This document shows positions 1-64,000 of a stretch of 64,000 nt of DNA, in pieces. Position numbers and translations under genes: made by a program. Within the stretch, counting starts at the first letter, position 1; every line of letters starts with the position of its first letter. Origin of the DNA: Macrostomum lignano. Taxonomy: Eukaryota. Location: positions 1 to 64,000 of the forward strand of contig NIVC01000056.1 in the NCBI GenBank assembly GCA_002269645.1, read 5' to 3'. The notes under the pieces are model-generated. The model was not told the origin of the DNA and searched no databases. It worked only from the letters and a program-made list of their open reading frames with translations.

Positions 1-426
1 TTTTAAAGATTTTTATCTCAGCTTTTTTCCACTTTTTATTCTCCGGATTGAGTTTTGTGATTTTTATTAATATTATAATATATCTTCTTATTCTATCTTG
101 GCTACTACAGTGCATAAGCAGCCTTGGTCCCTAAGTCCATGCACCCCATGACAGCTTTATCCTAAATGTTTATTTTTATCAATTCCAAATATTATTTTAC
201 ACCTATATAAAATGCATGTCGCGTGTTGACAACTTTTTTATTATCATATCTGTGACAAGCAATATCCGTGAGTGCAAGAAATACATTGTGTGCACTATTT
301 TAGACGCTTAAGTCTCCTTGAAGTCTTATTTATTGATGTTTAACTCTTTTAAAAATGATTCCATGGATTTCTGATAGCTTTATTTATTTAATAGTGGCTT
401 GTGATGAGTCTTCACCACATTTTGTG

Positions 427-790
427 CTCAAAGTGGCGCGCCCCTGATACCCAAAGTGGCGCCCTGATACTCAACTTGGCGCCCCTGATACTCAAAGTGG
501 CGCTTCGATACTCAAGTGGCGCCCCTGATACTCAAAGTGGCGCCCCTGATACTCAAAGTGGCGCCCTGATACTTAAAGTGGCGCCCCTGACATTCAAAGT
601 GGCGCCCCTGATACTCAAAGTGGCGCCCCTGATACTCAAAGTGGCGCTTCGATACTCAAAGTGGCGCCCCTGATACTCAAAGTGGCCCCCTGATACTCAA
701 AGTGGCGCCCCTGATACTCAAAGTGGCGCTTCGATACTCAAAGTGGCGCCCCTGATACTCAAAGTGGCCCCCTGATACTCAAAGTGGCGT
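427..790. repeat. 21-bp minisatellite (AAAGTGGCGCCCCTGATACTC)n, about 17 copies
   Basis: Tandem unit read directly; explains ORF 401..673. Confidence 0.95.
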
Positions 791-1612
791 CCTCAAGCAA
801 GTTTTCTTCAACCGCTTTCAACCCAGCAAAAAAGCACACGGCCAAAACTCTGTGCGGTCAGTTTGGCTTGTGAAAAATGAGCTCATCGTATTAGTAAAAA
901 ATTGAATATTCCGTCAGCAGTGTATTATAATAAATTTGAAAAAGCGGGCGTTTTTCGAAAAATATCACAAATATTTGTTAATATTTGTCATGCAACAGCA
1001 GAAAGCGACTGGGACAGTGGCAGTATAAAAAAGAGAAACAACGCTAAATTAAAAAAACTACTCCAACACTCTTTTTCTTTCGTTTGAGATGTAAAAAATC
1101 TATGAAAAAAGTAGCAAAATACGAAGCACAAAGTCACATTTTGATTTTGTTTAACTGTTCTGTTATTTTTAAGCGTGTCGAAGAGCATTGAACAAAGTAA
1201 AAAGCGAATTTTATCAAGGTACGAAAAGTGTTGAATAAAAACATATTGATCAGTAAGCGAAAACTCAGTCAGAAAACACGCAAGGTGGAACGCTGATTTA
1301 CAAAATAATCACCTTCGAGTAAAGTTGCAGATAGTTAAATTTGACAAAAGTTGAGTAATTCACTTAAATTTAACCGTTTCTAGATGTGTCACTTGCGAAA
1401 TATATATATTTGCTTGTCTGCTTAATTTATTCAGTAGTATGATTAGCATTTTTCGCACTTTAGCATCCCCAACAACAGATCGATAATTTTCCATCTTCAC
1501 TTTGAAAACCAACGAAAAACGCTAATTTAGCTACTGATAGTAGAACAAACGCATTTTTCTAGTTAGCTTTGCCCAGTATATCAAGCAAAACAGAAGAAGA
1601 TACAGCGATTCA

Positions 1613-10407
<8,795 letters not shown>

Positions 10408-11605
10408 ATTATTGCAGCATGTATCCTATAAACTGCATGTAGCACGTCGGAAAATTAAACGAAATTAAAATATTTAAAGATCACTAGTTACATCAACTTC
10501 AAAACAGATTTTAGACTTAGCAACATAAGAAAACATAAAAACAACTTAAACTTGGTTTATTTGTAATAAAAGCTGTAGTTTATTAAATTTGTGTAAGCAA
10601 TTAGAGAATTTTGTTTCACTGATCTAGTTCTTTAGAATTAGTGGCAGAAATTTAAAATTAATTTTCTTCTCGTTTTTTATTATTACTAATTAACTTGATC
10701 TGAACGTTTTTTCGCATTTGTGTTTCTAATTTGACATTTTTCTCCATTCCTACTTCATTTCGCGGCAGTTTTTTGAAGCAAGTGTGCTTGTCAGCTTCTG
10801 AAGTGTGCTTCTTCTATTTGTATCTTGTACACTTTTGATTTTTTGGAAGTCTTAAGTCAAAATTTACTATATTTTAATCCCAGATTAAACTACTTTATTT
10901 TAGTATAACTGTCGAAGTGAGTTCTGTGATAATAGCCCTAGTATGAATAGGCCTAGGCCTTACCCCTTGTATCGTATGCTTGACTGACAATATTGGCATA
11001 ACATCGGTTTGTTGCTCTATTTTTTTCTCTGAATTATTCAGGCATTAATATTTTTGGTATTCTAAATTATTTTTTGGCATTTCCAAATTTGCAATATAGC
11101 AATCTGCTTTACTTTCTTGCTTCAAACTATTAAGGCCTACGCTGCCATTTTTGGACTGATAGTTTAAATACTCTGGAAAGTAATTTTCAGCAGGAAACCA
11201 AAGTTATGCCACAATATTCTGTTAATTTTTTATAGGGCCTATTTTAAATTTTGCAATGCCATTTATATTTTTAGTATTTATTTATTTTAGTATATCTAAT
11301 TTAGTATTTTAATCAATAATATACAAGCTTATATTTGCATACTAAACTCATGTGCTTTCAATTAGGATAGGCCTAATACCAATGCAATGGTTTGGGTCTT
11401 AACTAGGCCCTAATTTCTTGGCAATGGTTTTGATCATTTATTTTAAATGAATTTATTTTTGTCGCCTAGGCCTATGGCCCTTCTTTGCCTTGGCTTTTGA
11501 GAAAAATAATTGAAAAAATAAGTTAGGTGAATTATTTTCTTTTTATTTAACTCTTAAATATAATTTGTAAGATTTTTAAATTTTACAAGATAAATATATG
11601 CTAAG

Positions 11606-13113
11606 GGGCATTTCCGCCAAATAGGGACACAAATTGTGTCCGAGTGTGCAAAGAAGAAGAAAAATGTTGAAAACAGGAAATCTAACTAGAATTTGTTATT
11701 AAATTTCTTTTTTTATCTTGTAGAAGCACAAGAAATTTTCTGGTAACAATAAAAGTTGCCGATAAAAGTTATACTGATCTAAGAAGACGATTAATACCGT
11801 AGGAGAATAAAATTTTATATTGAGGCGTAATTGCTTGCTTATAATTAACTTTCTTTCAGTCAATAATTTTTTAATTGTTTCTTAATGCTTTTAATCAACT
11901 TTTTAATTCAGATTTTGTTATTTTTGCGCATAAGTTCATACAATATTTTTTAACTTTGTCAAAATGTTTTTTTCTGCGCGATATACCGAACGTAAATCTC
12001 TAATTTTACTTTTCAGTAACTAGCCGATCACCGTAATTATTCAGAAGTTCCAGTGCAACTTTGCAAGCAGCAAGAAATGCATATGCTTCTACAATCTAGA
12101 GAAAGTTTTTCTGAAGCAATATTACAAATAAATGTGGGGAAAATTGATTTAATACTATGTAAATTACTATCTACATACTATAGTGCAAAATGTAAATTAC
12201 ATTTTTATTGATAAATAAACAAGAAATTAATGTGAAACTGTTTTATTTTCCAGCTTTTATACCTAATGATAGTCTTGTAAGACTGATTTTGAGAAAAAAA
12301 CTAGCAAAAATAAAATAAAGGGTACAACATGAAAATACATCTCGTGTAAGTAGTGTGCTTACTACATTTAAATGTTAATATTTAAGGTATTTTGACAGAT
12401 TACAGTTCAGCAGACCACTTTTTGTGAAGCTCTGTATGTCGGCAATCCATAAATATATTGTTTTCAGCTGATAAAAAGCACTAAAAAAATTATTGGGTAC
12501 AACATGAGTACAATCTTGTGGTTAAGATGTCACATCGAAAAAAAATCAATGTCTTAGAAAAATGTATTAAGCAAATTCTATTGCTAAAAAATATACTGAT
12601 ACATCATCGCAAAGATGTTTTCCTTCATTTAAGCTAAAAAACGTGAAGATTGAAAGCCTTATGAGTAAATGAGAGGGTACAACATGAGTACAAATGATGC
12701 AAAAACTTACCGTTTATACTTTTTGGTATAGCAAGAAAACTGATAAAAATCAATGACTTCTTGCAGGTTTTGTGACGAAAAGGAATGATTTTAACAAAGT
12801 TTAATGTGTTTTTTTCATGAAACAAAGAGAATTACTATAAAGAATGTTTTCTTCGCTCTTTTATTCAATGTTGAAGTTAAAAATTGTGTGTTTGGACATC
12901 CAAAAAAGTGGCGTCTACGTAAGTTTAAAATGGTTTTTCAACATTAATTTTGCCGATTAACAATCTTCAAATAGCTTTAAATTGAGCAAAAGTGGTTGTA
13001 TTTTTCAGTTTAAGTCCTTGTTTGACTTCAATTAGCTGGCTTAAGCTACAATTCATCATTTTCTGTTTGTTGAAGTGTAATTTTCCGATAGTGCCTAATT
13101 GGCGGAAATGCCC
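11606..13113. mobile_element. Non-autonomous DNA transposon, PIF/Harbinger-like TIRs
   Basis: Left end GGGCATTTCCGCCAAATAGG at 11606; right end CCTAATTGGCGGAAATGCCC ending 13113 (15 bp perfect, ~20 bp near-perfect); TAAG flanks both ends; AT-rich interior with no long ORF. Confidence 0.7.
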
Positions 13114-15491
13114 TAAGATTCCTAATAATAAAAGGCAAAATAAATAAAGGCTACTCAATAAGTTTCTAAGAAAAACTATTTTAATATATCATACTAGCAT
13201 AAAATTTTATCAGTAGTCAAATATAGATCTTAACATTTCTCAAAATATCTATCATTGCAATCCTAGCACTTTTTCATCTTGTCAAACTATGCAAAAAACA
13301 TGCCAACATGCCCCCAAATGGTCTCTATTGATCTTTGCTAGTTTTTCTTCTATTATATTTAGTAGTTTTTCCTAGGATTAAAATTTTTCTCTTTTAAGTT
13401 CTATTTGATTTTTGAAAATAGAAAAAAATTCCAATGTTAAATCAGGTGAATATGGCAGATACAGCAGTAGTATCAGGTTTGTTGCTGACAAAAACTTTGA
13501 CATCACTTGGGCCTTATGTGCCAATGCATTGTTATAGTCCAGGATAAAAGCAAAACTAAAATTTGGAATTAGGGATTCAATATAGACAATTTAACAATGG
13601 CATAATGGCAAAAAATGTTTATGCCATTTTTAATTTTGTTATGTCATGGGATGCCTATGATAAAAAAACCTAGTGTAGCACTCTGCTATCATTGTGGCAC
13701 TCTTATCTAGTATCACAGGTGGTAGAATCCTACAAAAATGAAATAAAACTGTGATTATCACTTTTCTAATGTTGTATTGTTGCAAATTTCACTGGTACTT
13801 CTTTACTATTAGCAACCTATTAATGGCTCTGAGCTTTAGTTTTTAGATTATAAAAGTAGATCTAGGTTTTGCTAGATACTAGCAGAGAGGCTCTTGCATT
13901 GAACTAATGCAACATAGACTGGTAGAAACTGACTCGGGTTACATTGTGTTAGTCAGTTAGCTGATAGCATATCTCTCTTGCATACAGCTTGCATATGCCA
14001 AGTGGATTATGTAGAATGGAATTTATAGTGCCATCTAACATCCTATATTCTACATACATGCGCAACCTCCAAAATTCGGTTGGCCGTGCAACTTAGTTTT
14101 AACAAAAATGCGACAGTTTTTGGCCAAAAATGCGACTTACATGTAAAAAAAGTCCTAAATCAAAATTAATGCAACTTTGGGTAAACAGCAGGAGTTACTA
14201 TGACTATCTTATAAGGGCTAAATGCCTCGTCATCTAATTAGTACTACATCTGTATTCTTTGGGGTGGGCATTTTTGCGACTTACCCCTGGTCCACCACAA
14301 TTTACGGTGGCCAGATTGGCCAGGTCGGCCAGCAGTTGCGCATGTATGTATATTCTATACAAGCTTATGGTCATATATATCTTTGTCAAGCAGAGGCCTC
14401 ATAGCAGCCATAGTTGTAGGCCTAATAGCCAAAATTAGACATATTTTATGCAGACCAGTTTGAAAAAAAAACTCTTATATATTTGTACCCAATACTATAG
14501 CTTGGGGCTTCACTTTACTTCACTGTTTAAAGCATTAGCAAGTGCTATTTTAGAGAATTTCTTAGGCAGAAAAGCAGTAATAATATGGCTCTTTTGTTAC
14601 ACTGGGTCAGACTTAGGGATGGGTCCTAGTTCTCATCAATCTGGAATCTCTTGTAAGTGAACATGGCAATGTAGCAAGCTGAAATTCTAGGCATAATGTC
14701 TCAATATATTTCTCCATCAGGTCCTAAAAATTCTTCTAAAATGCCTAGAACTATGTTTTTTTCTAGTAACTTATTGAATAACCCTTATATACATGAATAG
14801 ATAATAGAAAAACTATTGCCATTGCATTTATTATCATTACAAGTCATGGAATTTTTTATTCAATAAATCAGTTATAGATAGGCTATAGGAAAAAAAATTA
14901 GATATTGCTACAGATATAGATATAGGAAAATTTTTGTTTTGATCACAGATACTAGAGTAACTAGATGGGCCACTCAGAACATTTGTATAAACTACTTCTA
15001 GTTCAGTAGTAAGTTAAACAGAAGCATTTTAATGTATTTTTTAAACTTATGGCGTATTTATTTGAATCCTTACCTTGTATCCCCCAGCTTAAACTCCCCA
15101 ACCATGCCTTTCTGTACTACCCTTGCCTGAATACATGTTTTGCCTTTCTCAGAATTCAACTGTAAAGCTGCCATGTACATTTCAGTAGACTAGCTAATGT
15201 ACATTATTGCTGAACCAATTAGCAAGTTTTTTACACTTACAAGCTTGAGCATCTAAACTTATCAAAGTCATTTCAGCTGCCTTTATTTTTATACTTCTTT
15301 GTTGCTACTAAACTAAAAATAAAAAGCTTTTTTACTAAGTATATAAGTCTGAGTGGCCCATTAGTTATTTTAGTATCTATGTTTAGGATAGAACTTTAAA
15401 TAAGATAATAGTAATTTAATTATGCCCTTGAAACCAAAATGTTTATTTTATTGGATTTTTAGAAAACTTAAACATTAGTTACAATTAAAAC

Positions 15492-15700
15492 TTAGATATC
15501 TTACAATTCATGCTTGGGTGCAACCTAGAGATTCATGCGGCTGTTTCTATTGGCAACACACACACATGTAAGTTGCTATTGGATAGAATAGTAGTCACAT
15601 GGCTCTCAGCCAATAGCGACTTACATGTGTGTGTTGCCAATAGAAACAGCCACGTGAATCTCTAGGTTGCGCCCAAGCATGAATCTTAAGGTATCTCTAA
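15492..15700. repeat. Long palindrome with ~90-bp arms and a ~27-bp loop (MITE-like or hairpin)
   Basis: ATTCATGCTTGGGTGCAACCTAGAGATTCA...GCTATTGG is mirrored by CCAATAGC...TGAATCTCTAGGTTGCGCCCAAGCATGAAT. Confidence 0.85.
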
Positions 15701-16414
15701 CTTTGGATTTAGGAGGTATGGCCACTATAAAGTTATATAAAATCATACAAAGTTAGGATGCTAAATATAACTTATGCTATGTATTAGTAATCTGTAAGCA
15801 GTAGAAAAAAAGAAAAGAATGAAAGCAGAAATCTGCTTTTCATTCTAATAGCCAAATAAATATGGTAATTGTTATATGGAGTTCAAAGGTTTTTTCACTA
15901 AAATGGCCATTTAAATTAGCCTTTTGTGTTTTAAACTTTTTTGTATTTTGCAACCTTTAGATTCATTTTGATTGATATACCGTAATCATTTGGGAATTTG
16001 AGTTTTTTTGCTATTGTGAATTGAAATAAAAGTTAAACAAATATAATGAGAGAAAAAATGAATGACAATGTATTTATTTTGTTTATATTTCTACAGTTAT
16101 ATTATTGTAAATTAGATTTTGCTCAATATATAATCTATTTATTACTATCTTCAGTTGGGACAGACTTGTGAAAATCTTTATTGATGCCAGTCTAATTTTT
16201 GTTTAAATGGAAAATTGAGTGCATAATTTTTCAAAAATTAGTCAATTGCTTATCATGCATGCTCTGTCTGGTCCATCTGCAACGCGTCTTCTTCAATCGC
16301 AAATTCTTCTGCTTGCAGAAGAACCGATTCCAACTGTTTTCTTGCTTATCTTCCTCCACTCGAAACTGTTTTGCTTCTCAGTCTCGCTAATCCGCACTGG
16401 ATAACTCTGTCACC

Positions 16415-19400
16415 ATGGCCGAGAACGGGGCAGCCACGCGCCGCCGGGTCAAGCTGTACATGCTCAACGAGGAGCGCCAGTGGGATGACAAAGGCACCGG
16501 CCACGTGAGCTCCGTGTTCGTCGAGTCCCTGAACGGCATCGCCCTGCTGGTGGTGTCCGAGGCGGACGGCTCCACCCTGCTGGAGTCGCGAATCCAGCCG
16601 GACACGGCCTACCAGAAGCAGCAGGAGACGCTCATAGTCTGGTCGGAGGCCGAGTCCATGGACCTGGCCTTGAGCTTCCAAGAGAAGGACGGCTGCGACG
16701 AGATCTGGGGCAAGATCTGCTCAGTGCAGGGCAAGGACCCGTCCGTGGAGATCACCCAAGACGTGGTTGACGAGGACAACCCGGAGGAGGGCGACGACAC
16801 TGAGAGCGAGACCGGGTCCGCCTGCGGCCAGCCGCCAGCCACTGACAGCCTTGTGCTGCCGCCCTGCGAGCTGTCCTGGCTTGGTGACCTGGTGAAGGTG
16901 GTCACCTCGCCCTCTGTGCTGTCCATTGTTGGCAAGCGTGAGCGCCTGGTCGGATCGCTGCTCAGGCAGGGCTACCTGCGGCGTGTCTGCACAGATCTGT
17001 TTAGACAGGTGAGGGATCGGTGCATGTAGTTGCTTTGGGATGGGCTTTGAATAGAGGCATAATTCGAGGTCAGGATGCGCTTTCTAGGATCGCTGTATTG
17101 GTTATGACTGGCTTTGGGATCTATATAGTCAATCAAGAGTGGCTATCTGATGGTTAAATGCCCGTCTTAGGGGATTTCTGAACGATAAATGCCCCGTTTT
17201 TTCGGGATCTCTGAATGTTAATGTTGTTTTTTGGGATTTCTGAAGGTTAAATATCGTCTTGGGCACTTCTGAAGGTTAAATATCGTCTTAGGCACTTCTG
17301 AAGGTTAAATATCGTCTTGGGCACTTCTGAAGGTTAAATATCGTCTTAGGCACTTCTAAAGGTTAAATATCGTCTTAGAGACTTCTGAAGGTTAAATATC
17401 GTCTTAGGGACTTCTGAAGGTTAAATATCGTCTTAGGGACTTCTGAACGTTAAATAACGTCTTAGGGACTTCTTAAGGTTAAATATCGTCTTAGGCACTT
17501 CTGAAGGTTAAATATCGTCTTAGGGACTTCTGAAGGTTAAATATCGTCTTAGGGACTTCTGAAGGTTAAATATCGTCTTGGGCACTTCTGAAGGTTAAAT
17601 ATCGTCTTAGAGGATTTCTGAAGGTTAAATATCGTCTTAGGGGATTTCTGAAGGTTAAATATCGTCTTAGGGGATTTCTGAAGGTTAAATATCGTCTTAG
17701 GGGATTTCTGAAGGTTAAATATCGTCTTAGGGGATTTCTGAAGGTTAAACATCGTCTTAGGGGATTTTTGAAGGTCAAATTTAGTTTTCTGCGATTTTAA
17801 AAGGTCCAAGTGTAGTTTCTGGGGAATTTCTGAAGTTTATGAGTGGCTTTTAGGATTTCCAAGAAACGTGGATTCTGGATTTAAAAGCATTCCTATCTCC
17901 ATCACTCCCCTCCTTCCCCAGGCCGAGGAGGCGGACGATCGCAAGAGCCTCGGCCAGCTGCACGAGGTGATCAGGAACATCTTCTACCTCAACAACAAGT
18001 CCGTATTCGAGGTGATGTTCGCAGATGACGTCATCCTTGACGTCATCGGCATTCTGGAGTACGACCCGGCCAAGCCGGTCAAGGCCAATCACAGGGAGTT
18101 TCTGCTCAATCGGTCGCGTCATTGCGAAGTCCTGCCAATCCAGAAGGCCGACCTTCGCTCTAAGATCCATCAGACCTTCCGGGTGCAGTACATCCAGGAC
18201 TGCATCCTGCCAACGCCCAGCATGTTCGATGACAACCAGTTCTCTGAGCTGTCCTCATTCCTGTTCGTCAACAAGGTCAGCATACTTAACGACATCAACA
18301 ACGACGACAAGCTCATGACTATGCTGTTCGCCTGCCTTCGCGACAAGTCAAACAGCGCTGAACGCCGCTTGGAGCTGACCATGTTTCTCAAGGAGCTCTG
18401 CAATTTCTCCTGTCTGCTTGAGCCGCCCGAGAAGGACCTGTTCTTCAAGAGTCTCATGCAGCATCAGGCCTTGGACTGCCTCACCCCGCTGTACTCGAAA
18501 TCCTGCACTCAGCTTCGCTCCGCCCTCACCGACATCCTGTTTGCATTTGTTGACCACTCGCCTGTGCTGCTGCGCGACCACATGCTGAAGGAGACTAGCC
18601 AGGACAATCACCAGCTGCTCATCAATGTGCTCATCCAGCAGATGTGCTCAGATCCCGACCCGGAGATGGGCGACGCGTTGAGATTAGCTGGCTTGATTCG
18701 AATACTGGTTGATCCTGAGTCTATGCTCACCAACAGCCAGCCGTCCAATGTGAGTCACTTTTACTGATGTCACAATCTCCCACCAGAATCTCCCATAAAC
18801 AGCCACCAGAATCTCCCAAAGACAGCCACCAGAATCTCCCATAAAGAGCCACCAGAATCTCCCATAAACAGCCGTCAGAATCTCCCATAAAGAGCCACCA
18901 AAATCTCCCATAAACAGCCATTAGAATCTCCCATAAACAGCCGTCAGAATCTCCCATAAACAGCCACAAGAACCTCCCACCAGAATCTCCCATAAACAGC
19001 CGTCAGAAGCTCCCATAAACAGCCATCAGAATCTCCCATAAACAGCCATCAGAATCTCCCATAAACAGCCACCAGAATCTCCCATAAACAGCCATTAGAA
19101 TCTCCCATAAACAGCCGTCAGAATCTCCCATAAACAGCCGTCAGAATCTCCCATAAACAGCCATCAGAATCTCCCATAAACAGCCACCAGAATCTCCCAT
19201 AAAGAGCCACCAAAATCTCCCATAAACAGCCATTAGAATCTCCCATAAACAGCCGTCAGAATCTCCCATAAACAGCCACCAGAACCTCCCACCAGAATCT
19301 CCCATAAACAGCCGTCAGAAGCTCCCATAAACAGCCATCAGAATCTTCCATAAACAGCCATCAGAATCTCCCATAAACAGCCACCAGAATCTCCCATAAA

Positions 19401-22400
19401 CAGCCGTCAGAATCTCCCATAAACAGCCGTCAGAATCTCCCATAAACAGCCATCAGAATCTCCCATAAACAGCCACCAGAATCTCCCATAAACAGCCATC
19501 AGAATCTCCCATAAACAGCCACCAGAATCTCCCATAAACAGCCATCAGAATCTCCCATAAACAGCCATCAGAATCTCCCATAAACAGCCATCAGAATCTC
19601 CCATAAACAGCCATCAGAATCTCCCATAAACAGCCACCAGAATCTCCCATAAACAGCCACCAGAATCTCCCATAAACAGCCATCAGAATCTCCCATAAAC
19701 AGCCACCAGAATCTCCCATAAACAGCCGTCAGAATCTCCCATAAACAGCCACCAGAACCTCCCACCAGAATCTCCCATAAACAGCCGTCAGAAGCTCCCA
19801 TAAACAGCCATCAGAATCTCCCATAAACAGCCATCAGAATCTCCCATAAACAGCCACCAGAATCTCCCATAAACAGCCACCAGAATCTCCCATAAACAGC
19901 CACCAGAATCTCCCATAAACAGCCGTCAGAATATTCAATAAACAGCTGTCAGAATCTCCCATAAACAGCCATCAGAATCTCCCATAAACAGCCATCAGAA
20001 TCTCCCATAAACAGCCATCAGAATCTCCCATAAACAGCCATCAGAATCTCCCATAAACAGCCACCAAAATCTCCCATAAACAGCCACCAGAATCTCCCAT
20101 AAACAGCCATTAGAATCTCCCATAAACAGCCGTCAGAATCTCCCATAAACAGCCACCAGAACCTCCCACCAGAATCTCCCATAAACAGCCGTCAGAAGCT
20201 CCCATAAACAGCCATCAGAATCTCCCATAAACAGCCATCAGAATCTCCCATAAACAGCCACCAGAATCTCCCATAAACAGCCACCATAATCTCCCATAAA
20301 CAGCCACCAGAATCTCCCATAAACAGCCGTCAGAATATTCAATAAACAGCTGTCAGAATCTCCCATAAACAGCCGTCAGAATCTCCCATAAACAGCCACC
20401 AGAATCTCCCATAAACAGCCGTCAGAATCTCCCATAAACAGCCACCAGAATCTCCCATAAAGAGCCACCAGAATCTCCCATAAAGAGCCACCAGAATCTC
20501 CTATAAACAGCCGTCAGAATCTCCCATAAAATATGTGTTTCAAGCCTCTCAAAACATCTTCAAAATCGCAAAATTCAGGCTGTGACACAGATTGTGATGG
20601 GATTTTCTCTAATTTGTGCCGCCCCGGTAAAATATGACTCATATGAGTAATTATCCAGACCTGCTGGGTCCGCAACGCACCTGCGTTCATTTTCAACTTC
20701 CATAACCAACTTAGAAAAAATTGGTAAAAAAAGTGACCAGCTTAAACTGTTAGTCTTGCCTGCCTGGCCATGGAATTGGGTTCTGTAGTTTCCTGCTTTT
20801 TATTAACACCTGTGCTAGACTAGCAATCCATCCTACTCAATACTGACAGCTGTGCTAGACTAGACTAGCAATCCATCCTACTCAATACTGACAGCTGTGC
20901 TAGACTAGACTAGCAATCCATCCTACTCAATACTGACAGCTGTGCCAGACTAGACTAGCAATCCATCCTACTCAATACTGACACCTGTGCTAGACTAGCA
21001 ATCCATCCTACTCAATACTGACAGCTGTGCTAGACTAGCAATCCATCCTACTCAATACTGACAGCTGTGCTAGACTAGCAATCCATCCTGCTCAATACTG
21101 ACAGCTGTGCTAGACTAGACTAGCAATCCATCCTACTCAGTACTGACAGCTGTGCCAGACTAGACTAGCAATCCATCCTACTCAATACTGACAGCTGTGC
21201 CAGACTAGACTAGCAATCCATCCTACTCAATACTGACAGCTGTGCTAGACTAGACTAGCAATCCATCCTGCTCAATACTGACAGCTGTGCTAGACTAGAC
21301 TAGCAATCCATCCTACTCAATACTGACAGCTGTGCTAGACTAGCAATCCATCCTACTCAATACTGACAGCTGTGCTAGACTAGCAATCCATCCTCTCAAT
21401 ACTGACAGCTGTGCTAGACTAGCAATCCATCCTACTCAATACTGGCAGCTGTGCTAGACTAGGATTACTCATTCGCCCTTCAGATGTACCAGCGCAGCGC
21501 GGCTGAGAAGACGGAATTCCTTCGCTTCTTCTACCACCGAGCCATGCCCACGCTGTTGGAGCCGCTTTATTCCAACACGCACGATGAGGCGCCGCTGAAA
21601 GACGGCTATCGCTCTGCCCAGCTGCTGTACCACATCCTTGACCTGTTGGCTTTCTGCATTGAGCAGCACACCTATCACGTGAAGAACCTTGTGCTTGCCA
21701 AGGATCTCATCAGGCGAGTGCTGGTTCTGCTGCGGTCTCGCCACTCATTCCTGGTGCTGGGCGCGCTGAAGCTGTTCCGCCGAGTTGTGGGCCTGAAAGA
21801 CGAGTTTTACAACCGCTACCTGACCAAGAACGCCCTGTTCAGGCCAATCATAGCGCTGTTCATCCGCAACGGGCCTAGGTACAATCTAATTAATTCCGCA
21901 ATTATCGAACTGTTTGACTTCATCAGCACCGAGGGCATCCGGTCGCTGATTATTCACGTGACCGAGAATCACTGGGAGGCACTGCGCGAGGTCCAGTACG
22001 TCACCACATTCAGGGCTATGCGCCAGCGCTACGAGAGCTACCAGCAAACTGACCAGCTCAAGGACAAAGCTCGCGATGTTAAACGCAGTTCGCCTTCGGT
22101 TGACTTGTAAGTTCTCCTCTTAGCATCAATATGCATCTTATGAGAAATTAAGCATCCTAACCAATTTTTTAAAAAAGATTTTGCTTATCAATGATCGCCT
22201 CAGACATGCCTTCATCCCAATGCCTAGCCAGAATTTAGATACTTTTTTTATAATTTGCATCTGCTTTCTTTGGCACCGCTCTGCAAATGCACCCGACGCC
22301 CCCTGCCAGCAACTGCCGCAGCACAGACAGCCCCGGCTATCGGATGCACCTGAAGCGGGCCCGGGTCTGTGCCGATACATCGCCGGAACCCAGCAGCAGA

Positions 22401-24878
22401 AAGGATTTGCCCAATAATAAGTACAATTTAGGCAACTCGCCCCGTGTGGCCGTCAGGTACGACTAGCATTCGTGTAGGGTGGATTGCTAGTCTAATCTAG
22501 CACAGCTGTCAGTATTGAGTAGGGTGGATTGCTAGTCTAATCTAGCACAGCTGTCAGTATTGAGTAGGGTGGATTGCTAGTCTAATCTAGCACAGCTGTC
22601 AGTATTGAGCAGGATGGATTGCTAGTCACAGCTGTCAGTATTGAGCAGGATGGATTGCTAGTCACAGGTGTCAGTATTGAGCAGGATGGATTGCTAGTCA
22701 CAGCTGTCAGTATTGAGCAGGATGGATTGCTAGTCTAGCACAGGTGTCAGTATTGAGCAGGATGGATTGCTAGTCACAGCTGTCAGTATTGAGCAGGATG
22801 GATTGCTAGTCTAGCACAGGTGTCAGTATTGAGCAGGATGGATTGCTAGTCACAGCTGTCAGTATTGAGCAGGATGGATTGCTAGTCTAGCACAGGTGTC
22901 AGTATTGAGCAGGATGGATTGCTAGTCACAGCTGTCAGTATTGAGCAGGATGGATTGCTAGTCACAGCTGTCAGTATTGAGCAGGATGGATTGCTAGTCT
23001 AGCACAGCTGTCAGTATTGAGCAGGATGGATTGCTAGTCTAGCACAGCTGTCAGTATTTGAGGTGACCATATTTGTAATCTCAGGTTTGAAGAGCAAGAA
23101 ATCAAACAAAAACGTGGTCCTTAGCACATCAATTCATTTTAACTCCTGTTTTCTAAGCGCAGTTTTTTTAATTTCCAAAAGTTTTTTTTACACTTCGTCG
23201 CTTTTTTGCTGCGCATTTTTGGAGCAACAGTTTTTCTATAGCGTACAGTTGCGCATTTCGAATGCCAGTTTTTCTGCAGTTCGTTTGTGTTTCCCAAGTG
23301 GAGAGCCCCGAGAAAAAAGTGTTTAGTTGATTTTTTAAGCTTTAAATCGCATTTTAACGTACTCATTATTAAATATCTTAGCCGATTACCTATTAATACC
23401 AACAAGAGAGTGACAAGATAGCCAAAAAAGAGTGATGACTAGATGACTAAAAGAGAGTGACTAGATGGCCAGAAGAGAGTGACTAGATGGCCAGAAGGGA
23501 GTGACTAGATGGCCAGAAGGGAGTGACTAGATGGCCAGAAGGGAGTGACTAGATGGCCAGAAAGGAGTGACTAGATGACCAAAAGAGAGTGACTAGATGG
23601 CCAGAAGAGAGTGACTAGATGACCAGAAGAGAGTGACTAGATGGCCAGAAGGGAGTGACTAGATGGCCAGAAAGGAGTGACTAGATGACCAAAAGAGAGT
23701 GACTAGATGGCCAGAAGAGAGTGACTAGATGACCAGAAGAGAGTGACTAGATGACCAGAAGAGAGTGACTAGATGACCAGAAGAGAGTGACTAGATGGCC
23801 AGAAGAGAGTGACTAGATGGCCAGAAGAGAGTGACTAGATGGCCAGAAGAGAGTGACTAGATGGCCAGAAGGGAGTGACAAGATAGCCAGAAGGGAGTGA
23901 CTAGATGGCCAGAAGGGAGTGATAAGATAGCCAGAAGGGAGTGACAAATGGGTAGAAGAGTGACTAGATGGCCAGAAGAGAGTGACAAGATGGCCAAAAA
24001 AGAGTGGCGCGGTCAGCACGAGCCTTGAAGATATTGCAGCAGTCTCTTTCAACATCTAAGTAGCATTTTCACTGCAGTGCACTCCGTCACTAACCGGTCG
24101 CTAACAATTGCGCAGGTACAGCCAGGAGCCCAGCCTGGCGTACCCCCGGTCTGGTGGCGGCGCCACGGACGGCCCGCTGTCCTCCATGGCAGCCGTAGCC
24201 GCCGCCAACGCCGCAGCTGCCGCAGCCGCTGCAGCGGTCGCCGCGGCCAATTTTTCTTCGCCGTCGTCGTCCTCGCCGTCGTCGTCCTCGCCGTCGGCCA
24301 GCTGCTACCGGATGCGCCGGGATCCGCGCGACCTCGACGCCGACGAGGAGCAGTGGTTCGAGCAGGATGAGGCTGACCAGCAGCCGCAGCTGCCGCCGCT
24401 CGTCCCGACCTCAATGTCGGCTGCCGCCGCCATGATGGCCGCCGCTGGCGCCTCCAGGACTGGCGTGGACGCGGACGAGCGACAGCGGCAGCATCAGGAG
24501 GACGACGACGAAGACGAGGAGGACGACGAAGACACCGGCGTCGTTGCCCCGGTGGCGCCGAAGGCGATGATGGCAACCTCGGCAGCTGCTGGGTCGGCGC
24601 CGCCGAGGCCCCTGGTTGACTATCCCGACGATCACGACGACTCCGACCAGGAGGAGGACGACGACAACGCCGTAGAGGCAACGGCGGCACCGACAGCGAC
24701 AATTACGACGTCTTCGCCGGGCGACGCTTTGGAAGACGCCGAGGCACCCGCAGCGAAGCGGCTGCGCACCGAGGAGCCGCCGGCACCAACGGCGCCGCCG
24801 CCCGCCGCCCTGCCGTCGATGATGGAGACCTACGCCGGCCGGCTGACGGCCAACGGCAGCAGCGGCGGCGGCAGTTAG
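16415..24878 (+). CDS. PPP4R3: Serine/threonine-protein phosphatase 4 regulatory subunit 3 (SMEK/falafel/Psy2), 935 aa, 4 exons
   Basis: N-terminal EVH1-like [23 protein letters not shown]...[17 protein letters not shown]-1 domain QKIHQTFR-like motif, C-terminal [15 protein letters not shown] and AKRLR. Exons 16415-17008, 17922-18749, 21484-22106, 24116-24878; GT-AG, phases 0, 0, 2 match; total 2808 nt. Confidence 0.95.
17233..17780. repeat. 29-bp minisatellite (TTCTGAAGGTTAAATATCGTCTTAGGGAC)n in SMEK intron 1
   Basis: Tandem unit read directly. Confidence 0.95.
18775..20530. repeat. 23-bp minisatellite (CAGAATCTCCCATAAACAGCCAC)n in SMEK intron 2
   Basis: About 75 copies, starting ~25 nt after the donor. 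Confidence 0.95.
20811..21462 (+). repeat. 40-45-bp minisatellite (TAGACTAGCAATCCATCCTACTCAATACTGACAGCTGTGC)n in SMEK intron 2
   Basis: Tandem unit; ends ~20 nt before the exon-3 acceptor. Confidence 0.95.
22474..23058 (-). repeat. Inverted copy of the 40-45-bp minisatellite, in SMEK intron 3
   Basis: GGATGGATTGCTAGTCTAGCACAGCTGTCAGTATTGAG is the reverse complement of the 20811-21462 unit. Confidence 0.95.
23405..24000. repeat. 22-bp minisatellite (GAGTGACTAGATGGCCAGAAGA)n in SMEK intron 3
   Basis: Tandem unit read directly. Confidence 0.93.
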
Positions 24879-25424
24879 GAAGGGCAGCAGGAGGAGGAGG
24901 GGGGTTTGAACTGACAGCGGCCTGGCGGAGGCGCCCGTCTGTCCGAATGGCAGCATCGGATGAGCGAATTTCTCCTGTCATAATAGTAATCATAATCATA
25001 CTGATCCAGTAGTTTTCGGTTATAGTTGAGTAGTTATTAAATATAAACATTCTATATCCAGCCCTGACTCTCCATTCAAAATTTGCATTGTTTTAATTGC
25101 TGTCTGTCAGTCTGTTTTATAATGTACGGATTTTCCAAGAGCTGGAGAGTGAGAGTCTGACTGTTACCCTGTGTGCTAGCATATTACTCATAGTAGCTAA
25201 TCAACACTAATTTACCTGTGACCATCGTGTCTTCATCTCTCTGTTCAGACTCCTGTAAAGATTGCAGATCTATCAGAAGCTGCTTGGTTTGCCTTGGAGA
25301 TTCGCCACAACTCCGCTGCTCTCTCTGTTGCGCTCGCTAAAATCTCCATCGAGATTCTGGCTGCCTCATCGTCTGCCTCTCATCTCCGCACCTTGCTTCG
25401 CTTTACTGTGTGCACTTCTCACTT

Positions 25425-25751
25425 CCTCTCCTCTGTTATCTCCTCTCTCCCTCCCTTATCTCCCTCTCCCCCTCTCCCTCTCTTATCTCCCTCTCTCCCT
25501 CCCCTATCTCCCTCTCTCCCCTCTTATCTTCCTCTCTCCCTCTCCCTCTCCCTCTCTCCCTCTTTTATCTCCCTCTCATCTCCCTCTCTCCCTTCTTATC
25601 TTCCTCTCTCTCCTCTTATCTCCCTCTCATCTCCCTCTCTTATCTCCCTCTGGCCCTCTCTTATCTCTCTCCCCTCTCTTATCTCCCTCTCATCTCCCTT
25701 TCTCCTTCTCTAATCTCCCTCTCTCCCTCCTATCTCCCTCTCTCCGTCTCA

Positions 25752-25833
<82 letters not shown>

Positions 25834-25850
25834 CTCCCTCTCCATCTGCC
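25425..25850. repeat. CT-rich low-complexity tract ending in pure (CT)n (~25753-25829)
   Basis: Seen directly. Confidence 0.9.
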
Positions 25851-27985
25851 CTAGCATTCTCCATCCTGTTTTACGCAAGCCCAAACTACTTTGTGTGCCG
25901 TGTCAAAGGCGGCGCACCTGTCTGTATTATGAACTGATTGCATAATCTGCTAATCCCGCATGCTTTGCTTACTCGCACTGCTGCCACTTTAGTTGAGATC
26001 AACTCCGGCCCTTCTGGAGCGCGAATTCAATTGGTGTGTGTGTTGATCTTCATCTTATTTTAGCTCATATTCATGCTCTTATCTGGTGTACAGATCCATG
26101 CGTCATCACAGTCGCAGCATCCTTGTCGAATGGCTTAAACTCGAATGCCGCAAGTTGTTGCAGACTCTGTTGTCCGATTCTTTTGCAATTACTTGCAAGA
26201 ACCGACAGACAAAATCGGTTCTGTACTTTTGTGTTGATCCACTGCTGCCCGCATCATCCCCACGGTGTTTTAATAAAGAAGCACTGAGGGCATGTACTGT
26301 TAATATTTAGTAATTTCTATTATTAATTTTATTTTGGAAATTAAAACCCGCTCTCTGTTTGCCCTACTGTAAGTAGTATTAAGAAGTGAAGCGCTACTGT
26401 AATTTATTATCTCTGTCTATATAAGTGTTTTCTACTCAAAAACATAATCTTAATTATTATCAATAATTCTGCAAAAAATCATTTGCTATGCAGCAATCAA
26501 CAGTTTTTATTCTGAGGCCCAACGCAGACACATTATGCTAATACTACCGTATGTCCTTGTAAACTTGTGGTCTGCATATTTATAAAAAAAACCGAGTTTT
26601 CTTACTGTTTATTTCAAGCAAAGCCCTTGCTCCATGTGTCGCTCTCTATCTATAAAAGCAAAAGAAAAATTGCTGCAAAAGTTTCAAATGGAATTGTTAT
26701 TATAATTCTGGTCTCTGAGCAGTGCCGAGCTGTACAATGCAAACTGCTGCCGAGTATGGCGTCTCAGTTTTCATTTTATTTCTACATTCGCTTAGACGGA
26801 CCGCCTACTACTGAGTAGCGAGAAACGAATTTGAAACGAATTTCAGCTGTAGAGCGGGCGATTTCTGATGATGCGAATGACCTGATGCTTGAGGCGGTGG
26901 GAGAAGTGTTGCTTCCAGGTGGAGTCTGTGAAGACCGCCTTGAATGGTGATGATGAAAGAAGCAGAATTCGCTTCTACAAGAACGTTACCGTGACAATAA
27001 TCGCTAAAGTTGCTCTCACCAGTGACTCTAGCGACTCTGGTGACTTTTTAACGACTCAAACGACAGCAATGCGACGGAGAGGCGACTGTTGAGTCACGAT
27101 CACTGGAGGAATTGCAGAATCATGAAAAAGTCCAACAGTCCAGTTATAAATGCGAAATGCGATTCTGATTCATAAAATTCTGATCCATTTTAGAGTCAAT
27201 TCTTTCGTATTTTACCTGTTCTACCTGTAAGTGACTCTAAGACGCTTCTTGGCCTTGGGTACCGTTTTCATCGGGCGCAATCCTCAGATTCTGGAATTGC
27301 AGTACGCAATCTGGATTCCCTCATCGCCCCCACAGACAGAATTGTAAGGCCAGCAATATTTGTTCATAATATCCGTATTCCGGATAGAGAAATTAATGTT
27401 TTGCATCGCACCTGAAGATCCGCGCCTGCCAGGTGTTTTATGGCCCAGGCTCTACTATCTCTGCCCTCCAATGCCCAGGGTTTAAGACAGACAGTGTCGT
27501 AAAATTAAATGATAACTGAAATCCGCGTTGGCCGCCCTCTGCTTGGCTTAGTCAGGCTCGCGGTCACGGCGCTGTGGCTTGAGAGATTCAAGACGCTGCT
27601 TGGCTCGGCCGCTGATTCGGCCAATTTAGCGGGGCCGCTGACAGTTCCCGACGAGCGTTGAGGATCTGAGGGGCGGAATCCCCCCCCACCCCCCACCCGA
27701 TTGCTGCAGCTTTCTGCTTGGGTGGGCCGGCCGCGGCACTTGGTGGGTTAAAAAGCCAGTGGAAAACTGCTGTGCGCCTTCACTCGATTTTACACAGCGG
27801 AACTGCGCGTACCGAGCTGAAGAAGCCAAGAATTCGGCCTATGCCAGCGCCGCCTCCCCCTGGAGAAAAATATAAATTATGCCCGGGTTTTTAAGGGTGG
27901 CGGCGTCTGGGAATAAAGTTTCTGCACTTTGAACATGCTTTGCTCAGCTTGTGAAGTCGTGAATGTTATCTGCTTTGTCTGTTAT

Positions 27986-28393
27986 GGTGCTGGCGCCATT
28001 GGTGCTGGCGCCGTTGGTGCTGGCGCCGTTGGTGCTGGCGCCGTTGGTGCTGGCGCCGTTGGTGCTGGCGCCGTTGGTGCTGGCGCCGTTGGTGCTGGCG
28101 CCGTTGGTGCTGGCGCCGTTGGTGCTGGCGCCGTTGGTGCTGGCGCCGTTGGTGCTGGCGCCGTTGGTGCTGGCGCCGTTGGTGCTGGCGCCGTTGGTGC
28201 TGGCGCCGTTGGTGCTGGCGCCGTTGGTGCTGGCGCCGTTGGTGCTGGCGCCGTTGGTGCTGGCGCCGTTGGTGCTGGCGCCCCTGGTGCTGGCGCCCCT
28301 GGTGCTGGCGCCCCTGGTGCTGGCGCCCCTGGTGCTGGCGCCCCTGGTGCTGGCGCCCCTGGTGCTGGCGCCGTTGGTGCTGGCGCCGTTGGT
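27986..28393. repeat. 15-bp minisatellite (GGTGCTGGCGCCGTT)n with a block of CCCCT variants
   Basis: About 27 copies; stop-free in several frames on both strands. Confidence 0.95.
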
Positions 28394-28722
28394 ATGCGGT
28401 CATAGTGACAGCAGCGAGTATGCATACATTTCGCTCATCGATCAGTGGTCAGTGTGTCACAATAACAACAAAAGATTGTACAAAAAATAACCACATTTTT
28501 GTCAGTAAGAGGCCAACAGCATATTAAAGCATATTACAGTGCCCACTAAATTGCAGTCCTCATCTGAGCAATCAGGCAATCCTTGTGTTTGGCTGCACAG
28601 CTCCATCCTTCCCCTCCTTGCCCGGGGCCAGAGGCCGGAGAATGAAGATGATTTCTCTGATGTATGACATTTTTCAGTCCCTCAGAAAGGTCAACTAAAC
28701 AGTTCACGCTTTGAATCTGATC

Positions 28723-29072
28723 CCGATAGTCTCACTCTATCCACCCTGATAGTCTCACTCTATCCACCCTGATAGTCTCACTCTATCCACCCTGATAGTC
28801 TCACTCTATCCAACCTGATAATCTCACTCATCTACTCTGATAATCTCATTCTATCTAATCTGATAATCTCACTCTATTTACTCGGATAATCTCATTCTAT
28901 CTACTTTGTTAATCTGATTCTATCTAGGCACCCTGATAATCTCACTCTATCCAACCTGATAATCTCTCTCTATTCAACCTGATAATTTCACTCTATCCAA
29001 CCTGATTATCTCACTCTATCCACCCTGATAATCTCACTCAATCCATCCCGATAATCTCACTCTACCCACCCT
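28723..29072. repeat. 23-bp degenerate minisatellite (CCTGATAGTCTCACTCTATCCAC)n
   Basis: Tandem unit read directly. Confidence 0.88.
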
Positions 29073-29603
29073 AACCAAGCGAGCCAAAGTGCGCAGCGGA
29101 TATTCAAGAGAGATTATCGCAAGCACTGCATGCCAGACATTACTGACCTAAGAATTAGTTCATACAACCCGATATATGCCGTAATGCAGATTCACTAATT
29201 ACCAAGCAAAATTTCCCCAATCAGATTCAGGTCCAGACTGTCCAACATGGGATTTGAATAATTTTGTCTAAACTAAGTTTAGCATCCCCGTTTCCTTTTT
29301 GGCTAGTGGGGGCCGCCAGCTCTATTTGAAGCGGATCAGATCACGGAAGCGGCCCGACCTGATTCGTACGCTCTGCCGCTGACTTCTGCGCCAACCACCA
29401 GCGTTTCGACTTTCCTTGATGTTGGAGGGGGTTTTCAGCAGCTGCAGACGAACAAGGCTCGGTGATGGATTGCGTAATCAGGGCCTGCAATATCTGTGGC
29501 TAGACTTACACTGCTGCTTGCTGCGCCGTGTGGCAACCGCGGAACAAAAAGCTCTGCATTCTGAGGTTGATGCAGCTTGCCAGATGCTTTACAAGCTGAC
29601 TGG

Positions 29604-30440
29604 GTCAGTGGGGTCTTGGGATTGTCAGTGGGATATTGGGATTGTCAGTGAGATATTGGGATTGTCAGTGAGATATTGGGATTGTCAGTGGGATCTTGGG
29701 ATTGTCAGTGGGATCTTGGGATTGTCAGTGGAATCTTGGGATTGTCAGTGAGATCTTGGGATTGTCAGTGGGATATTGGGATTGTCAGTGAGATATTGGG
29801 ATTGTCAGTGAGATATTGGGATTGTCAGTGGGATCTTGGGATTGTCAGTGAGATATTGGGATTGTCAGTGAGATATTGGGATTGTCAGTGGGATCTTGGG
29901 ATTGTCAGTGGGATATTGGGATTTTCAGTGGAATCTTGGGATTGTCAGTGAGATCTTGGGATTGTCAGTGGGATCTCGGAATTGTCAGTGGAATTGTCTA
30001 TGGGATCTTGGATTGTCAGTGGGATCTTGGGATTGTCAGTGAGATATTGGGATTGTCAGTGGGATATTGGGATTGTCAGTGGGATATTGGGATTGTCAGT
30101 GAGATATTGGGATTGTCAGTGAGATATTGGGATTGTCAGTGGGATATTGGGATTGTCAGTGAGATATTGGGATTGTCAGTGAGATATTGGGATTGTCAGT
30201 GGGGTCTTGGGATTGTCAGTGGGATCTTGGATTGTCAGTGAGATATTGGGATTGTCAGTGGGATCTTGGGATTTTCAGTGGGATCTTGGGATTGTCAGTG
30301 GAATCTTGGGATTGTCAGTGGGATCTTGGGATTGTCAGTGGGATCTCGGAATTGTCAGTGGAATTGTCTATGGGATCTTGGATTGTCAGTGGGATCTTGG
30401 GATTGTCAGTGGGATCATGGGATTGTCAGTAGGATCTTGG
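29604..30440. repeat. 20-bp minisatellite (GGGATTGTCAGTGGGATCTT)n
   Basis: About 41 copies. Confidence 0.95.
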
Positions 30441-30485
30441 GGAAACTTTTTGAAATCATAGTTTCTGTTTTTGTCCCAACCTTGG

Positions 30486-30900
30486 CAGTGGCATCCCTGA
30501 CACACAACAGTGGCACTCCTGACACACAACAGTGGCACTCCTGACACACAACAGTGGCACTCCTGACACACAACAGTGGCACTCCTGACACACAACAGTG
30601 GCACTCCTGACACACAACAGTGGCACTCCTGACACACAACAGTGGCACTCCTGACACACAACAGTGGCACTCCTGACACACAACAGTGGCACTCCTGACA
30701 CACAACAGTGGCACTCCTGACACACAACAGTGGCACTCCTGACACACAACAGTGGCACTCCTGACACACAACAGTGGCACTCCTGACACACAACAGTGGC
30801 ACTCCTGACACACAACAGTGGCACTCCTGACACACAACAGTGGCACTCCTGACACACAACAATGGCACTCCTGACACACAACAGTGGCACTCCTGACACA
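30486..30900. repeat. 22-bp minisatellite (CAGTGGCACTCCTGACACACAA)n
   Basis: About 19 near-identical copies. Confidence 0.95.
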
Positions 30901-31614
30901 CCCCTGACACTCTCACAGGGTGCACAGCGCGGCCTCAACTTTCTCACTCGGTGCCTTGGGGTTGGCAAGCTTCATCGTGGGTGTGAATCGAGGCACAAGC
31001 AGCCAAACTGCAAATTAGTTTTGGAACAAATTGCAGAATTTTCTGACGTGCAAAGAGGCCTTCCTTCTCTTGCAACTGCCCCGTCGCATCTTGAAGTAAA
31101 CTAAACAATAGTTATGAATAGCGCAGAGGCCCGGGCGCATTGGAGCGAGGCTGACTCTCGCACAACCTACTATTGAGAACTGGTCAAATATAAACTGAGT
31201 CTGTATTACGTAATCAGCCTAGGGACTCAATTGTTATTGGCATAATATCTATAAGTGTCCAAGTGGACACAGAATGCTGGCTCCGCGCTGGGCTCAATGC
31301 TTTCTTCACAAGCTAATTTGTCTGCTTTTCGTGAGCACGGTGTGCTAATTGGACAGTTGATCTGGCGCGTAATTGCGAACGCTGCAAAAACCGCCCCGGT
31401 TTCCAGTCCAGATGTCTAATATTAGGCGTCCCTGGCTGCGCACGTAGAGAATCGCAGAGAGCGGCTCTGGTTGGCTGGCCAGCTCTCAGACGGGGGGCAG
31501 ATGGGGGTCAGTGGGTCACAGGGCCAGCCGTATTAAGACCAAGCAGTTGCTGCACAGCAACCAGAGACTGCGGCGGCATCTGGGCAGTGAAAGAAGGCCT
31601 CAACTAGAAGCAAA

Positions 31615-34600
31615 ATGCCGCACAGAACTTGTCTGCAACTTGTCTGCTTTCCGGCACTGCTGCTTTCAGCCCTCTTTGCCCATCACAATTGTCTCGGCCA
31701 GCCAGTCAGCGTCTCGGCCAGGGTGCTGCATCCCACCGGCCGGCTTCGGGTGGGCGACACTGTCCGGATTGAGTGCACCGTGTCCGGACACCGGCCGAGC
31801 CTGGCCGTCCGACTCCGCTGTCCGATCGCCAGCCTGGTGGACAACTGCTTGGAGAACTGCAACCGCGTGTGCGCCGATCCCGCCGTCTGCGCCGAGGAGC
31901 CGCGCCTCCGACAGGTCGCTTGCGCAGTGGTGGACCGCCGGAACGGCACCGTCACCTACGCCTACAACATCAACAACGTGGACACTGACTTCAGCGGCGA
32001 CTGGCAGTGCCGGCACCTCGGCGCCTCCAGCCGGCCGCAGGCGCTGCGGGTGTTCCAGCGACCGCGAATCCTCGGCGTCGCTTTCAACACCTCCGGCGGC
32101 GCGGTGCCCGAGTCCCGGCCGGTTGAGGCCGTCTGCGTCGCCGACGCCGACCCGCTGGCCGGCCGGCTCCAATTCGACTGGCTGCGCGTCGACGCGGCCA
32201 CCGGGCAGAAGGTCGATCTGCCAAGCGGCCGGCAGTTCGTCGTCGACTCCGTCAACGCCACGGCTTCACGGCTGCTGCTGCGGCACGCCGGCCGGTCGGA
32301 CAAGGGCGAATTCGTCTGCCGGGCGCGCAACCCGGCCGGCGGCGAGGACCAGCGGCTCGCCCGGCTGGCCGTCGCCCACCCGCCGTCCGCCGTCCGTCTG
32401 GTGGTCGGGGCGGCGGACCCGCAGCAGGCGGGTGCCCGATTGCCGCTGGACTGCCTGGTGGAGGGCGGCTACCCCGCCAACCAGGTCGCCAGGTACTACC
32501 GTCGACGGCCAGGGACTCCGGAAGCGGCCGAAGGCGAGGCGGACGGAGAGGAGGTTCAGCCGCCGGTGACGCTGCAGGCGGCCGACAATGGTGCCGAGTT
32601 TTTCTGCTGCGCCGGCAGCGTCTGCAGCCGTCGCCAGTCAATCGGCGTCAACTTCCCGCCGGATGGCGGCAGCGGCATCGGCGGTGTCGGCCTGTCACTG
32701 GAGAGCGTCGGGCCGGCCGAGGAGGCGGTCGAGGAGGGCTCCGACTGGCTGTTCGACTGCGAGGCCGCCGCGCCCAGCAACCCGGTGAGCCGCCTGAGCT
32801 GGTCTCTGGTGGAACCATCGGGCCGGGTGCGCCACCTGCCCGACGCTGAGGCCGCCGCCACGGTGACCGGCGACCAGGTGCCGGACGGCCCGTCGGGACT
32901 CCGAGCTCGCAGCCGGCTGGTCCTGCGCGCCAACCGTTGGCTGAGCGGCGCCGACCTGCGCTGCAGCCTCACCTTCTCCGGTCAAGTCCTCGCCGAGCGC
33001 CGGCGCCGACTTCGAGTCGCTTTCCCTCCGTCAGGAGTGACGATGGAGGTCGCCGACGGACCTGCCTCGTCGGATGTCAGCGTTGCGCCGGGAGGCCGCC
33101 TGCGGCTCGTCTGCCGCGTCGCCGAATCCGAGCCGCCAGCCCGCGTCAGCTGGTGGCGCCGGCGCCCCCGGCGACCGCCGACTGGCGACTGGCCAGCCGC
33201 GGCTTCGTCGTCGACGACCAACCTGACGGCGCTGGCGACCAGCCGGCTGGCGCAGTCGGCGGACGGCGAGTTCCCCGGAAGCCGGCTGATCAGCGAGCTG
33301 ACGGTGCCGGACACCGGCCTGGATGCCCACGGCGACGTCTATGAGTGCTCGGCCGCGCACCTGGCACTGCGGCCCGGCGCCACCGTGGCTGCTCAGCTGA
33401 CGGTGCGCATTCAGCACCCGCCGAGCGTCTCCGTCAGTGTCCAGCCGGCCGCAGCGGTCGAGGGCGGCTCAGTGGCGATCGTCTGCGACGCCGAGGGAGG
33501 CTGGCCGCTCGCTGATTCGACGGCAACCGTTGAGTGGCGACACCAGCCAGCGGCGCCGTCGGGGGCGTCAGAGCGTCGGCTGGACAGCGGGGCGCGGGTG
33601 CTGCGCATCGCCAAGACCGACTGGCGGGACGCAGGGCTGTACACCTGCGCCGTCCGGACGCGCGACGACCTGCCGCAGGGCGTTGGCACCGCCACATTGT
33701 CGCTGCTGCACCCACCGAGACCCCTGAGGCTATTCGATGACATTGACGATGGCGATGCTGAGGTCGGCCTGACCTCCTCCGACGTCGGCGAGCCGGCCAG
33801 GCTGCTGGTTCGGGCCGAGGCGAATCCGCCGGCCAAGGCGCTCGAATGGCGGCGCCTCAGCGACAACGGCGAGTCGCCGCAGCAGCCGATGCCGCGAGGT
33901 CGCAGCTTCGCCAGACCGAGCCATGGCGAGTTCGGCCTCGCCATCGACTCGGTGCGACGAAGCGACTTCGGCCTCTACGACTGCCTGCTGGCCAACTCGC
34001 TCGGCCGGCGCCGCTTCCGCGTTCTCCTGGCGCCGCCCGGACCGCCTCGGCCGCCGCGCCGTCTCCGACTGGCTGCCCCGGCTACCGCCGTCTCGGCCAG
34101 GGTGGCCTGGCAGTCCGGCCACAGCGGCGGTCAGCCGCAGACTTTTCAGCTGCAGTGGCGCCGCGCCAACCACCCCGACTGGCCGGCGGCCGGCCTGCAG
34201 CTGTCCGGCCTGGCCGACCGGGGTGAGGGCCGGACGGTCGAGGCGGACCTGTCCGGACTCGAACCCGCGACCTCGTACGCTGTCCGGGTTCGGGCGGTAG
34301 CCGTCAGGCGGTTCGGTCCGAGCCCTTGGACATCGCCGGAGCTGAGCTTCGCCACAAAGCCGCTGCCGGCCATCGCTGCGGCCTCCCTGCGGCTGTCCGG
34401 CTGCTGTCGTCTCGAGTTCGAGCCCCCGGTGCCGGCCGAGTCCTTCACGCGGGTGACGGCGCGGCTGTGCCCAGCTGGAGTTGTCAGCGGCGGCGGCTGC
34501 CGACACCTGCCGCTGCCTGCCGAGGCCGTGCGGCGCGGCTCCGCGGAGTTGGACAAGGCGGGCGGCGCGGCCGACTACCGAGTGTCCCTGGTGGTCTGGG

Positions 34601-35283
34601 ACCGCAACGTCAGCGTGTTCGAGACGCCGCAGCTCAGCGTCAGGGACGGCCGCAGCGTCGGCGGCGAAGGCGGTCGCGGAGGTCGCCAGCAGCCGCCGCC
34701 GTCGGTGCCGGGAGCCCCGCCGTCGGACCTGCTGTTCGGCGCCCTGGCCGGAGCCGCCGTCGCCGCCGTCGCCCTGGTGGCCGCCTGCGGAGTCGCCGCC
34801 GCGCTGCGCTGCCGTCAGCGGCACCGGAGAGGCCGTTTGGCGCGGGCAGCCGCCGCCGCCGGCTTTCAGCAGCAGCAGCAGCAGCTGCGGCACCCGTTGA
34901 GAAGCGCCACGGGGGTCAGCCTGGACGCCATGCTGCAGCAGTGCTCCGGCCCGCTGACCATGGAGATTCCGCCGCCGCCGCCGCCGCTGCCGGCGCAGAT
35001 GCCGCCGGATGTCATCCGCAACGACTGGTGCTGGAGCTGCTCGCTGCAGCCGCCGGCCTCCGCTGCGCAGCTTCATCACCAGCATCACCAGCATCACCAG
35101 CAGCCGCACCAGTTCTGCCCGGTGTTCGTTGCCACGCCGTCTCTGCCAGCCACCAGTGCGACCACAGCTGGGACGGGGAGTCGCAGCCTCTGCGGCACTC
35201 CGCAGCCGCCTCTGCTGCGCCCGCAGCCGCGCTTGGCCACTGAGCAGCGTCCGACCGACGATGAGGCGGTGCCGTTCGACTGA
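31615..35283 (+). CDS. Intronless type I membrane Ig-superfamily adhesion receptor, 1222 aa (nephrin/echinoid-like)
   Basis: Signal peptide; seven Ig units (C...W...D-x-G-x-Y/F-x-C, the 7th lacking its first Cys); FN3 with the nephrin/echinoid-type WQSGHSGGQPQTF motif plus a possible degenerate second FN3; TM LLFGALAGAAVAAVALVAACGVAAAL; Q/P/H-rich cytoplasmic tail. Confidence 0.88.
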   Translation: MPHRTCLQLVCFPALLLSALFAHHNCLGQPVSVSARVLHPTGRLRVGDTVRIECTVSGHRPSLAVRLRCPIASLVDNCLENCNRVCADPAVCAEEPRLRQVACAVVDRRNGTVTYAYNINNVDTDFSGDWQCRHLGASSRPQALRVFQRPRILGVAFNTSGGAVPESRPVEAVCVADADPLAGRLQFDWLRVDAATGQKVDLPSGRQFVVDSVNATASRLLLRHAGRSDKGEFVCRARNPAGGEDQRLARLAVAHPPSAVRLVVGAADPQQAGARLPLDCLVEGGYPANQVARYYRRRPGTPEAAEGEADGEEVQPPVTLQAADNGAEFFCCAGSVCSRRQSIGVNFPPDGGSGIGGVGLSLESVGPAEEAVEEGSDWLFDCEAAAPSNPVSRLSWSLVEPSGRVRHLPDAEAAATVTGDQVPDGPSGLRARSRLVLRANRWLSGADLRCSLTFSGQVLAERRRRLRVAFPPSGVTMEVADGPASSDVSVAPGGRLRLVCRVAESEPPARVSWWRRRPRRPPTGDWPAAASSSTTNLTALATSRLAQSADGEFPGSRLISELTVPDTGLDAHGDVYECSAAHLALRPGATVAAQLTVRIQHPPSVSVSVQPAAAVEGGSVAIVCDAEGGWPLADSTATVEWRHQPAAPSGASERRLDSGARVLRIAKTDWRDAGLYTCAVRTRDDLPQGVGTATLSLLHPPRPLRLFDDIDDGDAEVGLTSSDVGEPARLLVRAEANPPAKALEWRRLSDNGESPQQPMPRGRSFARPSHGEFGLAIDSVRRSDFGLYDCLLANSLGRRRFRVLLAPPGPPRPPRRLRLAAPATAVSARVAWQSGHSGGQPQTFQLQWRRANHPDWPAAGLQLSGLADRGEGRTVEADLSGLEPATSYAVRVRAVAVRRFGPSPWTSPELSFATKPLPAIAAASLRLSGCCRLEFEPPVPAESFTRVTARLCPAGVVSGGGCRHLPLPAEAVRRGSAELDKAGGAADYRVSLVVWDRNVSVFETPQLSVRDGRSVGGEGGRGGRQQPPPSVPGAPPSDLLFGALAGAAVAAVALVAACGVAAALRCRQRHRRGRLARAAAAAGFQQQQQQLRHPLRSATGVSLDAMLQQCSGPLTMEIPPPPPPLPAQMPPDVIRNDWCWSCSLQPPASAAQLHHQHHQHHQQPHQFCPVFVATPSLPATSATTAGTGSRSLCGTPQPPLLRPQPRLATEQRPTDDEAVPFD

Positions 35284-35958
35284 CGAGCTTTGATGCCGAA
35301 ATCTTGACTGACTCATTTGAGTAAAAAATTAGTTCTCTTTGGTTTCTGAAATTGCAGTCTCCATCCTGAGGTAGTTATTGTAAAATTTTTGAAGAAATTT
35401 TCGAAAAGAGGCAGCTCCCGATGAGATCTCCAGGGAAGAAATTCCCAATTAACCCCCCGAGGGAGGGAATTCCCAATTAGTCCTCCCAGTGAGGGAATTC
35501 CCAAACAGATTCCTAGAGGGGGAAGATCCGAAAATACTCTAGTGAGGGAATTCCCCATTTTTTCCAAGAAAAGAATTCCCAAGGAGCTCCCGAGAATCTC
35601 AAACCATCGTTGAGCCTCAGGGTTCGTTGCTTTGTCGCATTTTCCCTTGATTCTCAGCAATTTCGTCAGTAAAAAAGGCAGGCAATAATTCAGTTTTTTT
35701 TCATTTTTAAAGTGGCTCATTTGATGCACCCTAATCAGGCAATACGACCTCGTAAAACTCACCTGAGCCACCAGCTCTGACTGAAATTCCATTCAACCTA
35801 CCTGCTCTGAGTTTGAAACTGGGCACTGTACAATTTATAACAAAATCGAACACATTTTAGATGCTCGCAATAGACTTGAATTGCTCCGCCTCTGTGCAAG
35901 TACCAACCACTGATCTGCCGAACTCCAGACTTTTTGTTTGAACTTTCACGTTATTTAT

Positions 35959-36370
35959 GTTGCTAGGCTGTCTAGTTGCTAAGCAGGCGAGTTGCTAGGC
36001 TGTCTAGTTGCTAGGCTGTCTAGTTGCTAGGCTGTCTAGTTGCTAGGCTGTCTAGTTGCTAGGCTGTCTAGTTGCTAGGCTGTCTAGTTGCTAAGCTGTC
36101 TAGTTGCTAAGCAGGCGAGTTGCTAGGCTGTCTAGTTGCTAGGCTGTCTAGTTGCTAAGCTGTCTAGTTGCTAAGCATGTGAGTTGCTAGGCTGTCTAGT
36201 TGCTAAGCAGGCAAGTTGTTAGGCTGTCTAGTTGCTAAGCTGTCTAGTTGCTAAGCTGTCTAGTTGCTAGGCTGTCTAGTTGCTAAGCTGTCTAGTTGCT
36301 AAGCAGGCGAGTTGCTAGGCTGTCTAGTTGCTAAGCTGTCTAGTTGCTAAGCTGTATAGTTGCTAGGCTG
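35959..36370. repeat. 16-bp minisatellite (GTTGCTAGGCTGTCTA)n
   Basis: Tandem unit read directly. Confidence 0.93.
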
Positions 36371-37133
36371 GATTGCCCTAGATTTTGTTACGCAAAAGCA
36401 GAAATTTGACAGTCAAGCCGCTGTCCTCGAACACGCGCCATCTCCCCCTCAAGAAAGCGGTCGAGCTGCTGTGTGGTGTCGAGAAGCTATGAACACGCAG
36501 CACTAGTTGGTCCATTTTTTCTGCTTTCGCAAGAAGTGACTGATGCGATGCCGCATTGACGACAGGCCACCAGATGGCGCTTGTCAAGGATTTCTATTAG
36601 CTTCAGCATCTGGACTGGAAGGAGCCTGGTAGTTTAATAAAATTATGCTGCAGAAAAACTCGGCCTACAGTTGTATGAATATAGTCTTGGGAACAGCCAC
36701 GACTCCCGTCTCTGGTTCTGGGAGTCCTTGTAGAGGGGATAACGATTTTTCGCCATCCTCCAGTCCAGATGCTTCTTATCTTCCAGGCAGTCCTTGGCCA
36801 AATCCTTTTTCGGTGGGAGTTGGGGAATAGCGAATCGCCACTAGCAACCGAGGGGGAGGGAGCGGCATGGGAGACGAATTAGAGAGACACCCAGCGACTG
36901 CCATGTATGGAGGGGATTTCACTAAATGGCTGGCAACAGACAAAACCATTAGCTCGCAAATTTTTGCTGTTTTGCTACCACAAGAATAAGAAGAACAAGA
37001 AACTGCAGCAGCAATGCGAGCTGGATAAAGAATGTCTTTCCGTAGCGGTCAGACTGAATGTACTTTTAGAGTTTTATAATTCACTGTTCTATTCAGGGGG
37101 AGATGGGAGTTGGTGCCTTGTCCATATTCCTTG

Positions 37134-37850
37134 TCTTTTAGTGCCTGTCTTTTTGTGCCTGTCTTTTAGTTTCTGTCTTTCAGTGCCTGTCTTTTAGTGT
37201 CTGTCTTTTAGTGTCTGTCTTTTAGTGTCTGTCTTTTTCTTTCTGTCTTTTATTGTCTGACTTTTAGTGTCTGTCTTTTTGTGCCTGTCTTTTAGTGTCT
37301 GTCTTTTTGTTTCTGTCTTTTAGTGCCTGTCTTTTAGTTTCTGTCTTTTAGTGTCTGTCTTTTAGTGTCTGTCTTTTAGTGTCTGTCTTTTTCTTTCTGT
37401 CTTTTAGTGTCTGTCTTTTAGTGTCTGTCTTTTAGTGTCTGTCTTTTAGTGTCTGTCTTATAGTTTCTGTCTTTTAGTGCCTGTCTTTTAGTGTCTGTCT
37501 TTTTCTTTCTGTCTTTTAGTGTCTGTCTTTTAGTGTCTGTCTTTTAGTGTCTGTCTTTTAGTTTCTGTCTTTTAGTGTCTGTCTTTTAGTGCCTGTCTTT
37601 TAGTGCCTGTCTTTTAGTTTCTGTCTTTTAGTGTCTGTCTTTTTGTTTCTGTCTTTTAGTGCCTGTCTTTTAGTGTCTGTCTTTTAGTGTCTGTCTTTTA
37701 GTTTCTGTCTTTTAGTGTCTGTCTTTTTGTTTCTGTCTTTTTGTTTCTGTCTTTTAGTGTCTGTCTTTTAGTGCCTGTCTTTTAGTTTCTGTCTTTTAGT
37801 GTCTGTCTTTTAGTGTCTGTCTTTTAGTGCCTGTCTTTTATTGCCTGTAC
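37134..37850. repeat. 14-bp minisatellite (TGTCTGTCTTTTAG)n
   Basis: About 50 copies. Confidence 0.93.
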
Positions 37851-37970
37851 TGCAGTGCCCGCCTCTCCGCCTGTACTGAGGCCAGCCGGTTTCAATTAGT
37901 TAACAATTGAGTTAAGTAATAATTTGATGCAGACAGAAATTGGGGCATCAGAGACTGTGCGTGACAGGAA

Positions 37971-37976
37971 TTTATT
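37971..37976 (-). promoter_or_regulatory. Candidate polyadenylation signal (AATAAA) of the neuropeptide gene
   Basis: AATAAA on the minus strand, ~135 nt past the stop codon at 38112. Confidence 0.5.
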
Positions 37977-38111
37977 TTACTAGCAGGTGAGAGCAATACG
38001 CTGGGAAAATATTGACGCAGTAAATGTGCTATTTAGTATATTGTCCTGTGATATTACGCGAGAAATTTAAGCTCATAGTCGCCTCAAACTTCACTCGAAC
38101 CGGAGGCTGGG

Positions 38112-38488
38112 TCAGCCGATGGGGCAAGCGCGGCGGTCGTACATGCGGCAGCGCTTGCCCAGTTGAAGCAGCAGGTTGGCGTTGGTGAGCTCTGAAAATT
38201 TGCGTGCGCAATTAAGTTGAAGTTGAAACTGGGGGTCTCAGACGACTCTCGTGTGATTCCCAGCTATGATGGCAGACACCCAGTGCTCAGAGACTGTACA
38301 TGCCTGATTGGAGAGCTATCACTAAACTATAATTTACCTTCACTGTCCCCAGACAGCCGCAGACCCGAGAGCTCGCCGGCAGTGTCAGAATTGACGCCTG
38401 GAATTGGTGCCGCGTCCACCTCTGCTTTTAGAAGAAGAATTACAGCAAAAACTGACAGCAATAAAATGAAGTTGAAAGCTCGCCGCAT
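38112..38488 (-). CDS. Neuropeptide prohormone, 76 aa, 2 exons; predicted C-terminal cyclic peptide CRMYDRRACPIG
   Basis: Exon 1 38488-38338 (151 nt, GAAG|GTAAAT) plus exon 2 38191-38112 (80 nt, TTTTCAG|AG) join in phase 1 to give MRRAFNFILLLSVFAVILLLKAEVDA-APIPGVNSDTAGELSGLRLSGDSEELTNANLLLQL-GKR-CRMYDRRACPIG*. Not in the ORF track. Confidence 0.8.
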
Positions 38489-38573
38489 GCTGGCTGTGGA
38501 ACTAAAATTTCCAAAATACTTGAACCAGGCTGTTCTGCCGAGAGCTGTCGAGTTCTAGAGAGAACTGACTGTC

Positions 38574-38581
38574 TTTTATAG
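38574..38581 (-). promoter_or_regulatory. TATA box (CTATAAAAG) of the neuropeptide gene
   Basis: Canonical TATAAAAG ~90 nt upstream of the ATG at 38488. Confidence 0.55.
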
Positions 38582-38989
38582 AATTTCTTTCGCATCCACC
38601 CCAGCAACAATTTTTTCGAGTTCAATTATGCTTTCGAAAAAAAGGATTTTTTGTGTGAAAAAGCATCAGTCTTGGCGCCTTTGACCATTCCTCGCTGCCC
38701 ACTCTGGTTTCAAAGCAGATTCTGCAGCCATTTTGTGCTCAACAATTCAGTGTCTGTCTTTGAAAAGGAAAATTATCTGCTCCGGTTTCCAGGCAAAAAA
38801 GCAGACCTGAGTCTTGGCAGAAGCCAATTTGCCTGTTTTCATGCCGTGTGAATGGTGAAAATTCAGCAAAACAAGTTTTCGTTGAGAAAGAAAATTGCAG
38901 GCAGCACTGTTGTGCCAATATTTACGTAATTTGTTAAACCTGTCCTCAATAAATAAATTATAATTGATGATTTCCCAGAATATGCCGAA

Positions 38990-39710
38990 GCACTCCCCCT
39001 CGCCTTCTTCTCATCTCACTCTCGCCTCCCCTCCCACTCTCCCTCTCCCCTCCCACTCTCTCTCTCCCCTCCCACTCTCCCTCTCCTCCCACTCTCCCTC
39101 TCCCCTCCCACTCTCTCTCTCCCCTACCACTCTCCCTCCCCTCCCACTCTCCCTCTCCTCCCACTCTCCCTCTCCCCTCCCACTCTCTCTCTCCCCTACC
39201 ACTCTCCCTCTCCTCCCACTCTCCCTCTCCTCCCACTCTCCCTCTCCTACCACTCTCCCTCTCCCCTCCTACTCTCTCTCTCCCCTCCCACTCTCCCTCT
39301 CCTCCCACTCTCCCTCTCCTCCCACTCTCCCTCTCCTACCACTCTCCCTCTCCCCTCCTACTCTCTCTCTCCCCTCCCACTCTCCCTCTCCTCCCACTCT
39401 CCCTCTCCTCCCACTCTCCCTCTCCTCCCACTCTCCCTCTCCTACCACTCTCCCTCTCCCCTCCTACTCTCTCTCTCCCCTCCCACTCTCCCTCTCCTCC
39501 CACTCTCCCTCTCCTCCCACTCTCCCTCCCCTCCCACTCTCTCTCTCCCCTACCACTCTCTCTCTCCCCTACCACTCTCCCTCTCCCCTCCCACTCTCCC
39601 TCTCCCCTCCCACTCTCTCTCTCCCCTACCACTCTCTCTCTCCCCTACCACTCACCCTCTCCCCTCCCACTCTCTCTCTCCCCTCCCACCCTCCCACTCC
39701 TCTCCCTTCT
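38990..39710. repeat. Polypyrimidine array (CTCCCACTCTCCCTCTC-like)
   Basis: Seen directly. Confidence 0.92.
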
Positions 39711-39819
39711 ACCATTTTTTCTAGCCATAATCTTTGATGCCAGATTTCATTGATGATGAAGCAAGCTATGGTGTGTACGAAAAACTCGTGATTGTGAAAT
39801 TGAGAGCTGGATGGTGCGA

Positions 39820-40397
39820 TGGAGATAGACAGGGAGAGAGGGAGAGTGATTGAGAGACAGGGAGAGTGATTGGGAGAGAGACAGGGTGAGTGATGGAGAG
39901 AGACAGGAAGATTGATTGAGAGATAGGGAGAGCGATGGAGAGAGACTGGAGAGAGACAGAGAGATTGATAGAGAGAGACAGGGAGAGTGATGGAGAGAGA
40001 CACGGAGAGTGATGGAGAGAGACAGGGAGAGTGATGGAGAGAGACAGGGAGAGTGATGGAGAGACAGGGAGAGTGATGGAGAGACAGGGAGAGTGATGGA
40101 GAGACAGGGATAGTGATGGAGAGAGACACGGAGAGTGATGGAGAGAGACACGGAGAGTGATGGAGAGAGACACGGAGAGTGATGGAGAGAGACAGGGAGA
40201 GTGGTGGAGAGAGACAGGGAGAGTGATGGAGAGAGACAGGGAGAGTGGTGGAGAGAGACAGGGAGAGTGATGGAGAGAGACAGGGAGAGTGATGGAGAGA
40301 GACAGGGAGAGTGATGGAGAGAGACAGGGAGAGTGATGGAGAGAGACAGGGAGAGTGATGGAGAGACAGGGAGAGTGATGGAGAGAGACAGGGAGAG
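39820..40397. repeat. Purine-rich 22-bp array (GGGAGAGTGATGGAGAGAGACA)n
   Basis: Seen directly. Confidence 0.92.
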
Positions 40398-40758
40398 ACC
40401 ACAGTGAGCAGCACGGGCGGATAAGCAGTGTAGTCAGCCCGCAGTGCAGTGCATTGTGGATCAAAGCATGGAGATACGGCAAGGCGGGAAGGCATCTAAT
40501 TTTGCCTTCGTTTCCTCAATGCGCAGCTGTTGCTGCCTCAGTCTGTTTCAGAATTCTTCCTCCAAATTTGGGATATTCGATTCTGCGACGGTGCTGGCTG
40601 GGTTAGGGTCGGGGACGCCAAGCTGCCTGAGGATTTCGATAATAGAAAATGGTTTGTTATCTCTAGGAAATTAATAATTCTTCTTGGATTTAACTTATTT
40701 TTCGCTAGATATTCTTTCTGTATTTGGACAGCGTGCTAAGATTTAGAGTTACAATTTC

Positions 40759-41217
40759 AGAGTGTTATGAACAATGCCAGAGTGTTATGAACAATGCCAG
40801 AGTGTTATGAACAATGCAAGAGTGTTATGAACCATTTCAGAGTGTTATGAACAATGCCAGAGTGTTATGAACAATTCCAGAGTGTTATGAACAATGCCAG
40901 AGTGTTGTGAACAATGCCAGAGTGTTATGAACAATGCCAGAGTGTTATGAACAATTCCAGAGTGTTATGAACAATGCCAGAGTGTTATGAACAATGCCAG
41001 AGTGTTATGAACAATGCCAGAGTGTTATGAACAATGCCAGAGTGTTATGAACAATGCCAGAGTGTTATGAACAATGCCAGAGTGTTATGAACAATGCCAG
41101 AGTGTTATGAACAATGCCAGAGTGTTATGAACAATGCCAGAGTGTTATGAACAATGCCAGAGTGTTATGAACAATGCCAGAGTGTTATGAACAATGCCAG
41201 AGTGTTATGAACAATGC
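40759..41217. repeat. 20-bp minisatellite (AGAGTGTTATGAACAATGCC)n
   Basis: About 23 near-identical copies. Confidence 0.95.
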
Positions 41218-42274
41218 CCCACAGTCTAACACAGAGGAACTCCCGCACTGCATCAAACAATGTGCAGCATTAATATTTTTCCGCCAGCAAAGAGCCGGCA
41301 AAAATGTTATCTGCCGCAAGCAGCACGCAAATCCGCAACAAGCGGCGCAGCCCAGCACCCCCAACCCGAACTACCAAAGCGATCTGCCTGTCCCTCAGCC
41401 GACTTTGGGCTTCCCCGATCCCCATGGGACCTGAATTTGTCCGCCCCGAACCCCAGGGCGGAACAGACGCTGCCGCCAGTCATCTGTCGAGCAGGACGGT
41501 AAAAGTACAAACGGATGGTTGCTTACAGCGAGGCACAGGAGCTCAGTGATAAAGTCTGACTCCACCGCCATGCACCTTATTTAGCATTCATTTTTGGTAA
41601 AAAAAAGTTCCCAACAGCCTCTGATCCTCTGATCCAGTCCTTGAGCTGTCAATTTTACAAACCAGATTCAACGGATCGAAATGATTCAGCAAATTTTTGT
41701 GCGCTATGTGTCACCTTCCAATCCAGACGTCTAGCAGTCCCTGGTTTAAGATAAGAAACGCATTCAAACAAATTTTATTTTGAGAATGCAGAATGCAGAA
41801 GGAAAATTATCTAGAAGGGAGATTTTCTCAACTGAATAATTGCCTCCATCTCCAGCTTCTCTTGAGTTTGCGGGTATATTTATAGAAGCAGCAATTTTCA
41901 TGCAGCGATTAAAAAGATTTTTTGTTTTGTGCAACTTTTCTCTCCGTTATCTTTTTAGTCTTTGAGTAAGCGGGGATTTTATAAATATGGGATTAAAAGA
42001 GATTACAGAAATGCAAATGATTTGGTGAAATTTGTTCATGGATGAGGTGATATTTTGTCGCAAATTGGCTGGCTGGGGGCACTCCACTCTCTTTGCAGGC
42101 TCTCTTTGCTTTGAGGGCCGACAGAACAGCGCTGCTTATGAGAGCTCCAACACTTCAGATTTGGGGCCTTCCAATTTCGAGGTTCTCAGAGAGCAAGCTA
42201 AAAATGTAAAAATGTAAATCTAACATTATTAAATCATTTGCTGCACGGCTCCGGACCGCGCTCGAAGTTGACGC

Positions 42275-42428
42275 TCTATGACTCACTCTATGACTCACTC
42301 TATGACTCACTCTATGACTCACTCTATAACTCACTGAGTGACTCACTCTATGACTCACCGGGTGAATCACTCTATGACTCACTCTATGACTCACTGAGTG
42401 AATCACTCTATGACTCACTCTATGACTC
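42275..42428. repeat. 12-bp array (CTATGACTCACT)n
   Basis: About 12 units, most containing TGACTCA. Confidence 0.92.
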
Positions 42429-42717
42429 AACGAAATCACCCATTAAATTTAGCTTCTCAATGCTCCAATATCGGCCCCAGCAAGCTAGCTAGATGAAAGA
42501 AAAATCTTATATACAGAAATAAGAGTATTCAAAAAAGTATTTCAATGAATTCTAATGAGGCAGACGAGTTGGGGAGCTGACGTAAAAAAAGAGGACTCAG
42601 GCGAAATAATATAGAATGAGAATTTGCATTGTTCTGCTGGGTGTGCTGCTCGAGTGCATTGTGAGTAACTCAAGCTGCTCTCCTTAATTCAGTTATAAAT
42701 CGTCAGCTTCCTCAGCT

Positions 42718-43101
42718 TCATCGTCTCTTGCTCTGCGCCGCTGCCGCCGCCGCCGCCATCCGCTTGATGATGAGGCTGGTGGGGAGGCTGCGGCAGCCGG
42801 CTGTCACCGGATCGCTCAGTCCGTTGCCGAAGATGCTGTTGGTCTCCGACACGCCGTACATCAGGGGTGGGCGGCCTCCGCTGCGCCGGGTGAACTCCTG
42901 CCGGGGCAGGGAGGGGGTCGGGTGACCTCTGTGAGAGACTGGCTGCGTGCTAGTGACGTGAGAGGTGGGTGAGAGTGACATTGAGAGTGAGAATGAGATT
43001 AAGATTAAGAGTTAGAGTAAGGTGAATATTCAGAGTGAGAGTGAGATTGAGATTGAGAGTGAGAGTAAGAGTGAGATTGAGAGTGATAGTGAGAGTGAGA
43101 T

Positions 43102-43168
<67 letters not shown>

Positions 43169-44854
43169 AAGAGTGAGAGTGAGAGTGAGAGTGAGATTGA
43201 GAGTTAGGGTGAGATTGAGAGTTAGGGTGAGTGAGAGTTAGAGTGAGATTGAGAGTTAGGGTGAGATTGAGAGTTAGGGTGAGATTGAGAGTTAGGGTTA
43301 GATTGAGAGTTAGAGTGTGATTGATAGTTAAGGTGAGATTGAGAGTTAGGGTGAGATTGAGAGTTAGAGTGAGATTAAGAGGTTAATTGAGATTGAGAGC
43401 GAGAGTGAGACACATTGATAAAGAGAACACCATGGCGTGAGCAGACTGTCAATACTATTGCATTTCTCAAACGCACTATTACCGACATGTATCGAAAGCA
43501 ACAAGAAGCGCTTCTGCGACAAACAGCGAAACCAAAAACCCAACGTGCCCATTCGATTCGGAACTCCCCCCAGGCTCCATCATCACTCTCTCCTCACCGC
43601 CTCATCCTCCCAAGTCGCAGCGGGAGGCCGTCAGCTGGCAGTGGCAGTCAGCGCGCATCTCTCATTATCGCCAGTTCCTCTCTGCTATCTCTCAGCGCAA
43701 GAAGCTGCCTGCCCCATCCTGCTGCTGCCTGCCTGTCCGCTTCGCTGCACGTGTCTTTCAAAATGCCGGGCACTATTAGACATCCCAGTCAGACTTTACT
43801 GGCCAAATTTGCGCTGTCGAAACACTTTTTTTGCGTTTTGAATGCCTTCCGACTTGCAGATGTTTGCAATGAGGATTCGGTAATCACCTGACTGAGTCTC
43901 ACCTTGATAAACCACAGAGATTAGACTGAGTCTCACCTTGATAAACCCCAGAGATTAGACTGAGTCTCACCTTGATAAACCACAGAGATTAGACTGAGTT
44001 CACCTTGATAAACCACAGAGATTAGACTGAGTCTCACCTTGATAAACCACAGAGATTAGACTGAGTCTCACCTTGCCGAGAGTCCCCTTGCCACAGAGAT
44101 GGCCAGGTGGCTGGAGTTGGAGAAGAACACTTCTGACATCAGACTGTCAGGTGCGTAATTGTTCTTTGAACTCGCCGCCAACACCGCCACGTTAGGCAGG
44201 TCTCGCAGTTGCTCGGCCAGCCGCTCGGCAAAGTTGCTGTCGAGGAAGACGACAACCCGGCGCGCCTTGCACTGCGACAGATCGGCCAGCAGCTCCTCGG
44301 GGCTGTACTCCTCGTCACGAGAGACCTGCCGGGGGAGGTTTGGTTCGAAGTGAATATAAAAGACAAGCTACACTACTGAATTTTGGGGTCGGTAGTAGCA
44401 TCGTTTGTAAATTAATTTAGGATAAAAATAAGTTAAAAATAAACTAAATTCATCTAGAGTTAGAAAGAGAGAGTGAGATTGAGAGTGAGACTAAGTTTAA
44501 GATTGAGAGTTAGAGGCAGGTGAATATGGAGAGTGAAAAGGAGAGAGAGTGTGTGTGAGAAGAGATTGAGAGTGAGAGCGAGAGTGAGAGTGATAGTGAG
44601 AGTGAGAGTGAGATTGAAAGTGAGAGTGAGAGTGAGATTGAAAGTGAAAGTGAGATTGAAAGTGAAAGTGAGATTGAGAGTGAGAGTGAGAGTGAGAGTG
44701 AGATTGAGAGTGAGATTGAGATTGATATTGAGAGTGAGATTGAGAGTGAGATTGAGAGTGAGATTGAGACTGAGATTGAGATTGAGAGTTGGAGTGAAAT
44801 TGAGAGTGAGATTGAGAGTGAGAGTGAGAGTGAGAGTGAGATTGAGAGTGAGAT

Positions 44855-44895
<41 letters not shown>

Positions 44896-46796
44896 TTTGG
44901 ATTGAAAGTTAGAGTGAGAGTGAGAGTGAGATTGAGAGTGAGATTGAGATTGAGATTAAGAGTGAGATTGAGAGTGAGATTGAGAGTGAGATTGAGAGTG
45001 AGATTGAGATTGAGAGTTGGAGTGAAATTGAGAGTGAGATTGAGAGTGAGAGTGAGAGTGAGATTGAGAGTGAGATTGAGAGTGAGATTGAGAGTGAGAG
45101 TGAGATTGAGAGTGAGATTGAGAGTGATATTGAGATTGAGAGTGAGAGTGAGAGGTAGAGAGTGAATTAATTAGTGAATTGAGTGAATTGAGCGGCTAAA
45201 TTAATTGGCCAGTGACGTGCTGTGCGATTCACACCCGTGAGGCCAGCCTCCAAGGCTCAGAGAGTGCACATGCCTGACCATGAGACACCCTGAGTAAGCT
45301 TGCGAGTGCTCAGGGTCCAGCGAACTGAGCATGACTTGCTGGCTGCGGGTCAACTGTCGCCTTGGCTTGCAGATATAGTAAATCCTCCCCAAGCATCTGC
45401 TCACATCGTAATCGTTGTTGAAGTCCCAGAGCAGCAGGGAGCCGTCCAGCAGAGCCGGGCTTCGCAGGTAAATCACCAGGTTGTTCACGCAGTAGTCGGT
45501 GCGGCACAGGCGCTGCAGGTGCTGCTGGAAGGCCACCTTCATCCCGCCGGCCGCGTGCAGATTCTCGGCCACGGTTTCCGCCAGTCGGCGGGATCGCCGG
45601 TCGGCGTAGAAAGTCTGCACCGCGGCGGCCGAGAAGCCGGCGTCGCGCAGCTTGGCGTGCACCCGCGCGACCGCCGCCTCCGTGCCGTCCAGTCCGGCGT
45701 CCGGGTTCCAGCCGCCGGCCACCAGCACAGCCTGGTCGCAGCTCTGCTCCAGCGGGCAGTGCGCCGTCACGTCGGTCAGACTCGGACAGCTCCCGCTTCC
45801 GGCCGAGCCAGACCGGGCGTCGTCGTGGACGGCGGAGCCAGCGGCGGCGGCCTGCAGGGGGCACTGGGGACGACGCGAGAATGGGTAGGCGGGCGGGCAG
45901 GGCGCGAACCCGGGCAGCTGGGCGCAGGCGAGGCGCTGGGTCAGGTGCGGCGTCTCCGTGTCGCTCTCGTAGGCCACCAGCGGCAGGAAGTGGTGCTCGC
46001 AGTGCCTGTAGGCTGGGTGGCCTTGTGTGGCTCGCCAGAACAGCGAGGTGCGACAGTGCGGGATGGCGGCCGGGTAAAGGCAGCCGCCCTTTGCTGTGGG
46101 AAGAGTGGCAGGATGGCTTCTTTGATTCCTTTGATCCTCCGCCCCATTTGCTTCCTTTGATCCTCCGCCCTTTTGATTCCCCTGATCCTCCACCCTTTTG
46201 ATTCCTTTAATCCTCCGCCATATTTGCTTCCTTTGATCCTCCGCCCTTCTGATTCCTTTGATCCTTCGCCCTGTTTACTTTCTTTGATCCTCTGTCCCAT
46301 TTGCTTCCTTTGATCCACCACCCCTGTATTCCTTTGATCCCTCGTCCCCTGGATTCCATTGATTCTCCGCCTCCTTCTGATTTCTTTGATCCTCCGCCCG
46401 AAGCCACTCACCCAGAGTAGTTCCTGCCAGCCTGCGGCACCTGTTCCTATCGAATCTCAGGTGAAGGAAGAACACGAACAGCAGGTGGCCGAACTGCTTC
46501 CTAGGAAACGGGTCCAGCACCAGCACGCCGTCCCTGGCGTGCAGGAAGCGCCGCTGCTGCAACACCTTCAGCCGGTATCGAGTCCAGGACGACGGCTTCG
46601 CCAGGTGGACTCGGAACTCGGACTTCGGCAGGGCTTGAACGTCCCGGCACTCCTCCGGGCTGGTGACCTCGGTCAGGTCGCAGGACAGGGACATCACGTG
46701 ATCGTGGGCAGCGGCGGCCAGCTCTTCGTCAGAGGAGACCGCGGCCAGGACGGCGCTCGGCGCCAGAATCAGCAGGACCAGCAGCGCCAGCTTCAT
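42718..46796 (-). CDS. Secreted Cys-rich protein with a C-terminal peptidase C13/caspase-fold (clan CD)-like domain, probably inactive, 512 aa, 5 exons
   Basis: Exons 46796-46412, 46093-45405, 44325-44072, 43513-43483 (31-nt micro-exon), 42897-42718; GT-AG, phases 1, 0, 2, 0; total 1539 nt. Signal peptide MKLALLVLLILAPSAVLA; legumain/GPI8-like AVLVAGGW, NLVIYLRSP and RVVVFLDSNF. Gene model is well supported; the family call is inference. Confidence 0.75.
42960..43410. repeat. (GAGAGT/GAGATT)n hexamer array, intron 4 of the clan-CD-like gene
   Basis: Seen directly; the right part has an 18-bp variant containing TTAGGG. Confidence 0.92.
43891..44074. repeat. 34-bp minisatellite (ACTGAGTCTCACCTTGATAAACCACAGAGATTAG)n overlapping a splice donor
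   Basis: Five units plus a partial unit that includes the exon-3 donor at 44071. Confidence 0.93.
44460..45165. repeat. (GAGAGT/GAGATT)n hexamer array, intron 2 of the clan-CD-like gene
   Basis: Seen directly; explains the RVRVRL ORF. Confidence 0.93.
46125..46400. repeat. ~24-bp degenerate minisatellite (TTCCTTTGATCCTCCGCCC..) filling intron 1 of the clan-CD-like gene
   Basis: Lies between acceptor 46094 and donor 46411. Confidence 0.85.
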
Positions 46797-47314
46797 CTCC
46801 GAACAGCGGCGGGTGCTCAGAAGTTGTCGGATGGGATTATTTTCAACTCGGAGGTTTTCAATTTTTCCTCTGCTGACAGCCCGGCCTGCCGGCCTGCTTA
46901 AATAGAGCTGCAGTCTGGGGTGCGGCCCCGGTGCACCCGCGCGGCCCGGGAGCGGAGGGGGGCGGCCGGCCCGCAGGAACACATCGTAAAGTTTTATTTG
47001 GTCACAAGGTGGCCGTGATGGGCTGATGACGCTCGGAGTCTGGGGTTGCTGCGGCATGGGAGGGCGCTTTGCCACGTCACAGCCAGTGAAATCCGACGGC
47101 AGCTCAAGAGGCGAACGGCGCTCGCCCAAGACGAGACCGGAGAGCAACCGGAGAGCATTTATTTGAACCGCTGGCCAGGTTGGGGGAATAAAACTGCCGA
47201 TTGTTGCAACAATTAATGTCGGTTTACAATGCCGGCCCGGGCGCTAAATGAGCCTGCCGGACTCTCGCCATTACGACTGAGGGGATTCGCATCTGCTGCC
47301 CTCTCCTCTCCCCT

Positions 47315-48035
47315 GCTCTCCCCTCTCCTGCTCTTCAGCTCTCCTGCTCTCCTTCTCCTCTCTCTCCCCCTTCTCTCTCCCCTCTCCTCTCTCCTCTCTT
47401 CTCTCTCCTCTCTCTTCTCTCTCTCTCTCCTCTCTCCTCTCTCCTCTCTCCTCTCTCCTCTCTCCTCTCTCCGTCTCTCTCCTCTCTTCTCTCTCCTCTC
47501 TTCTCTCTTCTCTCTCCTCTCTCCTCTCTCCTCTCTTCTCTCTCCTTCTCTCTCCTCTCTTCTCTCTCCTCTCTTCTCTCTCCTTATCTCTCCTCTCTCC
47601 TCTCTCTTTCTCTCATTCTCTCTCCTCCCTTCTCTCTCCTTCTCTCCTTCTCTGTCATCTCTCCTCTCTCCTCTCTCCTCTCTCCTCTCCTCTCTCCTCT
47701 CTTCTCTCTCCTCTCCCCTTATCTCTTCTTCTCTCATTCTCTCTCCTCTCTTCTCTCTCCTCTCTCTTTCTCTCATTCTCTGTCATCTCTCCTCTCTCCT
47801 CCCTTCTCTCTCCTCTCTTCTCTCTCCTTGTCTCTCCTCTCCCTTTATCTCTCCTCTCATTCTCTCTCCTCTCTTCTCTCTCCTTCTCTCTCCTCTCTCC
47901 TCTCTCTTTCTCTCATTCTCTCTCCTCCCTCCTCTCTCCTTCTCTCCTTCTCTGTCATCTCTCCTCTCTTCTCTCTCCTCTCTCCTTCTCTGTCCTCTTT
48001 TCTCTCCTCCATTCATCTCTCCTCTCTCCATTTTC
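47315..48035. repeat. CT-rich low-complexity array (CTCTC)n
   Basis: Seen directly; a second CT-rich tract lies at ~48780-49070. Confidence 0.92.
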
Positions 48036-50270
48036 TCCTTCTCAGAGTGACCCCTATGCCAAATTCCATTCCTTCAATCAGTTTTTCCAGCGTCTCTGCA
48101 CCCCCTCCCGGCCAGTTCGAATCAGTCAATTAAATTACAGTCATAATACTCGTACACTCAAGCTCATAAAACTATCAAAGCTCAAACTCCAGCTCAGCTC
48201 GGACTCGACCTCTCAGGTCTCTGACAGTCCGGCATGAGGGTGGCGTGCAGCAGGCTGGTTGCCCACCCCGGCAATGCGCACAGTTTAAAGCTGGCCAAGT
48301 CCTAAAACATGTTTACGATAGAATGCCAATTTACGGGGCACGGGGGAGGCTGCAGCCCCTCATCAGTTTTTGCACCTGGGCGGCTTGTGGAGGCTTCTGG
48401 CATTGTTTCTGAAATTACAGCTTAACAACCCAAATATTTGGAGTCGTATAAATTCCTAGGACGTTCACGTCGAGGGGTAGCAAGTAAGCAGGTAATAGCA
48501 GGTAATAATGGCTGCATAATATCCTCTGGAATCCCCCAGAGCAGGCATTATAAACTGAGAAATTGTGCTGTCAAAGTGTTTACTGGGCTTTATTGATCTG
48601 CGCGCAACCAGGTAACTACCGAGGGGCTCCCAGATCTGCTGCACAGCGCTGGGGCCTTGAGCTCAATCTGCATGCTTATAAAACTCCTCTGGCTGCTCCA
48701 TAAATATCAATTAATTACTACTCACTTTCTCGCTGCACTAACTGCTCAAGTAGATCATGTCTACTTTCTCTAATTGTCTGTCTTATCTCTTATAAGATAT
48801 ATTATCTCTTATCTCTTATCTCTTCTGTCCGATCTCTCCTCTCTGCTCTCTGCTCTCTTATTTCCTCTCATATCTTTCTTCTCTTTTCTCTTCGCTCTTA
48901 CCTTTTCTCTCTTATCTCTCCTCTCTTATCTCTCCTCTCTTGACTCCCCTCTCTTATCTCTCCCATATTAGCTCTCCTCTCTTATTTCTCCGCTCTTTTC
49001 TTTTCTCTTTTTCTCTCCTCTCTACTCTCTCATCTCTCATCTCGCCGCTCCCATCTCTCCCTCTCGCTCTGCCCCTAAAATTCATCAGGTATTTCTCTAT
49101 TCCATCTCTCGAAAAAGCATCTTGCCTGATCACAACACCGAGACACGTCCTCAGTGAGCAAACCAAATGAAGTCATTTTGTCAATATTTCCCCATTTCAC
49201 CCTTGCTTGATTGAGCTGTGAGTCACTGCACCCCCAGTGAGATCATTCGCTCACTCAGTCGCTATTACTGGCAAGTCAAGAATAGGTGAATGACGCAAAA
49301 CCCAACACCCGGCCGGTCCTTTGTCATCACCGTCTTATTAATGTTCTTAGCGTCACTGGTTCCCAAAATAGGTTTTGGCAGCAGTCTGTAAGGAGATTAC
49401 CGGTGTCTATTAAATATAGCTTTTTATGATTAAGTAAAGAAATACTGACACGGACCCCAGATCAAAGGCCATACCGCATAATTGAGTTGGAAAGTAGATA
49501 AGGTAATAAACCTGGCTATCGCGGCTCCTCAATTTATGACTTGCCGGCACATTTGCTCACCTCAGCTGAAGTCAGTATAGACTTGGCGCGGACATTGAAT
49601 CTCAACCGAGCCACCCAGACGTCAATAAAACCTGCTGCGGTCCGCTAATGCGGTCTGAATTGCAAAATTATTATCTAATATATTAGTCTTCTGTCGCGAT
49701 ATAAACTACTAATTATTAGTCAGAAAAGTACGCCAAGTGGTTTTTAACAAAAATGTGCTTCGGCATACTGCTTCTAATATTTATATACTGGCTCTGGCTG
49801 GCTAAAACGTGACCTACCCATTAACATTGCATTGTATTTCGCTTCAAGAGTAACTAAAGCAGAGCAAGCTAAAATTGAGTAGAAATGAAGTTTGTAAAGT
49901 AAAAAAATGTACTTTTAGTTAAGTGCAAATTGCGCCTGCTTCCTTATTGACAGCTCTGAGGATGCCGGAACCAACTGACTGACAGATCGGTCCGGTGCAT
50001 TCGAATCCCAGACATCATCTTCTCCGAGCGCGGCTGGGCTTCTTCAAATTCTGCACCGCATTATCGGCGTCAAGGTTGCGAGTCTGGTCGTCAGCCATGC
50101 CGACCAGAACTGCGGAGTTGTGGGCGCGACCAGGGTTCAAACTAACTCGCTCATCTACTGGCTTTCTGGGAAAATGGGTAGCCACTTCTTTTTCTCCTCA
50201 GCTTGATTCTTCTTGTGCTGTGCAATCAGTGTGGCCCCCCAGACCCTCATTTTGCTGTGCCACCAGTGTG

Positions 50271-50466
50271 GGTAGGGTAGGGTAGGTAGGGTAGGGTAGG
50301 GTAGGGTAGGGTAGGTAGGGTAGGGTAGGTAGGGTAGGGTAGGGTAGGGTAGGGTAGGGTAGGTAGGGTAGGGTAGGTAGGGTAGGGTAGGGTAGGGTAG
50401 GTAGGGTAGGGTAGGTAGGGTAGGGTAGGGTAGGTAGGGTAGGGTAGGGTAGGGTAGGGTAGGGTA
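50271..50466 (+). repeat. (GGGTA)n pentanucleotide microsatellite
   Basis: Seen directly, with GGTA variant units. Confidence 0.95.
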
Positions 50467-50899
50467 GTTGGGTATCTACACCCTTATACCAGAGAGAGTG
50501 GGTGCTATGGGAAACTATACAATATAGCAGCAACAGGTATACGAGAACTTACGGCCAATGATGCAGCCGCTGCAGAAGCTTAATGAAATTAGCAGAAGCA
50601 AGGCAACAAATAGTATTCTCATATTAACTATATTATTCTAAATTTTATAATGCAGCAGCAAAATGCACCAAAAAGGAACGCATAGTCAAATTTTGAGCAA
50701 GGGAATTGTATTATTACATGTTCTTGTGGTACTTTGACTATCTAGGTTTAAGTGGAAATTTTTCACACACTTTGGACCATAGACTGATACAACTGATGCT
50801 GGGATCGAGCTAGCTACTTGTGAACTTACATGTATATAGCTTTTTGGCTTGGAGCTGATAGCTCCGTGCACTGTCTGAACATGGGATAGACAGACACAC

Positions 50900-51125
50900 T
50901 TATGGGATACTCATGGGATACTCATTGGATTCTCATGGGATACTCATGGGATACTCATTGGATTCTCATGGGATACTCATGAGATACTTTTTTGGATTTT
51001 CATTAGATTCTCATGGGATTCTCATTAGATTCTCATGTGATTCTCATTAGATTCTCATTTAGATTCTCATGGGATACTTATGGGATATCCGTAGGATAAT
51101 CAAGATATACTGGGATGCTCATGAT
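50900..51125. repeat. Degenerate 11-bp array (GGGATACTCAT)n
   Basis: Seen directly. Confidence 0.8.
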
Positions 51126-51743
51126 ACTCATGCAGTTAATGGAGGCTTGAGTATTAAAACTATGGGACCAGCTCCTGGCTAAATGGCTCCATTAACAGAA
51201 GAGCTCTGAGCACTCATACAGTTCAGTCGCTAGCGAGGGAATGCGGATACGGTACATACGCAGGCACACGCTCATAAGATAGGGTGTACAGCAGCCCAGA
51301 CTTTCTCATTGTCTGGCATGTTCACACTAAGCCATGTTCACATGTTTCATGCAAGAGCGCAAAATTAATTTCATGGCTTGTGGAATCGAACCAATGTACT
51401 CGTACTTTGGGACGTAGAGTCAGACACGTAAGTTTCGAAGCTTAGTAAAACAAGCAAACAGCCGAACCGCGATGCACTTTTACACGAAGCTTGACTGCGA
51501 TTTGTAAAAACAGCAGTTTAAAACAGAGCCGCAGCTCAGGCTTGGCCATAGACAACTGGCTGGCTGGCTGGCTAAACTCTATGGACCAAAGCCTATCGCA
51601 GTCGAGGACGGGCCGACCTGTTCCGAGCGAGCTAAAGAGAGCGGCAGCGAAGCCCAGAGCCCAGCACCAAAACAGCGACAGGACTAGCAAGCAGCTTCTC
51701 TAGCAATTGACTTGACTCGTTCCACTTTGCCACACCAGCAGAG

Positions 51744-52889
51744 ATGGCCTACGCCATGTACAACAACAGCAGCAGCAAGCGAAGCTTCTTCTACGATGTA
51801 CGCAACCTGTCCTACGGCTACTACGGCATGCACCCCATGGACCAGGCCGTGGTGGAGTACCAGCGGGGCCGACCGGCCGCCAAACTGCCCTCCAGACAGC
51901 TGAACCGCCAGTTCAAGCCCGCCAGCATCCAGTTCGAGGACGAGCAGCAGCAGCAGCAGGTGCTGCAGATCAGCGTGGTGCAGCAGCAGGCCAAGCAGAA
52001 GCAGCACCAATTTCTGGTGCTCTCAGTTGGCTCGGACGATTCTGAGCCTGCCGCCGCTTCAACGGTCACCCTGCCGGAGTCGCAGGCGGTCCGCCTGGTG
52101 CAGCGGCTGCGCAAGCTGTCGAAGTGGAAGCCCGGCAGTAGCGGCCAGCTGCCCACCTTCGGCCAGGGCCTGGTGCACGAGGACTCGGTCTTCAAGGCGC
52201 AGATTGTGCCGCTGACGCAGGGTGCCGGGCACGGCCTGAAGATCCTGGCCGAGACTCGAGCCCGCGACCCGCAGGAGCGCCGCGAGCTGAGCAGCGTCTT
52301 GCTGCCCATGGACTCGGCCTGCCTCACGAAGTTCCGAGCTGTCCTGGCCGACCTCGTCTCCACCGAGACGCCGCTCTACCACACCGAATCTCTGCAGGTG
52401 TCAGACGGCTCAAAATTCTACCTGGACCTCATCCGGGAGGACGCGGCCCACTACCTGAAGGTGTCGCACGTGACCCGCGACTTCCGCAGCATCGTCATCG
52501 TGCCCGCCTGCGACGTGGCCGCCCTGCGCGACCTGCTCGACTCCAGCCTGCGCGCCATGCAGCAGCGAGCGCCGGACGAAATCGCCAAGGACGCCAAGCG
52601 GCCGAAGCAGCCGCGCCAAGCCGGCCGAAACTCGCGCCGCAGGCCGCGCTTTGCCCAACGGAAGCGCCGAGCCGGCGCCAACTCGGAGGAGGAGGCCGAG
52701 AAGGAGAACGAGAACAGCAGCAGCTGCAGCGGCGGCGCCGCCACCGCCGAGGCCATCGAGAAGCCGACGGCGGAGCGCCTGCAGCAGCTGCCGGGTGGCA
52801 GCGGCGGAGGCGCGGACGACGGTTCGACGGTGGAGTCGCGCTCGGTGGAGAACGGCGACCAGACGACCGGCGCGGGCACCGTCGAGTGA
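51744..52889 (+). CDS. Divergent PUR-repeat (Pur-alpha family) nucleic-acid-binding protein, 381 aa, intronless
   Basis: SLQVSDGSKFYLDLIREDAAHYLKVSHVTRDFRSIVIVPACDVAALRDLL fits the PUR repeat pattern (F-Y-L-D...F/Y-L-K-V-S-E...I-x-V-P); two more degenerate repeats lie upstream; basic/acidic tail; coding-like GC3. Confidence 0.65.
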   Translation: MAYAMYNNSSSKRSFFYDVRNLSYGYYGMHPMDQAVVEYQRGRPAAKLPSRQLNRQFKPASIQFEDEQQQQQVLQISVVQQQAKQKQHQFLVLSVGSDDSEPAAASTVTLPESQAVRLVQRLRKLSKWKPGSSGQLPTFGQGLVHEDSVFKAQIVPLTQGAGHGLKILAETRARDPQERRELSSVLLPMDSACLTKFRAVLADLVSTETPLYHTESLQVSDGSKFYLDLIREDAAHYLKVSHVTRDFRSIVIVPACDVAALRDLLDSSLRAMQQRAPDEIAKDAKRPKQPRQAGRNSRRRPRFAQRKRRAGANSEEEAEKENENSSSCSGGAATAEAIEKPTAERLQQLPGGSGGGADDGSTVESRSVENGDQTTGAGTVE

Positions 52890-54120
52890 CGAACGAGCGG
52901 GAGGCGCCGCTGACTGACGGACTCTCATTGATTACTCTGTTCTCCAAGTTGTACGGATATTATTATTGACGCGCTGATTATAAATTGCCCAAAAGCCCTA
53001 AATTTTGTCAACCAGCCTCGTTACTCAAGCTCTTAACCAAGCCTCATCTGTTCCTCCTGTACTTGTAAACCCGCTGCTTCAGGACAATCGCATCTGTGCC
53101 TGTGCACAGCCTGCGGCAGCGTGCTCAATGCCCCAAGACACACACACAGTATCTAGCTCTTTGTTCCTAGCCAACTCTGTCATTTGCACCATTCGGCAAC
53201 ACGGCCCTGGTGGCTGGCCAAGTGCCAGTTAATTCGCTAAGCAGGCTACTCAGTACTAAGTAGTGCAGTAGGGGCACTATAGCGCTTTTTGAAATCGCTT
53301 ACCCAATAAAATCAGCAACGAAAGGCGAAACGGAGAACAGCAGCACCCGAGATTTGCAAAGTTCAACATTTGACGTTTATCTATTAAGCAAGCAGTCTGT
53401 TCGACTTGTTGATTTTCTAAAAGAAATAATTATTAAAACTTGACATTTCTTGAAGAAATTCTTGATGAAAACAAAATTAAAAGTACAGAACAGACGAAAA
53501 CAAAATTTAAGAAGGCTACAATCGCAATACATTGCGCTTGTTTAACAACCCAACCGAATCTAAGGTACACGATGTACTTTGATTTGTACTGCAAACCTAA
53601 AGCAAAAAATGCGACTAAAAAAGCCTGTAAATCAATCAATTAAAACCCAAATTCGTCTCCAAGAAATCCTCCAGAGATGGCTTTTCTGCCTTTTTTCTGC
53701 TCCTTGAAGCTACTTGAACAGATTGAAAACTTTTCGGATTTGAATTCGGTGAATTCACCAGAGAGAAGACATGGACAGCTAAAGTGCAAGGGCGCAACAC
53801 TCGATTTTCTTAGAAATGAGCCGGAGTGTTCCTTAGAAATAAGGAACGCGTACGCATGCTTCTCGTAGATCACCAGTGCACAGATTTTTCGTCTATGGCA
53901 AAACCTCAATAGGCGCTATGCGTTTTCTAGAGCAAACTGAATGCACTGGCGACACGACAAATACACGTTCCTCCGCGGCCTCCAAAATCATTTCTAGGAA
54001 AATTGAGCGTAACATCCTGCTCGTACTTCAGATGTCCACGCATAAGAGGATTTCTTGGCATATCAATTGTTAGTATCTCTCCATAATTAATTGTTCTTCA
54101 ATTCCCAAACAATCAATCGA

Positions 54121-56286
54121 TTAGTCCAGGTAAATGGCAAACACGGTGGCCACAGCGTACAGCGAATTGTTGCGGAACTGGTAGCTGGCGAAATTGTCGG
54201 TGGCGTCATTCCACAGACAGCGGCTGCTGATGGCCAGGCCGTGGCCGCCGTTCATGCCGATGGAGCTCACCACGACAAACTTGTAGCGGCCAAGCGCCTG
54301 CAGCTCCTTGATGCGACCGCGGATCACCTGTGGAATGTTTGGCGGGTAAATGGAGCTAGTTGGGATTTGAGTGAATGATGCTGTGTGACTAGCTGTTGAG
54401 ATTTGAGTGAATGATGCTGTGTGACTAGCTGTTGAGATTTGAGTGAATGGTGCTGTGTGACTAGTTGGGATTTGAGTGAATGGTGCTGTGTGACTAGTTG
54501 GGATTTGAGTGAATGGTGCTGTGTGACTAGTTGGGATTTGAGTGAATGGTGCTGCGTGACTGGTTGGGAATTGGAATGAATTATTGCTTGCTGGTCCAAG
54601 GAGATTCACCTGGCTGATGTTTTTGCTCATCTCCCTGGCGAAGTCCTCCTCGTAGCGCTCCTCGGCCAGATATCCTTCCAGGACGTCCTTGAGAATTTTG
54701 TGCACTTCGGCCACGGGGAAATTGCGGTGCGGACCAAGCTGGTAGCTGTTCTCCAGCTTCACCGCGCCGTGATGAGGCAGCTCGTCAATCTGCGACACGG
54801 AGCTGATCGGTCTGAGACGGGAGGTTGCGGAGAAAAAAGTCCTAATAAATCTCGAAGAATGAAGATCAAAATTAGAGAAATTTGAAAATTAAAAAAATGT
54901 TTTGAAAACAGTGAAAATCGTAGGGAAACGTGAATAAAAGTAAAACAAAGTAGAAATTGTGATGCAGCAACTTTTTGATGCAATGACGTCAGTTTAAAAG
55001 ATAGTGACACCATTTCCGGAATAATGAAACTGATCCTAGGGATTATGGCGCTAATCCAATGATAATGGTGCTTATCCTATGGATAATGGCTGTAATCCAA
55101 TGGTAATGGCGCTTATCCTATGGATAATGGTGCTAATCCTATGAATAATGGTGCTAATCTTATGGATAATGGTGCTAATCCTATGGATAATGGTGCTAAT
55201 CCTATGGATAATGGCGCTTATCCAATGGATAATGGCGCTAATCCAATGGATAATGGCTCTAATCCAATGGATAATGGCGCTTATCCAATGGATAATGGCG
55301 CTAATCCAATGGATAATGGCGCTAATCCTATGGATAATGGCGCTAATCCAATGGATAGTGGCGCTAATCCAATGGATAATGACGCTAATCCAATGGATAA
55401 TGGCGCTAATCCAATGGATAATGACGCTAATCCAATGGATAATGACGCTAATCCAATGGATAATGGCGCTAATCCAATGGATAATGACGCTAATCCAATG
55501 GATAATGACGCTAATCCAATGGATAATGGCGCTAATCCTATTGATAATAGTGCAACCCCTGAGATCAACGGTGCCCAAATTTGAGTAGAGTGCATCGCAT
55601 CGCAGTGTTGATAAAAAGTAAAAAAACAACACAAGCACTCAGTAACTTTCAGGATACTGTGAATTAGAAATTCCTAATTATGATCATTATGAAAACTATT
55701 GCAAATTGGACTCTTACTAACACTTTTTTCGAAAGAGCAACCCTGTCGCAATCTTCTTTCGCTGCCAAGGCACAGACAGGATAGGCGAGACAGGCGTCAG
55801 CTTATAAATCAAAGCGGGTGTGAAGGCCAGGCATTGCAACAGACAATAGAAATCGCAAGCGGACAGAAGAACCAATGAAAAAGAGAGCCGAACAAAAGCC
55901 ACGAAGGAATGTAAAAAAGGGTTTGAAATTTTTTAAAACACCTTTCGTCATCCTCAGCAATGAAGCTCTTTCTGCTGCTGTAAGGACACATTTATGGGTT
56001 TGCATAAATTTTAAGATACAAGTACACTTATAAAATATTTTGTTAATATGGGCCAAAGTTTGTGACAAAGGCAAAAAAATTTATTGGCTCTATATTGAAA
56101 ATATTTATAACATTAGATTATGGTTGAAATGTATTCATATGTTAACTACTACTGAATTCCAAAGCAAACTTACTGGCTAAACCTTCCTCCTGGGAGATGC
56201 TTCATCTGGAAGTGGCCAGTCGCTGGGGCATTGCTCTGCTTGCGCAGATTCCTAGCTGCCCTGTCTTTTGCCAAGTCGCTGGCCAT
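54121..56286 (-). CDS. TCTEX1D1: Tctex1 domain-containing protein 1 (dynein light chain Tctex-type 5), 173 aa, 3 exons
   Basis: Exons 56286-56174, 54811-54610, 54327-54121; phases 2 and 0 match. MASDLAKDRAA N-terminus, ENSYQLGP, RYKFVV and SSRCLWNDATDNFASYQFRNNSLYAVATVFAIY are Tctex1D1-type motifs. Confidence 0.9.
54356..54570. repeat. 33/36-bp minisatellite (GAGTGAATGGTGCTGTGTGACTAGTTGGGATTT)n in TCTEX1D1 intron 2
   Basis: About 6 units. Confidence 0.9.
55040..55555. repeat. 21-bp minisatellite (GGATAATGGCGCTAATCCAAT)n in TCTEX1D1 intron 1
   Basis: About 24 copies; explains the MDNGANP ORF. Confidence 0.95.
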
Positions 56287-56821
56287 TTGTGCATGAAAAA
56301 CCATGACATTCTGATTCATTTTTAATCTAGCCTTGCAGTACTTACTAGTGAACGAAATAAATAAAAATTCAAGTATGCACATTACTTGATTTCAATAGAA
56401 TTTTGACTATTCCTTGCGTTGAAATGCCTTCAGCCACAAGCAAAAACATAAAAAATTCTTAACTACTCTGCAGTTTAATATATATACCCTGTTAAGATTT
56501 ACTATAATAAATGCATGGAAATGCTTCATCTAGAACTAGAAGTGATATTTGAAGGATGAAACATATTTCTTTCTTTCCAAAACGCTTGATTTAGTTAAAA
56601 TTTTATTGGCATTTTTGTCGGGTCATAATACAAAAATAAAAAGTATGCCATTTCTGATTTTATTATGATTGTTAGACTTACAATTAAAAATAAGAATTTA
56701 CACAAAGACGTATTTACAGTAACAATTTGATTCATAATTAAATCTATATGTTAATAATCGGAATAAACGTTTTTCTTAATTAGAAACTTAATAAGATGAC
56801 AATTGTTTTTCTATTTTTGCC

Positions 56822-56835
56822 GTAGTTACGGTAAC
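56822..56835. promoter_or_regulatory. X-box (RFX)-like motif GTAGTTACGGTAAC upstream of TCTEX1D1
   Basis: Fits GTHNYY-NN-RRNAAC; ~540 bp upstream of the ATG. Confidence 0.35.
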
Positions 56836-57984
56836 GGAACTTGTGAAGATTGAACAACTAATTCAATAATTCTAGCATATAAATTTTCAAAAATATACTT
56901 CGCCACAGGGCGTTAATAAACCTTCTTTAAATAAAAAAGAAAACAAAATATGAAAACCCTCGATTTTCTACTGATCTTTATATAAAATAGCTATCATATC
57001 CTTTACGCCTTATTTTATAAACATGGCAGATAAAGATGCCAGAAAGAACATGCTCAATTTATGAAACAACCTAAAAAATTTAAAGCATGCGCTGTTAAAA
57101 ACACATTTGCATTAGATTGACACCATGGATCCACGTAAACAAAAAAGGATTTCTTACAATTACTAATAAAACTCTAGTAAATCAGATTTTTCTTCTTAGA
57201 GTTTTACATTTCGTAGTACATGTCTAATCAAAAGAATGAAGTAATTTGTTAAAACGTACTAACACCGAAAGTAAGCGATATATTTTCAAAATAATTTAAG
57301 TCGGCGTCAAAAATTAAAATTTTAAATAAAATGTTAATAAACCATCAATAGCTATCGTATTTTACACGAATCGACATTTTCATATCTACATGTACCGGCA
57401 GGTCACTACAGCCGATGCCTTCACAAAAGGCACGGAAATTTTGCTAAACAAATTTCACTTTTCTTGTGTAATCTAGCTTAAGCTCAAGCACAGGCGACAC
57501 ATTCAATGTGTGTACAGCGTGGCGGCTCACTGGATTCAACCATTAGATATACGAGTACTGTACTGTACAATTGCGTGTATAGCAGTGTAGTTCTAGCTCG
57601 TACGATTCTGTGTACTAAAGTGCTCCCTTCTTCAGTTCAAGAAGTTCCATTTTGATGATGTATGCACTACTTTTAAATTTTGTGTTTGAATATTCAGGTT
57701 TTTTGCTACTTGTACACTGTATGATCATTCACTGTTCACTAAAAAAGGTTCGAAAGAGGCCACAAGCATTTGTATTACAAGTACAAGCTTATGCGCTTAA
57801 TCTGGAGAGCGATGCTCTCTGTGATTTTCGTGTATTTTACAGAGGCAGATTAAATACAGACCATATAGGAGCTGATCAACTATGGCATAATAAACATAAT
57901 AAAAAAATCACACGAAAAATGTCCTAATTGTCTACTTGCAAAGCCCTGATATCAGTAGAGCGATGCGATTATTGTATTTAGAAT

Positions 57985-58517
57985 TCAATTCGTGCCCGAA
58001 GTGCCACCAGGCGGTCGGGCTTTGTGCAAACTCTGGATTTTGAAGGACAGGTCACGGAGCTTTCGCATCACGTCGCCAGTTTCCTCCTTCATCAGGCTCT
58101 GGCCCTCCTTGGACTGCAGGCTGGGCACGCGATCCTGGTGGGGGGCATCTCTGGAATTAAGGTGAGTTTGGGCTAATGGGTAGATGCTCAATTAGACAGA
58201 AACTTGGACAGACAGACAGAAACACTTGGACAGACAGACAGACAGACTCACTTGTCCAGCTGCTCCAGCCGGCCGTCCATCTCAAAGTGCCGCTCGGAGA
58301 GGCCCTCCTGCATCTCCCTAGCGGCGTCCAGTGACTCGAAGGAATTTCCCACATCAAAGGCCCGCAGCCGGCCCTCGTTGAAGTCGTTCAGCAGGCGAAT
58401 GAGGCTGACCTCCATCTGGCGCACATTCTCCAAATCGGTGATGAACACGTGCTCTCGGCAGGGAGTCAGGGACGCTGGCAACCCGAGCCGGTGACGGAGT
58501 CCGACATTGTCTGCTGC
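57985..58517 (-). CDS. CCDC28: Coiled-coil domain-containing protein 28-like; last two exons, 5' exon(s) unresolved
   Basis: HVFITDLENVRQMEVSLIRLLNDFNEGRLRAF...REMQEGL and KLRDLSFKIQSLH resemble the conserved CCDC28A/B core. Exons 58517-58252 and 58150-57985 join in phase 2 (GACAA|GTGAGT, TTCCAG|A). Confidence 0.85.
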
Positions 58518-58734
58518 CTGTCTGATTTATACTACTAAGAGTAGACTGGCTGCTCAGATGCTGCTGAAACTATATGCGAACGTGAAGGCAATGCATTTCC
58601 TTGTGTCGTTTGTAGATTAAAACAGAAACAAAAATTGCCCTTAAATCCGAAATCCGTGAAAAAGGCCCATTGAATCCCTGAGAAATCGGCGAGTTTCATC
58701 GAGTATCTGAGAAATCATTGAGTTTTTAAAAAAA

Positions 58735-59475
58735 ATCACCCTGAATACCTGAGAAATCACCCCAGAATACCCGAGAAATCACCCCAGAATACCTGAGAAA
58801 TTACCCCTGAATACCTGAGAAATCACCCCTGAATACCTGAGAAATCACCCCTGAACACCAGAGAAATTGCCCCTGAATACCTGAGAAATCACCCCAGAAT
58901 ACCTGAGAAATCACCCAAGAATACCTGAGAAATCACCCCTGAATACCTGAGAAATCACCCCTGAACACCTGAGAAATCGCCCCTGAATACCTGAGAAATT
59001 GCCCCTGAATACCTGAGAAATCACCCCAGAATACCCGAGAAATCACCCCAGAATACCTGAGAAATCACCCCAGAATACCTGAGAAATTACCCCTGAATAC
59101 CTGAGAAATCACCCCTGAATACCTGAGAAATCACCCTGAACACCAGAGAAATTGCCCCTGAATACCTGAGAAATCACCCCAGAATACCTGAGAAATCACC
59201 CAAGAATACCTGAGAAATCACCCCTGAATACCTGAGAAATCACCCCTGAACACCTGAGAAATCGCCCCTGAATACCTGAGAAATTGCCCCTGAATACCTG
59301 AGAAATCACCCAAGAATACCTGAGAAATCACCCGAGAATACCAGAGAAATTACCCCTGAGAAATTGCCCCTGAATAACTGAGAAATCACCCCTGAATACC
59401 TGAGAAATTGCCCCTGAATACCTGAGAAATTGCCCCTGAATACCTGAGAAATTGCCCCAGAATACCTGAGAAATG
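58735..59475. repeat. 22-bp minisatellite (CCTGAGAAATCACCCCTGAATA)n
   Basis: About 33 copies. Confidence 0.95.
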
Positions 59476-60042
59476 GTCTTCAAGCTTTTGAAATATAGCC
59501 TTCTAAAGCGAAATAAAAATATGCAAAATAAGTAGCAACAAGTTTATGAGTTGATTTTTATAATGAAAAACTATGAAGCCGCTGACAATGAAGTTGATGA
59601 TTGAAAAAGAAACAGAGAAGCAATAAAATGTATAACAGGAAACAAAGTTTACCACAGTAATGTCTTGATTGATAAATAGAGTAATTCTGTCTCCATAGTT
59701 TGACTTAGCATCACTGCTCACTGCTCAGCTTGAATTTGAAGAAATGATTAACACAATATTATAACACAATATGCGGGATGCAGGACTAGGGATGGGGAGC
59801 AGGTGAGACGCGAACGGGCAGAACAGGCAGTCTGTAGCTTGTGGATAACTTTAAATGAATTAAGAAGTAACAACAAGCTGAAGGACAAAATCTATCGCCG
59901 TGAAATTGCATGACAACGGCGACTGAATCGCTTCGTTATGAAAACACTGGCTGGTGCCTGCTGAATTTAAACTAATACATGCAGTTTGTTTTAATATTGG
60001 AAGGCTCAAAACAGTTGGTTTGATGGTAAATTAGCACTATTA

Positions 60043-60645
60043 TCACAGGGTGTCACTCCCAGATCACAGAGTGTCACTCCCAGACCGCAGGGTGTCACTC
60101 CTAGATCACAGGGTGTCACTCCCAGATCACAGGGTGTCACTCACAGACCGCAGGGTGTCACTCCCAGATCACAGGGTGTCACTCTCAGATCACAGGGTGT
60201 CACTCACAGACCGCAGGGTGTCACTCCCAGACCGCAGGGTTTCACTCACAGATCACAGGGTGTCACTCTCAGATCACAGGGTGTCACTCACAGATCACAG
60301 GGTGTCACTCCTAGATCACAGGGTGTCACTCAAAGATCCCAGGGTGTCACTCACAGATCACAGGGTGTCACTCCTAGATCACTGGGTGTCACTCTCAGAT
60401 CACAGGGTGTCACTCCCAGACTACAGGGTGTCACTCACAGATCACAGGGTGTCACTCTCAGATCACAGGGTGTCACTCCTAGATGACAGAGTGTCAATCA
60501 CAGATCACAGGGTATCACTCCTAGATCACAGGGTGTCACTCACAGATCACAGGGTGTCACTCACAGATCACAGGGTGTCACTCCCAGACCGCAGGGTGTC
60601 ACTCTCAGATCACAGGGTGTCACTCCCAGATCACAGGGTGTCACA
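60043..60645. repeat. 21-bp minisatellite (CACAGGGTGTCACTCCCAGAT)n
   Basis: About 28 copies; explains the VSLPDHR ORF. Confidence 0.95.
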
Positions 60646-61337
60646 CCACGCAGAACAGAACAAGCTACAAGTAGAAGTCCCCCAGACACAGCAGGGGCTA
60701 TAAAATCAGGTAAGCATTCGCATTAAATAAATACTGCCAACTAATTATCGACGCCAAAAGTGATGAAGCTGCGGTAAATTGAAAGCTCAGACTCTTTAAG
60801 TTAAAAATAAATTTAGTAAGCGATGCAAATCTGAAGAGTTTAACAAAATTTAAACGCAAAAAATGAGGATTGAGTCGGGCAGGAGTGTACTCACAGGGGG
60901 TGCAGATGCCTGGCAGAATCTGCTGAAGTGAAGGCCACTAACTATTTTCAAAAGACTAAAAAACTCTAGTTTTCATTTCGTCCAGGCATCACGCACACGC
61001 ATACGAACTGTGGGATAAATGGAGCAATCTACTGATAATCTTGACAAAGCTTAATAATAATACTTATCTAAATAATAATTAACATACCGTATGAATTAAC
61101 AGACAAATTTTGTTCATAAAAACGAACTAATGCAAAATCAAGGCATTGCCTCAAAGCGAAGACGACAGCTAATAGACGGTCAAGTTATTAGAATATACAA
61201 GAAAACAAAATCGAAACTAAAGTTGGACACATGCAGTACTATAGTGATGAATAAAAAATACGAGATAACAATATTTATCATTCCACTCTGTCAAATAATT
61301 CTTCAATGAAAGAAGCTGCAAGGAGAGGCTAGGGCTC

Positions 61338-61950
61338 ACCCACCAACCCCACTCCGTCGGAGCTAGCGATAATCAATGCTTTAGTGGAAACACCCACCAC
61401 CCCACTCGGCCGCCGGAGCTAGCGATAATCAATGCTCTAGTGGAAACACCCACCACCCCACTCGGCCGCCGGAGCTAGCGATAATCAATGCTTTAGTGGA
61501 AACACCCACCACCCTACTCGGCCGCCGGAGCTAGCGATAATCAATGCTTTAGTGGAAACACCCACCACCCACTCCGCCGGAGCTAGCGATAATCAATGCT
61601 TTAGTGGAAACACCCACCACCCCACTCGGCCGCCGGAGCTAGCGATAATCAATGCTTTAGTGGAAACACCCACCACCCCACTCGGCCGCCGGAGCTAGCG
61701 ATAATCAATGCTTTAGTGGAAACACCCACCACCCCACTCCGCCGGAGCTAGCGATAATCAATGCTTTAGTGGAAACACCCACCACCCACTCCGCCGGAGC
61801 TAGCGATAATCAATGCTTTAGTGGAAACACCCACTACCCCACTCCACCGGAGCTAGCGATAATCAATGCTTTGGAGGAAACACCCACCAGCCCACTCGGC
61901 CGCCCGAGCTAGCGAGAATCAATGCTTTAGTGGAAACACCCACCAGCCCA
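61338..61950. repeat. ~56-bp minisatellite (GGAGCTAGCGATAATCAATGCTTTAGTGGAAACACCCACCACCCCACTCGGCCGCC)n
   Basis: About 11 contiguous copies with no spacers. Confidence 0.95.
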
Positions 61951-62195
61951 CCCAACCGGGGCCAGCGCGCGCACAAATCAAGTCTATAATCTATTGAAAG
62001 TTATAAGCAGAGTGGCACTGGCATGATAACTGTCTTGTACGTTATTCAAAAAGCGTCGCGATAAATGGCATGCAATGTAGGGAGGGATGCAGGGAGTCAT
62101 CCCGTCATTCGAAATCAGCTTTCTATTATTTCAAAAGTCGTTCCTAACTCTAAAACCAAGTTTCGTAGAGAATCAAAACAGCATAGTTATAGTTG

Positions 62196-64000
62196 TTAGG
62201 CCAGCAAAAATGGCGGCACCGACTGGACCCGGCAGCCGCTATCGCAGCAATCCAATTCAAAACCGGCCGGCGCGCGCTCCCGAGACCAGGCGTCAACGCG
62301 ACTAGCCAGGCGACACCTGGACACGCCCGGACAGTCCAACAGGCGCAGACAGCGCAGCCGGGGACACGCACCAACCAGAGCGGCAACGCAATCGTCAGTG
62401 AGGTGAGCGCAGTCATGCAATTCCAGTTCAACCAGACCGGCCGGCAGGCTGGCGCAGGCAGCCGCCAGGCCACGGCCGGTGACATCAGCGCACGATTGCA
62501 GACGAAGAGACGCCAGCGAGGGCGGACAGGCCGGCAGAATCTCTTCGGCTAGCAGAGCGTCAGTGAGGCTGGTGATGCACAAAGTCAACTGGCGGAGCCG
62601 GCCAAGTTTAGGTAGCAAGCGGCTTAGTCCGTCCAGCGGCCGGCCAGCCCGTCCGGCCGGTCCGAACTCCTGGGCGAACAGGGACAGACAAGCCAGGCGA
62701 TGACAGCCGGCCAGACAGGTGACCAACCGGTCGGCCGAGAAGGCCCCGTAGCTAAAGTGCAGGCAGAGTTCGGTGAGCTGCGGCAGCATGGCCAGGCCGG
62801 ACAAGTCAGCTGACAAGTCGCCCAAGCGCGGCAGGTCGCGGGCGCACAGGCGGTGCAGGCGGGGACAGGCAGCCAGCAGGCTGGTGAGGCTGGGCTCGAA
62901 CAAGTCGCGAAAGCTGATGGCCAGAGAGGCGAGCTGGGGCGGCGCGAACTCGGCCAGAGCGGCCAGATCCGCTTTGCTAGGCGCCCGGCCCCAGTCCAAG
63001 TCCAGGCGGTTCAGCTTGGGCGCCGCTCTGGCTATGGCCGGCGCCAGACCTGTGGCGCCGTTGATGGGGTGCCTGGCCCGAATTCCAAGCTCGCGTAGCG
63101 GTAGCCAAGCAAGCCGTGGCGCCGGGCGCGCCGGTCTGCCTGGCGCCATTTCCATGTCGACGTCAAATCCAACAGCGACAAATTGATGATTGTAATCGTC
63201 GCCAAAGTCGTTATTGAAGTCGTCTGCGTCGGCGCAGTCGGCCGAGTCGACGACGGCCGTCAGGCGAAGCGCGGCAAGGATGCCTTCGGCAGTGACGCTT
63301 GGCAGGCCGCTGAGTACCTGCGCGCGGGGTAAAAGATCTAATAATCATAACAATAATTGATTACACCTGCCCCAATTGGGCCAGATGTGCAACCGACAGC
63401 TCAGCCGCAGCAATTGCGCGGCGCACCTGAAGGCTGCGTACGGCTGTTGAGTCAAAGAGTCGCCACGCACACCCTTAATTACCCCAGCTAAGTGTTTTGC
63501 TCATGGACACAAATTGTTCCAATGGGATCGCAAATCGAACCCCCGACCTTCCAGTCGTGGGTCCGACGCTATAAGTCTAACAACTAGGCTACGTCAGCCG
63601 TTACAGAAATTCTAATTAGAAGGCGCACTCCTATAAATAGAAATCCTAAATAGAACTCCTATAATTTCGAGTGCGTGCTTTCACAGGTAAGATCAATCCT
63701 TACGGTTATTAGACACATAATTCGCCCCAAAACTACTATAAGTAGCAAATTGGAAAGCACAGATTTTATAACTTTTCCTTTCCTTAAAACTGACCTTAAA
63801 ATCTACTCATAGTAGTGCAGTTAAAATATCGAAAAGCCGCAGTAATCTTACCACCCGGGTCAGCTGGCCGGCCGGATATTCAGCTGGTCGCTCCGTTAGC
63901 CTGCGCAGGTCGATAGCGTCGGCGCGACCGGCCAGGGAGACGCCCTCCCATCCGGGACAGGCGGTAGCGCCCAGGAACAGGGTCTCCAGACAGGAGAACT
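62196..64000 (-). CDS. Leucine-rich-repeat protein, F-box/LRR (cysteine-containing LRR)-like, 5'-partial
   Basis: Exons >64000-63852 and 63317-62196 join in phase 0 (CGGGTG|GTAAGA, GCGCAG|GTA). Repeats such as LASLRLQSCADVTGRGL, LVELELHDCAHLTDDCV and LRCLRLLDCPGVS. An F-box itself is not visible in the window. Confidence 0.8.
63340..63599 (-). mobile_element. tRNA-derived SINE in the LRR-gene intron
   Basis: Minus strand reads A-box-like TAGCCTAGTTG, B-box GGTTCGATTTG, a SINE-body-like TGTGTCCATGAGCAAAACACTTAGC and an AT-rich (TTA/TTG) tail; no TSD found. Confidence 0.6.

What the first reader, a model, noticed from the sequence alone, without database searches (positions are those of the whole stretch)
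38112..38581. Hidden neuropeptide gene: ring-expanded oxytocin/vasopressin-like peptide without neurophysin
Seen: a compact two-exon minus-strand gene missed by the ORF track, with TATA (38574-38581), ATG 38488, a 146-bp GT-AG intron with matching phase, TGA 38112 and AATAAA 37971. The 76-aa product has a signal peptide, an acidic spacer, a GKR site and a C-terminal 12-mer CRMYDRRACPIG. Established: GKR is the prohormone-convertase plus amidation signal, and OT/VP peptides are C-x4-C-P-x-G followed by neurophysin. Inference: this peptide keeps Cys1 and the C-P-x-G tail but has a C-x7-C ring, sits at the C-terminus and lacks neurophysin. Predicted products are CRMYDRRACPIG (or CPI-amide) and ...ELTNANLLLQL-amide. 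From memory, a neurophysin-less OT/VP-type 'platytocin' was described in polyclad flatworms; I cannot verify that this is its orthologue, and it could be a new family.
Basis: partly seen in the sequence, partly recalled or inferred. Interest (0 to 1): 0.88.

Follow-up and report, generated by a model that had tools for sequence, protein, structure and literature searches.

The report
Unannotated cyclic-peptide precursor gene candidate
A small two-exon gene model in the flatworm Macrostomum lignano would encode a 76-residue secreted precursor of a short ring-shaped amidated peptide; it looks real and hormone-like, but no relatives or expression data support it and it is not an oxytocin/vasopressin gene.

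Summary
The window is Macrostomum lignano contig NIVC01000056.1, positions 1-64000. The 76-aa product has a textbook signal peptide, an acidic pro-region, GKR and a C-terminal CRMYDRRACPIG.

The core pattern (signal peptide plus KR-Cys-loop-stop) occurs at about 0.027 loci per shuffled window. The promoter and poly(A) signals lower that further. Codon usage gives only weak support.

No homologue, paralogue, annotation or paper was found. Missing annotation says little, because the GenBank annotation of this genome is a filtered subset of the transcript-based models.

Best reading (about 0.55): a real orphan prohormone-type gene. Signal peptidase, a PC2-type convertase and amidation would yield cyclic CRMYDRRACPI-NH2 (Cys1-Cys9) and a 35-residue amidated pro-peptide.

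The oxytocin/vasopressin assignment fails four of five defining features, and M. lignano already has canonical precursors reported. The architecture is closest to precursors that carry a Cys-loop peptide at the C-terminus (MCH, somatostatin types), without sequence membership. Interest is moderate to low until a transcript or an orthologue is shown.

The parts
38574..38580 (-). TATA box (TATAAAA), 92 nt upstream of the start codon
   Evidence: It is the only TATAAA within 400 nt upstream. Window density is 1.95e-4 per nt per strand.
38489..38573 (-). Promoter-proximal region and putative 5' UTR. It has no ATG and contains in-frame stops. An acceptor-like TTTTAG ends at 38502, 13 nt before the ATG.
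   Evidence: The transcription start site was not determined. The TTTTAG leaves open an upstream UTR exon or spliced-leader trans-splicing, which affects 39% of M. lignano genes (PMC5730564).
38411..38488 (-). Start codon and predicted signal peptide MRRAFNFILLLSVFAVILLLKAEVDA, with cleavage predicted after Ala26 (Val at -3, Ala at -1)
   Evidence: GRAVY 1.45. It has a basic n-region (RR), a 17-residue hydrophobic core and a small-residue c-region. This is a heuristic reading; SignalP was not available.
38338..38410 (-). Rest of exon 1: first part of the acidic pro-region (APIPGVNSDTAGELSGLRLSGDSE plus the first base of the Glu51 codon)
   Evidence: the whole pro-peptide has pI 4.05 and charge -4.
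38192..38337 (-). 146-bp phase-1 intron, AAG|GTAAAT ... AAATTTTCAG|AG, GC 0.45
   Evidence: The splice sites resemble confirmed M. lignano introns in the same window (GTGAGG/GTGAGT/GTAAGT ... TTTTTTCAG/CCCCAG/CTTCAG). No RNA evidence was available.
38160..38191 (-). Exon 2, end of the pro-region (ELTNANLLLQL)
   Evidence: Exon 2 has GC 0.65, GC3 0.85 and a codon log-likelihood of +17 bits.
38151..38159 (-). Gly62-Lys63-Arg64: amidation donor plus dibasic convertase site
   Evidence: The function is inferred from established prohormone processing rules.
38115..38150 (-). C-terminal 12-mer CRMYDRRACPIG. The predicted product is cyclic CRMYDRRACPI-NH2 with a Cys1-Cys9 disulfide.
   Evidence: predicted [M+H]+ 1380.6446; pI 8.96.
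38112..38114 (-). Stop codon TGA
37971..37976 (-). Poly(A) signal AATAAA, 135 nt after the stop

Best explanation
A real, unannotated, lineage-restricted (orphan) gene of Macrostomum lignano that encodes a 76-residue prepropeptide of the neuropeptide or peptide-hormone type.

Proposed mechanism (all steps inferred from sequence):
1. Transcription starts downstream of the TATA box, and the 146-bp intron is removed.
2. The 26-residue signal peptide directs the product into the secretory pathway and is cut after Ala26.
3. A PC2-type convertase cuts after Lys63-Arg64, and a carboxypeptidase trims the basic residues.
4. Peptidylglycine amidating monooxygenase uses Gly62 and the C-terminal Gly76 as amide donors.

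Products: a 35-residue acidic pro-peptide ending in ...LLLQL-NH2, and an 11-residue cationic ring peptide, CRMYDRRACPI-NH2, closed by a Cys1-Cys9 disulfide. The ring peptide is the likelier signalling molecule and would presumably act on a cell-surface receptor. It belongs to no described peptide family.
For: - The gene anatomy is complete and self-consistent. It has a TATA box at -92, the first ATG with A at -3, upstream in-frame stops, consensus-like splice sites resembling verified local introns, a stop codon, and AATAAA at +135.
- The product has a strong signal peptide, an acidic spacer, GKR and a C-terminal Gly.
- The joint core pattern is rare by chance: 0.027 loci per shuffled window, and only this locus in the real window.
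- The chosen frame is the only one of six with a positive codon score. Exon 2 is GC3-rich (0.85), like local genes, while the intron and flanks are AT-richer.
- M. lignano has a PC2 homologue that is expressed in the nervous system and is essential (PMC4490696).
- Missing annotation is uninformative. The GenBank set is a filtered subset of TransDecoder-assessed transcript models, with non-coding and repeat-overlapping transcripts removed (PMC5730564). Even the neighbouring 1222-aa Ig/FN3 ORF is not among the called genes.
Against: - There is no transcript, splice-junction or peptide evidence.
- No homologue was found in 5.8 billion word-indexed proteins, in 1.84 billion representatives read by phmmer, by exact look-up in about 15 billion, in JGI metagenomes or in the papers and supplements searched.
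- There is no paralogue in the window.
- The codon-usage score is intermediate: +11.5 bits in total, with exon 1 at -5.6. Of stop-free windows outside known genes, 23% score as high.
- The chance filters were built after the fact.
- The locus is a 1.1-kb island between minisatellite arrays.
- Neuronal expression and receptor action are pure inference.
Confidence: 0.55

Rival explanations
1. Not a gene. An ATG with a hydrophobic run and a Cys-containing open frame sit near each other by chance in unique DNA between repeat arrays, and a permissive reader stitched them together.
For: - No homologue, annotation or expression evidence was found.
- Exon 1 has a slightly negative codon score, and the total score is matched by 23% of stop-free non-genic windows.
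- 4 of 150 shuffled windows produced a comparable core pattern. On that rate, a genome of thousands of such windows would hold many chance cases.
Against: The core pattern coincides with a correctly placed TATA box, the first ATG in good context, extended splice consensus, a poly(A) signal, two Gly amide donors and a GC3-rich exon 2. Multiplying the rough probabilities gives about 1e-4 per window or less.
Confidence: 0.25
2. A real secreted peptide gene whose product comes from a non-neural gland. It could be a defence peptide, a seminal-fluid peptide or another exocrine peptide. The model would be the signal - acidic pro-piece - KR - cationic Cys-loop layout seen in amphibian skin peptides and in small cyclic antimicrobial peptides such as bactenecin or the tigerinins (from my own knowledge).
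For: It has the same anatomy as the best explanation. The mature peptide is cationic (pI 8.96) and follows an acidic pro-piece (pI 4.05). It is an orphan, as is common for fast-evolving secreted effectors.
Against: At 11-12 residues and a net charge of about +2, it is small and weakly amphipathic for a membrane-active peptide. The two amidation signals and the single dibasic site are most typical of neuroendocrine precursors. No tandem gene family is present in the window.
Confidence: 0.13
3. [quoted passage not shown]
For: The precursor plan is the same: a short precursor with a signal peptide, a spacer, a dibasic site and a two-Cys peptide at the very C-terminus (PMC4772807). Arg is penultimate to the second Cys, as in MCH-type peptides. 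A Met and a Tyr lie inside the ring.
Against: - The Met is not adjacent to Cys1.
- The ring has 7 residues between the cysteines, against 8 (vertebrate) or 10 (ambulacrarian) for MCH types.
- There is no CxxxFxxxxxxC motif or other somatostatin-type motif.
- In the 2016-2018 papers read here, MCH-type peptides outside chordates are reported only from ambulacrarians.
- No profile or sequence search linked the peptide to any family.
Confidence: 0.05
4. One reading: a ring-expanded, neurophysin-less derivative of the oxytocin/vasopressin family.
For: The peptide has Cys1 and a C-P-x-G tail. The tail CPIG is identical to that of sepiatocin, CFWTTCPIG-NH2 (PMC7181382). A GKR is present in the precursor.
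Against: - The peptide is at the C-terminus, not directly after the signal peptide.
- The ring is Cys1-Cys9, not Cys1-Cys6.
- Asn5 is absent, and the GKR precedes the peptide instead of following it.
- The terminal Gly cannot become Gly-NH2.
- There is no neurophysin.
- M. lignano has separate VP/vasotocin-type precursors, and no clear VP/OT-type receptor was found in it (PMC8896804).
- A four-residue match is within chance given the many families a reader could compare.
Confidence: 0.03

Closest known systems
[quoted passage not shown]
   Same: Both are short precursors. The Cys-loop peptide is the last element, preceded by a spacer and a dibasic site. A basic residue is penultimate to the second Cys.
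   Different: The ring has 7 residues between the cysteines, not 8 or 10. Met is not next to Cys1. The peptide is 11-12 residues, not 19-28. It carries a predicted C-terminal amide. There is no detectable sequence homology. In the papers read, MCH types outside chordates are reported only from ambulacrarians.
Somatostatin / allatostatin-C / urotensin-II type precursors
   Same: The disulfide-bridged peptide sits at the extreme C-terminus of the precursor, released at a dibasic site (PMC4772807).
   Different: None of the family motifs is present (CxxxFxxxxxxC; allatostatin-C C-x6-C and urotensin-II C-x4-C, the last two from my own knowledge). The ring size is different and the tail is Pro-Ile-amide.
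Vasopressin/oxytocin-type precursors, including flatworm platytocin
   Same: It has two Cys forming a ring, a C-P-x-G tail (identical to sepiatocin's CPIG) and a GKR motif in the precursor.
   Different: The position in the precursor, the ring size, the missing Asn5, the fate of the terminal Gly and the absent neurophysin all differ. M. lignano has separate canonical precursors (PMC8896804).
Orphan 'secreted peptide prohormone' genes of planarians (Schmidtea spp-1 to spp-19; PMC2953531)
   Same: Both are flatworm-restricted small prohormone genes. They are recognisable only by a signal peptide plus convertase and amidation sites, and standard annotation misses them.
   Different: The planarian genes were validated by mass spectrometry and in situ hybridisation. 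This one has no experimental support and no detectable similarity to them.

Membership tests
Vasopressin/oxytocin-type neuropeptide precursor | The neuropeptide lies immediately after the N-terminal signal peptide | tested here: not met
   The Cys-loop peptide is residues 65-76, the last 12 of the precursor, and 38 residues separate it from the signal peptide. Definition from PMC7181382 and PMC4772807.
Vasopressin/oxytocin-type neuropeptide precursor | Cys1-Cys6 ring (C-x4-C) | tested here: not met
   The ring is C-x7-C (CRMYDRRAC). All invertebrate members seen in the excerpt of PMC7181382 are C-x4-C.
Vasopressin/oxytocin-type neuropeptide precursor | C-P-x-G tail ending in Gly-NH2, made from a following G-K-R | tested here: not met
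   The C-P-I-G tail is present, but the stop codon follows it directly. The Gly would be the amide donor (giving Ile-NH2) or stay as a free acid. The GKR lies upstream of the peptide.
Vasopressin/oxytocin-type neuropeptide precursor | C-terminal neurophysin domain (Cys-rich) | tested here: not met
   The precursor ends 12 residues after KR. Pfam gives no hit. No further exon can be fitted before the AATAAA.
Vasopressin/oxytocin-type neuropeptide precursor | Activates a VP/OT-type GPCR | not testable with these tools
   This needs a receptor assay. PMC8896804 reports no clear VP/OT-type receptor in M. lignano.
MCH-type neuropeptide precursor | A two-Cys peptide at the C-terminus of a short precursor, preceded by a dibasic site | tested here: met
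   KR at residues 63-64, peptide at 65-76, 76 aa in all. Definition from PMC4772807.
MCH-type neuropeptide precursor | Met or Ile directly after the first Cys | tested here: not met
   The sequence is Cys-Arg-Met, so Met is one position later.
MCH-type neuropeptide precursor | Lys or Arg penultimate to the second Cys | tested here: met
   The sequence is Arg-Ala-Cys. This is weak evidence in an Arg-rich peptide.
MCH-type neuropeptide precursor | Ring of 8 (vertebrate) or 10 (ambulacrarian) residues between the cysteines, and alignable sequence | tested here: not met
   There are 7 residues between the cysteines, and no search linked it to any family.
Somatostatin / allatostatin-C type | CxxxFxxxxxxC or a related conserved ring motif | tested here: not met
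   The ring is RMYDRRA. It has no Phe or Trp-Lys core (motif from PMC4772807).
Generic neuropeptide / peptide-hormone precursor | N-terminal signal peptide, dibasic cleavage site(s), and Gly amide donor(s) in a short non-globular protein | tested here: met
   The signal peptide was judged by heuristics only.
Generic neuropeptide / peptide-hormone precursor | Transcribed and spliced, expressed in neurons or endocrine cells, and the mature peptide is detectable | not testable with these tools
   No M. lignano RNA-seq, in situ or peptidomic data could be reached. The exact product is absent from the 15-billion-protein collection.
Generic neuropeptide / peptide-hormone precursor | Conservation of the mature peptide and cleavage sites in related genomes or gene copies | tested here: inconclusive
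   Two homeologous contigs were fetched (L002, L003). Both stop about 2 kb short of the locus. No other Macrostomum sequence was available.

The most novel reading that the evidence does not exclude
The peptide is a genuine derivative of the oxytocin/vasopressin lineage. [quoted passage not shown] A less dramatic and much more probable novel reading (about 0.4) is that it founds an undescribed Macrostomum- or flatworm-restricted family of cyclic amidated neuropeptides hidden in ORFs shorter than 100 aa.
Probability: 0.03. Interest if true: 0.8.

Novelty: new member of a known kind. Interest (0 to 1): 0.3.

Why it matters
If it is transcribed, this would add an unannotated cyclic amidated peptide to the signalling repertoire of a flatworm model for regeneration and reproduction.

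It would also illustrate a systematic blind spot. The GenBank annotation of this genome comes from TransDecoder-assessed transcripts, and non-coding or repeat-overlapping models were removed. Very short prohormones lying between repeat arrays can therefore be missing.

It would not change the picture of oxytocin/vasopressin evolution, because the family assignment is not supported.

Tried and rejected
**Homology searches with the 76-aa product.** All were empty: Pfam, the word-indexed search of 5.8 billion proteins, phmmer against 1.84 billion representatives, exact look-up in about 15 billion and JGI metagenome contigs.

**Exact look-ups in public assemblies.**
- The unspliced 53-aa exon-1 ORF is not on record.
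- The spliced product is not accepted by that tool.

**Literature.**
- The peptide strings occur in no held paper.
- They are also absent from the supplements of the polyclad larval atlas and the xenacoelomorph neuropeptidome.
- The platytocin supplement and McVeigh 2009 are not held.

**Paralogues and repeats.** There is no second copy in the window and none in two of the three fetched M. lignano loci, L001 and L002. Pattern searches of all three loci found no copy of exon 2.

**Reaching the homeologous copy.**
- PP4R3 cluster members gave contigs NIVC01003335.1 and NIVC01002136.1.
- The 10-kb flank limit ends both loci about 2 kb short of the candidate. L003 ends inside the 16-bp minisatellite, and contig NIVC01003335.1 itself runs out about 1.4 kb past the end of L002.
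- Nearer anchors failed. None of nine nearby ORF products, nor the Ig/FN3, LRR or PurA-like ORFs, is on record.

**Other readings considered and dropped.**
- The antisense 113-aa ORF (38217-38558, + strand) has negative codon scores in all three reverse frames.
- NPY/NPF-type was dropped because there is no RxRF/Y-amide.
- Luqin-type was dropped because there is no RF/RW-amide.
- CRF/DH44-like or PDF-like readings of the 35-mer rest only on a loose resemblance of its Leu-rich amidated end. These last three comparisons are from memory and were not tested.

**RNA scans.** Rfam and tRNA scans found nothing relevant.

Full report
**What the window is.** The large ORFs are metazoan: an Ig/fibronectin-III protein, EF-hand (EFCAB6) exons, PP4R3 exons and a Tctex-1 domain.
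- A search with the PP4R3 exons returned a 97%-identical Macrostomum lignano protein, BOX15_Mlig023888g1.
- Its gene lies at 16415-24878 of contig NIVC01000056.1 of assembly GCA_002269645.1, the same coordinates as in the window.
- The annotated protein threads exactly through the first three window exons before my simple aligner stalled at the fourth.
- The window is therefore positions 1-64000 of that contig, from a free-living marine flatworm.
- Local genes have GC-rich exons and AT-richer introns of 70 to 2734 bp, with GTGAGG/GTGAGT/GTAAGT donors and pyrimidine-CAG acceptors.

On the minus strand:
- CTATAAAA lies at 38581-38574.
- The first ATG downstream of it is at 38488. It has A at -3, in-frame stops upstream and no intervening ATG.
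- Exon 1 is 38488-38338.
- The intron is 146 bp and phase 1 (38337-38192, AAG|GTAAAT...TTTTCAG|AG).
- Exon 2 is 38191-38112 and ends in TGA.
- AATAAA lies at 37976-37971, 135 nt past the stop.
- The spliced product is MRRAFNFILLLSVFAVILLLKAEVDAAPIPGVNSDTAGELSGLRLSGDSEELTNANLLLQLGKRCRMYDRRACPIG.
- Without splicing the frame stops after 53 residues.

**Is it more than chance?** I scanned both strands for an ATG ORF with a signal-peptide-like start that reaches [KR]R-C-x4-10-C-x0-5-stop, either directly or through any GT-AG intron of 40-1000 bp.
- The real window gives this locus only. 150 block shuffles give 0.027 loci per window, and the reversed sequence gives none.
- From motif densities in the window, a TATAAAA 40-150 nt upstream has a chance of about 0.02, and an AATAAA 50-300 nt downstream about 0.17.
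- Treating these as independent gives about 1e-4 per window, before counting the extended splice consensus and the two Gly amide donors. The filters were chosen after seeing the locus, so this is a rough guide.
- Codon usage helps only a little. With local genes as the reference, the proposed frame is the only positive one of six (+12.9 bits). The intron and flanks are negative. Exon 2 has GC3 0.85, against GC 0.45 for the intron and 0.40-0.43 for the flanks.
- Against a whole-window background the total is +11.5 bits (exon 1 -5.6, exon 2 +17.1). This is exceeded by 23% of stop-free windows outside known genes and is lower than 90% of known coding windows.

**Relatives and annotation.**
- The product matches nothing in Pfam, 5.8 billion word-indexed proteins, 1.84 billion representatives read in full by phmmer, an exact look-up in about 15 billion proteins or metagenome contigs.
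- There is no second copy in the window, and no held paper or checked supplement contains the peptide strings.
- The missing annotation is not evidence against the gene. The GenBank annotation comes from TransDecoder-assessed transcript models, from which non-coding and repeat-overlapping transcripts were removed (PMC5730564). From my own knowledge, TransDecoder's default minimum ORF is 100 aa.
- The locus is a 1.1-kb unique island between a 14-bp minisatellite (37132-37848) and long CT-rich arrays (39009-40397).
- Even the 1222-aa Ig/FN3 ORF next door is not among the called genes.

**Attempt at a within-genome comparison.** M. lignano is a hidden polyploid (PMC10468722, abstract seen).
- PP4R3 cluster members led to two syntenic contigs, L002 and L003.
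- L002 is 95.5% identical to the window in intergenic DNA and 99.9% identical across the Ig/FN3 gene. Such copies would therefore reveal constraint.
- Both loci end about 2 kb short of the candidate. L003 ends inside the 16-bp minisatellite that matches window 35959-36370. Contig NIVC01003335.1 itself runs out about 1.4 kb beyond the end of L002.
- No closer anchor gene is on record. The homeologous copy should lie about 2-3 kb beyond NIVC01002136.1:40616. This is the most informative computation I could not run.

**How it most likely works (inferred).**
- The N-terminus has two Arg, a 17-residue hydrophobic core, and Val at -3 and Ala at -1 before Ala27. That is a classical signal peptide.
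- The pro-region is acidic (pI 4.05) and ends in Gly-Lys-Arg.
- The last 12 residues are cationic (pI 8.96), with Cys at positions 1 and 9 and a terminal Gly.
- Standard prohormone processing would give APIPGVNSDTAGELSGLRLSGDSEELTNANLLLQL-NH2 and disulfide-closed CRMYDRRACPI-NH2.
- M. lignano has a PC2 homologue that is expressed in the nervous system and is essential (PMC4490696).
- Two amide donors and one dibasic site in a 50-residue pro-protein are typical of neuroendocrine precursors. The same layout also occurs in exocrine defence peptides, so the cell type remains open.
- An internal Arg-Arg within the ring could be a second cleavage site. I consider that less likely.

**Comparison with known families: vasopressin/oxytocin.**
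- These precursors place a C-x4-C-P-x-G peptide directly after the signal peptide, followed by G-K-R and neurophysin (PMC7181382; PMC4772807).
- Here only the CPxG tail matches. It is identical to sepiatocin's CPIG.
- Position, ring size, the fate of the Gly and neurophysin all fail.
- The platytocin paper finds VP/vasotocin-type precursors in M. lignano by reciprocal BLAST, finds no clear receptor there, and does not describe platytocin as lacking neurophysin (PMC8896804).

**Comparison with known families: C-terminal Cys-loop precursors.** The precursor plan is closest to MCH-type and somatostatin-type precursors, where a two-Cys peptide ends the protein after a dibasic site. Of the MCH features, the basic residue before Cys2 is present. 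The Met next to Cys1 and the ring size are not. The somatostatin motif is absent. I therefore file it under no family.

**Verdict.**
- The 'hidden secreted-peptide gene' reading is plausible: about 0.7 that it is a real gene, and about 0.55 for the full prohormone mechanism.
- The oxytocin/vasopressin reading is not supported (about 0.03).
- It would be a new, orphan member of a well-known kind of gene.
- Interest is moderate to low until expression or conservation is shown.

Noticed in passing
window 1-64000: The window is Macrostomum lignano assembly GCA_002269645.1, contig NIVC01000056.1, positions 1-64000. Two syntenic homeologous contigs exist (NIVC01003335.1 and NIVC01002136.1), carrying the same EFCAB6 - PP4R3 - Ig/FN3 order.
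   Followed up: yes
window 31615-35283 (+): A single 1222-aa ORF with Ig and fibronectin-III domains and about 73% GC. It is not among the genes called in the GenBank annotation. It is 99.9% identical to the copy on NIVC01003335.1, while the adjacent intergenic DNA is about 95.5% identical. This suggests a real, constrained, unannotated gene.
   Followed up: partly
window 6739-10407 (-): An EFCAB6-like gene made of two very long exons separated by a 70-bp AT-rich intron (about 8720-8790). The best hits outside the species are only 35-38% identical (Dreissena, Holothuria, Bugula).
   Followed up: partly
window 45200-46750 (-): A second ORF starts with a strong signal-peptide-like sequence (MKLALLVLLILAPSAVLAAV...). 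It continues after a repeat-filled gap into a Cys-containing ORF with no Pfam match. It may be another unannotated secreted protein.
   Followed up: no
window 35959-36370, 37132-37848, 39009-39702, 39834-40397, 40758-41218, 42274-42429: A dense series of minisatellite arrays (units of 16, 14, 17/72/89, 22/44/66, 20 and 12 bp) brackets the candidate gene. One homeologous contig ends about 1.4 kb past the end of the fetched locus, near where the window has the 16-bp array.
   Followed up: partly
window 38502-38503 (-): An acceptor-like TTTTAG lies 13 nt upstream of the start codon. The mRNA could therefore be spliced-leader trans-spliced or carry an upstream UTR exon instead of, or as well as, starting after the TATA box.
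   Followed up: no
window 27994-28084 (+): ARAGORN calls a 91-nt tRNA-Thr(GGT) inside a 15-bp tandem repeat that reads APAPT in one frame. This is probably a false positive.
   Followed up: no
window 38217-38558 (+): A 113-aa TTG-start ORF runs antisense across exon 1 and the intron of the candidate. Codon scores on that strand are negative in all three frames, so it is probably a mirror ORF.
   Followed up: yes
window 54121-54798 (-): An ORF with the C-terminal two-thirds of a Tctex-1 dynein light-chain domain. The first part of the domain must be on an upstream exon.
   Followed up: no
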